NCBI GenBank assembly: GCA_040222275.1
Contig: JAVKDJ010000013.1
Coordinates: forward strand, 176,504 to 240,503
DNA from: Cyclobacteriaceae bacterium
GTDB taxonomy: Bacteria; Bacteroidota; Bacteroidia; Cytophagales; Cyclobacteriaceae
Length of the DNA: 64,000 bases
Direction of reading: 5' to 3'
Part shown: in pieces, positions 1-64,000 of the stretch
Layout: each line of letters begins with the position of its first letter
Numbering within the stretch: position 1 is the first letter of the stretch
Made by a program: the position numbers and the translations under genes
The notes under the pieces: generated by a model
Databases searched by the model: none
What the model was told of the DNA's origin: nothing
What the model saw: the letters and a program-made list of their open reading frames with translations, nothing else

Positions 1-17
1 CAATACTTACCCTGTTA

Positions 18-1088
18 GTGCTAATGAGTCACCTGGTTTACTCACAGCCATCATCCAAAACCGAACCTTTAAGGGTAGGCATTGCCGGGCTTTCACACTC
101 GCATGTACACTGGATATTGGGTAGAACAGATAGGGGAGATGTGAAAATTGTGGGGATAGCCGAGCAAAACAAGGAACTGGCGCAGAGGTATGCCGATCAA
201 TATGGTTATCCCATGGATATGGTGTTCAGTAGCCTGGATGCTATGCTTGATGAGGTCAAACCCGATGCTGTGCTGGCATTCAATTCGATTTATGGTCATC
301 TGGAAGTGGTACAGGCTTGCGCCCCAAAAGGAGTACATGTAATGGTAGAAAAGCCCCTGGCCGTAAGTTTTGACCATGCTTTGAAGATGAAAGAACTGGC
401 AGAAAAGCACCAGATCCATCTGCTGACCAACTATGAAACTACCTGGTATCCCACCAACCACAAAGCTTTTGAGATGGTCGGTGATAATGCGATCGGCAAA
501 CTACATAAGATTGTGGTAAGGGATGGCCACAAGGGACCCAGGGAAATCGGTGTGAATGAAGAATTTCTGGAGTGGCTGACCGACCCCAAGCTCAATGGCG
601 GTGGGGCCATCATCGACTTTGGCTGCTATGGAGCCAACCTGGCTACCTGGCTCACAAAAGGCGAAAGGCCAGAGTCTGTATATGCATCTACAAAGCAACT
701 GAAACCTGAAGTGTACCCAAAAGTAGATGATGAGGCTACCATAGTGGTCAACTATGCCTATACCCAGGCAATTATCCAGGCATCATGGAACTGGCCCTTT
801 TCCCGAAAAGACATGGATTTGTACGGTAACTCAGGATACATATTGGTTGACAACAAATCCGACATGAGGTACAAGACCGGGGCAAAGAAACCACAGCAAT
901 CGCTTAAGCTTGACGACAGACAATATCCCTTCGACGATCCGTTTGGGTATTTGGCCGCTGTGGTGAAGGGTGAGATTATTCTTGATAAAAACGATCTGTC
1001 TTCTCTGGAAAACAACATGTTGGTAGTAGAAATACTGGATGCGGCTGTGAAAAGCGCCCAATCAGGTAAGGTTGTAAAGTTGAAATGA
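18..1088 (+). CDS. Gfo/Idh/MocA family oxidoreductase, probably exported; true start likely upstream of the window
   Basis: RVGIAGL Rossmann start, VMVEKP motif, GGGAIIDFGCYG; frame is open and hydrophobic back to base 3. Confidence 0.85.
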   Translation: MLMSHLVYSQPSSKTEPLRVGIAGLSHSHVHWILGRTDRGDVKIVGIAEQNKELAQRYADQYGYPMDMVFSSLDAMLDEVKPDAVLAFNSIYGHLEVVQACAPKGVHVMVEKPLAVSFDHALKMKELAEKHQIHLLTNYETTWYPTNHKAFEMVGDNAIGKLHKIVVRDGHKGPREIGVNEEFLEWLTDPKLNGGGAIIDFGCYGANLATWLTKGERPESVYASTKQLKPEVYPKVDDEATIVVNYAYTQAIIQASWNWPFSRKDMDLYGNSGYILVDNKSDMRYKTGAKKPQQSLKLDDRQYPFDDPFGYLAAVVKGEIILDKNDLSSLENNMLVVEILDAAVKSAQSGKVVKLK

Positions 1089-1101
1089 AGCAACCTGGCA
1101 T

Positions 1102-2316
1102 TTATTCCATTATTCTGCTGAAAAGTAAATAAAGAAAGACCAAAAGGGTGCCAAGCAGGACTAAATTGGTGGCGTGGCTGTTTTTGTGATGGCTGACCCA
1201 CTTTATTTTATTGTTGAGGTACAGGAGTGTGCCAGCCAGAAAAGGCATGAAAAATGCCCCTGCTATGGAGTAAATTATGATGACCCAAACAGGCCTGTCC
1301 AGAAACAACAGCACCATGGGAGGAATGGCCATGTAGATCAAAAACCATCGGTAATGGCTGGACTTGGTCGTTTTTTGTGAGGTGAGTAGTGACTGTTTTT
1401 TGATGGCCACAAATTCATTGAATATGTAGGGAATCCCACTCCAAACCCCCAGCATAGACGAAAATACAGCCCCCCAAAACCCCAAAAGGAATATCCATTG
1501 CCCCATACTGCCGGTGGTTTCAGAAATTTTTTCACTCAAACTGATCACCATTTGATTGCTTGACAATTTCTCCGGACTGAGGCCTGCTGAGAGGATAACA
1601 AGTGCAAAACCAAACAATCCGGTAAACAGGTAAGCAATGCCCAGGTCAATTCGTGATCTTTTGATACTTTCAGTCCCTTTCCAGCCTTTTTCTTTCAACC
1701 AATAGCCATAACTCAGCAGTGTTACACTGCCACCTACACCACCGATCATGCCCAATATGAATTTTACAGAGCCAGTAGGTACCACTGGTGTGAAAAGTGA
1801 AAGGATTGCCTGTGCCCAATCGATATCCGCCAAAAATAGATTGAATATTATCGTTAAAAACATCAGGCAGATGAATGCCTTCATGATGGTTTCCAGGTGT
1901 TTGTAACTGCCCCATAAGACCAGCGAGAGGGCAAGAATAGAATGGACAATGCCCCAAACCTTTACTGAAAAAAATGGGAAAATAGAATGGGCGGCAAGTC
2001 CGCAGGCGGCCATGAGCGCCCCAGCCACTATAAAAGACCAGAGGAATAGGTATCCTACAAAGTAGTAGGAGGCCATCGGGTGTATTTTGGCCATCCAGCC
2101 CTCAAGGATACTGCTACCAGTGGAGAGTTGCCACCTGGCTACCCCTTCATTCAGATAGTATTTGAGAACAGCGCCAACGACTACAGCCCAGAGAATGCCC
2201 ATGCCATAATTTGCCCCGGCTACAGTGGCCGTCACCATATCACCAGCCCCGATTCCTGTAGCCGCTATGATAAACCCAGGCCCGATGTAGCCAAATGCCT
2301 TTTTAATCTTAATCAT
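1102..2316 (-). CDS. NRAMP-family (MntH-like) transporter
   Basis: GPGFIIAATGIGAGD motif, ~11 hydrophobic segments. Confidence 0.8.
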   Translation of the reverse strand: MIKIKKAFGYIGPGFIIAATGIGAGDMVTATVAGANYGMGILWAVVVGAVLKYYLNEGVARWQLSTGSSILEGWMAKIHPMASYYFVGYLFLWSFIVAGALMAACGLAAHSIFPFFSVKVWGIVHSILALSLVLWGSYKHLETIMKAFICLMFLTIIFNLFLADIDWAQAILSLFTPVVPTGSVKFILGMIGGVGGSVTLLSYGYWLKEKGWKGTESIKRSRIDLGIAYLFTGLFGFALVILSAGLSPEKLSSNQMVISLSEKISETTGSMGQWIFLLGFWGAVFSSMLGVWSGIPYIFNEFVAIKKQSLLTSQKTTKSSHYRWFLIYMAIPPMVLLFLDRPVWVIIIYSIAGAFFMPFLAGTLLYLNNKIKWVSHHKNSHATNLVLLGTLLVFLYLLFSRIME

Positions 2317-2422
2317 TGAAGGATCGATAATCCAATGGCCAAAGATTCAGAATTCCTGCATGGTTTGCAATTTTCTGGAGCAGTGCTTTTTTATCAATCC
2401 GATAGGTGTGTCCATAAACAAC

Positions 2423-2449
2423 TTCGGCATGCCCAGTGGACATGCCGAA
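2423..2449. terminator. Hairpin, possible terminator of the ybjN-like gene
   Basis: ttcggcatg / catgccgaa perfect 9-bp inverted repeat. Confidence 0.4.
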
Positions 2450-2486
2450 TACCAGGTTAGACTGGTTGTTTGTTGTTCAGAAAATG

Positions 2487-2960
2487 CTATTTCAATATAT
2501 GGTTGGTATCCTTTAAGACCGATGCTGTGAGCGTGTTTTGAAAAGCTTTGAATGCCTTGACAATGTCACCGGCGGTCACATTGCCCTCTATCCATAGGTC
2601 GTACTTAAACACAGCCTGGTTTTTTTCATTGTCACAGTAGGCCGTTACTTCTATCAATTCCTTGTTGATTCTATTGGCAAATTCGTACTTGTTCATTTGG
2701 CTAACTCCATCCTTGAAGTTGTTGAAAATGACGAACTCAATATAACGCTTGTTGGCGTCATACAGGGTCACGTAGAGTGAATAGGTGTCTTTGACAAGGA
2801 TAAAATCATCGTTGGTAGAGAGTACCTGTAGGTAGGCGTTTTCAAAAATTTCTTTCAGCCCCTGTGTAGTGAGGGTTGAATGGTCAATGATTTTGTCGGC
2901 TTGGGCAAGTGCGATGTTTCCCATAAACAGCAACATACAAATGGTTAGGATCTTTTTCAT
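2487..2960 (-). CDS. Secreted YbjN-like (T3SS chaperone fold) protein
   Basis: Signal peptide MKKILTICMLLFMGNIALA; FANRINKE...FKYDLWIEG pattern typical of YbjN domains. Confidence 0.6.
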   Translation of the reverse strand: MKKILTICMLLFMGNIALAQADKIIDHSTLTTQGLKEIFENAYLQVLSTNDDFILVKDTYSLYVTLYDANKRYIEFVIFNNFKDGVSQMNKYEFANRINKELIEVTAYCDNEKNQAVFKYDLWIEGNVTAGDIVKAFKAFQNTLTASVLKDTNHILK

Positions 2961-3070
2961 GGCGTAATAAATTGGTTAAAGATTAATTTTTATCAAAGAT
3001 TCTACTTTAACCAATGATTGGCCATCCCCGATATTGGGTATTTGTCAGTTGCGGGAATTGGGTATTAGAT

Positions 3071-5911
3071 TCAGGAAACCTTCACCAGCGACTCTTCAAT
3101 GTCCCTGTTGAACCTTTTGCGGTACTGGTTTTTGAAATTGGTGACATTCTTCATGCCTATGCTTTTTGCGGCTTCAGATGCATTTTTCACATGCTTGTTT
3201 TTTACCAGGTGCTCCAGGTATTGCCACCTTACCTCCTTGATATAGTCAAAAGGAGTAAGGTTGGTCAGCTTTTTGATCATGCGATATACTTTGCGTTCGC
3301 TGGCTGCCATAGCATCAGCCAGGTGCAGCACCGAAAGGTTGGAATCGTCAATTCTTTCCAGTATCAGCTTTTCAAGTTTTTTTAGCAACTCTTTCTCCAG
3401 GTCGTCAATCAGATGGGTGTTGTTGAAAATCAGCGGGGCATTTTGCTTTCCATTGGCCGGGTGACTGTTCAGCAGGTTGTCAATCCTCAACAGCAGTTCG
3501 GTGCGGTTAATGGGTTTTTGCAGGATATCGCTTACTCCAGCTGTAAGCACCCGGAACTTGTCGTCATCTGTATTGCGTGCCGACACCACAAGTACCGGTA
3601 TCTGGTTGTATTTTTCATTTTTCTGGATGTTTTCCAGAAGCTCGAAACCATCCATCCAGGGCATCATAAGGTCGGTTATGATAAGATCAACAGTTTCTTT
3701 TTTCAGTGTTTCCAGTGCCTTTAGGCCATTTTCAACTTCTATTACCTGAAAATTTTCCCCTAACAAGCCACAGATGTATTCCCTTACTTCGGGGTGGTCT
3801 TCTACCAGCAGTATTTTTTTGCTGCCCGGGCTTGCTTCGTTCAGGATGTTCAATTTTACCGGCTGCTCTTTTTGGTAAGTTTTTTCCCATAAATCGGCCC
3901 ACAGTGAGTTTTTGTCGAGAATGTAATCCGATCTTTCCGGTATGGTTCCATTTTTTGTGTCCGCTGTATTGGGCAATACCACTGTAAACGTGGTGCCAAT
4001 GCCTGGCTTGCTTTTGACGCTTATGCTACCCTTGTGTAGCTTTACAAGCTCTTTGACCAGAGCCAATCCTACACCCAATCCTTCATATACATGGTATTTG
4101 TTTTCAGGAGATTGGTAATAGCGGTCGAAGATATATGGGATGCTGGCTTCAGGTATGCCATCACCGGTATCTTTGATGCTGATAATGATGTCCCGTTTTT
4201 CCCCCTGGTCCAGTATTACCAATACTTTGTCCTCTGATTTCGAATGTTTCAGGGCATTGGAAATCAGATTGTAAATTATTTTTTCAAATTGATAGGGATC
4301 AAGCTCCAGGGTGGTGGTTTCATCGATTTTGTTTTCAAATTGTAGATCGACCTCCTTGAAATCAGCGGTGGATTGAAACATGCTCACGAGCAATTTCAGA
4401 TAAGGGCCAATTTGGACTGCTACAGGTTTCAGTTGCAGTTTTCCTTCTTCCAGCTTGGTGAGCTCGTTGATCTCGTCTGTGAGGAACAGCAGCCTCCTGG
4501 CGTTTTTATGTGCCACTTCCAGGTATTGTTTGGATTTTTTCGTCAGGTAGTTTTCATCGCTTTGTATAATTTCATCCTGATTGCCAATAATGATGCTCAA
4601 AGGACTCCTGAGGTCGTGGGAAATGTTGTGAAAAAAACGAGACTTGGCCATATCCAGGGCTTCCAGTTTTTTGGATTGCTGTTCTATCAGGTTTTTGTCC
4701 TTCAGTGCCTGGTCTCTTTGTTCACTGATCAGTATGTTGAGTTTTTTTCTGGTGAGTGAAGACCGATAGGCGACTATGGCTATGACCAAAAGCAGTGCGA
4801 TACCGATGGCTGTCAGTACTATGACCGTTTTTTGCCTTTGAATGATCACTTCATCCAGTTCTGCCTGGCGCTTGAGCAGCAAAGTTTCCACTTCCTGCTT
4901 TTCCGCCTTATATTTCGACCTCATTTCCTCAATTTTTCTGGTAGTTTCCTCATTGAAGATGGAGTCCCTTTTGTAAATATGGTCTTTGTAAAACTGCAGG
5001 GCTTTTTCATGCAGGCCAAGTTGCTGGTATATCAGGGAGAGGTTTTCCAGTACCTTGCGCTCGTCATTTTTCAGCTCAAAATCCTTGGCGACCTCCAGGG
5101 CTTCCAAAGCATATTTTTGGGCGTTTTTCAAGTCGTTTTTTTGCCGGTATATTTTGGCAATATTGTTGAGGCTGAAGGCGAGTGCCCCGTTATTGTCAAT
5201 TTTCCTTGTATCATTCAAGGAAAGCGTGAAAAACTCCAGGGCTTTGTCCAGGTTTCCCCTCAGGCGGTACAGTTCGGCAATGTCGGCATTGGAAGTGATG
5301 ATGCCGTTGGTGTCGTTTAGTTCTTGTCGTATGTCCCTGGTCTTGAGGTAATAATCTTCCGCTTTGTCATATTGTTCTATCCTGCTGTAGGTGCGTCCGA
5401 GGTTGAGGTAGCAATAGGCCATCATGCCCTTGTTGTTGAGCTTTCGTGCAGGTTTTAGTGCATTTTCGAAATACTCAATGGCCCCCACATAATTGGTTTG
5501 GTAGATGTAGATATTGCCAATATTGATCAACGAATAGCCTTCTTGCTCGAGATTGCCAGACTCCTCGGAGGCTTTTAAGGCTTCCACGAAATATTCGAAT
5601 GCCTTGGAATAGTTGCTTTTGTTGCGGTAGCCAATGCCCAAATAGTTGAGGCTCTGTATGTTGCCATTGGTGTATCCAATAGATTTGGAAAGTTGGTTGG
5701 CCAGGTTGGCATAGTGTACAGCAGAGTCTGTGTTGGTATTTCTGTACTCCCAGGAGATTTGGTTGTATAGGTCTGCCAGCTCTTCGTTTTGGTGGGAATG
5801 AAGGGCTGATTGGAGGCTGTCTATTTTATCCTGAGGGGTAGAGGCACGCAAAGAAACATGGGCCAACCCCAAAAATAAAATAATCCAAAATAGTGATAAT
5901 AAGCGCTTCAT
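3071..5911 (-). CDS. Hybrid sensor kinase: periplasmic TPRs, TM, HisKA/HATPase, receiver, AraC-like HTH
   Basis: Signal peptide, repeated TPR helices, FHNISHDLRSP H-box, NLISNALK, GLGVGLALV, DLIITDLMMP, C-terminal HTH. Confidence 0.9.
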   Translation of the reverse strand: MKRLLSLFWIILFLGLAHVSLRASTPQDKIDSLQSALHSHQNEELADLYNQISWEYRNTNTDSAVHYANLANQLSKSIGYTNGNIQSLNYLGIGYRNKSNYSKAFEYFVEALKASEESGNLEQEGYSLINIGNIYIYQTNYVGAIEYFENALKPARKLNNKGMMAYCYLNLGRTYSRIEQYDKAEDYYLKTRDIRQELNDTNGIITSNADIAELYRLRGNLDKALEFFTLSLNDTRKIDNNGALAFSLNNIAKIYRQKNDLKNAQKYALEALEVAKDFELKNDERKVLENLSLIYQQLGLHEKALQFYKDHIYKRDSIFNEETTRKIEEMRSKYKAEKQEVETLLLKRQAELDEVIIQRQKTVIVLTAIGIALLLVIAIVAYRSSLTRKKLNILISEQRDQALKDKNLIEQQSKKLEALDMAKSRFFHNISHDLRSPLSIIIGNQDEIIQSDENYLTKKSKQYLEVAHKNARRLLFLTDEINELTKLEEGKLQLKPVAVQIGPYLKLLVSMFQSTADFKEVDLQFENKIDETTTLELDPYQFEKIIYNLISNALKHSKSEDKVLVILDQGEKRDIIISIKDTGDGIPEASIPYIFDRYYQSPENKYHVYEGLGVGLALVKELVKLHKGSISVKSKPGIGTTFTVVLPNTADTKNGTIPERSDYILDKNSLWADLWEKTYQKEQPVKLNILNEASPGSKKILLVEDHPEVREYICGLLGENFQVIEVENGLKALETLKKETVDLIITDLMMPWMDGFELLENIQKNEKYNQIPVLVVSARNTDDDKFRVLTAGVSDILQKPINRTELLLRIDNLLNSHPANGKQNAPLIFNNTHLIDDLEKELLKKLEKLILERIDDSNLSVLHLADAMAASERKVYRMIKKLTNLTPFDYIKEVRWQYLEHLVKNKHVKNASEAAKSIGMKNVTNFKNQYRKRFNRDIEESLVKVS

Positions 5912-6187
5912 CCTCTACATATAATGTCGAAAATTATAGTCTATTGCCTTCTAAAACAAGTTTGGGGCAATATATCAGGTGAATAAACAAGAATGGTTCC
6001 AGAAGTGGATACACACAATGCCTAACAGAAATACTGGCAATTATCCTAAAAAATACCTGAACAGAATTGGAAGATAATAGCCAAGGCTTTGTGGAGCAGG
6101 TGCCAATTGTCTTTGCTATTTAATGAAAGCTGCCATTGCAATTTTAGATTGAAGCCATATATTTACGCCAAATTTTTACTGATAGCT

Positions 6188-6349
6188 ATGGATAACAAAA
6201 CCCGCTCTACCTTAAAACTTGTTGCAATTTTAACCGTGCTCCTTATGGTCACCATGGAGCTTGGCTGGATCATCATACCATTTCTGGTACCCTTCAAATT
6301 CTGGCTCATGGTTATCGCATTTAGCTTAATGATAGTAGCATCCAAATAG
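6188..6349 (+). CDS. Small 2-TM membrane protein (53 aa)
   Basis: MDNKTRSTLKLVAILTVLLMVTMELGWIIIPFLVPFKFWLMVIAFSLMIVASK; ATG at 6188 within ORF 6089..6349. Confidence 0.55.
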   Translation: MDNKTRSTLKLVAILTVLLMVTMELGWIIIPFLVPFKFWLMVIAFSLMIVASK

Positions 6350-6730
6350 CATAGGTACCTCTCTCTTTGTTTTTCGTGTAGCACCAGCCAGGGGGGGCTT
6401 CCCGGTAGGTCGTTTCCGTTTCGTATTGCTTTTGTAATACCTGATGAACTATGTCCATTTGGTAAAGCTCAAATGCCTTACTTGTAGGGTTCTTATAGGG
6501 CTTTGGATCCCATTCAAACCGAGTGACACCATTCTTTACTGGATTATTTATGCACCGTCTTGTTATCATCTAAGTTTTGGCCCTTGGGTGAAATCATTTT
6601 CAATACTATGATCTGATGTTTTGTTTTGCTGTTGTTCAATCTCAACATGCTTTTAATCAATTGCTTATGGTGATTTTTGGCGTAAATATCGTACAAGGTC
6701 AGCCGTGAAAATGCATCCCATAGCCATCCA

Positions 6731-6828
6731 AAAAGTGGGAGGTTTTTATCAAAAAAAGGAGGAAAATAGAATTATGTGGTAAAAAATGTCATAAAGTGGG
6801 GGAAAATTCCAAAACTTTCTTATGTTTG
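6731..6828 (+). promoter_or_regulatory. dcw promoter with putative MraZ boxes
   Basis: GTGG(G/T) at 6735, 6776 and 6796; Bacteroidota -7 box TATGTTTG at 6821-6828. Confidence 0.55.
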
Positions 6829-6858
6829 TACCGGTGGTTTATATTTTTCTAAAACTCT

Positions 6859-7302
6859 ATGGCTTTTTTTACAAGCGAATATGAGTGTAAGTTGGATGCT
6901 AAGGGTAGGTTGGTCTTACCTGCAAAGATTAAGGGTAACCTACCCGAGGTGTCTGGCAATGAGCTCGTTATCATGAAGGGATTCGACCCGAGCCTGGTGG
7001 TTTATACCATGTTGGAGTATAAGAAGATTCATAACAAATTCGCCGCGCTGAGCGATTTTGATGCTGCCCAAAGAAAATTGAAAAGACAGTTTTTTAAGAG
7101 TGTTGCCCCAGTGGAACTGGATGGCGCTGGTCGTTTCCTGATACCCAAAGCATGGCTGGAACACGCCAAATTGGAAAAGGAAGTGATTGTGATCGGAACG
7201 GGAAACACTATTGAAATATGGAACCCCAGTTTGTACGAAGACTACCTGATCGAAGATAGTGAAGAGTACTCCGAGATGGCCAAAAAATTTCTGGATGAAT
7301 AA
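6859..7302 (+). CDS. mraZ: Transcriptional regulator MraZ
   Basis: LDAKGRLVLP and LDGAGRFLIP duplicated AbrB-like motifs; first gene of dcw. Confidence 0.97.
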   Translation: MAFFTSEYECKLDAKGRLVLPAKIKGNLPEVSGNELVIMKGFDPSLVVYTMLEYKKIHNKFAALSDFDAAQRKLKRQFFKSVAPVELDGAGRFLIPKAWLEHAKLEKEVIVIGTGNTIEIWNPSLYEDYLIEDSEEYSEMAKKFLDE

Positions 7303-8204
7303 TGGGGTATCATACATCGATAATGCTGCAAGAATGCATTGAAGGACTCAACATCAAAGAAGACGGGCTGTATGTGGACCTGACCTTTGGTGGCGGGGGG
7401 CATTCAAAAGCCATACTTGAAAAACTTTCCAAAGGACATTTGTATGCATTTGATCAGGACATTGATGCCCGTGAAAATGCCAGGGATATAGAGAGTCGTT
7501 CTTTCACATTTGTACAATCCAATTTCAGATACCTCAAGAAATATCTGAGGTTTTATGGAGTCAGCCAGGTCGATGGGATTTTGGCAGATTTGGGTGTTTC
7601 ATCACACCAGATCAATGAAGCCTCACGAGGGTTTTCCACGAGGTTTGATGGGCCGTTGGATATGAGGATGGATTCGGGTATGGCCAAAACAGCCAAAGAC
7701 GTACTCAACGAGTATGGGGAGGCCGATCTACATCGGATATTGGGAATGTATGGAGAAGTGAAGAATGCCAAAACTCTGGCAAATGAAATTGTGAGGAAAA
7801 GGCTGGATCGCCCCTTTGAGACCATAGCCGACTTCAAGGCAATCCTTGAAAAGTTTGCACCGAGGGGACGGGAAAATAAATACCATGCACAGGTATTTCA
7901 GGCCATTAGGATAGAAGTAAATGAGGAGTTGAAAGTATTGGAAGAAATGTTGGAGCAGGCAAGTGAAGTAATAAGACCGGGAGGAAGGTTGGCTATTATG
8001 TCATTTCACTCCCTCGAAGACAGGATAGTAAAGAACTATATAAATAAAGGAAAGTTTCATGGAGAGGCTGAAAAGGATTTCTATGGAAACCTGATAAGGC
8101 CTTTTCAACCAGTAAAAAGGAAACCTATAACAGCTAAAGAAGAAGAAGTAAAAACGAATAACCGGGCGCGCAGCGCCAAACTAAGAGTAGCAGAAAAATT
8201 ATAA
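7302..8204 (+). CDS. rsmH: 16S rRNA m4C1402 methyltransferase
   Basis: DLTFGGGGHS, DLGVSSHQ, FHSLEDR, NNRARSAKLR. Confidence 0.97.
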   Translation: MGYHTSIMLQECIEGLNIKEDGLYVDLTFGGGGHSKAILEKLSKGHLYAFDQDIDARENARDIESRSFTFVQSNFRYLKKYLRFYGVSQVDGILADLGVSSHQINEASRGFSTRFDGPLDMRMDSGMAKTAKDVLNEYGEADLHRILGMYGEVKNAKTLANEIVRKRLDRPFETIADFKAILEKFAPRGRENKYHAQVFQAIRIEVNEELKVLEEMLEQASEVIRPGGRLAIMSFHSLEDRIVKNYINKGKFHGEAEKDFYGNLIRPFQPVKRKPITAKEEEVKTNNRARSAKLRVAEKL

Positions 8205-8208
8205 AGTT

Positions 8209-8586
8209 ATGGCCGCCAATACCTACAAAAACAACGCTTCTGGGAATTCTGGCAAGAGCAGTTTTTTTGCTATGATCGAAAACCACCTCAACGTAGAAAG
8301 GTTTTTCGAAGATGGCCTGCCCATCCAGTACCTTCCACCTACATTGTTCCTCACTTTTTTGGGCATACTTTATATAGGTAATCTGCACTATGCGGAAAAA
8401 AACATCAGAAAAATCAGCAGCCTTGAAGTAGAAGTAGAAGACCTCCGGGCCGACTATACCACCCTCAAGGCCGACTACATGTACACCAGCAAACAATCTG
8501 AAGTGGCACTGAAAGCCGCTGGAATTGGCTTGGTAGAGAGTGATATTCCTCCATCTAAAATAGTCATAGGCAAGGATGAATATTAA
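8209..8586 (+). CDS. ftsL: Cell division protein FtsL-like
   Basis: Single TM plus coiled coil between rsmH and ftsI. Confidence 0.8.
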   Translation: MAANTYKNNASGNSGKSSFFAMIENHLNVERFFEDGLPIQYLPPTLFLTFLGILYIGNLHYAEKNIRKISSLEVEVEDLRADYTTLKADYMYTSKQSEVALKAAGIGLVESDIPPSKIVIGKDEY

Positions 8587-10678
8587 AACCTCCATATTGT
8601 TGAGGGTAAGGATAGCTTACCTGGCAGTACTGCTCTTTTCATTTGGCATTATTTACAAAATAGCCAATATCCAATTTGTGGAAGCAAGCAAGTGGAAGGC
8701 CAAAGCAGAGAACAATAGCCTCAAATTCCGACAGGTGAAAGCCACAAGGGGCAATATATATTCAGACAATGGCAGCTTACTGGCTACCTCACTTCCATTC
8801 TACAAGGTAGCCTACGACCCGTCCCTGATTTCAGACGAAGACTACAACCGCGGCATAGACTCCCTGTCGTGGCTACTGGCCAATTATTACAATGACCATT
8901 CCTATAAATATTATAAAAGGAAGATAAACGATGCTAGGGTGTCAGGAAGGAGGTACCTGGTCATCAACCACAAAGAGATCAACTACCAGACCAAAAAGAT
9001 GATGTCTTCCTGGCCAATATTCAGAAAAGGAAGAATGAAAGGCGGGGTAATATTCGAAAAGGTTGACCAACGGTACAAACCTTTTTCGCATTTAGGGGAT
9101 CGCACAATCGGGTCGCTGAATGAGGATAAAAGCAGGGGCACAGTAGGACTGGAATACAGTTTCAACAGACAACTGTCCGGTAAAAACGGGGAAGCCCTGT
9201 TTCAGAAATTTTCGGGAGGTAGCTGGAAGCCCGTATATGACGGATCTGAAGTGAAGCCGAAAAATGGGTACGATGTAGTGACCACAATCAATGTGGATTT
9301 GCAGGATGTAGCAGAATCGGCCCTATTGGGGGCGTTGATGGAAAACGACGCGGACTATGGCTGTGTGGTGGTGATGGAGGTAAAAACCGGCGAGATTAAG
9401 GCGATATCCAACCTGAGCAAAAACAAAAAAGGGGAATATTGGGAGCTATACAATTATGCTGTAGGTAGTCAGGGATCCCGTGAGCCGGGTTCCACTTTCA
9501 AGCTGGCTAGTATGATCGCCCTGCTGGAAAACTCGAACGTGAGCCTGGGTGACTCGGTGGAGACAGGCAATGGAAAATTCGCATTCTATGACCAGACCAT
9601 GGAAGACCATCGGCCTGGTGGATATGGTACGCTTACGGTGAAGGAGGTTTTTGAAAAATCATCCAACATAGGCACAGCCAAATTGATCAACAAACATTTC
9701 AGTGCCAATCCGGAAAAATTTTATGAAGCGCTGGAGGAAATGGGCATGACCAAACCATTGGGTTTCCAGATGATCGGTGAAGGCAAGCCCTACATAAAAC
9801 ATCCTAAAAAAGACTCTACATGGAGCGGGACCACATTGCCCTGGATGTCCCACGGCTATGAATTGAAAATGACCCCACTTCAGACGCTTACGCTTTTTAA
9901 TGCTGTGGCAAATAATGGCAGGATGATTCAGCCAATTATAGTGCGTCAGGTAAGGGAGGCCGATAGGGTGATAGAAACCTTTCATTCCAATGTGATCAAC
10001 AAAAAAATATGCTCTGAGGCTACACTTGCCAAGATCAGGGAGATGCTCGAAGGGGTTGTTCAGCGTGGTACGGCAAGAAATATAAGTGATAGTTTCTATC
10101 AGATTGCAGGTAAGACAGGCACAGCCAAAAACGTGGAAAATGGCCGATATACGAACAAATACTATACATCCTTTGCAGGATATTTTCCAGCCGAGAACCC
10201 ACGATACAGCTGCATTGTAGTCATAGACAATCCCAAGGGGTTCAAGATTTACGGTAGTGATGTGGCTGCCCCTGTTTTCAAGGAAGTCGCTGATAAAATA
10301 TATGCATTGGATTTGAAAATGCACCATCCGTATATAGCCGGTGATCCGCAGCAAGGGGTATTCCCTGTGATCCAGTCAGGTGAAATGGACGACCTTAAAC
10401 TCATTTGCAACAAAATCGGCATATCCAACCATTCCAGTCAGGATTCCAAATGGGCCAGGGCCAGGATTGCCAATAATGGGATAGCCTGGAAGAACCTGGA
10501 AGCAGGAAAAGACAAAGTACCGGATGTAAGGGGAATGACGCTCAGGGACGCCATTTACATCCTGGAGAATAAATCATTGAAAGTGAGGTATGAAGGTAGT
10601 GGCCGGGTGCAAGAACAGTCCCTGGTGCCCGGATCGTCCACTACCAATGCAAACATTATAGAAATAAAATTAGGATAA
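8576..10678 (+). CDS. ftsI: Peptidoglycan transpeptidase PBP3 with PASTA domain
   Basis: EPGSTFK (SxxK), SSN, KTGTA; C-terminal VPDVRGM PASTA. Confidence 0.95.
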   Translation: MNIKTSILLRVRIAYLAVLLFSFGIIYKIANIQFVEASKWKAKAENNSLKFRQVKATRGNIYSDNGSLLATSLPFYKVAYDPSLISDEDYNRGIDSLSWLLANYYNDHSYKYYKRKINDARVSGRRYLVINHKEINYQTKKMMSSWPIFRKGRMKGGVIFEKVDQRYKPFSHLGDRTIGSLNEDKSRGTVGLEYSFNRQLSGKNGEALFQKFSGGSWKPVYDGSEVKPKNGYDVVTTINVDLQDVAESALLGALMENDADYGCVVVMEVKTGEIKAISNLSKNKKGEYWELYNYAVGSQGSREPGSTFKLASMIALLENSNVSLGDSVETGNGKFAFYDQTMEDHRPGGYGTLTVKEVFEKSSNIGTAKLINKHFSANPEKFYEALEEMGMTKPLGFQMIGEGKPYIKHPKKDSTWSGTTLPWMSHGYELKMTPLQTLTLFNAVANNGRMIQPIIVRQVREADRVIETFHSNVINKKICSEATLAKIREMLEGVVQRGTARNISDSFYQIAGKTGTAKNVENGRYTNKYYTSFAGYFPAENPRYSCIVVIDNPKGFKIYGSDVAAPVFKEVADKIYALDLKMHHPYIAGDPQQGVFPVIQSGEMDDLKLICNKIGISNHSSQDSKWARARIANNGIAWKNLEAGKDKVPDVRGMTLRDAIYILENKSLKVRYEGSGRVQEQSLVPGSSTTNANIIEIKLG

Positions 10679-10679
10679 A

Positions 10680-12146
10680 TTGGCCCAACTGCTGAAAGAC
10701 ATATTGTACAATGTAAATCTCAAGACAGTATCAGGTGATATGAATACTGCTATAAGTACTGTCGGCTTTGACTCGCGAGAGTCAAAGCCCGGCAGCTTAT
10801 TTGTAGCAGTAAAAGGCACCCAGGTAGATGGACATGAATACATCGACAAAGCCCTGGACAAAGGTGCTGTGGCTATTGTGTGTGAAAAGCTCCCTAAGAA
10901 ATTTCGCCCAGAAGTTACCTATGTGGAAACCTCCGATAGCAGCCATGCCCTTGGGGTCATCTGCGCTAATTTTTACGAGAATCCTTCAAAAAAAATAAAA
11001 CTGGTGGCCATCACCGGCACCAATGGCAAAACCACTACGGCTACCTTACTGTACAACCTTTTTAGAAGTTTGGGTTACGGTACGGGCTTGTTGTCAACAG
11101 TGAAAAACTATGTAAATGGCAAGGAAATAGCTGCCAGCCACACTACACCAGATCCTGTTAGCCTCAATGAGTTGCTGGCACAAATGGTAAAAGAGGGTTG
11201 CACCCATGCTTTTATGGAAGTGAGCTCCCACGCCATTGACCAAAACCGTGTAGCGGGCATCAATTTCCGGGGGGCTGTTTTTACCAATATCACCCACGAC
11301 CACCTCGACTACCACAAAACTTTTGACAACTACATTACCGCCAAAAAGAAATTATTCGACCAGTTGTCACCATCCGCTTTTGCGTTGGTGAACCTCGATG
11401 ACAAACGGGGGCAGATTATGCTGCAGAATACACGGGCGCACAAATTTACCTATGGACTAAAGTTCCTTTCCGACTTCAAAGCCAGGATTGTGACGGATTC
11501 CCTCCAAGGCCTGGAACTGGAAATAGACGGGCATGATGTGTGGTTTAAACTGATAGGAAAATTCAACGCATACAACATCCTGGCCGCTTATGCTACTGGT
11601 GTTTTGTTGGATGAAGAGAAAGGTGATTTGCTCACCTCCCTTTCGGGTGCTATGGCCGCACCGGGCAGGTTTGAGCAGGTGAGTGTAGGGAGTGGGGTTA
11701 TCGCCATTGTGGATTATGCCCATACCCCGGATGCACTGGAAAATGTACTTCAAACGATCAATTCGTTCAGGACCAGAAGTGAGCAGATGATCACTATAGT
11801 GGGATGTGGAGGAGATCGCGACAAAGGAAAAAGGCCTATAATGGCCTCCATAGCCGTAAAGTGGAGCGACAAGGTGATTTTCACCAACGACAATCCACGC
11901 AATGAAGACCCGGATGAAATCATCAAAGATATGCAGGCAGGGGTGGGCAAGACCTATGAAAAGAAGACATTGGTGATCAATGACAGGCGGGAGGCCATCA
12001 AAACGGCCTGTTCGATGGCTGGTGAAAGAGATATTATCCTGGTGGCAGGCAAAGGCCATGAGGATTATCAGGAAATCAAAGGGGTGAAGCACCATTTTGA
12101 TGACCGGGAGGTTTTAAGGGAAATGCTGGAAATGTTTAAAAATTAA
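10680..12146 (+). CDS. murE: UDP-MurNAc-tripeptide synthetase (TTG start)
   Basis: GTNGKTT, MEVSSH, DYAHTPD, DNPR motif (mDAP-type). Confidence 0.96.
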
Positions 12147-12154
12147 AAAGGGCA

Positions 12155-13366
12155 ATGCTATACTACTTATTCGATTTTTTGGATAAACAATTCGACCTGA
12201 TAGGTGCTGGTCTGTTTCAGTTCATCTCATTCAGGGCTGGCATGGCGGTAGTGATTTCATTGCTCATTACGGTAGCTTTTGGGAAAACCCTCATAGGCAT
12301 TCTTCATCGCTTTCAAATGGGCGAATCAATCCGTGACCTGGGCCTGGAAGGACAAATGGAAAAGAAAGGTACCCCTACCATGGGCGGGCTGATCATTATA
12401 GCTGCCATTTTGATTCCGGTACTGTTGGTTTCAAAACTTGATAATATATATGTCATCCTTTTGCTGGTGACAACCGTTTGGATGGGGCTGATTGGCTTTC
12501 TGGATGACTACCTGAAAGTGAAGAAAAACAACAAAGAAGGCTTGTCGGGCAAGTTGAAAATAGTCGGCCAGGTAGGAATAGGCCTGATCGTAGGGGTGAC
12601 TATGGTGATGCACGACGATATCGTGGTAAGGGAATTTCAGGAAACACCTCCCGCTCAGGAAAAGACGCAAAAGTATAAGGCCTTTGAAGACATTCAATCT
12701 TCCATTACCACCATTCCTTTTGTGAAAGACAATGAATTCGACTACAAATGGCTGCTCCCTTCCTTTCTGGAAGATTATACCAATGTTTTGTATGTGATAG
12801 CGGTCATTTTTATTGTAACAGCGGTGTCCAACGGAGCTAACATAACAGACGGGTTGGATGGCCTGGCAGCAGGTACTTCTGCTATTATCGGACTTACACT
12901 GGCCATATTGGCCTATCTCTCAGGTAACGTCATCTTCTCCGACTACCTCAACATCATGTACATCCCCGATTCGGGAGAGTTGGTGATATTTTGTACAGCA
13001 TTTGTAGGTGCATGCGTAGGGTTTCTCTGGTACAATTCCCATCCCGCTCAGGTATTCATGGGCGACACAGGGAGTTTGTCGATAGGTGGTATCATAGCCG
13101 TACTGGCATTGGTGATAAGAAAGGAACTGCTGATTCCGGTGCTTTGTGGGATATTTCTCATAGAAAACATATCGGTAATGATGCAGGTAGCTTATTTCAA
13201 GCATACCAAAAAGAAATATGGAGAAGGCAGGCGTATTTTTAAAATGGCACCACTGCACCACCATTATCAGAAACTTGGGCTGCATGAAACGAAGATCGTT
13301 ACCCGGTTTTGGATAACCGGAATACTGCTGGCAATTTTTACATTGGCAACATTAAAAGTAAGGTAA
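12155..13366 (+). CDS. mraY: Phospho-MurNAc-pentapeptide transferase
   Basis: [39 protein letters not shown]. Confidence 0.97.
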
Positions 13367-13370
13367 GGAG

Positions 13371-14747
13371 TTGAGGAACAATAAATACCATAGTGTAGCA
13401 ATTTTAGGAAGCGGTGAGAGCGGCATGGGCGCGGCATTCCTTGCTCATAGCAAGCGAGTGAATGTGTTTTTGTCAGATTCAGGAGCAATTGATCCTGATA
13501 AAAAGGCTATGTTGCTGGACAAAGGAATAGAGTTTGAGGAAAATGGCCATACCATTGACCACCTGCTCAATTTTGATGAAATCATCAAGAGTCCTGGAAT
13601 ACCTGAAAAGGTACCGGTAGTACAAGCTTTAAGGGCAGCAGATAAACCTATAATCTCGGAGATAGAATTTGCGAGCAGATATACCAAGGCAAAATTGGTA
13701 GCGATCACTGGTTCCAATGGGAAAACGACTACCACCCTGCTCACTTATCACCTGCTAAAATCGGCAGGATTGAATGTGGGCCTTGCAGGCAATATTGGCA
13801 ACAGCCTGGCTGGATTGCTGCTCGAATCAGACTATGATATCATAGTGTTGGAACTGAGCAGTTTCCAATTGGATGGCATGTACGATTTCAAGGCAGACAC
13901 TTCTGTGCTCTTGAATATAACACCAGACCATCTAGACAGGTACAACTATGACATCAGCCAGTATGCAGATTCAAAGCTCCGTATTGTTCAGAACCAGGAT
14001 GACAAAAACCTTTTCGTTTTCAACCTTGATGATGCTTTAGTTGGTGAAAAAATCAGTGAGAAAAATATAGAAGCAGAACAGGCAGGGTTTTCACTTGAAG
14101 CCGGTGCATCAGGAGCTGTTGCCAGATTGGAACGGGACCAGTTAGTTTTTGACGGTTTTTCCATCCCAAAAGAAGATATTCCTCTAATTGGCAGGCACAA
14201 CCTGTACAACACCATGGCTGCCGTGTTGATAGCTACCAGATATGGAGTAAGTGCAGCAAATATTCTTGCAGGCCTGAGAACATTCCAAAACGCCCCACAC
14301 CGATTGGAGTATGTGGCTACTATCGATGGGGTGAAATTCATCAACGACTCCAAGGCCACCAATGTGGACTCTGTTTATTATGCACTGGATGGTGTGGATG
14401 GCCAGGTGGTATGGATTGCCGGAGGTGTGAACAAAGGAAACGACTATGCCCCGATAAAGGAATTGGTTGCAGATAAGGTGAAAGCTTTGATTTGCCTGGG
14501 AGTGGACAACAAGCATCTGCTGGATGCTTTCGGTGGCAAAATAAAATCGGTGCTGGAAACTCAAGATATTGATCAATGTGTAGAAGAGGCATTGGGAATG
14601 GCAGCTCAAGGGGACGTGGTATTGCTGTCTCCGGCATGTGCGAGTTTTGACCTCTTCAACAACTACGAACACCGGGGCGACCAATTTAAGGAGGCAGTAC
14701 TTGACTTAAAAAAAAACTTCAAAACTGAGAAAACACTTGTAGTATGA
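13371..14747 (+). CDS. murD: UDP-MurNAc-L-Ala:D-Glu ligase (TTG start)
   Basis: GSNGKTTT, ELSSFQL, NDSKATN, SPACASFD. Confidence 0.96.
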   Translation: MRNNKYHSVAILGSGESGMGAAFLAHSKRVNVFLSDSGAIDPDKKAMLLDKGIEFEENGHTIDHLLNFDEIIKSPGIPEKVPVVQALRAADKPIISEIEFASRYTKAKLVAITGSNGKTTTTLLTYHLLKSAGLNVGLAGNIGNSLAGLLLESDYDIIVLELSSFQLDGMYDFKADTSVLLNITPDHLDRYNYDISQYADSKLRIVQNQDDKNLFVFNLDDALVGEKISEKNIEAEQAGFSLEAGASGAVARLERDQLVFDGFSIPKEDIPLIGRHNLYNTMAAVLIATRYGVSAANILAGLRTFQNAPHRLEYVATIDGVKFINDSKATNVDSVYYALDGVDGQVVWIAGGVNKGNDYAPIKELVADKVKALICLGVDNKHLLDAFGGKIKSVLETQDIDQCVEEALGMAAQGDVVLLSPACASFDLFNNYEHRGDQFKEAVLDLKKNFKTEKTLVV

Positions 14748-15907
14748 TCAAGCAATGGGCAGATAGGCATATTCAGGGTGATCCGGTAATCTGGTTCATA
14801 GTATTGGCATTGTCCATACTTAGTGTATTGGTGGTGTACAGTGCCACAGGTACCTTGGCCTATTCCCAGATGGAAGGCAACACAGAACATTACCTGTTCA
14901 AACATTCTTCGTTCATGCTCCTGAGTTTGTTTGCGATGTGGGTAGCACATAAAATTGATTATCGTTACTACGCCAAGTTGTCCAGATTGGCGCTGTGGCT
15001 GTGTGTGCCATTGTTGTTTGTTACATGGAAATTTGGCCTCAATATCAATGAAGCATCCAGATGGATTACCATTCCCCTGATCAACCAGGCTTTTCAGCCT
15101 TCCGACCTGGCAAAATTTGCCTTGATTGTTACCCTGGCTTCTATGCTTGCCAAGCGGCAAAACAATATCGACAATGTAAAAGAGTCGCTCATACCTATGC
15201 TACTCTGGATTGGTGCCATCTGCGGCCTGATCGCCATGTCCAATTTCTCCACAGCCATTTTGGTGTTCACTACCTGCATGTTGATGTTGTTTATAGGCAG
15301 GGTACCCACCAAATACCTTATTATGCTTGTGGCTATTGGATTGGTAGCAGGCGGGATTGCCCTGGCCTTGGGACAAAGGGCGGAAACAGTAATGAGCAGG
15401 ATAACGGCTTATGTTACCGCCGAAGAAGTACCTTTTCAGGCCGAGCAATCATACATTGCCATAGCCTCCGGTGGCATCCAGGGGTTAGGCCCTGGCAAAA
15501 GCCATCAAAGAAATTTTCTACCCCACCCTTATTCAGATTTTATTTATGCCATAGTCATAGAAGAATATGGAATGATCGGGGGAGTGTTTGTATTGTTCCT
15601 CTACCTGGCTTTGCTCTACCGGGGCACGAGGGTAGTATCTACAAGTGAACGCACTTACGGAGGGTTGTTGTCGGCAGGATTGAGTTTTGCATTGGTACTG
15701 CAAGCGATGGTCAACATGGGAGTGGCAGTAGGGCTGGGGCCCATTACAGGCCTCACATTGCCCCTGGTCAGTATGGGGGGTACCTCGCAGTTGTTCACAG
15801 GAGTTGCATTGGGTATCATACTGAGTGTGAGCCGTGGAGAGGTAGAGGAAGCCGCAAGTACGCAGACATCCGGAAATAAGTTTAGAGCAGAATTGGAAAC
15901 AGCATAA
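14744..15907 (+). CDS. ftsW: SEDS peptidoglycan polymerase FtsW
   Basis: QPSDLAK, SDFIYAIVIEEYG, PLVSMGGTS; dcw position. Confidence 0.93.
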   Translation: MIKQWADRHIQGDPVIWFIVLALSILSVLVVYSATGTLAYSQMEGNTEHYLFKHSSFMLLSLFAMWVAHKIDYRYYAKLSRLALWLCVPLLFVTWKFGLNINEASRWITIPLINQAFQPSDLAKFALIVTLASMLAKRQNNIDNVKESLIPMLLWIGAICGLIAMSNFSTAILVFTTCMLMLFIGRVPTKYLIMLVAIGLVAGGIALALGQRAETVMSRITAYVTAEEVPFQAEQSYIAIASGGIQGLGPGKSHQRNFLPHPYSDFIYAIVIEEYGMIGGVFVLFLYLALLYRGTRVVSTSERTYGGLLSAGLSFALVLQAMVNMGVAVGLGPITGLTLPLVSMGGTSQLFTGVALGIILSVSRGEVEEAASTQTSGNKFRAELETA

Positions 15908-17017
15908 ATGGCAGCTAAGGCAACATATCGCATCATGATCAGCGGAGGAGGTACCGGGGGGCATATCTACCCTGCCATAGCCATAGCCAATGCCTTGACC
16001 CAAATCGAACGTGATATCGAAATACTTTTTGTAGGGGCAAAAGGCAAAATGGAGATGGAAAAAGTGCCTGAAGCCGGTTACAGGATAATTGGCTTGTGGA
16101 TCAGCGGTATCCAGAGAAGCCTGACCATAGACAACCTGTCTTTCCCTTTCAAGTTGATTTCCAGTATTTGGAAGTCTTTCAAATTGCTAAAGGAGTTTAA
16201 GCCGGATGCAGTGGTCGGGGTAGGCGGATATGCCAGTGGGCCGTTGTTGTATGCCGCCACCCAAAAAGGGATACCGTCTTTGATCCAGGAACAAAATGCC
16301 TTTGCCGGCATCACCAATAAACTGCTGGCCAAAAAAGTGCAAAAAATATGTGTGGCCAATGAAGGCATGGATAAATTTTTCCCTGCCGATAGGATAATGC
16401 TCACCGGAAACCCCGTAAGGACAGACATTTTGAATGTTGACCAAAAAAGGGGACAGGCGTTGGAATTCTTTGGTTTTTCTACAGACAAGCCCGTTCTGAT
16501 GGTTTTGGGAGGAAGCCTTGGTGCCAGAACACTCAATGAATCGATTGTGTCCAATATAGATCAGCTGATAACAAAAGGAGTGCAGGTACTCTGGCAAACA
16601 GGCAAATTTTACTATGACGAAATGCTTGACCGGACCAGGGACAAGGAAATGACAGGGATAAAGGTGATGGCATTTTTGAAAGAAATGGATCTGGCTTATG
16701 CGGCGGCAGATGTCGTGATTTCCAGGGCTGGGGCTTTGTCTATTTCTGAATTGTGCCTTACCGGTAAGCCTGTGGTGTTTGTGCCTTCACCCAATGTGGC
16801 TGAAGACCACCAAACAAAAAACGCAGAGGCTTTGGTATCGAAGGATGCCGCTATAATGGTGAAAGACAGCCAGGCCAGGGAGCAACTGGTGTCTACCGCA
16901 TTGGGGCTGATCAACGATGAGCAGAGAAAAGAAACACTGTCAGCCAACATAAAGAAAATGGGCAGGCCAAATGCGGCCAAAGACATTGCCAATGAAATAC
17001 TGAAAATGATCGAATGA
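15908..17017 (+). CDS. murG: Lipid I GlcNAc transferase
   Basis: GGGTGGHIYP, GGYAS, EQNA, GNPVR, GGSLGA. Confidence 0.97.
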   Translation: MAAKATYRIMISGGGTGGHIYPAIAIANALTQIERDIEILFVGAKGKMEMEKVPEAGYRIIGLWISGIQRSLTIDNLSFPFKLISSIWKSFKLLKEFKPDAVVGVGGYASGPLLYAATQKGIPSLIQEQNAFAGITNKLLAKKVQKICVANEGMDKFFPADRIMLTGNPVRTDILNVDQKRGQALEFFGFSTDKPVLMVLGGSLGARTLNESIVSNIDQLITKGVQVLWQTGKFYYDEMLDRTRDKEMTGIKVMAFLKEMDLAYAAADVVISRAGALSISELCLTGKPVVFVPSPNVAEDHQTKNAEALVSKDAAIMVKDSQAREQLVSTALGLINDEQRKETLSANIKKMGRPNAAKDIANEILKMIE

Positions 17018-18399
17018 AGCTGAAGGACATACATAGCGTCTATTTTATAGGTATCGGTGGTATCGGTATGAGTGCGCTCGCCCGCTGGTTTAGGGCCAAC
17101 GGCTATTTTGTGGCCGGGTACGACAAGACACCTACCGTGTTGACCAGGACGCTGGAAGGTGAAGGTATTTCCATTCACTATACCGACGCTGTGGAAAATA
17201 TTCCAGCTGCAATTACAGCGGACAAAAGCAGCTCACTGATCGTTTATACGCCTGCTGTACCCAAAGACCATTTGGAGTACAATTTTTTGAAAGAGGCAGG
17301 GTTTGAAATCCTCAAGAGGTCGCAGGTATTGGGAGAGTTGACCAGGGACAATTTCACGATCGCTGTAGCCGGAACCCATGGGAAAACAACCACTTCCAGC
17401 ATCATTGCCCATATCCTGAAGTCTTCAGGGTTGAATTGCACAGCATTTGTTGGGGGCATCATGGCCAACTATGACTCCAACCTGATCATCGGCAAGGAAG
17501 GTGATGACAATATTATTGTAGTGGAGGCCGATGAATTTGACCGGTCGTTTCTGACCCTAAGCCCGGATGTAGCCATTATTACTGCTGTAGATGCCGACCA
17601 TCTTGATATCTATGGTTCGGCTGATTCCCTCAAGAGTAGTTTCAGGGATTTTATTGGCAACATGAAAAAGAACGGGAAACTGTTCATAGAAGAAAGGGCA
17701 GCCAAAAAGATGGACCTTGCTGGCGATGGAGACATCAAATACGAAACTTACGGACTGAATGGGGGGACGATCCAATCGACAGGAGTGAGAGTGGAAGACG
17801 GGGTGTTTGTTTTTGGCCTTCAGCGGTCAGGGAAGTCCTTTGATCGAATGAAATTGTTCCTGCCAGGGTTTCACAATGTTGAAAACTGTCTGGCCGCAAT
17901 TGCCGTGGCTGATGAATTGAATATTGCATCTGGGGATATAAAAAAATCTATTGAAGGGTACAGGGGTGTAAAAAGGAGGTTTCAATACATTATTAAAAAT
18001 GACCATTTGGTGTTCATCGACGACTATGCACATCACCCCGAAGAAATCAACGCACTGCTGAAGTCTGTAAAAGCCCTTTTTCCAGAAAAGAAAATCACAG
18101 CGGTCTTTCAACCACATCTGTTTACCAGGACCAGGGATTTCGCTGACGGGTTCAGTGAAAGCCTGAGCCTGGCAGATGAAGTGATCCTTTTGGACATCTA
18201 CCCTGCCAGGGAACTTCCCATAACAGGAGTGGATTCGCATATGCTACTGGCCAAAATAGCCTCCAAACGAAAATATGTGTGCAGTAAAAATGACCTCATA
18301 GATAAACTAAAAGGGCACGACTTGCAAGTGCTGTTGACCATTGGTGCAGGGGACATAGATGCTTTGGTAGAGCCTATAAAAAATGCTTTGGAATCATGA
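17014..18399 (+). CDS. murC: UDP-MurNAc:L-Ala ligase
   Basis: GIGGIGMS, GTHGKTTT, EADEFD, DDYAHHP. Confidence 0.97.
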   Translation: MKLKDIHSVYFIGIGGIGMSALARWFRANGYFVAGYDKTPTVLTRTLEGEGISIHYTDAVENIPAAITADKSSSLIVYTPAVPKDHLEYNFLKEAGFEILKRSQVLGELTRDNFTIAVAGTHGKTTTSSIIAHILKSSGLNCTAFVGGIMANYDSNLIIGKEGDDNIIVVEADEFDRSFLTLSPDVAIITAVDADHLDIYGSADSLKSSFRDFIGNMKKNGKLFIEERAAKKMDLAGDGDIKYETYGLNGGTIQSTGVRVEDGVFVFGLQRSGKSFDRMKLFLPGFHNVENCLAAIAVADELNIASGDIKKSIEGYRGVKRRFQYIIKNDHLVFIDDYAHHPEEINALLKSVKALFPEKKITAVFQPHLFTRTRDFADGFSESLSLADEVILLDIYPARELPITGVDSHMLLAKIASKRKYVCSKNDLIDKLKGHDLQVLLTIGAGDIDALVEPIKNALES

Positions 18400-19160
18400 A
18401 AATCGATTATACCATATTGAAACCTTTCAAATACCTCATTGTGGTGTTTATACTTTTTATACTGATTGGGTTTGCCAATAAAAAACAGAGAGGCCGATAT
18501 GTCCAGGATGTGGTGGTAAACATCGACAACCAATTTGAAAACTATTTTATCGACCAGAGCGATGTTTACGACCTGATACATGAAACAGGCAAGAGCTACC
18601 TGCTCAACCTTGATATTGGGAGGTTGGAGCTAAAAGAAATCGAAAGAAAGATAGAATCGCACCGTTTTGTTGGTGAGGCGGAGGTATATCACGACCTGAA
18701 TGGCAGGCTCACAATAGATGTGAAGCAAAACCGTCCGATCGCACGGATTTTAAATGAAAGGGGAGCGGACCGCTATATTGGCACTACCGGGCTGATCTTG
18801 CCGATATCCAATCACTACACGGCCAGGGTGCCGCTCATTAGAGTCCACAAAGGTGTACAGTATTCCAGCGAGAATATAGGCGATACAGAAGAAGGGCTAG
18901 AGCTGTTTGAAATGCTCACCTTTATAGAAAATGATCCATTTTGGAAGGCACAGGTAGCCGGTATAGATATAGACAAAAACCATGAATTGACCATTCACCC
19001 CCAGGTAACCAAACAACTCGTGATGTTTGGCCCGGCCAAGGGGTTTATGGACAAGTTCAAAAGACTGAACGTCTTTTATAAGGAAATCCTGCCCAATAAA
19101 GGGTGGAACAATTACTCAGAAGTGAATTTAAAATATGAAAACCAAATCGTTTGTAAATAA
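18396..19160 (+). CDS. ftsQ: Cell division protein FtsQ/DivIB
   Basis: N-terminal TM, POTRA-like region, position between murC and ftsA. Confidence 0.88.
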   Translation: MKIDYTILKPFKYLIVVFILFILIGFANKKQRGRYVQDVVVNIDNQFENYFIDQSDVYDLIHETGKSYLLNLDIGRLELKEIERKIESHRFVGEAEVYHDLNGRLTIDVKQNRPIARILNERGADRYIGTTGLILPISNHYTARVPLIRVHKGVQYSSENIGDTEEGLELFEMLTFIENDPFWKAQVAGIDIDKNHELTIHPQVTKQLVMFGPAKGFMDKFKRLNVFYKEILPNKGWNNYSEVNLKYENQIVCK

Positions 19161-19172
19161 ATAGTTTAAGGT

Positions 19173-20471
19173 ATGGAAGATCAAAAAATTATCGTTGGCC
19201 TTGATATTGGTACCACAAAAATTTGTGCCATAGTAGGCCGCAAAAACGAGTACGGCAAACTCGAAGTACTTGGTATGGGCAAGGCAGTTTCCGATGGGGT
19301 GATCCGCGGAATTGTGACCAATATAGACAAAACCATAAACTCTATCCAGAAGGCTGTAGCCCAGGCAGAAGAGCAATCAGGCATTGATATCCGGGTGGTA
19401 AACGTGGGCATAGCCGGACAGCACATCAGAAGTTCTGTGCACCATGGCTCTATAATCAGGGACTCCATCGACGATGAGATCACTGTGGAAGATGTGAACA
19501 GGCTTACGAATGATATGTACAAGATTGTGATACCACCTGGCAGTGAGATCATCCATGTTATGCCCCAGGACTACATCGTGGATTATGAGGATGGTATCAA
19601 AGATCCTGTTGGGATGTCGGGTATCCGGTTGGAAGCGGACTTTCATGTGATTACCGCGCAGACCAATGCCATCAACAACATCAACAAATGCGTACGACGA
19701 GCTGGTTTGGAAATTGACAACCTGGTGCTGGAACCTTTGGCTTCCAGCCTGGCAGTATTAAGCGATGAGGAAAAAGAAGCCGGGGTATGCCTGGTAGATA
19801 TTGGTGGTGGTACCACAGATGTGGCCATCTTCCATGAAAATATCATCCGTCACACCTCAGTCATTCCATTTGGCGGCAACATCATTACAAACGATATCAA
19901 AGATGGCTGCAATGTACTGAACCATCAGGCCGAATTGCTGAAAACAAGGTTTGGTCAAGCCCTGGCAGAAATGGCCAACGCCAACGAAATTATTTCCATA
20001 CCAGGCCTGAAAAACCGTGACCCCAAAGAGATTTCCATTAAAAACCTGGCCAGCATCATAGAAGCCAGAATGGAAGAAATCATAGAAATGGTGCACACCA
20101 AAATTATTACAAGTGGGTATGAAAACAAGCTGGCCGGTGGTATTGTTGTCACTGGAGGTGGGTCACAGTTGATCAGTCTGAAGCAATTGTTTGAGTACAT
20201 GACCGGGCTAGATGTAAGGATAGGTTATCCGAATGAGCACCTGGGCAAGAGCAAGGTAGATAGCATCAAGAGCCCGATGTTTGCCACATCTGTCGGTTTG
20301 GTATTGTGTGGTTATAAAGCCCTGGATGATCGGGAAAACAGGCTGATTGATACCAAAGCGATGAAAGGCAATGAAAAAGTAAGAAAGAATGGATCAACTG
20401 ATTCGATCCTGAAAAAAATACTGGAAAAAACCAAAGGGATTTTGATAGACGACATAGAAGACAAGGAGTAA
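19173..20471 (+). CDS. ftsA: Cell division protein FtsA
   Basis: GLDIGTTKI, DIGGGTT, VVTGGGS. Confidence 0.97.
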   Translation: MEDQKIIVGLDIGTTKICAIVGRKNEYGKLEVLGMGKAVSDGVIRGIVTNIDKTINSIQKAVAQAEEQSGIDIRVVNVGIAGQHIRSSVHHGSIIRDSIDDEITVEDVNRLTNDMYKIVIPPGSEIIHVMPQDYIVDYEDGIKDPVGMSGIRLEADFHVITAQTNAINNINKCVRRAGLEIDNLVLEPLASSLAVLSDEEKEAGVCLVDIGGGTTDVAIFHENIIRHTSVIPFGGNIITNDIKDGCNVLNHQAELLKTRFGQALAEMANANEIISIPGLKNRDPKEISIKNLASIIEARMEEIIEMVHTKIITSGYENKLAGGIVVTGGGSQLISLKQLFEYMTGLDVRIGYPNEHLGKSKVDSIKSPMFATSVGLVLCGYKALDDRENRLIDTKAMKGNEKVRKNGSTDSILKKILEKTKGILIDDIEDKE

Positions 20472-20472
20472 G

Positions 20473-20556
20473 CTGGGTACTGGTCTCTGGATACTGGATA
20501 CTGGATTCTAGATACTCAATACTCAATACTCAATACTTTGTACCTAATACCAAGTA
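20473..20556. repeat. 12 degenerate tandem heptamers (CTGGATA grading into CTCAATA)
   Basis: ctgggta ctggtct ctggata ctggata ctggatt ctagata ctcaata ctcaata ctcaata ctttgta cctaata ccaagta. Confidence 0.85.
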
Positions 20557-20595
20557 GAAGAAAATACAGGGAAATAAATTAAAACCATAAAAGTC

Positions 20596-22152
20596 ATGAC
20601 AGAAAGTACTTTTAAATTCGATTTACCCACCCACCATAAATCCATCATCAAGGTGATAGGAGTAGGGGGTGGAGGCAGTAATGCCGTTAACCACATGTAC
20701 AACCTCGGCATTAAAGATGTAGAATTCATCATTTGCAATACAGACTCCCAGGCGCTCAATAGTAGCCCTGTACCCAACAAATTGCAGATTGGTATCAACC
20801 TTACAGAGGGACTTGGAGCAGGGGCCAATCCTGAAAAAGGGAAGAATGCAGCCCTGGAAAACAGGGAAGACATACGCGATATGTTGCAGGAAGACACCAA
20901 AATGGTGTTTGTAACTGCCGGAATGGGCGGAGGTACCGGAACCGGTGCTGCCCCCATCATCGCCCAGGTAGCCAGGGAACTCGACATACTTACAGTAGGT
21001 ATAGTCACTGTGCCTTTTAAGTTTGAGGGCAAAAAGAAAATGAGGCAGGCCATGGAAGGGGTTCAGTCCCTGAAAGAAAACTGTGATACCGTCCTGGTAA
21101 TCCTCAATGATAAACTTACAGAAGCTTTTGGCAATTTGTCCGTAAGCCAGGCATTCGGCCAGGCAGACAATGTACTGACTACTGCCGCCAAGGGTATTGC
21201 AGAGATCATTACCGTACCGGGATATGTCAATGTCGATTTTGAAGATGTGAAAACCGTAATGAAAGATTCTGGTGCAGCCGTAATGGGTTCTGCCAAGACC
21301 ACCGGGGAAAGCCGTGCCAGAAGAGCGGCTGAAGAAGCCATCAATTCACCTCTGCTGAACAACCAAAATATTGAAGGTGCTGACAAAATATTGCTGTCAA
21401 TAATTTCCGGCGACCAGGCCGAGCTACAGATGGATGAGTTGACTGAAATTACTGATTTTATGCAGGAGATCGCCGGGGATGATGCCGAAGTGATATTTGG
21501 CCATGGTGTGGATCCGGAGTTGGGCGAAAGCATACGTGTCACTGTCATTGCTACAGGTTTTGCGGCAGAACAATCAACTGTCAACCTGGAAGTATTGGAA
21601 AAACCTGCCGAGCCAAACCCTGTGAACGGCGAGCCGGAAAAAAGGGTATTTGACCTGGAATCGAAAATGCAGATCAATAAATTCAAAGAAGAAATTCAAC
21701 GCGAGGTAGAAAGGGAAGACAAGGAAAAAGAACAGCGGATGGAGAGCAGGCAACAGTCTTTGTTTGAGTTTGAAATGCCTGAAAAGACCAACGAACCAAA
21801 AGATTTTGATTTTGAAACATCATTTGGTTTTGAATATGAAAAAAAGAATGTGGAAGAAGATGAGGATGCCCCATTGGAAGAGCTGGAGGGAATGGCCCAC
21901 AAGCCATCCAGAAAGGTTACCCTTATGGAGCAGTCAGAGATCAGAAGGCAAAAACTCCAAGGCATGAAAGATGATCAGTCTATGGATGCGGCCAGTTTCA
22001 AAGAAAAACTGGAAGTGCCCGCTTATCAGAGGAAAAAAATCGATTTTCAGAATGTACCAGCTGCATCAGAGCGGCTTATTTCCAGGTTCAACCTCAACGA
22101 TGACGATGAGTTGCTGGGCAATAACAAATTCCTTCACGACAATGTAGATTAA
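20596..22152 (+). CDS. ftsZ: Cell division GTPase FtsZ with long acidic linker
   Basis: GVGGGGSNAVN, GGGTGTG tubulin signature, C-terminal NKFLHDNVD. Confidence 0.98.
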   Translation: MTESTFKFDLPTHHKSIIKVIGVGGGGSNAVNHMYNLGIKDVEFIICNTDSQALNSSPVPNKLQIGINLTEGLGAGANPEKGKNAALENREDIRDMLQEDTKMVFVTAGMGGGTGTGAAPIIAQVARELDILTVGIVTVPFKFEGKKKMRQAMEGVQSLKENCDTVLVILNDKLTEAFGNLSVSQAFGQADNVLTTAAKGIAEIITVPGYVNVDFEDVKTVMKDSGAAVMGSAKTTGESRARRAAEEAINSPLLNNQNIEGADKILLSIISGDQAELQMDELTEITDFMQEIAGDDAEVIFGHGVDPELGESIRVTVIATGFAAEQSTVNLEVLEKPAEPNPVNGEPEKRVFDLESKMQINKFKEEIQREVEREDKEKEQRMESRQQSLFEFEMPEKTNEPKDFDFETSFGFEYEKKNVEEDEDAPLEELEGMAHKPSRKVTLMEQSEIRRQKLQGMKDDQSMDAASFKEKLEVPAYQRKKIDFQNVPAASERLISRFNLNDDDELLGNNKFLHDNVD

Positions 22153-22367
22153 ACGCATCAACCGGAATTGGCCATATCGGCCTTGTTCGGAATACCATGC
22201 TTCCCGGGATAGTACCGGTAGCATGCGATAAAGATTATTTTCTGTCAAATTTTCTTCTATGCGGGGCTGCATGCCTTCCTTGCAAGTGCCTGCGCCCCGC
22301 AATAGTTGAAAATTGAGAAAGCCCCGGTCCCCAAACCACAGGGACAAACACCTTTCCCAGGGCAATT

Positions 22368-22730
22368 CTATTTTTTCTTGGCTGTAATCCCCAAACGGCC
22401 TTCTGAGTACGATACAGTTCCCTCCATGGTTTTGGCGGCCACTTTGATTTTGAACGTAACGTATTCGTTTTCCACATAAGTGGCGAACGTGAGGTTGGAA
22501 TCTGAAAATTTCACATTGCGTGCCTTCATTTCAGTGCCGTTGATGTTGAATTTGACTTCATACCCGCTCTCTACTTTCTTTACCAGCATTTTTCCTGTTT
22601 GATACTCATAAGGAGCCTGCGGTACTTTGTACTCCCATGTACCTTCCGGTGATACTCCTGCAAGCAATACAGTACTCATTAGGGTAAACACTACTACTGC
22701 AAATCCTTTTTTCATTGACCAATTTTTCAT
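22368..22730 (-). CDS. Small secreted beta-rich protein (lipocalin-like GTW motif)
   Basis: Signal peptide then PEGTWEY; alternating beta-strand pattern. Confidence 0.6.
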   Translation of the reverse strand: MKNWSMKKGFAVVVFTLMSTVLLAGVSPEGTWEYKVPQAPYEYQTGKMLVKKVESGYEVKFNINGTEMKARNVKFSDSNLTFATYVENEYVTFKIKVAAKTMEGTVSYSEGRLGITAKKK

Positions 22731-22810
22731 TGTTTTAAATTTTTAGAGTTAAAAAAAATTATGATCCAAAAATCGAAAATAATCTGTCTTAGGATTCAAT
22801 TAGCCGCAGC

Positions 22811-22841
22811 TTTGGGATGAAATGCACCTATTTGGGATGAA
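22811..22841 (-). promoter_or_regulatory. Direct repeat TTCATCCCAAA x2 (20-bp period), candidate LytTR operator
   Basis: tttgggatgaa at 22811-22821 and 22831-22841, between the lytTR stop and the downstream gene. Confidence 0.55.
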
Positions 22842-22845
22842 TGGG

Positions 22846-23721
22846 TCAGCCCTTTGTGGGATTTAGTTGGCCAATGCCACTATTGGAAAGCACTGAAGCC
22901 ACCCGGCTTTTATAATTTCTGGAAACAGTGATGGGGGTTTCGGGCATGTTTTCTATTTCCAGGGTGAGTTGGCGGCTCACAGTTTTAAAAGCCCTGATAT
23001 TTTTTACATTCACCATAGCCGACCGGCTGCACCGCAGCAGGGCAGTGTTCGAAAGTTCTTTTTCCAATTTTTTCAGGCTGGTCCTTACCAGTTCTTTTGC
23101 CAGGGCATCCTGCTTCGAATAGTACACGGTTACATAATTATCAGCAGCAAAAAGTGCCAGCACCTGGTCCTGGTCAATGGCCAGCTGTAGTTTGTCGTTT
23201 TCATCTTTTATGTGCAGCAAATGGTTGGTGATAGCCGGTATTTTTGAAAGGGCCTGCCGGTGATGGAAATAAAACAAAACCGAGGCATAGGGAATGATGA
23301 GGATAAGGGTTGTATAGCGCATGATGTCAATAAAGTCTTCAAAACCCCCAGCGGGCAGGGAGGTGATATATTCGAACAACAGAAACATCAAGAGGCTAAA
23401 GACCAGTAACTCACCCAGCAAAAACAAAAGAAACGTGAGGTGGGTAAACTGACGCAGCTTTAACAGGGGACGTACGCCGAGCTCCATAAGCAGCAGGGAG
23501 CACACAGCCAACAACGAGAATTTGAGAAAGATCAGAAAGTGCTCCCAGTCGCCACCAGCAAACCAACGTGTGAGGTTAAAGGGGTTGTACAGATACAAAA
23601 AAAAGAAACCAAATACCCCAACACTAAAAACCAGGGCCAATTGGTTGCGCTTTTTGTCAAGCAGCGTAAAAGGTTGGTTCATCCAGGCTTTGAGGGGGCT
23701 CAGCATAAGGAATTTAGACAA
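22846..23721 (-). CDS. Membrane-anchored LytTR-domain regulator
   Basis: 4 N-terminal TM segments; AADNYV, RTSLKKLE, RCSRSAMVN, VSRNYK LytTR motifs. Confidence 0.85.
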   Translation of the reverse strand: MSKFLMLSPLKAWMNQPFTLLDKKRNQLALVFSVGVFGFFFLYLYNPFNLTRWFAGGDWEHFLIFLKFSLLAVCSLLLMELGVRPLLKLRQFTHLTFLLFLLGELLVFSLLMFLLFEYITSLPAGGFEDFIDIMRYTTLILIIPYASVLFYFHHRQALSKIPAITNHLLHIKDENDKLQLAIDQDQVLALFAADNYVTVYYSKQDALAKELVRTSLKKLEKELSNTALLRCSRSAMVNVKNIRAFKTVSRQLTLEIENMPETPITVSRNYKSRVASVLSNSGIGQLNPTKG

Positions 23722-24020
23722 GCGTGTTGGAAAATGTTTTCGTATAGACCGGAAAATTAATTCATAAACATCGAGGACTCAAATGTTGAGAAGTTATAGT
23801 TGCTACCAATAAACGACCAATATTAAATATTTGAGATGCTGCAATTTTTTAGTCTAAGTATGACGAGTAATAAATTTCTTGCTCCTGATAATTATTTGGG
23901 TCAATTTTACTATCAAGAGACTTAATCTCAGGTTTATAAAAAACGGATCAGCAAAAGGTACAATTTATTATGACCCGAGCCTGATAAAGAGGTGAACATT
24001 TATGAACAACACAAACGATT

Positions 24021-24206
24021 ATGATGAAAAGATATATAATTATTCTGGCTCAAATTATTCTGGCGTTTTTGATTATTCATTTTGTCGGAAAAACCCCTCT
24101 AGTTGTATCTATTATCTGTAGTATCCTGATCATAGTTTTGGTAGAAATTCTTAAACCCTGGTCAACAAAGGTGGTGACCAGAATTGTGCGCAAAATTGTT
24201 GGATAA
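24021..24206 (+). CDS. Small 2-TM hypothetical protein
   Basis: 61-aa hydrophobic ORF. Confidence 0.45.
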   Translation: MMKRYIIILAQIILAFLIIHFVGKTPLVVSIICSILIIVLVEILKPWSTKVVTRIVRKIVG

Positions 24207-24589
24207 AACTTCATGAGGACCAGCCCAAAAGAGAACGTAAACCTTCAGACAACCACTTAGAAAACAGGACAACCATTGGGTTTCTGCCAATGACCAATCA
24301 AAGTGCCAAGTCGTGGTGCAATGTCCGCCTGATGAGATAGGGAAACTTCTTTTGCCAAAAAAGAGATAACACCTAAATTTAGTGTTCTGGCATATCCGAT
24401 TGTTTCTATGAGAAAAAGTTTGTACCTATCTTTAAGGACAACAATTAAACACACAGCGGACAACCTGTATCCAATGGATATAAAATCCATTAAAAAGCAC
24501 AATAAATCCAGTGGGGCAAACCTATTATGGTATTTTTTTGTGATAACTAGAAAACACAAAATCAGAAAAGGAAACGTTGTTTTAGATCA

Positions 24590-27500
24590 ATGATCAATAT
24601 CAGTCGCACTATATTGCTTTTCATATTTGGGCTATTGCTACAGACAGCTTCCATAGCCCAATCCAACAGCAATTTTGAGGTGACCAGGTTTAAACTACCC
24701 ACCGAAACCGCTACGTACGACCTTTTGGAAGATCAGTTTGGGTTTGTCTGGATAGCGTCCAAAAGCGGCCTTTGGCGTTACGATGGTGGCAATTTCAAAA
24801 ATTATAAACGCGATCCCAAAGACAGCACCAGCATTACCGACAATAACATTTCATGTTTGTATGAGGACAAAAGTGGCACTTTGTGGGTAGGTACGTATGG
24901 GGGAGGCTTGCTGCGTTACAACAGGGATTGCGATTGTTTTCAAAGGTTTATCCATAAACCTCATGACCCCACCAGCCTTAGTTTCAACGAAATAAAAGTA
25001 ATATTCGAAACTTCAGACAACATGTTCTATGTGGGTACCGACGGTGGTGGCCTCAATATAATGGACAGGACAAACAATACCTTTAGATATTTTAAACATG
25101 CCCCGGATGACAGTACTACATTGAGCCACAACAATGTGCTGGCCTTAGAAGAGGCCCGTGATGGAAATTTATATGTGGGCACCTGGCTGGGGTTCAACAT
25201 TTTTTACCCCGCTACCGGTAGGTTTAAGAGGATATATCAGGAATTCCACCCCAAAAACCAGTATTTTTTCTCCCTTGAACTCTTCAACAAGCGCCTGTTT
25301 ACTTCGGGTGACCCGGCATCTTTTCTCAATCAAAACGACGAATTGGAACAACTTGGGGCACCCATTCATTATTCCAACAAGTTGGCCAACGATAATAAAG
25401 ACAGGTGCTGGTTTTCAAGTAGCAATGGCGTGTCAATTATCAATAACGAATTCCAATTGGAGCAGCTCATCCCCATCGGGTCATTTTACCCGGAAAACGA
25501 ATATGGGGGATTGGAAGAAATACGCCCCAGCCAGCAAGCCAATGTCACATGGGTACTTGGAACCAACGGAAACTTCTTTATGGTTGAGGAAAAACCTAAA
25601 ATCTTCAAGCACTTCCTTACCAGCAAAAACGTGCGGGAAATTGTCCTTACAGACTCCAACTATTGGGCGATTATCGGCAATACAATCAGCATATTTGACA
25701 AATCCGGTAGTAGTTTGGAGAAAACCTTGTCCAACTTTCAGGGAGGGGTGCACATAGCCAGTCGCTCACGAAACAGGGTGTGGGTAGTTGATCAACAAAA
25801 TTACTACGAATACACCAGTAGGGGGGAAAGGATAAGTACCACACCCCATAACACAAATACAACCATCAATACCTTGGAGCCTACCATGGACAATCAGGTT
25901 TGGACAGGAAAGATTTTGGGGGTCAACAGGTTTGATCCCGTAACAAAAAAAATCACCAGGTTCAACTGTGACCCCAACGACGACAAAGGCATAGGATATT
26001 TTCACCGTTCCAGCAAGATTTTTCAGGACCATCTGGGGCAGATATGGATTGGGACCGATGGTGATGGGTTGAAGAGGTTTATTCCGGAAAGTGAAGAATT
26101 CCAGCATTTCAGGCATATTATAGGCGATACCACCACCATCAACAGCAACTTTGTCAACGATATTTTTGAAGACAACCAATTTAATCTTTGGCTGGGCACC
26201 AATACGGGCTTGTCCCGGTTGCACAAAGAATCCAATACCTTTATCCAATACAACTTTGAAGAACTACAGGATAAAAGTGTCTATTCTATAGAACAGGACT
26301 ACAAGGGCAACCTCTGGATCGGTACGCTCAATGGCTTGATCAAATTGGATTATAAGAACAACGACATCAGGACTCTCAACCAACAGGATGGAATACTTTC
26401 TGACAAAATCTGGCCAGCCAGCCTAAGGCTCGATGATGGCCAGCTGGTGTTTTGTACTTCCAATGGCCCAATGCTTTTTGAACCGGACGATGTAAAACCG
26501 AGTGACAAACAACCCAATGTTTTTATTTCCGAACTATGGGTGAACAATGAACTGGTCAGGCCCAGAAACAGCGACTATATCAGCCGCAATATTGAAGTAG
26601 AGAACACCATCCATTTGAACTATACCGATAAGAAGTTTGAGCTTCATTTTCAGGTGATCCACTACAACAACAACGACAGGTGCGAGTATTCTTATAAGTT
26701 GGATGGTTTTGACAAAGCATGGATTGGCGTGAACAATACACCAAAGGCCACCTACACCAACATTCCTCCGGGGCAATACACCTTCAAAGTGAAGGCCAGC
26801 AATGAAGACGGCATTTGGAACGACAAAGTGACAACCGTCGATATCTTTATTTCCCCACCATTTTGGGATATTTTGTGGGTGAAACTTTTGGGCATAGCCA
26901 TCCTGGGGTATATTTTCTTTTTGATCATTCGGCAGATTATCAAGAAAGAAAGGACCAAAACGAAGTTTGAAATAGAGAAGGCCCGGGTGCGCCAGGCAGA
27001 GGAAATTACACAAATGAAGCTGCGTTTTTTTACCAATATATCCCACGAGCTGCGTACCCCCCTTACTTTGATCACCTCACCGCTCGACAAATACATCCGC
27101 AACAATGTGGTGCCCAAAGCCAATGTGCTTGATATGATGTACAAAAACAGCAGGCGCCTGTTGGAGTTGGTCAATCAAATACTGGACTTTAGAAAACTCG
27201 AAAACAACCAACAGCAACTAAAAATAGCCCCACAAAAAAACCTGTTGCTTTTTCAAAATATCTATGCGGCCTATTCGTACTGGTCCAACGACAAAAACAT
27301 TGATTTTAGCATCAATGTTCCGCAAGACAATTACATCACCTATTTTGATGCCGATGTGATTGAAAAAATAGTGTCTAACCTGGTGTCCAATGCCTTCAAA
27401 TTCACCCCTGAATACGGTCGCATTGGCCTGGATGTCAGGTTTGAAGATATTGTAAACAAAGACAATCTGGTGACCAGCGGAAAAATGATGGTAAGTATTT

Positions 27501-28528
27501 CGGATACCGGCCCGGGCATCCCAAAAAAGGTGCAGGCGAAAATATTTGAAAGGTTTTACCAGATGGACGATACCACCATGGCTTCCCATGGCAGTGGCAT
27601 TGGATTGTCCCTTACCAGTGAATTGGTGCAATTGCACCATGGTCGGATAGAATTGGTGAGTGGGGAAGGGGAAGGTACCCATTTCAAGGTCGAAATTCCT
27701 ATTGGCCTGCAAGACTATCCCGAGGGTGAAAGGAAGGAATATACCGTTATTTACCCCGAAATTGACCCTAAAAGCACGATGATCCTGATAGTGGAAGACC
27801 ATGAAGACATCAGGAACTATTTGGTAGAAGAACTGAACGAAGTATATGAGGTGCTGGAAGCAGAAGACGGAAAAGTAGGCCTGCAAAAAGCCCTGGCCGC
27901 CATACCCGACATCATCATCAGCGATGTGATGATGCCTGAGATCAATGGTATTCAATTGGCCAACCAACTAAAAAACAACGAACTGACTGCACATATCCCC
28001 ATCCTGTTTTTATCGGCCAAAGGATCTACAGAGCACAAACTGGAGGGGCTGGCCACTGGTGCGGAAGACTACATCCAAAAGCCCTTCAATATTCAGGAGA
28101 TCAAACTCAAAATCCGAAACCTCCTGGAAACGAGGAACCTGTTGATAGAAAAATTTAAAAGGGAAAATGTAGAGGTGGAGCAGCCATCACCTGAAAACAA
28201 ATACCTTTCGAAGGTGAATGCCGTTATTTCCAATAACCTGGACAACTCGCAGTTTTCGGTAGATATCCTCTGCACAGAACTGGCTGTTGGCAGGTCGCAG
28301 CTATATAGGAAAATACTGGCACTAACTGGCAAATCCATCATAGAATACATCAACTCCTACAGACTGTCAAAAGCCATGGAACTCATCAAACAGGAGAGCT
28401 ATTCACTTAAAGAAATCGCCTACAAGGTTGGCTATAATGACAACCACTATTTCAGCAGGTCCTTCAAAAAAGAATTTGGGCAGTCTCCCTCTTTCTATAC
28501 GCCCAAAAGGGAAAAATCTCACAGATAA
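24590..28528 (+). CDS. Hybrid two-component system (beta-propeller, Y_Y_Y, HisKA, HATPase, REC, AraC)
   Basis: Repeated LWVGT/IWIGT blades, YSYKLDGFD/YTNIPPGQY, FFTNISHELRTP, ISDVMMP, YFSRSFKKEFG. Confidence 0.95.
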   Translation: MINISRTILLFIFGLLLQTASIAQSNSNFEVTRFKLPTETATYDLLEDQFGFVWIASKSGLWRYDGGNFKNYKRDPKDSTSITDNNISCLYEDKSGTLWVGTYGGGLLRYNRDCDCFQRFIHKPHDPTSLSFNEIKVIFETSDNMFYVGTDGGGLNIMDRTNNTFRYFKHAPDDSTTLSHNNVLALEEARDGNLYVGTWLGFNIFYPATGRFKRIYQEFHPKNQYFFSLELFNKRLFTSGDPASFLNQNDELEQLGAPIHYSNKLANDNKDRCWFSSSNGVSIINNEFQLEQLIPIGSFYPENEYGGLEEIRPSQQANVTWVLGTNGNFFMVEEKPKIFKHFLTSKNVREIVLTDSNYWAIIGNTISIFDKSGSSLEKTLSNFQGGVHIASRSRNRVWVVDQQNYYEYTSRGERISTTPHNTNTTINTLEPTMDNQVWTGKILGVNRFDPVTKKITRFNCDPNDDKGIGYFHRSSKIFQDHLGQIWIGTDGDGLKRFIPESEEFQHFRHIIGDTTTINSNFVNDIFEDNQFNLWLGTNTGLSRLHKESNTFIQYNFEELQDKSVYSIEQDYKGNLWIGTLNGLIKLDYKNNDIRTLNQQDGILSDKIWPASLRLDDGQLVFCTSNGPMLFEPDDVKPSDKQPNVFISELWVNNELVRPRNSDYISRNIEVENTIHLNYTDKKFELHFQVIHYNNNDRCEYSYKLDGFDKAWIGVNNTPKATYTNIPPGQYTFKVKASNEDGIWNDKVTTVDIFISPPFWDILWVKLLGIAILGYIFFLIIRQIIKKERTKTKFEIEKARVRQAEEITQMKLRFFTNISHELRTPLTLITSPLDKYIRNNVVPKANVLDMMYKNSRRLLELVNQILDFRKLENNQQQLKIAPQKNLLLFQNIYAAYSYWSNDKNIDFSINVPQDNYITYFDADVIEKIVSNLVSNAFKFTPEYGRIGLDVRFEDIVNKDNLVTSGKMMVSISDTGPGIPKKVQAKIFERFYQMDDTTMASHGSGIGLSLTSELVQLHHGRIELVSGEGEGTHFKVEIPIGLQDYPEGERKEYTVIYPEIDPKSTMILIVEDHEDIRNYLVEELNEVYEVLEAEDGKVGLQKALAAIPDIIISDVMMPEINGIQLANQLKNNELTAHIPILFLSAKGSTEHKLEGLATGAEDYIQKPFNIQEIKLKIRNLLETRNLLIEKFKRENVEVEQPSPENKYLSKVNAVISNNLDNSQFSVDILCTELAVGRSQLYRKILALTGKSIIEYINSYRLSKAMELIKQESYSLKEIAYKVGYNDNHYFSRSFKKEFGQSPSFYTPKREKSHR

Positions 28529-28539
28529 GACGCTCAACC

Positions 28540-28572
28540 GAAAAAAATCCAGTGTTTTGAACAAAATATCCA
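28540..28572 (+). promoter_or_regulatory. Possible HTCS-binding direct repeats
   Basis: gaaaaaaatcca and gaacaaaatatcca, with ATCCA at 28547 and 28568 (21-bp period), upstream of the PSD1 operon. Confidence 0.3.
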
Positions 28573-28632
28573 TCTCGGCAGGGAGATGATATAATTACTT
28601 TGTAGAAAAGTAAATCTCAATAAAAACACGAA

Positions 28633-31600
28633 ATGCGTTATACTTTCCCCTTATTTGGAGCCTGCTATTTGATTGTGGCAATACTGCAAATATCTTGTAC
28701 CTCACAGCCCGGTCATGGATTGGCCGACAATAGAAAAGTGCCGGATGTTATTGACTTCAATTACCATGTGAAGCCCATCCTTTCCGACAAATGCTTTGCT
28801 TGTCATGGGCCGGACCTGGCCAATCAGAAGGGGGACCTCAGGTTGGATACCCCGGAAGGTGCTTTCGACACCAGCCTGGAAAGTGGCGGTCATCCGATTG
28901 TGCCAGGCGACCTCTCCCAAAGTGTGGCCTATACCAAAATTACATCCCATGATCCGGAAAATATCATGCCACCACCAGAGAGTAACCTGGAACTCTCAGA
29001 ATATGAAATCAAAATCATCAAGAAATGGATAGAGCAGGGAGCCGAATATAAGCCCCACTGGGCATTTACCAAACCTGCTGAGGTGGAGGTGCCGGAGACA
29101 AGGCAGGAAGAATGGGCGAAAAACCCTATCGACTATTTTGTGGCAAAAAAACTTGAAAACGTGGGGCTGAAAACCTCCCCCGAAGCAGATAAAGAGCAAC
29201 TTATAAGAAGGGTTACCTTTGACCTGACAGGCTTGCCACCCACTGCCAGTGAAATAGATGATTTCGTAAATGACGATAGTGACCAATCTTACGAAAAAGT
29301 GGTGGACAGGCTTCTGTCCTCACCGCATTATGGCGAGCGAATGGCGAGCGAGTGGCTGGATGTGGCCAGATATGCCGATTCGCACGGGTATCAGGACGAC
29401 AGGCCCAGGACCATGTGGCCATGGCGCGATTGGGTGATCAACGCCTATAACGACAACCTGCCCTACAATGATTTTGTTACCTGGCAACTTGCCGGCGACC
29501 TGCTGCCCAACGCCACTTTTGATCAAAAGCTGGCTTCAGGGTTCAACAGAAACCACGCCATCACCCAGGAAGGTGGGATCATAGAAGAAGAATATCTGGT
29601 GGAATATGCCGCCGACAGGGTGCAAACTTTTGGTACAGCATTTATCGGGCTCACGGTTCAATGCGCCAGGTGCCACGACCACAAATATGACCCATTGTCC
29701 CAGAAGGAATTTTACCAACTTTTCTCTTTTTTCAACAACAACAATGAGCGGGGGAAAATAAGCTACAGCGACCTGGCACCAAAACCCTCTATCAAATATG
29801 AGAATGAGGAATTGGAAAGCGAAGTGGCCGAGATCAAAGAGATGCTGGCCGATTTGGAGCAAAAGCACAAGGAATTCAATCCCGAAATAAAGGAAGAAAC
29901 CCTGAGGGCTTGGTTTGACGGGTTGGATTGGAAAGCACTGGAAGAATCAGGGCTGGAAGCACGCTATTTGCTGGACTACCAGGAGGCAGGCACCATGAGG
30001 GACGAGGTATCCAGGGAGTTTGCAGGATCTATAAATTTCAAACTCCCATTAACCATCCCAAAACCCGAAAGTGTACCCGGAAAATATGGGCAGGCATTGA
30101 AGTTTAATGGCACCAATACACTCACCATTGGCGATGTGGGTGACAATGAGCATTATGACAAGTTTTCTTTGGGAGGATGGATCAATTATTCGGAGACACC
30201 AACTTACAACGCAGGCATATTGTCCAGACGAAACGGTGAGCACAACAGATCGGGTTATGGCTTGTACCTGGGAGACGACAATGCTCTGAGGTTGCAGGTG
30301 GTCAGTACATTGAGGGAGCTTATTGAAATCAAAACCAAAATTAAAATACCAAAAGGCGAATGGGTCAACGTTTATGGTACTTATGACGGCTCTGGCAAAG
30401 CTTCAGGAGCCAGCCTGTTTGTGAATGGGGTGAAGCAGAAAGTTGAAATCCTGTCGGACAACCTGGGCGCAGGAAGCATTTTGGTAGGTACCCAACTTAC
30501 CGTGGGCAACTGGATGATACGGGCCCAGCCAAGGAGCAACCTCGGCGGATTTAAAGGTGCCATAGATGATATTTCGCTTTACAACCGTGAACTCAGCCCA
30601 CTGGAAGTGCGGTACCTCTACGATCAGCAACCACAATACGAATCTGAAGTGGTGTACAACACCTATATAAAAAGGGAAACCGACGGAATGGCCAGAATCC
30701 AGGCCAGACTTGATAGCCTGAGGGCCATAGACACCACCATCCCCTATGTGATGATCATGGAAGAGCTGGATAGTATCAAGCCAGCCTACATACTGGCCAG
30801 GGGTGTTTACAATGCCCATGGGGAAAAAGTCAACCGAGCAACACCTGAGTCCATCCTGAAATTTTCAAAAGACCTGCCACAAAACAGGCTTGGCCTGGCA
30901 CAGTGGCTGTTCGATGAAGACCATCCATTGACGAGCCGGGTGATAGTCAACAGGTATTGGCAGATGCTCTTTGGAAAAGGGCTGGTATCCACACCGGAAG
31001 ACTTTGGAAACCAGGGCGCATTGCCTTCGCACCCCGAATTGCTGGATTGGTTGGCCCTTGAATTGATCCGAAATGATTGGGACATGAAGAAAACGTTGAA
31101 ACTCATGGTGATGTCTGCCACGTACCGTCAGTCTTCGGTGATCAACTCCAAAAGTTATAAACTTGATCCAGAAAACACCTATTTGTCCAGGGGGCCTTAC
31201 AAAAAACTGACCGCAGAGATGATGCGGGACCAGGCGCTGGCAGCCAGTGGTTTGCTCAATAGGAAAGTCGGTGGTAAATGGGTGAAACCTTATCAGCCAG
31301 CCGGGATTTGGAAAGAAATGGCCAATCAAATTGGTGAAAACAAATATCGACAGAGTACTGGCAATGACCTGTACCGAAGAAGTATCTATACCTATTGGAA
31401 GCGCACGATTCCAGTGCCTTCTATGCTTACTTTTGATGCCTCTGAGCGGGCCATGTGTACTGTGAAAAGGCAATCGACCAGCACACCCCTCCAGTCGCTG
31501 GTGCTGCTCAACGACCCACAGTATGTGGAGGCCTCCAGAAAACTTTCTGAGCACCTGATCAGTACCATGGGCGATTTGCCCTCCGAATGGATTGAAGAAG

Positions 31601-31827
31601 GGTTTAAGACATTGGTGACCAGGGAGGCTTCTGAAGATGAAATCGAAATGTTGGTTGGCATATTCAATGCTGAGCTGCAAAGGTTTGGTTCAGACCGTAC
31701 AAGTGGGGTGAAATTGATCAAAATAGGGGCTTCAGGGCTGGAAGGTGAGATAGATCAAAAGAAATTGGCCGCACTCACGGTAGTCATCAATGCTATCCTC
31801 AATCTGGACGAAACCAAACATTGTTAA
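28633..31827 (+). CDS. PSD1/PSCyt (DUF1549-LamG-DUF1553) cytochrome c lipoprotein, copy 1
   Basis: Lipobox-like ISC; CFACH and CARCH CxxCH motifs; WLDVARYADSHG; RVIVNRYWQ; STPLQSLVLLND; central LamG-like block. Confidence 0.88.
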   Translation: MRYTFPLFGACYLIVAILQISCTSQPGHGLADNRKVPDVIDFNYHVKPILSDKCFACHGPDLANQKGDLRLDTPEGAFDTSLESGGHPIVPGDLSQSVAYTKITSHDPENIMPPPESNLELSEYEIKIIKKWIEQGAEYKPHWAFTKPAEVEVPETRQEEWAKNPIDYFVAKKLENVGLKTSPEADKEQLIRRVTFDLTGLPPTASEIDDFVNDDSDQSYEKVVDRLLSSPHYGERMASEWLDVARYADSHGYQDDRPRTMWPWRDWVINAYNDNLPYNDFVTWQLAGDLLPNATFDQKLASGFNRNHAITQEGGIIEEEYLVEYAADRVQTFGTAFIGLTVQCARCHDHKYDPLSQKEFYQLFSFFNNNNERGKISYSDLAPKPSIKYENEELESEVAEIKEMLADLEQKHKEFNPEIKEETLRAWFDGLDWKALEESGLEARYLLDYQEAGTMRDEVSREFAGSINFKLPLTIPKPESVPGKYGQALKFNGTNTLTIGDVGDNEHYDKFSLGGWINYSETPTYNAGILSRRNGEHNRSGYGLYLGDDNALRLQVVSTLRELIEIKTKIKIPKGEWVNVYGTYDGSGKASGASLFVNGVKQKVEILSDNLGAGSILVGTQLTVGNWMIRAQPRSNLGGFKGAIDDISLYNRELSPLEVRYLYDQQPQYESEVVYNTYIKRETDGMARIQARLDSLRAIDTTIPYVMIMEELDSIKPAYILARGVYNAHGEKVNRATPESILKFSKDLPQNRLGLAQWLFDEDHPLTSRVIVNRYWQMLFGKGLVSTPEDFGNQGALPSHPELLDWLALELIRNDWDMKKTLKLMVMSATYRQSSVINSKSYKLDPENTYLSRGPYKKLTAEMMRDQALAASGLLNRKVGGKWVKPYQPAGIWKEMANQIGENKYRQSTGNDLYRRSIYTYWKRTIPVPSMLTFDASERAMCTVKRQSTSTPLQSLVLLNDPQYVEASRKLSEHLISTMGDLPSEWIEEGFKTLVTREASEDEIEMLVGIFNAELQRFGSDRTSGVKLIKIGASGLEGEIDQKKLAALTVVINAILNLDETKHC

Positions 31828-31857
31828 AAAAATTATTCATTTGGAAAAACATTAAAC

Positions 31858-33315
31858 ATGAACGATCCTCATTCCGAATATTTACACAAAATAAACCGGA
31901 GACATTTCCTCTCCAAGTCCAGTTTAGGCATAGGTACCCTTGCCCTTGGTTCGCTTCTGGGCTGCAACTCATCAAGCAGGGATAGCGATGAATTGGCCGA
32001 AGAACAACTCCGAAAGCTGCACCATATTGCGCCAAAAGCCAAAAGGATCATTTACCTTTTTCAAAGTGGGGGGCCTTCACAGATCGACCTGTTTGACTAC
32101 AAGCCATTGCTCATGAAAATGCGTGGTGAAGACCTGCCCGATTCTGTAAGGCAGGGCCAGCGACTGACCGGCATGACGTCCGGACAGTCGTCGTTTCCAC
32201 TTGCCCCGGCCATTTTCGATTTCAAGCAGCACGGTGAAAGTGGTGCCTGGGTGAGCGAACTGATGCCACATACGGCCAAGGTGGTGGACGACCTGTGCTT
32301 CATCAAGTCTATGCATACAGAAGCGATCAACCACGATCCGGCCATTACTTTTTTCCAAACAGGCTCGCAACAGGCCGGCAGGCCGAGTATAGGGTCCTGG
32401 CTCAGCTATGGGCTGGGCAGTATGAATGAAAACCTTCCTACATTCAGCGTGTTGCTCTCCAGGGGTGCCCAGCGGCCCCAGCCTATTTATTCCAGGCTTT
32501 GGGGAAATGGATTTCTTGCCTCCCTGCACCAGGGGGTGCAGTTTAGATCGGGCAAAGACCCGGTACTATACCTGCAAAACCCTGAAGGAATAGATCCTAC
32601 ATCGCGAAGGCATGTATTGGATGTGCTGTCAAAAATGAACCAGATGAGGATGAAAGATTTTGGTGATCCGGAAATACAATCGAGGATTGCCCAATATGAA
32701 ATGGCCTATAAAATGCAGACATCAGTACCGGAAGCTACCGACTTATCTGGCGAGCCGGATGAAGTTTTTGAGCTGTATGGGGAAGATGCAAGAAAGCCGG
32801 GAACCTATGCGGCCAATTGCCTGCTGGCCCGAAGGTTGGCCGAACGAGATGTCAAGTTTGTGCAGTTGTACCACCTTGGGTGGGACCAACACTCAGACCT
32901 GCCCAGGGAAATTACTTCCCAATGCAGGGACACAGACCAGGCATCTGCTGCCTTGGTCACAGACCTAAAGAGGCGGGGTTTGCTCGACGATACCCTCGTG
33001 ATTTGGGGTGGGGAATTCGGACGTACCAACTTTAGCCAGGGCAGGCTCACAGAGACCAATTACGGGCGCGACCACCATCCCAGGTGCTTTACAGTATGGA
33101 TGGCTGGCGGTGGCATCAAGCCAGGCATGTCGTATGGTGAAACGGACGATTTTAGCTACAACATTGTGAAAGACCCGGTGCATGTCCATGACTTTCAGGC
33201 CACTGTGCTTCATCAGATGGGAGTGGACCATGAACGCCTCACATTCAAACACCAGGGCAGGAGGTACAGGCTTACCGATGTACATGGCAGGGTTGTGAAG
33301 GAGATATTGACTTAA
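31858..33315 (+). CDS. DUF1501 Tat-exported protein, copy 1
   Basis: NRRHFL Tat motif, [32 protein letters not shown]. Confidence 0.9.
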
Positions 33316-33317
33316 TT

Positions 33318-51680: not shown

Positions 51681-52541
51681 TCACAGATCTACTTCCAGGG
51701 GCTTGTTGGACCGGATGCTTACTACAGGCACTTTGGAGTGCGAAATAATGCGCTTTGCTTTTGGCGACACCCACAAATCTGACCACCGAAAACCCGGCCT
51801 GCTCATAATTACTACCAGGTCTATATCAGCCTGCTCGGTGTAGGCGGAAATGGCGGCAGGTAGCGTGCCCGGGTACAGTCCATTCGATACCACCTCAATG
51901 TTGCGATGGTTGAGGTCATTTCTCAGCTCGTTGAGTTGCTGCTGTAGCTGGTCATGGTCTTCCTTGTGCTCAGAGGCAGATACCAGGTGCACCCTGGCAC
52001 CAAACTGTTCGGCAAGGGAAGTGGCGAAAGGCACTTTGTACATGCTACCTTCACTCAAATCCAGTGGCACCAGTATGTTTTTCATTTTCGGCTGGGTAGG
52101 TATTTGTGTAAAAGTGAAAACCGGGCAAGGTGATTCCAAAACTACCTTGTAGGCATTGGTGCTCCTCAGGTGGAGCTCCCAATCATCCATATCCGGTAGT
52201 CCGTGGCTCCTCATTACTATAAAGTCGATATCGTTTTCAGCTACAAATTCTACAATATGATCATAAATAGGCTTTTCCAACCCACGAATCTGAAGGTCAA
52301 TTTTTTTGATGTCAGGGTATGTTTTTTGGATGTCGAGCAGTTTGGGGCGTAGTTGCTGCTCCACCATATCCGCAAGTTCTTTGCGAAACTCGTCTTTGGA
52401 ATGATAATCTTTGGGATTGGCCAGATGGAGGGCCGTGATTTTAGCACCAATGCCAGAAGCAAACATGGCGGCATATTCCAGCGCACCGATGGACTTCATG
52501 TTGTCATCAAAGGGAACCAATATTTTCTTAAAAGTTGACAT
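51681..52541 (-). CDS. Tandem universal stress protein
   Basis: Two USP domains: KKILVPFD and KNILVPLD; SPCPV and SKVPV ends. Confidence 0.88.
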   Translation of the reverse strand: MSTFKKILVPFDDNMKSIGALEYAAMFASGIGAKITALHLANPKDYHSKDEFRKELADMVEQQLRPKLLDIQKTYPDIKKIDLQIRGLEKPIYDHIVEFVAENDIDFIVMRSHGLPDMDDWELHLRSTNAYKVVLESPCPVFTFTQIPTQPKMKNILVPLDLSEGSMYKVPFATSLAEQFGARVHLVSASEHKEDHDQLQQQLNELRNDLNHRNIEVVSNGLYPGTLPAAISAYTEQADIDLVVIMSRPGFRWSDLWVSPKAKRIISHSKVPVVSIRSNKPLEVDL

Positions 52542-52740
52542 CTATGCTACGTTTTCATTTTCTTGTAAAACCAATCCGACCATGTTCGCGATTAAATACT
52601 GAATGTTTCCAACCGGCTTTGTAAAATAAATAAATTTTAGTTCGGAAACATGGCACTTTTAGCGTTCGTCACAAACCCCGCCCGATAAAGATACGAATTG
52701 ACCCGGCAACCCAAAGGCAGTGCTTGATTTTTATAGGTTC

Positions 52741-52766
52741 TGACGGGTTAATCTCATTTGGTCACT
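52741..52766 (-). promoter_or_regulatory. ECF-type promoter motif upstream of usp
   Basis: Minus strand AGTGACC-N15-GTCA, same spacing as 55959 and 62210. Confidence 0.5.
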
Positions 52767-53104
52767 TTTTTTAAGTGATTTCGGGGTAATATCATTTTAA
52801 AAAAAACAATAAAAACCGTTCCCGGCCTTCGCTGGGACAAGCTATTCAGGGGCTTTGTCCAGGGATGTGTCAGGCCAAAGCCGTAGGAATCTCCTCCTTG
52901 CGGGCTCCTACGCCCTTTTCTCACACCCATCCTTATAAAAAGGACTCTGAGTGATGATATAGTGGGTTTTTATCGTTTTTTAAGCCGAATTCAGCTTTAA
53001 ACCGATTTCATTCAGAAAGCCAAACACCTTCACCGGTACCATCTTGCATGATCTTGTAAGTTTTCGATTAAATTAGCAACTCTACTACACCAAGTTGCAT
53101 AGCA

Positions 53105-54100
53105 GTGAATAACCACAAGAGTTTTGCCGGGTCTAAAAACTTTCTCCTTGCCATCATAGAAGGGGCACCTTATGGTATTATTGCCATCGACCCACAGGGC
53201 ATCATCACCATAGCCAATGCCCAGGCACTGTTGCACCTTGACTTGGGTGTAGCCGTACAGGATGTATTGCACACAAATATCCTGGATGTGCTGGGTGATA
53301 TGGATGAACTAACGAAACAAATCCATAAAAGCCTTGCCCGGGGGCGCACTGGTTTTGACCTGGAGGAATTTTACAGAAAGGGCAAGTACCTTGCATTGCG
53401 GGGCAGAAAGATGGAAGAAGGAATGATCATTACCATAGCCGATATTTCATCCATCAAAGAATCGGAACACATGGCCATGAATGCCTTGCTGGAAGGGCAG
53501 GAGCAGGAGCGCAAGAGGCTCGCACGCGAAATCCATGATGGCATTGGCCCTATACTTTCCACAGTTAAAATGAACCTTTCGGGCATTGAGGACGAAATAG
53601 AAACGCTCAACCACAGCCTTGGTGAAAAATTCCGCAAATCCTACAGCATGATAGATGAAGCGGCCAATGACCTGAGGTCCATTTCCCACAACCTCATGCC
53701 CAAATTGTTGTCGGATTTTGGGTTGGTAGAGGCCCTGGAGACCCATTGCGAAAAAATCAATGACACCAGGGGCATAGCAGTGGATTTTATCCATTCCGGT
53801 AAAGTGGGGCGCCTGGATATGGTAACGGAGCTGGCCCTGTACAGGATCAGTCAGGAACTCATCAACAATACCCTGAAGTATGCCATGGCCAAAAAAATCA
53901 CATTGCAACTGATCAAACGTGACGCCAATATCCAACTCATGTATGAAGATGATGGCCAGGGGTTCAACCACAAGAAGGTGCACAAAGGGCTGGGGTTGAT
54001 GAACATTGAAAACCGCACCAAGGCACTGGCCGGAGAAGTAGTGATCGACTCACAACCGGGCAAGGGCATGACAGCTACTATAGAAATACCATTGAATTGA
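53105..54100 (+). CDS. Soluble PAS sensor kinase (HisKA_3)
   Basis: N-terminal PAS, ERKRLAREIHD, YEDDGQG, GLGL; no TM segment. Confidence 0.9.
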   Translation: MNNHKSFAGSKNFLLAIIEGAPYGIIAIDPQGIITIANAQALLHLDLGVAVQDVLHTNILDVLGDMDELTKQIHKSLARGRTGFDLEEFYRKGKYLALRGRKMEEGMIITIADISSIKESEHMAMNALLEGQEQERKRLAREIHDGIGPILSTVKMNLSGIEDEIETLNHSLGEKFRKSYSMIDEAANDLRSISHNLMPKLLSDFGLVEALETHCEKINDTRGIAVDFIHSGKVGRLDMVTELALYRISQELINNTLKYAMAKKITLQLIKRDANIQLMYEDDGQGFNHKKVHKGLGLMNIENRTKALAGEVVIDSQPGKGMTATIEIPLN

Positions 54101-54759
54101 AACGCATGAAGCAGATAAAAATACTCATAGCAGACGACCATAAGATATTCAGGGAGGGCCTGGCCGAACTTTTGGGCAAAGAAAAGCACCTGAAGGTAGT
54201 AGCAGGTGTAGGCAGTGGGGCTGAGGTACACCAAGTAATGCAAGAGCAGGAAGTGGACCTCATACTTATGGACATTGATATGGGCGAAACCAATGGGATT
54301 GAGATTACTGCAGAAATAAAAAAAATATACCCCGAGGTGAAGGTACTCACCCTGTCCATGCATGGCGAGAAGAACTACATTTTGAAAATGCTGGAGGCAG
54401 GTGCCAATGGTTATATCCTGAAGAATGCCGGTAAGGAGGAGATGGTCAATGCCATACAGACAGCAGCCGAAGGCAACACCTATTTCAGCAGCCAGGTGTC
54501 TGCAAAGCTCCTTGAGCACCTTTCCAACCCCGGAGGGGCCAGTAAGAAAAAACAGGAGGACACACCACTGACCGACAGGGAAATCGAAGTACTCATTTTG
54601 ATCTCAGAAGAATACTCCAACCCGGAGATAGCTGAAAAGTTGTTCATCAGTGTGAGGACAGTAGATACCCACCGACGAAACCTCCTGGACAAACTGGGAG
54701 TGAAAAACACGGCGGGCCTGGTAAAGTATGCCATTCAAAAAGGGTTGCTAGATAATTAA
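54097..54759 (+). CDS. NarL/LuxR response regulator
   Basis: ADDH, LMDIDM, LTDREIEV, TVDTHRRNLLDKL. Confidence 0.93.
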   Translation: MKRMKQIKILIADDHKIFREGLAELLGKEKHLKVVAGVGSGAEVHQVMQEQEVDLILMDIDMGETNGIEITAEIKKIYPEVKVLTLSMHGEKNYILKMLEAGANGYILKNAGKEEMVNAIQTAAEGNTYFSSQVSAKLLEHLSNPGGASKKKQEDTPLTDREIEVLILISEEYSNPEIAEKLFISVRTVDTHRRNLLDKLGVKNTAGLVKYAIQKGLLDN

Positions 54760-54863
54760 AGCCAAGCCTTCACTTCGAAATCCAAGTCCGATCTAACATT
54801 TGACCAAAAACCCGTTTCCACTACAGTTGACGTCATTCAAGAAAAAACTGACTACAACCGGTA

Positions 54864-55070
54864 CGCTGGTGCGAGCCCAATGTCGTTAAGTTAAGTTGAA
54901 CCGTCATCGCGAGGAATCGAAGCGATCTCATCAAAATGGACAGATAACATTAAACAGAAAGACTGCCGCGCTGCGCTCGCAGAGACGAAAAACTTAACTT
55001 AACGACATTGGGTGCGAGCCTTTGGCTCGTATCTGGGTTAATGGATACGAGCCAAAGGCTCGCACCAGCG
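54864..55070. repeat. REP-like perfect hairpin (27-bp arms), left arm interrupted by a MITE
   Basis: Removing the insert restores cgctggtgcgagcctttggctcgtatc-N10-gatacgagccaaaggctcgcaccagcg. Confidence 0.85.
54878..55010. mobile_element. 133-bp MITE with 20-bp TIRs and 10-bp target-site duplication
   Basis: caatgtcgttaagttaagtt (54878-54897) / aacttaacttaacgacattg (54991-55010); ggtgcgagcc at 54868-54877 and 55011-55020. Confidence 0.9.
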
Positions 55071-55211
55071 ATATTGTCATCTCAATTTGTTCATTTTACA
55101 ACACCAAAATGTAAGGTCTCAGAATAACGAATTTTTGTTGGATTTTAAGGTCACAACCCCGGACCGAAAGTTTCAATAAAGATGCCTGGCCTACGCAATT
55201 TACCTATGCCC

Positions 55212-55281
55212 TAAGTGATTTTTATCCCCTATCCGCTATAAGGCCGCTTTTTCAATTTACGCCTTTACGCTCTTATATTTG
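55212..55281 (+). promoter_or_regulatory. ECF sigma gene promoter with candidate NarL-type site
   Basis: TAAGTGA-N6-TCCCCTA imperfect inverted repeat at 55212-55231; -7 box TATATTTG at 55274-55281. Confidence 0.45.
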
Positions 55282-55332
55282 GCAGGTATTCCACCCAATT
55301 TAGCATCGTCAAAATTTATCTTTTACTTACTG

Positions 55333-55908
55333 ATGAAGCCAAAAAAGCAAAACCAAACAACGGACGAACAACTGATCAAACAATTTCAACAAGGCGACCA
55401 ATTGGCCATGGGGGAGCTGTATTCACGCTACTATATGCTGGTGTTTGCCAAAAGTTTGTCTTTTGTAAAAAACACGGATGATGCCGCCGACCTGGCCCAG
55501 GACATTATGTTGCGGGTGATGGAAAAGGCAGGGACATTTAAGCAGGAATCAAAGTTTTCTACCTGGTTGTATGCCATTACTTTCAACTATTGCACCGATA
55601 GGGTAAGAAAAAACAAAAACAGGTATTATGAGTATATGGACGTCCTCGATTCCCATATCGATCACAGCACCGAAGATCAGGATTTGGTTTTTGAAAATGA
55701 AACCAAAGAAAAAGTGGCGGAGGAAGCCCTGATGGCTATATCGCGCGAAGACCATGAATTGTTGCTGATGAAATACCAACTCAACAAATCGATCCATGAA
55801 CTACAGTCCATCTACAACCTTTCTGCCAGTGCTGTGAAAATGCGCCTGATGAGGGCCCGGGAGAAGGCTGCCACCATTTACAACGCATATTCACTGGGAG
55901 CAGCCTGA
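55333..55908 (+). CDS. ECF sigma factor
   Basis: DAADLAQD, FSTWLYAIT region 2; SAVKMRLMRAR region 4. Confidence 0.92.
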   Translation: MKPKKQNQTTDEQLIKQFQQGDQLAMGELYSRYYMLVFAKSLSFVKNTDDAADLAQDIMLRVMEKAGTFKQESKFSTWLYAITFNYCTDRVRKNKNRYYEYMDVLDSHIDHSTEDQDLVFENETKEKVAEEALMAISREDHELLLMKYQLNKSIHELQSIYNLSASAVKMRLMRAREKAATIYNAYSLGAA

Positions 55909-55958
55909 TATACGAACATACCGCATACCGCAGCTTCACTGGATATTTCATTTAGTCA

Positions 55959-55984
55959 TGTGACCGGTTGAATTATTTACGTCT
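55959..55984 (+). promoter_or_regulatory. ECF-type promoter motif
   Basis: TGTGACC-N15-GTCT, 29 nt before the ATG at 56013. Confidence 0.6.
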
Positions 55985-56012
55985 AAATGTTTAAATTTAA
56001 AACTAACAAAAA

Positions 56013-56495
56013 ATGAAAAGTATTTTTTCTATCCTAATGTTACTCGGAGTAGTGGCATACGGAGCAAATGAGGGAGCACCGAAAGTAGTTTCAAAAGCAT
56101 TTTCAACCAAGTACAAAGGAGCAGAAAATGTCTATTGGGTAGTTGAACAGGGCAATCATCAGGTATCATTTGAGCATGAAAATTTCACAAAAGAGGCGAC
56201 CTTTAAAAAGGACGGAACATGGGTGATGACAGTGACCACATTGGACACGGAAGATTTGATGACCTGTATCAATGATGTGCTCAACGATGACTATTTTGGC
56301 CCTGTAGTATTGGATGCAGAATTTGTGGAAAAACCGGATTCGGAGAAATACTACATTACCATAGAAGATGCCGAAGAATTTGTAGAAGATGAAGAGGGTG
56401 ACGAAGAAGGTGTCGAGGAAGAAATCTCATACATCCGACTGGTATTCGCCTCAGACTGTGAATTCCTTGGTGAAGAGCAACTTGCAGATAATTAA
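56013..56495 (+). CDS. Secreted, highly acidic PepSY-like (BLIP-like) protein
   Basis: Signal peptide, APKVVSKAFSTKY..W, EATFKKDGTWV; E/D-rich tail. Confidence 0.7.
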   Translation: MKSIFSILMLLGVVAYGANEGAPKVVSKAFSTKYKGAENVYWVVEQGNHQVSFEHENFTKEATFKKDGTWVMTVTTLDTEDLMTCINDVLNDDYFGPVVLDAEFVEKPDSEKYYITIEDAEEFVEDEEGDEEGVEEEISYIRLVFASDCEFLGEEQLADN

Positions 56496-56512
56496 GTGAG
56501 CCGTAAGGTATA

Positions 56513-57589
56513 ATGGACGAAAAAAAAGAGGACAAACCACAAAAAAACCAGGTAAGTCAAAATGCCATCTCACAGGAGTCTAAAAAACTCAGTGAGATGG
56601 TAAAAGACCAGAAACTCTCCCTGCTGGATAGGATTGAGTGCTACGAAGACATCATCAATATTGAAGTAGGGGATACCGCTTTATTGCGCGCCAGAAACAT
56701 AGAGCGCGAAGCAGGGGTGAGGCAACTCTTTATGAAATTCGAAGGGGGCAACCCCACCGGCACCCAAAAGGACCGCATAGCTTTCGCCCAATGCCATGAT
56801 GCCCTCCGGCGCGGATACGATACCATTACTGTAGCCACCTGTGGCAACTATGGTGCATCTGTGGCGCTGGCTGCCAGTCTGGCGGGTTTGCGTTGTATTA
56901 TTTTTATTCCGGAAAACTACCACACTCTTCGTGTGGTGGAAATGGAAAATGTAGGTAGCGAAGTACACCGGGTCAAGGGTTTGTATGAGGACAGTGTAAA
57001 CCATTCCAGTGAACAGGCCAGTATCAACCGGTGGTATGATGCCAACCCCGGAGCGGTCAATACCCCCTTGCAAATCATAGCCTATGCAGAAATTGCCAAT
57101 GAAATTTATGACCAACTAAGGGACGCCCCCAAGGTGGTGTCAGTGCCCGTTTCCAACGGTACTTTATTGGCTGGGGTCTATCGTGGGTTTGTAAGCCTGT
57201 ACAAAAGGGGCAAGACCTCAAGGGTGCCGCTTATGGTTGCTTCTTCTTCCACGAGGAAAAACCCTATCATCTATTCGTTCAAGAAAGGCCTGGACTACTG
57301 TGCCGACCTGGTACCGGAGAAAATAAAGGAAACTGCTGTGAACGAACCCCTGATCAACTGGCACAGCTTCGATGGCGAAGAGGCACTTTATGCCATAAGG
57401 GAATCCAAAGGTGGGGCATACAACATCAGCGATGAAAAAATGCTAAAGACATCAAAATTATTAAAGGAAAAAGAAGGACTACATGTGCTGCCAGCATCGG
57501 TGGCCGGGTTGGTGGCCCTGTTGGAAATGGACAAGGAGAAAGACCTGGAGCCAGACCGATATGTAGCGATTTTAACAAGCAGAAAATGA
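56513..57589 (+). CDS. Fold-type II PLP enzyme (threonine synthase-like)
   Basis: KFEGGNPTGTQKDR PLP lysine, TCGNYG, VPVSNG. Confidence 0.88.
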   Translation: MDEKKEDKPQKNQVSQNAISQESKKLSEMVKDQKLSLLDRIECYEDIINIEVGDTALLRARNIEREAGVRQLFMKFEGGNPTGTQKDRIAFAQCHDALRRGYDTITVATCGNYGASVALAASLAGLRCIIFIPENYHTLRVVEMENVGSEVHRVKGLYEDSVNHSSEQASINRWYDANPGAVNTPLQIIAYAEIANEIYDQLRDAPKVVSVPVSNGTLLAGVYRGFVSLYKRGKTSRVPLMVASSSTRKNPIIYSFKKGLDYCADLVPEKIKETAVNEPLINWHSFDGEEALYAIRESKGGAYNISDEKMLKTSKLLKEKEGLHVLPASVAGLVALLEMDKEKDLEPDRYVAILTSRK

Positions 57590-58644
57590 AAAAAACAATA
57601 GACGGCAAAGCAATAGTGTATTGCGAAGGTGCATTCAATACCCCCAATGGCAAAACAGCCCATGGGCTGGTAAGGTTTACCGAAAGATATGAGGTGATGG
57701 GGGTAATAGACCCCACCTACGCCGGGCAGGACGCCGGGGAAGTACTGGATGGTAAAAAGAATGGCATACCGGTTTTTTCAAGTTTTGCTGATGCCTGGAA
57801 AAACCTCACCGATATAAGGTGTTTTGTCATTGGCCTTGCACCCGATGGCGGGCGATTGCCTGCCCAGGCCCGTGCTGTTATACAAGAAGCGCTGGAAATG
57901 GGATTGAATGTTGATTCAGGTTTGCACGATTTTTTGTACAAAGATGAAAAGCTTGTGGCTTTGGCCAAAAAAAATGGTTGCAGAATCCGGGACATCAGGC
58001 GCACCCCGGAGCGCGACGAGCTTCATTTCTTTTCCGGGAAAATAGAAAAAGTGGACTGTTTGAAATTGGCCGTATTGGGCACGGATTCAGCTGTGGGCAA
58101 AAGGACTACAGCCTGGATTATTGTACATGGGTTAAGGCAGGGGGGCAGGAAAGCAGAGATGATCGGTACAGGCCAGACAGGCTGGATGCAGGGGGCAAAG
58201 TATTCCATGGTGATGGATTCACTGATCAACGATTTTGTGTCAGGGGAAATCGAACATGCCGTCTATGAAGCCTGGAAAAACGAATCCCCGGATGCCATAG
58301 TCATAGAGGGGCAGGGTAGCCTGATGAACCCAGCCTATCCCGGTGGGTTCGAAATACTGGCTGCCGGAAGGCCCGATTATGTCATTTTGCAGCACGCCCC
58401 CAGAAGGCTGGAATACGATGGCTTTCCGGGATACCCCATTCAGCCACTCAATGAACAAATAGCGGCCATAGAAATGATTTCTGGCAAAAAAGTATTGGCC
58501 ATTACCCTGAACCATGAAGGTATGGAAAAAAATGAGATCGAATGGGAATGTGATAAAATTACAGTGGACACTGGACTCCTGTGCACTGATGTATTACACG
58601 ACGGGCCGGGGAAACTTGTCGGATTGATAAAGAAATACCTGTGA
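57586..58644 (+). CDS. DUF1611 / DgcN-like D-glutamate N-acetyltransferase family
   Basis: GKTAHGL, NVDSGLH, GTDSAVGKRTT, TGQTG, IEGQGSL. Confidence 0.85.
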   Translation: MKKTIDGKAIVYCEGAFNTPNGKTAHGLVRFTERYEVMGVIDPTYAGQDAGEVLDGKKNGIPVFSSFADAWKNLTDIRCFVIGLAPDGGRLPAQARAVIQEALEMGLNVDSGLHDFLYKDEKLVALAKKNGCRIRDIRRTPERDELHFFSGKIEKVDCLKLAVLGTDSAVGKRTTAWIIVHGLRQGGRKAEMIGTGQTGWMQGAKYSMVMDSLINDFVSGEIEHAVYEAWKNESPDAIVIEGQGSLMNPAYPGGFEILAAGRPDYVILQHAPRRLEYDGFPGYPIQPLNEQIAAIEMISGKKVLAITLNHEGMEKNEIEWECDKITVDTGLLCTDVLHDGPGKLVGLIKKYL

Positions 58645-60995
58645 AAGCATCTGTAGATACCAAAGAAGGTATTGGCCTGAGGGAGTTTGTCACCTTCAGG
58701 CAATTGAAGGCAGGGCCGGTGGTACTGGAAGCCAAAAGGGTAAAGGTACCTTATACACTCACCATGCACGATGGAGCCACCGTATCCAATGAACTGATCT
58801 ACACCTATTCGGAAAAAGTATTTGACAAAAACCGGCAGGAAGATGTCAACCTCGCCTCTATGATGGGTGTGCAGGTGGCGATGAACTATGGCCTGTTTTG
58901 TGAGGAAATGGTTTTCGATGGGATTTTTGATGATGCCGATCAGCGTTTTATCCTCGACATGGTGGAGAACACCTCCAGGGAGATTTATGTCAATAAACTA
59001 TTGGTGCCCAATGAGTTTTTAAAACAGGGATATGAAAAAGTAAAGGTTGAAAAATTTAAAAGATATACTGCAGCAAAAATCTTTTTTACCAATACCGATT
59101 TTAAGGCTGAAGAAGATACCTGGAACCTCTCGCCAACAGGCAAGGAAGAATATGTAATATTGAGCAGCGGGGGCAAGGACAGCCTGCTGAGCTATGGTGT
59201 GATAAAAGACCTGGGGCATGGTGCCCACCCGGTTTTTATCAATGAGTCCGGGCGTCACTGGTTTACGGCTATCAATGCCTTCAAACACATGGAAGGGATA
59301 GAACCCAATACATCTCGGGTGTGGTGCAATAGCGACAGGGTTTTCAACTGGATGCTGCGCCAGATGCCGTTCATTCGGGAAAATTTCGCCGATATCCGGG
59401 CAGATATTTATCCCATCAGGCTTTGGACTGTGGCCGTTTTCCTGTTTGGTGTATTGCCTATTGCACGAAAAAGAAAAGTGGGCAACATCCTTATTGGGGA
59501 TGAGTACGATACTACACTCAAACTCAACCATGAGGGCATCACCCACTATGGAGGGCTGTACGACCAGAGCAAGTATTTTGACAATGCCCTTACCCGTTAC
59601 TATATGAAAAAAGGGTGGGGCATCCATCAGTTTTCCATACTAAGGAGCCTCTCCGAATTGCTGATCCTTAAAATCCTGGTAAAAAGGTACCCTGACCTGC
59701 AGGCCCAGCAGGTATCGTGCCATGCAGCCCATGAGAAAAACGGCAGGATATACCCATGTGGCAATTGTGAAAAATGCAGGCGGATTGTAGGGATGCTTTC
59801 AGTTTTGGGTGAAGACCCCCGAAACTGTGGGTATTCCGACGAACAAATAGCCAGGGCTTTCAAGTCGCTGGAAGCCAAAAAAGTGAAACAAATCGGACAG
59901 GATGCGGCACACCTTTTTCACTTGTTGTTGGAAAAAGGCTTGGTGGAAAACAACGAGCACACCCGAAAACTGGCAAAGCCACATGAGCAAATATTGAAAC
60001 TGCGCTTCGATAATGAGCGCAGTATGATGGCGGATTTGCCCACAGGGATCAGAAAGCCACTGTTTGAGCTATTTCTCCATTATAGCAATGGGGCCGTAAA
60101 GCTAAAAGACCGAAAATGGGAAGATGTGGACCCTTTTCAAAATGGCCTGATCAATGCAACCTACCCTTTTGAAATAAAAAGGACAAACCCAAAAACGATG
60201 AATTCTTCAAATGTCAACAACTACCACTGGGAATCGCTCACCTGGAAGGAACTGGAAGAGCGCCTGAAAATTGTGGATACGGCCATCCTGCCTTGTGGGG
60301 CTATAGAGCAGCATGGGCCACACCTGCCTGTGGATATAGATTATTTCGATGCTGTCTATCTGGCCAACAAGGTGGTGGAGGCATGTAGCGACCCCAAGCC
60401 CTTTGTATTGCCACCGATCCCCTATGGTGTGTCTTATCATCATGAGGAATTTAAAGGTACCCTGAGTGTGACCAACGATGCACTCTCAAGGTTTGTTTAT
60501 GACATTGGCATGGGGCTGGCAAAAAACGGTATCAAAAAATTGATCATACTCAATGGCCATGGTGACAATGCACCGACACTGAGTTATGCAGCACAAATGA
60601 TCAATAGGGATGCAGAGATTTTCGTATGTGTCGATACCGGCGAAACCAGTGATATCGACCTCAATGATTTGATCGAAACCCCCAACGACATCCATGCCGG
60701 GGAGATTGAGACCAGTACTACATTGGCCATCAGGCCCGAAGTAGTGCAAATGGACAAGGCGGTAAATGAAACCCTCAATTTCGGCAGCAAATACCTTGAT
60801 TATACTTCCGACAGGGGAGTGGCCTGGTATGTCCGCACCAAAAGGATTTCAGCCAGCGGGGTAATGGGAGACCCTACCAAAGCCACGGAACAAAAAGGCA
60901 AAAAGATGTGGGAGATAATGGTGGCACACCTCGTCAAGTTTGTTGAGGAAGTGAAAAAAAGCAAGCTGGAGGATTTGTATCAAAGAAAATACTAA
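58641..60995 (+). CDS. Fusion: QueC/MurL-like PP-loop ATPase + creatininase-family amidohydrolase
   Basis: SSGGKDS; SC-x12-CGNCEKC; then EQHGPHLP, YGVSYHH, NGHGDN, HAGEIETS. Confidence 0.8.
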   Translation: MKASVDTKEGIGLREFVTFRQLKAGPVVLEAKRVKVPYTLTMHDGATVSNELIYTYSEKVFDKNRQEDVNLASMMGVQVAMNYGLFCEEMVFDGIFDDADQRFILDMVENTSREIYVNKLLVPNEFLKQGYEKVKVEKFKRYTAAKIFFTNTDFKAEEDTWNLSPTGKEEYVILSSGGKDSLLSYGVIKDLGHGAHPVFINESGRHWFTAINAFKHMEGIEPNTSRVWCNSDRVFNWMLRQMPFIRENFADIRADIYPIRLWTVAVFLFGVLPIARKRKVGNILIGDEYDTTLKLNHEGITHYGGLYDQSKYFDNALTRYYMKKGWGIHQFSILRSLSELLILKILVKRYPDLQAQQVSCHAAHEKNGRIYPCGNCEKCRRIVGMLSVLGEDPRNCGYSDEQIARAFKSLEAKKVKQIGQDAAHLFHLLLEKGLVENNEHTRKLAKPHEQILKLRFDNERSMMADLPTGIRKPLFELFLHYSNGAVKLKDRKWEDVDPFQNGLINATYPFEIKRTNPKTMNSSNVNNYHWESLTWKELEERLKIVDTAILPCGAIEQHGPHLPVDIDYFDAVYLANKVVEACSDPKPFVLPPIPYGVSYHHEEFKGTLSVTNDALSRFVYDIGMGLAKNGIKKLIILNGHGDNAPTLSYAAQMINRDAEIFVCVDTGETSDIDLNDLIETPNDIHAGEIETSTTLAIRPEVVQMDKAVNETLNFGSKYLDYTSDRGVAWYVRTKRISASGVMGDPTKATEQKGKKMWEIMVAHLVKFVEEVKKSKLEDLYQRKY

Positions 60996-60996
60996 G

Positions 60997-62058
60997 ATGA
61001 AAATCGTTTCTGCCGAATGCTGGTGTGAAAACCTGCGCCTGATGGAGCCTTATACCATCGCCTACGAATCCATTGATGAGGCCAGCAATGTATTTATAAA
61101 AATCAATACGGACCAGGGGCATATTGGCTGGGGCTGTGCTGCCCCAGATCTGGAAGTGACCGGCGAAACTGGCGAAACGGTGCTCAATGCTTTCAAAAAG
61201 GTAATAGAACCGTTTCTGACAGGAAGGGATCCTTTCCATTATGCCCGTATTTTAGAAGAACTTAAAAAACTCTTAAAAAATCAACCATCAGCCTTGGCGA
61301 TGGTGGACACCGCCCTGTTCGACCTGATCGGAAAAAAGGCCCAGGAGCCGGTGTACCGATTGCTCGGTGGCTATAGGGCAAGCATTCCCACAAGCGTGAC
61401 CATCGGGATACTTCCACTGGCGGAAACCCTGGAAAAAGCCCGCGACTTTATGGCCCAGGGGTTTACCATCCTCAAAGTAAAGGGGGGCAAAAGCATGGAA
61501 GAAGATGTGGAGCGTGTTATACGGTTGAGGGAAATGCTTGGCAAGGGCGTGGAATTGCGCTTTGATGCCAATCAGGGCTTCACGGTAGCCCAGTCCGTTG
61601 CGTTTATCGAGCAAACCAAACACATCCATATAGAATTGCTCGAACAACCCACACAAAAGGAAAATGCCGACCTGTTGAAGCAGGTAAGCAACCAGGTACC
61701 TGTACCTGTAATGGCAGACGAAAGCATCATGACATTGAAAGATGTATTTCACCTCACCCGCCACAATTGTACAGATATGATCAATATCAAACTGATGAAA
61801 GTCGGGGGGATTGCTGAGGCACTTCGGATCAATGCCGTGGCAATGGCTGCCAATGTGGAAACCATGGTGGGTTGCATGGACGAATCTGCCATGGGGATAG
61901 CCGCAGGTTTACATTTTGCATTGGCCCGTCCCAACATCCTATACGCAGACCTTGACGGGCATTTCGACCTCCTTGATGACCCCTTTGCTACAATGATCCG
62001 ATGTGAAAAGGGTGTACTCTACCCATCTGAGGCACCAGGGTTTGGGTGGAAAAAATAA
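60997..62058 (+). CDS. Enolase-superfamily dipeptide epimerase / DgcA-like racemase
   Basis: KVKGG, FDANQG, EQP, DES, NIKLMKVGG, DLDG. Confidence 0.9.
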   Translation: MKIVSAECWCENLRLMEPYTIAYESIDEASNVFIKINTDQGHIGWGCAAPDLEVTGETGETVLNAFKKVIEPFLTGRDPFHYARILEELKKLLKNQPSALAMVDTALFDLIGKKAQEPVYRLLGGYRASIPTSVTIGILPLAETLEKARDFMAQGFTILKVKGGKSMEEDVERVIRLREMLGKGVELRFDANQGFTVAQSVAFIEQTKHIHIELLEQPTQKENADLLKQVSNQVPVPVMADESIMTLKDVFHLTRHNCTDMINIKLMKVGGIAEALRINAVAMAANVETMVGCMDESAMGIAAGLHFALARPNILYADLDGHFDLLDDPFATMIRCEKGVLYPSEAPGFGWKK

Positions 62059-62151
62059 TCCGTATGAATTTTAATAAGTCCACATTTTAGGTTAGGTAAA
62101 ATTCACATACCTAAAAATAAGATAACAACCGTTTGCCATTAACGTTTCCCA

Positions 62152-62193
62152 CCTAACACCTAACACCTAACACCTAACACCTACCATCCAACA
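62152..62193. repeat. Heptamer tandem repeat (CCTAACA x4 + 2 degenerate)
   Basis: cctaaca cctaaca cctaaca cctaaca cctacca tccaaca. Confidence 0.85.
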
Positions 62194-62209
62194 ATATTTA
62201 AAATTTATA

Positions 62210-62235
62210 TGTGACCATTCCCAATTTTTCAGTCA
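62210..62235 (+). promoter_or_regulatory. ECF-type promoter motif
   Basis: TGTGACC-N15-GTCA. Confidence 0.55.
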
Positions 62236-62318
62236 AAAGCTAAACAACATTAATCCAAGGGAGTGGGCGCCATGTGTCGCGAGCCTGGCGCTGCTTAAAA
62301 AATTAAAACTAAACCATT

Positions 62319-63011
62319 ATGAAGCTGAAATTTGAAGTACATGTGCGCTCAGTTTTGGAAATTCAGGAGTTGCCGGATGCATGGACCAGCGAAGATTACA
62401 AAAACCTGCTCGAACTGGCCGACTTTGAAGACTGGGACGAAATAGACGAATCGGAGTTGAAGGATTATACTGTCATGGCCTTGCAGGACCTGGAAGAGGA
62501 GGAAGCCGCAACCATTGTGCTCGGCTATAAGTTTCAGGGCCGGCTCACTAAAGGGCAAATACAAAGCATAGTATATGACATGATGGAAGTAAACATCTGG
62601 GAAGAATACCAGAATATTGGCTTTCACCAGGATTTGTACAACTGTGCCGTGTTGCTTCGGTCGGTTTTTCCAAAGAAATTCCCAGAAACAGATGCAGTAA
62701 AATGTGTGGTGGCAGTTGATCCACTCGATCAGGCAGCAGAAAAGGCTTTGCTACAACCAGACAAAACCCTGCTTGTGCGGTTGCTGGCTGATGGTATGAC
62801 CGATCATGCCGTCATCAAGCGTTTGTTTGACGATCAACTGGCGGGAGGTGCTTTTCCTGAAGCCGAACATATTATATGGCATTTTGATAGTGAATTTCTG
62901 GGAAAGAAAGCGATTTTTACTATCTTTTCTTCATGGTATTGGCTAAGGCCATTGGACGAAGTATCAAACTATACATCTGGGGCAAACGCAAGCCCAACAA
63001 AAACAGGATAA
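62319..63011 (+). CDS. Conserved hypothetical acidic protein
   Basis: 230-aa ORF with normal codon usage; no family recognised. Confidence 0.65.
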   Translation: MKLKFEVHVRSVLEIQELPDAWTSEDYKNLLELADFEDWDEIDESELKDYTVMALQDLEEEEAATIVLGYKFQGRLTKGQIQSIVYDMMEVNIWEEYQNIGFHQDLYNCAVLLRSVFPKKFPETDAVKCVVAVDPLDQAAEKALLQPDKTLLVRLLADGMTDHAVIKRLFDDQLAGGAFPEAEHIIWHFDSEFLGKKAIFTIFSSWYWLRPLDEVSNYTSGANASPTKTG

Positions 63012-63036
63012 ATTGGAATTAGAACCGAGCTACGCA

Positions 63037-64000
63037 ATGGATGGATTTAAAATTGGCCTCACGGTCATTTTTATTATCCTGAATGGTTTTTTTGTAGCTG
63101 CAGAGTTTGCACTGGTAAAGATCAGCAAGAGCAAACTAAAGGTAATGATGAATGAGGGCAGGCCATTTGCCGTCACCGCCATGTGGCTTTTTAAAAGGCA
63201 AAACCTGGCCCTATCCGCTTGTCAGTTGGGTATTACCATGGCTTCCCTGGCACTTGGCTGGATAGGCGAGCCGGCCATTGCACATTTGATTACCCCAGTT
63301 ATTTATGATATGGGCATCACCTCTGAGGGGCTCATCCACGGTATTGCTTTCACCATCGCCTTTACCCTCATTACTGCATTTCATATCGTTATAGGTGAGC
63401 AGGTGCCCAAGATTTATGCCATTAGAAAACCAGGAATCGTGTTTTTGGGCTGTGCCTGGCTACTAAAAGGATTTTATGTGGTACTCTACCCATTTATGTA
63501 TGTACTCAATTCTATTACCAACGTTTTTTTGAAATGGCTGGGAATAGAAGATTCTGACGAGCACGACACACCGTTGACCGAAGAAGAAATCAGGGCTTCC
63601 CTGAGCATTGCCCACGCTAAAGGGGAACTATCCAAAAACGAGCATAAGCTGTTAAATGCCGTATTCAGGTTCGATGACGAAGTGGCACGACAGATCATGG
63701 AGCCGCGGAGCGAGGTGGAATACATGGACATCAACCGTTCATTCGCTGACAACCTCGAGTTCGCCAGGCAGTCCAAGCATACCAGGTTTCCCCTGTGCGA
63801 AGGCTCGTTGGACAAATTGCTGGGCGTAGTGCATATCAAGGACATCATTGGTTACGATGCAGACGATCATGTGGATTTGAGCACTTTTGTCCGTCAGCCG
63901 ATGCTCATTCCGGAAAACATCCTGATAGGCCGGCTGCTCCAGGAGTTTAGGCTGGCCAGGCAACATTTTGCCTTTGTGCAGGACGAGCATGGTACCATTC
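63037..64000 (+). CDS. CNNM/HlyC-CorC family (DUF21-CBS) protein, truncated by the window end
   Basis: NGFFVAAEFALV, CQLGITMASLALGWIGEP, GEQVPK, HTRFPLC, QDEHG; absent from the ORF track because no stop is in the window. Confidence 0.9.
   Translation, partial: MDGFKIGLTVIFIILNGFFVAAEFALVKISKSKLKVMMNEGRPFAVTAMWLFKRQNLALSACQLGITMASLALGWIGEPAIAHLITPVIYDMGITSEGLIHGIAFTIAFTLITAFHIVIGEQVPKIYAIRKPGIVFLGCAWLLKGFYVVLYPFMYVLNSITNVFLKWLGIEDSDEHDTPLTEEEIRASLSIAHAKGELSKNEHKLLNAVFRFDDEVARQIMEPRSEVEYMDINRSFADNLEFARQSKHTRFPLCEGSLDKLLGVVHIKDIIGYDADDHVDLSTFVRQPMLIPENILIGRLLQEFRLARQHFAFVQDEHGTI

Follow-up and report, generated by a model that had tools for sequence, protein, structure and literature searches.

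Three ECF-type promoters around a sigma-factor gene of a marine Cytophagales bacterium are likely to belong to a wider, two-component-controlled stress regulon

Three copies of a bipartite motif in a 64,000-nucleotide stretch of Cyclobacteriaceae DNA (hereafter the window) are likely to be core promoters of the ECF type, read by the sigma factor encoded among them, and to form part of a regulon of at least six promoters governed by a two-component switch. The elements that RNA polymerase carrying this sigma factor would recognise are TGTGACY (−35) and CGTCtnAA (−10), with 14 variable bases between them. The proposed order of events runs from a soluble PAS-HisKA_3 kinase to a NarL-type regulator, which would bring about transcription of the sigma gene and, through it, of the regulon. 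Several lines of evidence agree: conservation at syntenic positions despite divergence of the spacer, fixed spacing, an ECF-like −10 element and the co-occurrence of motif and sigma gene within the genus. It is on these that we infer recognition of the motif by this particular sigma factor; the transcription start sites are predictions (Table 1). What emerges is a genuine stress regulon of a fairly ordinary kind, and a larger one than initially supposed.

There are exactly three matches to the pattern GTGACC-N15-GTC in the window, compared with a mean of 0.23 in shuffled sequence (none of 100 shuffles contained three or more), each with T or A immediately 5′ of GTGACC and T or A immediately 3′ of GTC. 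These three copies, their identical spacing and their flanking bases had been picked out by the sequence-only reading, and all hold; gene content and positions likewise bear out its placing of the copies ahead of usp, the PepSY-PLP-DUF1611 operon and the hyp-CNNM unit, and a matrix scan of the locus agrees with it that no copy precedes the two-component or sigma genes. All three sites are intergenic and lie on the same strand as the downstream gene, at 30 nt (copy B), 85 nt (copy C) and 201 nt (copy A) from the start codon. Copy B occupies a 104-nt gap between the sigma stop codon and the PepSY-like gene, and when this gap is aligned across five genomes the only invariant columns are TGTGAC and CG. 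Downstream of copy A the usp ATG is preceded by a 201-nt leader; the idea of a riboswitch in this 200-nt usp leader was abandoned because its predicted folding is no better than that of shuffles (z = +0.76).

Table 1. Features of the sigma-factor locus, in window coordinates; transcription start sites (TSS) are predictions.
Feature	Position	Strand	Remarks
usp, tandem-domain universal stress protein, 286 aa	51681-52541	-	Pfam Usp 4.7e-31; copy A target
Putative promoter copy A (usp)	52738-52766	-	aGTGACC-N14-CGTCagAA; GTGACC-N15-GTC match 52742-52765; TSS predicted ~52732-52737
Sensor histidine kinase	53105-54100	+	PAS, HisKA_3 and HATPase_c (domain matches)
NarL/LuxR-family response regulator	54097-54759	+	Receiver and GerE HTH (domain matches)
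Three phased imperfect dyad boxes	55191-55245	+	CTACGcAAnTTnCGTAc; candidate response-regulator sites, upstream of sigma gene
Match to Bacteroidetes sigmaA −7 box	55274-55281	+	TATATTTG; in conserved alignment block
Conserved 16-mer	55297-55312	+	AATTTAGCATCGTCAA; sigma leader; near-invariant in 9 of 10 genomes
ECF (group 4) sigma factor, 191 aa	55333-55908	+	Pfam Sigma70_r2 and r4_2; TIGR02937
Putative promoter copy B	55959-55987	+	tGTGACC-N14-CGTCtaAA; GTGACC-N15-GTC match 55960-55983; TSS predicted ~55988-55993
Copy B operon (PepSY-PALP-DUF1611-fusion-epimerase)	56013-62058	+	
PepSY-like exported protein	56013-56495	+	First gene of copy B operon
PALP (threonine-synthase-like) enzyme	56513-57589	+	Copy B operon
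DUF1611 (DgcN-like)	57586-58644	+	Copy B operon
784-aa creatininase-domain fusion	58641-60995	+	Copy B operon
MR_MLE epimerase, L-Ala-D/L-Glu-epimerase-like	60997-62058	+	Copy B operon, last gene
Putative promoter copy C	62210-62238	+	tGTGACC-N14-AGTCaaAA; GTGACC-N15-GTC match 62211-62234; 5′ of hyp-CNNM unit; TSS predicted ~62239-62244
Copy C unit (hyp-CNNM)	62319-63999	+	
hyp, 230-aa acidic protein of unknown family	62319-63011	+	Copy C unit
CNNM/CorC-type transporter	from 63013	+	Copy C unit; continues past window edge

The source is a marine Reichenbachiella-like bacterium. Its sigma factor contains sigma-2 and sigma-4 domains only and, at 191 residues, falls within the range of about 170-220 aa that defines the ECF (group 4) type; it scores 76.6 against the NCBIfam sigma70-ECF model TIGR02937 (cut-off 42.9) and 55.9 bits against PF04542, while PF08281, at 23.8 bits, lies slightly below its cut-off here, yet is recorded in most orthologs. 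A hydropathy scan of the histidine kinase found no membrane segment, that is, the kinase is soluble. An Rfam scan of the 49-64 kb interval returned spurious microRNA-like matches only, all on one perfect hairpin at 55007-55070, and a scan for promoters and terminators of the E. coli type, models ill-suited to Bacteroidota, gave no more than shuffled sequence.

Across sites the consensus reads aTGTGACY-N14-CGTCtnAA. Positions that were not used in finding the sites are nonetheless conserved: A+26 in 31 of 31 and Y+5 in 30, followed by C+20 and A+27 (26/31 each) and T−1 (22/31). When a matrix trained on 26 sites, all from other genomes, was run over the 13.9 million positions of this genome, ranks 1 to 4 went to the three window sites (copy B, the best in the genome, 26.8; copy C, 24.5; copy A, 23.1) and one other (25.5), with the next best at 18.1; a score of 23 is expected at ∼0.17 positions genome-wide, and the top score in the reversed-genome control was 23.1. 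A genome scan for GTGACC-N15-GTC, which the sequence-only reading had proposed as a check, gave it no help: there are 15 matches in 7 Mb, a count similar to that for other spacings. Given that the bare consensus is not enriched, significance rests not on raw counts but on clustering, position, the additional bases that are conserved and the recurrence of the motif in other genomes. A suspected depletion of spurious spacing-15 matches was also dropped, as the count falls inside the range of other spacings.

Within 203 kb of sigma-linked loci the spacer is strict: N15 yields 34 matches, N16 four (all intergenic and co-oriented) and the remaining lengths tried, 9 to 20, none or one each. A pattern with a spacer one base too long, in effect an unplanned negative control, recovered none of the locus sites. 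All 39 sites that were checked lie between genes and point towards the gene that follows, at a median of 33 nt from the ATG (30 of them within 60 nt), which leaves no space for a separate core promoter downstream of the motif. The arrangement is that of an ECF-type promoter: two parts, a fixed spacer and a −10 element containing CGT(C). This −10 half reads GTCTnA / CGTCtnAA and so resembles the TCTRA element of E. coli sigmaE and the CGT box of ECF promoters. The −35 element carries GAC, most ECF promoters having AAC. Architecture, strict orientation and the short distance to the start codon thus fit core ECF promoters, not activator sites.

At least nine other genomes carry the motif at matching places in the locus of their sigma ortholog. 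Loci with sigma orthologs of 55-87% identity (G001, G003, G004 and L019-L024) hold two to six copies per 20 kb; the genes concerned are syntenic or match in function, and the spacers have diverged. Equivalents of copy A stand upstream of usp in L021, G001, G003 and G004 (a MAFFT alignment of the usp promoters was misregistered and is left out of the evidence); the copy B operon carries the motif in L020, L021, L022, L023 (with an N16 spacer), L024, G001 and G004; and in G001 and G003 a site precedes a homologous 354-aa/hyp/CNNM unit, the counterpart of copy C. Even in distant sigma homologs (G012, 37% identity; G324, 43%) a site lies directly 3′ of the sigma stop codon, as here. The strict pattern matches two or three times in each of the four genomes of the genus that possess the sigma locus, and zero times in G002, a member of the genus that has no sigma ortholog and is also missing the antiporter target described below; 36 other genomes together contain ten matches. 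In R. agarivorans the locus holding sigma and PALP has no site, which counts against this sigma as the reader of the motif; what first looked like a plain counter-example, a sigma gene with no motif nearby, proved to have good sites elsewhere in the genome, beside a HisKA_3 kinase, PPK2 and usp. An order-wide protein search in which eight candidates were scored per genome produced few orthologs, metagenome and assembly look-ups proving more productive.

Three further promoters are found on contig C72 of the same genome, bringing the total to at least six. They precede genes for an L,D-transpeptidase plus M15-like peptidase, for a Na+/H+-antiporter-like protein (N16 spacer) and for a 1333-aa permease fusion, and two of the three are conserved in relatives: orthologs of the L,D-transpeptidase (69% identical) have a site in both G000 and G001, and the antiporter site, with its N16 spacer, occurs in G000, G001, G003 and G004. 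The sequence-only reading had described a local regulon of three units in which the sigma factor drives the universal stress protein, an amino-acid pathway and the CorC-like protein as one programme. The three local units stand, and the proposal that this sigma drives them together gains support from the patterns described above; the limit of three does not survive, given the promoters on C72. Motif targets in relatives also include HSP20, CorA, MscS, PPK2 and further Usp genes, so that the programme looks like a response to ionic, osmotic or envelope stress, the signal being one that the target genes suggest.

How the sigma gene would itself be controlled is suggested by its upstream region. 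The three dyad boxes there are conserved in 10 genomes, and under a matrix built from the other genomes box 1 takes fourth place in this one; in a genome scan that matrix proved too unspecific to name further targets of the regulator. It is to these boxes that the NarL-type regulator may bind. Downstream, TATATTTG is likely to be a core promoter element of the sigma gene, matching the −7 box consensus TAnnTTTG of Bacteroidetes sigmaA (PMC9723704), and the sigma leader as a whole retains 60% mean column identity across the 10 genomes. In G000, L021, G001 and G004 a matrix scan found no motif ahead of either gene, sigma or kinase; with the sigma and two-component genes here devoid of it, the sigma factor would not be autoregulated. 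Most ECF sigmas autoregulate, and the locus departs in this from the typical ECF module. In L019, L020 and L022, though, the signalling operon is preceded by a site, and L020 has one before the sigma leader as well. Profile searches detected no anti-sigma family among the genes neighbouring sigma, and the gene 3′ of it varies with the genome (PepSY-like, PALP, a lone receiver or small ORFs); none is recognisable beside sigma, a divergent or unlinked anti-sigma being possible. With no recognisable anti-sigma, no promoter copy of its own in this clade and a boxed leader that carries a −7 box, the most likely control is a two-component switch: the adjacent soluble HisKA_3/NarL system probably turns on the sigma gene.

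That system also suggests a different reading, in which the motif is an operator of the NarL-type regulator, directly activating or repressing the genes concerned, and not a sigma recognition sequence. Kinase and regulator stand beside sigma in most loci, down to 43% identity, and are present with the motif in every positive locus, so that association alone cannot separate them from sigma, and the R. agarivorans sites adjoin the kinase, not sigma. Nevertheless we hold this to be very unlikely: the motif is asymmetric and NarL/LuxR regulators normally bind dyads; its single orientation and its closeness to the ATG leave a core promoter no room downstream; its 3′ part constitutes a −10 element of the ECF type; and a separate phased dyad array suited to such a regulator sits upstream of the sigma gene.

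The sites could instead be genuine ECF promoters read by another ECF sigma, or by more than one whose specificities overlap. Sigma-like candidates in the genome number in the dozens, overlapping ECF regulons are known (PMC9723704), and this sigma gene is itself without the motif. What makes the suggestion quite unlikely is that sigma and motif stay side by side in more than 12 genomes, at identities as low as 37-47%, that sites are missing from the one genus member lacking the ortholog, and that the motif stands before the sigma leader in L020 and before the signalling operon just upstream of sigma in L019 and L022. As for chance coincidence in AT-rich intergenic DNA, the unenriched bare consensus and the score reached in the reversed genome speak for it, but its probability is negligible in view of the clustering, the ranks under the other-genome matrix, the invariance of unselected positions, the spacer specificity (34 against 0-1) and conservation at syntenic sites; the comparative data refute it. 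Recognition by the sigma factor of the locus is the reading we retain.

On that reading an uncharacterised ECF sigma of marine Cytophagales gains a precise promoter (TGTGACY-N14-CGTCtnAA), a defined regulon of six promoters in this genome with a core conserved across genera, and a likely source of input, for which a soluble two-component system would stand where an anti-sigma is usual. An enigmatic PALP-DUF1611-creatininase-fusion-epimerase operon would be tied to Usp proteins, ion transporters and an L,D-transpeptidase, and ionic, osmotic or envelope stress would give its chemistry a physiological context. Being compact and, with four strong N15 sites in 7 Mb, apparently highly specific, the pair of sigma and promoter may also serve as an orthogonal expression switch. 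More tentatively, it is possible that this sigma is the master regulator of a general ionic and osmotic stress response in Cytophagales, perhaps in the wider Bacteroidota, for which to our knowledge no general-stress sigma has been established: it would be free of an anti-sigma, with its level set by the PAS-HisKA_3/NarL system and in many genomes tuned by a sigma-induced STAS / PP2C-RsbW-like pair, and its regulon would comprise Usp, HSP20, Mg2+ and Na+ transporters, mechanosensitive channels, PPK2, L,D-transpeptidase and the PALP-DUF1611-epimerase pathway.

Among known promoters, that of E. coli sigmaE reads GGAACTT-N16-TCTRA, and those of B. subtilis sigmaW/X/M read TGAAAC or TGTAAC-N16-17-CGTA or CGAC. 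The present sites share with these canonical ECF promoters the two-part form, fixed spacer, CGTC / GTCTnA −10 and location near the gene start, but differ in the −35 core (GTGACY, hence GAC, not AAC) and in a very strict spacer, of N15 at 34 sites and of N16 at four. The likeness extends to Flavobacterium psychrophilum SM6, with its 'CGT box' motif (PMC9723704).

In having Usp, small heat-shock and ion-homeostasis genes in its regulon the system recalls both EcfG-NepR-PhyR and Bacillus sigmaB-RsbV/RsbW/RsbU. The output domain of the regulator is a GerE HTH, and neither a PhyR-like sigma mimic nor NepR was found in the loci, unlike the former; unlike the latter, the window sigma is of the ECF type. 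Partner-switching parts such as those of the sigmaB system do occur in L019, L020 and L022, where STAS and HATPase_c_2+SpoIIE (PP2C) proteins share a motif-driven operon with the kinase and regulator; they are absent from the window locus. ECF234, predicted to be under two-component control, has no anti-sigma and a conserved adjacent system with a DNA-binding regulator (PMC7826278); the window sigma resembles it on both counts, having no recognisable anti-sigma. The ECF234 representative comes from Paenibacillus, and its conserved context is an ABC transporter (PMC8999054), none of which was seen in the loci here.

PorX makes direct protein contact with SigP and thereby stabilises it, with type IX secretion genes as the targets. 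This Porphyromonas gingivalis cascade, PorXY-SigP, is likewise a Bacteroidota two-component system that works through an ECF sigma with no classical anti-sigma (PMC7826278; PMC4800418). The window regulator differs from PorX in its GerE DNA-binding domain and in the dyad boxes before the sigma gene, which point to transcriptional control.

Transcriptional control of this kind has a counterpart in Streptomyces coelicolor sigmaE-CseABC. CseB is of the OmpR type, whereas the window regulator is NarL/GerE-type and its kinase a soluble PAS-HisKA_3 protein. CseC is membrane-anchored (PMC6767563). The S. coelicolor system (ECF39) is without an anti-sigma, the adjacent two-component system commanding transcription of sigma; the sigmaE gene's own promoter is not a sigma target, and the regulon covers L,D-transpeptidases as well as envelope functions (PMC6767563; PMC7826278). 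The window sigma, with no recognisable anti-sigma or motif of its own, a neighbouring two-component system that probably turns it on and an L,D-transpeptidase among its probable targets, would be alike in these respects. It belongs to another phylum, however, with the gene order HK-RR-sigma in place of sigE-cseA-cseB-cseC, and its targets are mostly ion transporters and Usp genes. Membership of ECF39 is unlikely; the window system is an analogue of sigmaE-CseBC, not a member.

The 64 kb contain exactly three copies of GTGACC-N15-GTC; the expected number is 0.23, and none of 100 shuffles reaches three. All three copies (A, B and C in the table) are intergenic and each is directed at the next gene. 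The sequence-only reading, which had placed three copies of one ECF-type promoter around the ECF sigma gene, was accurate as a description: number, places, orientations and surrounding genes are all as it gave them. The source genome is 7 Mb long with 43% G+C, and the closest database matches of the sigma protein are from Reichenbachiella species (Cytophagales).

Features of the sigma locus, of C72 (another contig of the same genome) and of loci fetched around sigma homologs in other genomes (L numbers); positions are those of the window unless a contig or locus is named
Feature	Position	Strand	Setting
usp leader	52541-52738	-
Motif copy A	52765	-	201 nt upstream of usp
Histidine kinase, PAS-HisKA_3-HATPase, without membrane segment	53105-54100		between motif copies
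NarL-type response regulator	54097-54759		between motif copies
Nested inverted-repeat element	54864-55070		between regulator stop codon and sigma leader
Three dyad boxes, CTACGcAAnTTnCGTAc	55191-55245		sigma leader; in phase at intervals of about 20 bp
T-rich block and TATATTTG	55274-55281 (TATATTTG)		sigma leader; fits the Bacteroidetes sigmaA -7 box, consensus TAnnTTTG (PMC9723704)
16-mer AATTTAGCATCGTCAA	55297-55312		sigma leader, 20-35 nt before ATG
ECF sigma, 191 aa	55333-55908		between motif copies
Motif copy B	55960	+	30 nt upstream of PepSY-like gene heading PALP-DUF1611-creatininase-fusion-MR_MLE operon
784-aa protein	58641-60995
Heptamer tandem repeat	62150-62184		ends 25 nt 5′ of copy C -35 element
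Motif copy C	62211	+	85 nt upstream of 230-aa protein of no known family and CNNM transporter
Fourth matrix match	C72:160575	-	21 nt upstream of 536-aa L,D-transpeptidase, then M15-like peptidase
Motif, 16-nt spacer	C72:173729	-	37 nt upstream of 424-aa protein
Motif, 16-nt spacer	C72:173749	+	36 nt upstream of 1333-aa protein
Candidate partner-switching operon	L019 6395-9835
Candidate partner-switching operon	L020 6104-9591
Candidate partner-switching operon	L022 5207-8797
GTTACC variant site	L033 675	+	Carboxylicivirga; heads polyamine-type operon

Three details of the transcription units deserve record. The usp leader measures ∼200 nt in the window genome and in L021, against ∼40–60 nt in two genomes of the genus (G001 and G004); in the window it holds no notable open frame, and its folding is no better than that of shuffles (z = +0.76). 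In the 784-aa protein only the C-terminal third has a family match (creatininase/MftE-like amidohydrolase), the first ∼530 residues being without Pfam match; most genomes retain the protein in the operon downstream of the motif. The heptamer repeat near copy C consists of four CACCTAA units and one CACCTAC, and gain or loss of units could affect the context of that promoter.

A scan of the whole genome for the bare consensus, put forward as a check in the sequence-only reading, gave no enrichment: 15 matches in 7 Mb, with similar counts at other spacings. Bare counts being unremarkable, the case for a non-chance motif comes from comparison with other genomes. Sigma orthologs are uncommon (two clear cases among 40 relatives; some sixty clusters with more than 50% identity in a large protein collection), and every locus with an ortholog of 55–87% identity holds two to six motif copies, the sole exception being R. 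agarivorans. These copies precede the same genes or genes of similar function, and their spacers are unrelated. Alignment of 31 sites from nine genomes gave the consensus aTGTGACY-N14-CGTCtnAA, with conservation at positions that played no role in finding the sites: T at −1 (22/31), C or T at +5 (30/31), C at +20 (26/31), T at +24 (20/31), A at +26 (31/31) and A at +27 (26/31). With a weight matrix trained solely on 26 sites from other genomes, the top four among 13.9 million positions of the window genome were the window sites (26.8, 24.5 and 23.1) and one more (25.5), with the fifth at 18.1. By chance ∼0.17 positions are expected to score 23 or more; a reversed-genome control nonetheless reaches 23.1. 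Across 203 kb of sigma-linked loci a 15-nt spacer yields 34 matches and a 16-nt spacer four (all intergenic and co-oriented with a gene), and every other spacer from 9 to 20 nt yields none or one.

Each of the 39 sites checked lies between genes and points the same way as the gene that follows it. The motif ends a median of 33 nt before the ATG (interquartile range 25–60; ≤60 nt in 30 of the 39), gene starts in some loci being simple open-frame listings. So short a gap leaves no room for a separate downstream core promoter: judged by its placement, the motif must itself serve as the putative core promoter, not as a binding site for an activator upstream of one. The 3′ half of the motif, (C)GTCTnA, is similar to TCTRA, found at -10 in sigmaE promoters of E. 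coli; the 5′ half, TGTGAC, is one base off the Bacillus ECF -35 elements TGTAAC and TGAAAC. The 3′ half also resembles the CGT box, taken as a mark of ECF promoters in Bacteroidetes (PMC9723704). The predicted promoter is typical of the ECF kind except for the GAC of its -35 element, which is unusual.

The comparative data across genomes exclude a chance origin of the copies, and their probable reader is the adjacent ECF sigma, an attribution resting on association. The motif stays with the sigma gene in different genera and families. Where the sigma is as distant as 37% (G012) or 43% (G324) identity, a site directly follows its stop codon, as in the window; L020 has a site upstream of the sigma leader; and in L019, L020 and L022 a site precedes an operon (small ORF, STAS, PP2C-RsbW-like, kinase and regulator genes) lying just upstream of sigma. 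Each of the four genus genomes with the sigma locus holds two to three strict matches, and G002, which has no ortholog, none; 36 other genomes together hold ten.

This association fits the neighboring regulator equally and cannot separate it from the sigma: the regulator could be what binds the motif. In R. agarivorans, moreover, the locus with the sigma and PALP genes is without sites, and good sites are found elsewhere in the genome, next to genes for a HisKA_3 kinase and PPK2 and to usp. The motif, however, is asymmetric, strict in orientation, close to start codons and endowed with an ECF-type -10 element, and a separate dyad array exists, all of which argue against the regulator. That a different ECF sigma reads the motif is unlikely, because the adjacency of sigma and motif persists over more than 12 genomes. 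In Carboxylicivirga, whose sigma homolog is 43% identical, the best site reads GTTACC in place of GTGACC and heads genes for a CN_hydrolase-family enzyme, an arginine/ornithine decarboxylase, an arginase-family enzyme and a deoxyhypusine synthase; -35 specificity may have drifted there together with the sigma.

As to control of the sigma itself, none of its neighbors matches an anti-sigma family, and the gene that follows sigma differs from genome to genome. In the Reichenbachiella clade no motif copy lies upstream of the kinase, regulator or sigma genes. The HisKA_3 kinase and a GerE-type regulator still adjoin sigma in homologs of 43–47% identity. Conservation over the 150 nt leading up to the sigma start codon is about that of the protein (60% mean column identity, ten genomes). 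Within them the 16-mer, which is not the TGTGACY...CGTC motif, is near-invariant in nine of ten genomes though the sigma proteins are only 55–64% identical; a matrix of the dyad boxes lacks the power to pick out further targets of the regulator. The simplest model would be a cascade in which the kinase acts on the regulator, the regulator on transcription of the sigma gene, and the sigma on the regulon. The inverted-repeat element (long, MITE/REP-like) sits just upstream of the dyad boxes, which are intact; microRNA-like Rfam matches to it are spurious and stem from its perfect hairpin. The regulator–sigma gap is 573 nt in the window versus 387 nt in L021, an 84%-identical relative.

The probable regulon extends beyond the three local units proposed, further putative promoters being present on C72. 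The L,D-transpeptidase there has an ortholog in G001 (69% identical; Scaffold, PG-binding and YkuD domains) that also carries the site. Allowing a 16-nt spacer revealed a divergent pair. By inspection alone the 424-aa protein resembles a Na+/H+ antiporter, and the N-terminus of the 1333-aa protein suggests a permease of the amino-acid or cation-chloride kind. The antiporter site with its unusual spacer, and the back-to-back arrangement, recur in G001, G003 and G004. G001 has these genes on the sigma-locus contig, 14–20 kb away, and G004 about 22 kb away, indicating that the module has been split up in the window genome. The antiporter ortholog is absent from G002, as are the sigma ortholog and the motif cluster; this joint absence suggests an accessory module, gained or lost in one piece within the genus. 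Other genes that follow the motif in the various genomes are additional Usp genes, HSP20, CorA, CNNM, an MscS-like channel, PPK2, a PEP-utilising enzyme and RimK-related genes. What the targets have in common is a link to ion homeostasis, osmotic protection and envelope remodelling.

Several Cytophagales, though not the window locus, have a predicted motif-driven operon in which a small ORF and the genes for a STAS protein and for a HATPase_c_2+SpoIIE fusion (RsbW-like kinase/PP2C phosphatase) come before those for the kinase and regulator. Its products would form a self-induced partner-switching layer. The boldest reading would make the sigma a Bacteroidota equivalent of sigmas for general or ionic stress, joined in many genomes by such a layer.

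The regulatory layout is already known: absence of an anti-sigma beside an adjacent two-component system is described for ECF39, ECF32 and, as a prediction, ECF234 (PMC7826278; PMC8999054). The component types differ, the kinase here being a soluble PAS-HisKA_3 protein and the regulator NarL-type; the ECF234 representative comes from Paenibacillus, in an ABC-transporter context (PMC8999054). None of the two-component-linked groups is described as from Bacteroidetes in the text of PMC7826278. The proposed cascade follows the logic established for Streptomyces sigmaE-CseBC, where the sigmaE gene's own promoter is no sigmaE target, just as the sigma promoter here is without the motif, and where the regulon includes L,D-transpeptidases, as do the targets found here (PMC6767563).

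Follow-up and report, generated by a model that had tools for sequence, protein, structure and literature searches.

Positions 58641..60995 (+) of the window (the whole 64,000-nucleotide stretch of Cyclobacteriaceae DNA analysed here, to which all positions refer) form one open frame of 784 amino acids, in which a MurL/QueC-like PP-loop enzyme is joined to a creatininase-family hydrolase. This is a true single gene for a two-domain enzyme, and it sits tightly within a gene cassette (Table 1): its GTG start shares four nucleotides (GTGA) with the TGA stop of the preceding DUF1611 gene, and a single nucleotide separates its TAA stop from the ATG of the epimerase gene that follows. Our best overall explanation, a tentative one with somewhat less than an even chance, is that the enzyme adenylates a carboxylate, lets a nitrogen nucleophile capture the adenylate, and couples this to amide hydrolysis.

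Table 1. Features of the fusion gene and its neighbours in the window (aa, residues of the fusion protein).
Feature	Position	Strand	Basis or remark
ECF sigma factor and secreted PepSY-like protein, directly upstream of the cassette	55279..56495	+	
Fold-type II PLP enzyme, PRK06381 type, ThrC-like; first cassette gene	56513..57589	+	
DUF1611 protein, DgcN-like, DTBS-type P-loop GTDSAVGKRT	57586..58644	+	
N-terminal alpha/beta domain, aa 1–165	58641..59135	+	Family-specific; AlphaFold pLDDT >90
QueC-like PP-loop ATP-pyrophosphatase core, about aa 166–390	59136..59810	+	Foldseek and PDB profile matches
SSGGKDS PP-loop motif, aa 175–181	59163..59183	+	Conservation in 34-sequence alignment
Four-Cys motif C360(x)12C373xxC376xxC379, putative Zn site, QueC-like	59718..59777	+	Alignment
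C-terminal helical domain of PP-loop enzyme, aa 391–513	59811..60179	+	AlphaFold
Flexible linker, aa 514–531	60180..60233	+	pLDDT <50 for aa 514–525
Creatininase-family metallo-amidohydrolase domain, aa 532–768	60234..60944	+	Pfam, fold, residues
Enolase-superfamily dipeptide epimerase, invariant Glu24 and DxD motif	60997..62058	+	

The layout of the protein agrees well with the initial annotation, which had described an N-terminal part of about 520 residues, bearing SSGGKDS and a four-cysteine zinc-type motif, joined in frame to a complete creatininase domain. AlphaFold models aa 1–520 with high confidence (pLDDT 93.4, pTM 0.92), and in the full-length model the folded N part stops near aa 513, with aa 514–525 predicted to be disordered; both motifs are present, the zinc itself being putative; and the Pfam Creatininase family (PF02633) is matched over its whole model (2–238 of 238; 226.9 bits, where the gathering score is 31.3; E 3.1e-67). 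Residues 1–165 had no match in the Pfam copy searched, which lacked MurL_N/MurL_C (PF26299). The linker coincides with the gene boundary in genomes where the two parts are split, the separate genes overlapping or abutting there, and the full-length AlphaFold model (pTM 0.66), with its disordered linker, shows the two domains without a fixed interface and without a channel connecting them.

Many other genomes carry the fusion. Among 80 species-level loci the two parts are fused in 19 and are adjacent genes in 57 (a culturable Maribacter has such a split pair), and in 78 a creatininase gene adjoins the PP-loop gene or is fused to it. All fused forms group in a single clade (support 100/97); many metagenomic fused proteins of 770–787 aa were also found, and PP-loop + creatininase fusions occur even in members that are merely 27–32% identical (P0154, P0165). 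Other fusions join DUF1611 to the PP-loop enzyme (P0126) or the PP-loop enzyme to a methyltransferase (P0124). This recurrence rules out a stop codon lost in the present assembly alone, the outcome against which the annotation had asked for a check. While most relatives do keep two separate genes (57 of 76), the 19 independent fused loci, their single clade and the metagenomic proteins have already refuted an assembly or sequencing artefact, to which we assign virtually no probability.

By both motif and fold, the N-terminal part belongs to the PP-loop ATP pyrophosphatase superfamily. In a 34-sequence alignment S176, G177, G178, K179 and S181 are each conserved in at least 90% of members and C360, C373, C376 and C379 are invariant or nearly so; the C(x)12CxxCxxC spacing is identical in 78 archaeal-type relatives, and a PDB profile places SGGKDS on the PP-loops of TtuA, MJ0690 and MnmA. 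A Foldseek search with the model bore out the suggestion of a QueC fold, its best PDB matches being QatC (9y02_B, E 2.7e-6), QueC (2pg3 and 3bl5; target TM 0.69–0.74) and Cap9 (9nto_B; TM 0.69). The PP-loop core also matched MJ0690, and the structural neighbours include the PP-loop sulfurtransferases TtuA, NcsA, MnmA and LarE. PDB sequence searches with the N part gave PP-loop-level matches only, and the Pfam QueC family (PF06508) had no match to the fusion ORF even at E ≤ 10. We regard aa 1–513 as representing an unnamed family of proteins of about 500 residues, with a QueC-fold PP-loop core and N- and C-terminal domains of its own.

The relationship of this family to MurL is, from profile matches, distant but real. 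The gene had been called MurL-like, and the family is indeed detectably related: 22 of 34 members match the MurL model NF041275 at E ≤ 1, the best being P0228 (E 7e-10 over MurL positions 130–354, i.e. 225 positions) and P0272 (E 4e-7). The gene itself, however, falls far below MurL membership, at 14.5 bits (E 0.009) against a cut-off of 700. A profile search of the genome with NF041275 found no match at E ≤ 1, the model found none in a sample of 401 genomes taken around a Pseudomonadota-labelled MAG, and a word-based search with P0228, the most MurL-like member, returned six proteins, none named MurL. To our knowledge MurL is the only characterised sequence relative of the family, and no other member of MurL's branch of the superfamily has been studied; as an epimerase rather than an amide synthetase, it speaks against amide synthesis here. 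The initial annotation had treated epimerisation via adenylation as established for MurL, but adenylation is a published hypothesis for an enzyme without known domains and whose mechanism is unclear (PMC8788868).

The C-terminal part matches the creatininase fold (TM 0.77–0.79) and, from its residues, looks like a catalytically complete creatininase-family hydrolase. Creatininase E34, H36, D45, H120, E122, H178 and E183 align to the conserved residues E556, H558, D567, H640, D642, H685 and E690, and E556, H558, D567, H640, H685 and E690 are each conserved in at least 90% of 37 fused proteins; we take E34, H36, D45, H120, E183 and H178 of the Pseudomonas putida enzyme to be the binuclear metal ligands and catalytic histidine. 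The domain scores below the equivalog cut-offs of TIGR04448 (creatinine amidohydrolase; 102.9 against 235), TIGR03964 (MftE; 142.2 against 172) and the IolN model (88 against 245), so its substrate should differ from those of creatininase, MftE and IolN.

The neighbours of the PP-loop enzyme are the PLP enzyme, DUF1611 and epimerase genes rather than que or defence genes. The PLP enzyme scores above the cut-off of the NCBI model PRK06381 (equivalog name ‘threonine synthase’) and below the thrC model; at the positions of ThrC N154, S155 and R160, which we take to be phosphate-binding residues, it has G, A and Q. Since C48 also carries a canonical thrC, we rejected the idea that this enzyme serves as the housekeeping ThrC. 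The epimerase has all catalytic residues and the DxD ammonium-binding motif, and its Glu24, invariant in 68 of 68 sequences, occupies the position of Arg24 in L-Ala-D/L-Glu epimerase. Because an invariant Glu replaces Arg24, we predict a cationic dipeptide as its substrate; here we assume the roles generally ascribed to Arg24 of YkfB and to DxD. Against the models for the D-glutamate enzymes DgcN and DgcA, the DUF1611 gene scores 146.9 (cut-off 480) and the epimerase 162.2 (cut-off 400). The ECF sigma factor and PepSY-like genes, 17 nt upstream of the PLP gene, are probably co-transcribed with the cassette. The neighbours also include CorA/CNNM genes. A role of the operon as a source of cell-wall D-Glu was rejected, since the genome has MurI (on C99; 198 bits, above cut-off).

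All five functions, in the order PLP enzyme, DUF1611, PP-loop, creatininase and dipeptide epimerase, are found in 63 of the 80 loci. At least 590 species genomes matched the family, besides a distinct archaeal-type branch; the cassette's hosts, in the hundreds, are mostly marine bacteria, many of them aerobic Flavobacteriaceae, and its distribution is patchy (seven of 401 Bacteroidota species). DUF1611 lies directly upstream of the PP-loop gene even in relatives of 32–49% identity. Some cassettes lack the epimerase, and some genomes carry {DUF1611 + epimerase} and {PP-loop + creatininase} as separate modules. Some Flavobacteriaceae cassettes add two beta-lactamase-fold genes and an exporter. 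In remote relatives, from sediment metagenomes and Thorarchaeota, a Ddl-like (D-Ala-D-Ala-ligase-like) ATP-grasp ligase adjoins in 75 of 81 loci, a GNAT is present in 59 and a PRK06381-type PLP enzyme in 60; an amide-forming enzyme and a PLP enzyme thus emerge as the constant partner set. In these archaeal-type clusters the Ddl-like ligase stands in DUF1611's place and there is no hydrolase at all, so the PP-loop chemistry can proceed without one. When all flanking ORFs were clustered de novo, nothing universal emerged beyond the five functions, and a conserved transporter or regulator was accordingly rejected as a clue to the substrate. The gene neighbourhoods of P0165, P0222 and P0143, all highly divergent members, were uninformative, and literature searches returned no publication on the cassette or its product.

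The proposal that carboxyl activation is channelled to amide hydrolysis appears reasonable from these domains and their context, and we infer substrate class, step order and nucleophile as follows. Domain 1 (aa 1–513) would bind ATP at SGGKDS, hold a structural Zn on its four cysteines, and adenylate the carboxylate of a small amino-acid-derived molecule. Most probably this molecule would bear a cationic side chain, be either a dipeptide or an N-acyl amino acid, and be activated at its C-terminal carboxylate; the PLP enzyme would handle the amino acid from which the DUF1611 protein builds it. The enolase-type epimerase may fix the configuration at the C-terminal residue, which the ATP step would then trap, a nitrogen nucleophile capturing the adenylate to give a QueC-type amide or lactam rather than mere epimerisation. 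Domain 2 (aa 532–768), an intact creatininase-type binuclear-metal amidohydrolase, would act on the same molecule: on the one hand, it might supply the nitrogen by hydrolysing a donor amide, in the manner of an amidotransferase; on the other hand, it might open or cleave the product of domain 1. We know of no creatininase-family enzyme that acts as an ammonia donor, and it is doubtful that this domain represents a novel type of partner that donates nitrogen to a PP-loop synthetase (or processes a ring for it).

We favour adenylation with nitrogen capture and amide hydrolysis over a second epimerase, since on one and the same dipeptide a reversible and an ATP-driven epimerase would together run a futile cycle; the reversible epimerase already present in the operon thus speaks against the PP-loop domain being simply another one. 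The absence of the epimerase from some cassettes weakens this argument. The strongest alternative, which we consider unlikely but worth serious attention, is a MurL-type stereo-inversion machine: DUF1611 would N-acylate or ligate an L-amino acid, the PP-loop enzyme would adenylate its alpha-carboxylate and epimerise it one way, possibly via an oxazolone, and the creatininase domain would hydrolyse the cyclic intermediate or remove the acyl group to leave the D-form. MurL is the nearest characterised homologue by sequence, its pattern of a ligase followed by a MurL-like protein (MurD2; PMC8788868) recurs with both DUF1611 and the Ddl-like ligase, and the DgcN/DgcA precedent of acylation, racemisation and deacylation fits the matches to those models; but the MurL score lies far below its cut-off, the genome has MurI, and the complete reversible epimerase in most cassettes would cancel any inversion that ATP had driven on that substrate.

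Less likely still is a net ATP-paid racemisation in which a carboxylic-acid ‘handle’ is recycled. Here the PP-loop domain would adenylate the handle, DUF1611 would move the acyl group onto the amine of a cationic amino acid, the enolase-type enzyme would epimerise the conjugate, and the creatininase domain would cleave it and return the handle directly to the PP-loop domain. Such a scheme needs only one epimerase, and would account for the DUF1611/PP-loop and PP-loop/creatininase fusions that bracket the adenylating domain as well as for the separate two-gene modules. However, DgcN is reported to use acetyl-CoA and not an adenylate, and archaeal-type clusters have, beside the PP-loop enzyme, an ATP-grasp ligase that itself activates the carboxylate it uses, implying that the PP-loop enzyme is not needed there merely to provide an acyl donor.

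Sulfur chemistry comparable to CysM/CysO/Mec+ or LarE, with an adenylated carboxylate converted to a thiocarboxylate, beta-replacement by the PLP enzyme and release of a new amino acid by the metallo-hydrolase, seems distinctly improbable. A fold-type II PLP enzyme and the PP-loop enzyme are a constant pair across bacteria and archaea, sulfurtransferases figure among the structural neighbours, and many relatives come, judging by contig names, from sulfidic sediments. Yet the four cysteines, in a QueC-type arrangement, would suit a structural Zn, with no Fe site left open; the surroundings show no conserved gene for a sulfur carrier or a desulfurase, and many hosts are aerobic. Finally, that the domain stands in for a missing QueC and makes preQ0 (TIGR00364 finds no canonical QueC in the genome, the fusion is its only ORF with SGGxDS plus CxxCxxC, and a QueD-like gene exists) has hardly any probability, given the amino-acid/dipeptide operon context without que genes, the lack of a Pfam QueC match, the gene's absence from 12 other genomes of the same family, and a QueD-like gene that adjoins two ORFs resembling nadA/nadB, which we presume them to be from their translations.

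If the creatininase domain is indeed such a nitrogen-donating or ring-processing partner, the fusion would represent an amidotransferase or lactam-forming enzyme of a class not known before, and the cassette product a C-terminally amidated or cyclised dipeptide with a cationic, possibly D-configured, non-protein amino acid. It might serve as an osmolyte or as a solute in cation homeostasis, not described so far, or, in those Flavobacteriaceae with the two beta-lactamase-fold genes and exporter, a lactam-type bioactive compound. The family is a second, much larger branch beside MurL, and the compact, self-contained operon could be expressed and assayed directly. Solving the cassette would give DUF1611 a function outside the DgcN case and account for a PLP ‘threonine synthase’ scoring under the thrC model; it would probably also bring to light a novel ATP-dependent dipeptide or amino-acid modification and a novel small molecule of marine and sediment microbes.

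Several known systems share parts of this design. MurL is similar in size and layout, with extra N- and C-terminal parts around the nucleotide-binding core; in either operon the gene comes after that of an amide-forming enzyme, and for both proteins ATP-dependent activation of a C-terminal carboxylate is presumed. The neighbour in our case is DUF1611 and not the ligase MurD2, which precedes the MurL gene (PMC8788868); there is no mur context, MurI is present, and the protein has a creatininase hydrolase as fusion or gene partner, with a PLP enzyme and an enolase epimerase alongside. QueC, QatC and Cap9, the best structural matches, are carboxylate-adenylating, amide-forming enzymes (PMC13329287, PMC13279940) that have in common with the N part an SGGxDS PP-loop and a Cys4 motif ending in CxxCxxC; ATP-dependent carboxylate adenylation followed by ammonia or amine attack would, by analogy, be a further shared feature. 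They differ in the first Cys spacing (QueC, C(x)8CxxCxxC; PMC13329287), which is 12 here, and in the PF06508 match; the present protein has about 165 extra residues at its N end and 120 at its C end, and neither 7-deazaguanine genes (queD, queE, queF) nor defence partners (QatABD, CdnD/Cap10) lie nearby.

With the creatininase family (PF02633: creatinine amidohydrolase, MftE, ArfB, IolN), the C part shares a full-length domain, the same fold, and every metal ligand and the catalytic His; it departs from the family in having Asp (D642) for creatininase Glu122 and a lid segment of about 30 residues (aa 712–741) specific to this group. The DgcN–DgcA D-glutamate route, a DUF1611 N-acetyltransferase with an enolase-superfamily N-acetyl-D-Glu racemase, brings the same two families together, and its strategy, in which acylation prepares an amino acid for epimerisation by an enolase-type enzyme, may by analogy apply here, although both genes fall far below the respective cut-offs, the epimerase is of dipeptide type with a predicted cationic pocket, and the cassette adds three further enzymes. 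Finally, in NAGGN synthesis Ngg combines a GNAT with an ATP-grasp dipeptide ligase, and AsnO is a PP-loop amidotransferase; amidotransferases are typically built as a PP-loop synthetase with a hydrolase attached. While the proteins are presumably not homologous beyond the PP-loop superfamily, there is no glutaminase domain here, and the additional PLP enzyme has no known counterpart there, the archaeal-type cluster would, on our reading, unite the same three activities: a GNAT, an ATP-grasp ligase and a PP-loop enzyme.

The fusion gene is a single open frame of 784 aa that begins with a GTG lying across the TGA stop of the gene before it (ctGTGAaa), and one base after its own TAA stop comes the ATG of the next gene; the PLP and DUF1611 genes further upstream overlap by 4 nt. 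These tight overlaps and abutments indicate that the four genes between 56513 and 62058 are packed as a translationally coupled operon. When aa 1–520 were searched against 5.8 billion proteins, we found many proteins of 770–787 aa with the same two-domain layout and 60–98% identity (from Reichenbachiella, Flexithrix, Saprospiraceae and metagenomes), as well as many stand-alone relatives of ~500 aa, chiefly from Flavobacteriaceae. In Maribacter, a 501-aa PP-loop gene has a 266-aa creatininase gene immediately after it. Scanning one genome per species revealed at least 590 genomes with a relative, from which the best 80 loci were taken for locus counts and gene order: 19 were fused, 57 split and 5 cut by contig ends, with the creatininase function adjacent to or fused with the PP-loop enzyme in 78 of the 80. 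A maximum-likelihood tree built from the PP-loop part places the 19 fused forms, together with 2 split and 1 unresolved, in a single clade (support 100/97), which fits one fusion event and a few reversals. Fusion to creatininase also occurs in far more distant members (P0154 and P0165, 27–32% identity), while other members carry DUF1611 at the N-terminal end (P0126) or a methyltransferase at the C-terminal end (P0124). Given these recurrent fusions, distant members included, the lost stop codon that the initial annotation had named as the alternative is ruled out, and the recurrence in other genomes is confirmed. The tree also intermixes Cytophagales, Saprospiraceae, Bacteroidales and Calditrichota, and the cassette therefore moves horizontally. 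A 2.5-kb contig labelled uncultured Thalassobius (Pseudomonadota; L051), whose PP-loop gene groups with Lewinella (Bacteroidota; support 100/95), is probably mis-binned.

Features of the window and of related loci
Feature	Position	Strand	Remarks
ECF sigma gene	55279-55908		upstream of promoter-like site
ECF-type promoter-like site	55962-55983	+	GACCGG-N11-ACGTC; once in window, 0.05 expected
PepSY-like gene	56013-56495		downstream of promoter-like site; 17 nt from PLP gene
PLP enzyme gene	56513-57589	+
DUF1611 gene	57586-58644	+
Fusion gene	58641-60995	+
Epimerase gene	60997-62058	+
230-aa protein	62319-63011	+	after operon; no Pfam or NCBIfam match
CNNM/CorC-like gene	63013-63999		recognised by eye from translation; runs off window end
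Transporter gene	L010:2-967
Four-gene module (example)	L050:1849-9764
Module gene			966-aa protein, PEP-synthase/PigC-like ATP-binding domain
Module genes (two)			secreted beta-lactamase-fold proteins; SxxK, S(D/N)N, KSG motifs intact
Module gene			MFS transporter fused to HEAT repeats
DUF1611 + dipeptide-epimerase-like pair	G407:C71:149942-152152		adjacent genes
DUF1611 + dipeptide-epimerase-like pair	G408:C1:250686-252949		adjacent genes
QueD-like gene	C68:30268-30543		window's genome (G000)

No Pfam match was found for aa 1–520 of the fusion protein, and when 1.84 billion representatives were searched exhaustively with HMMER, no more than 407 proteins reached E ≤ 1e-3; this PP-loop family is thus small and distinct. 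The SSGGKDS motif (aa 175–181) and four cysteines (C360, C373, C376, C379) of the initial annotation are present. Across an alignment of 34 family sequences, the conserved positions are S176, G177, G178, K179 and S181; E202, S203, G204, H206 and W207; D232 and R233; G286, E288 and D290; H302; D308 and Q309; S332; S359, C360 and H361; and C373, G374, C376, K378 and C379. The AlphaFold2 model built from this alignment is confident (pLDDT 93.4, pTM 0.92) and has QatC as its top Foldseek PDB match (9y02_B, E 2.7e-6), followed by QueC (2pg3, 3bl5), Cap9 (9nto_B) and MJ0690, with PP-loop sulfurtransferases ranking after these. QueC, whose hallmarks are SGGxDS and a Zn motif C(x)8CxxCxxC, adenylates a carboxylate and the adenylate is then attacked by ammonia; in QatC and Cap9 the QueC scaffold is used to modify protein N-termini (PMC13329287, PMC13279940). 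The fusion protein has C(x)12CxxCxxC, and its core (~aa 166–390) is flanked by a 165-aa N-terminal domain and a 120-aa helical C-terminal domain. By sequence, MurL is the sole characterised relative: its model NF041275 is matched by 22 of the 34 family members, by the window protein at E 0.009 and by the member P0228 at 7e-10 (MurL positions 130–354). With a QueC fold and MurL-model matches, ‘QueC/MurL-like adenylating domain’ was fair as a description; the protein belongs to neither named family. Nor is MurL epimerisation via adenylation established, as had been stated: the adenylation mechanism is a published hypothesis, for a protein that ‘lacks known conserved domains’ (PMC8788868).

Two family members, P0143 (L095) and P0222 (L094), have degenerate PP-loops (VESGTNDLL and LNAAPEAVL in place of SSGGKDSLL) and may be pseudo-enzymes; P0143 comes after a RimB-like gene. 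P0272, of the subfamily nearest MurL by HMM, lies on contig L092 among ~25 small same-strand ORFs without Pfam matches, a layout reminiscent of a phage genome or that of another mobile element. Canonical QueC (TIGR00364) was not detectable in the window's 99%-complete genome, where no ORF other than the fusion has both SGGxDS and CxxCxxC. The QueD-like gene of this genome adjoins two ORFs that we take from their translations to be nadA/nadB, and the organism probably salvages 7-deazaguanines.

The complete creatininase domain claimed for the C-terminal end is borne out by a full Pfam domain (aa 532–768, E 3.1e-67) that superposes on creatinine amidohydrolase (TM 0.77–0.79, E about 1e-14). Creatininase residues E34, H36, D45, H120, E122, H178 and E183 align by phmmer with E556, H558, D567, H640, D642, H685 and E690, each with conservation of 90% or more across the fused proteins. 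The domain is an active-looking amidohydrolase, but it does not reach the equivalog threshold of creatininase, of MftE or of IolN. The full-length AlphaFold model (37 fused sequences; pTM 0.66) has two well-folded domains and a disordered linker (aa 514–525), with no fixed mutual orientation predicted.

Gene order in the cassette is kept (PLP enzyme, DUF1611, PP-loop, creatininase, enolase-type epimerase; median identities to the window 65, 72, 63, 74 and 55%, respectively), with all five functions in 63 of the best 80 loci and the remainder mostly ended by contig ends. When all ORFs flanking the cassette in these loci were clustered de novo, no other universally linked gene emerged. The cassette has a patchy distribution: it occurs in 7 of the 401 Bacteroidota species sampled, and 12 further genomes from the same family as the window all lack it. 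The PLP enzyme matches PRK06381 (‘threonine synthase’, 423 bits) and scores below the thrC threshold, a canonical thrC lying elsewhere in the genome; the phosphate-binding ThrC residues N154, S155 and R160 align with G, A and Q. DUF1611 shows a weak likeness to DgcN (147 bits versus a cut-off of 480), and its P-loop GTDSAVGKRT looks like those of dethiobiotin-synthetase-type ligases. The structures nearest the epimerase are dipeptide epimerases (3JVA, 1TKK, 3RIT), and it keeps the KxK and K catalytic lysines, D/E/D metal ligands and DxD motif. The position of YkfB Arg24, which binds the Glu side chain of the substrate, is Glu in 68 of 68 orthologues; together with DxD and the likewise invariant D295 and E296, this predicts a dipeptide substrate whose N-terminal amine is free and whose side chain is cationic.

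The cassette can do without the epimerase: Flexithrix and some others have none beside it, only 37–40% identical paralogues elsewhere. These paralogues are often paired with a second DUF1611 (40–41% identity). Genomes of the G407/G408 type carry the cassette without its own DUF1611 and epimerase, plus a separate pair (40–41% and 37–40% identical) suggesting a stand-alone DgcN/DgcA-like module. From such pairs the cassette looks modular, with DUF1611 plus epimerase and PP-loop plus creatininase as modules, plus the PLP enzyme.

Of the 80 loci, 12 have an ECF sigma gene no further than about 7 kb upstream of the cassette, and one more (L011) has it downstream; these neighbours and the ECF-type site suggest that the cassette may respond to an extracytoplasmic signal. 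The 230-aa protein recurs directly downstream in L010 (40% identity), L046 (44%) and L065 (36%). In at least 10 loci, which come from several families, Mg2+/cation transporter genes are found no more than a few kb from the cassette, including CorA (TIGR00383, 332 bits) in L009, L012, L025, L028, L034, L042, L080 and L082. The cassette is accompanied by a four-gene module in 18 loci (L050, L001, L020, L023, L026, L027, L031, L036, L038, L039, L041, L043, L056, L058, L062, L067, L076, L079). The module lies upstream or downstream of the cassette or, in Muriicola, separates its DUF1611 gene from its PP-loop gene; the window's genome lacks this module.

P0276, a remote relative from a Thorarchaeota MAG, aligns with the 34-sequence family alignment over 330 columns (hhalign probability 99.1%, E 1e-18). 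Downstream lie a D-Ala-D-Ala-ligase-like ATP-grasp enzyme and a GNAT, and the PLP enzyme beside them scores above the PRK06381 cut-off (367 bits). This locus and 80 sediment-metagenome loci with 48–81% relatives of P0276 (L093, L096–L175) share a conserved gene cluster that itself appears uncharacterised. In 75 of the 81 loci the ATP-grasp gene adjoins the PP-loop gene, GNAT is present in 59, and a PLP gene 45–50% identical to that of the window lies on either side in 60; the PP-loop proteins retain SFGKDS, YDQS and C(x)12CxxCxxC. DUF1611 and creatininase were never found in the 81 loci, nor was a clear epimerase, one locus having a weak (24% identity) enolase-superfamily match. Judged by gene neighbourhood, the constant PP-loop partners are a PLP enzyme of the PRK06381 type and an amide-forming enzyme of one kind or another (MurD2 for MurL, DUF1611 in the window cassette, a Ddl-like ligase in P0276-type loci). 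This constancy supports an amide-ligation product, i.e. a dipeptide or N-acyl amino acid, as the PP-loop substrate.

No paper linking these families was found in the literature searched, and a 2026 QueC-family survey mentions neither MurL, creatininase nor DUF1611 (PMC13329287); the fusion gene is an uncharacterised variant among PP-loop adenylating enzymes, within an orphan pathway. The four readings we considered agree that the N-terminal domain would adenylate a carboxylate and differ in how the adenylate is resolved. We tentatively prefer capture by a nitrogen nucleophile to give an amide or lactam, the hydrolase domain either giving the nitrogen, as in an amidotransferase, or processing the product, because the structural relatives QueC, QatC and Cap9 do such chemistry, because joining a hydrolase to a PP-loop synthetase is the classic amidotransferase design, and because most cassettes already have a complete reversible epimerase. 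Resolution by epimerisation, as in MurL, has in its favour the only characterised homologue and the striking ‘ligase then MurL-like’ pattern, but seems rather unlikely, since that reversible epimerase would oppose an ATP-driven one on the same dipeptide; an irreversible ATP step trapping one epimer would be coherent. The other two readings have the PP-loop domain supply DUF1611 with an acyl donor while the hydrolase recycles the acid, or form a thiocarboxylate that feeds the PLP enzyme. Two points count against tight channelling between the domains: no interface is predicted, and the archaeal-type cluster has no hydrolase. The GNAT, ATP-grasp and PP-loop trio of that cluster recalls NAGGN synthesis, in which a PP-loop enzyme amidates the C-terminal carboxylate.
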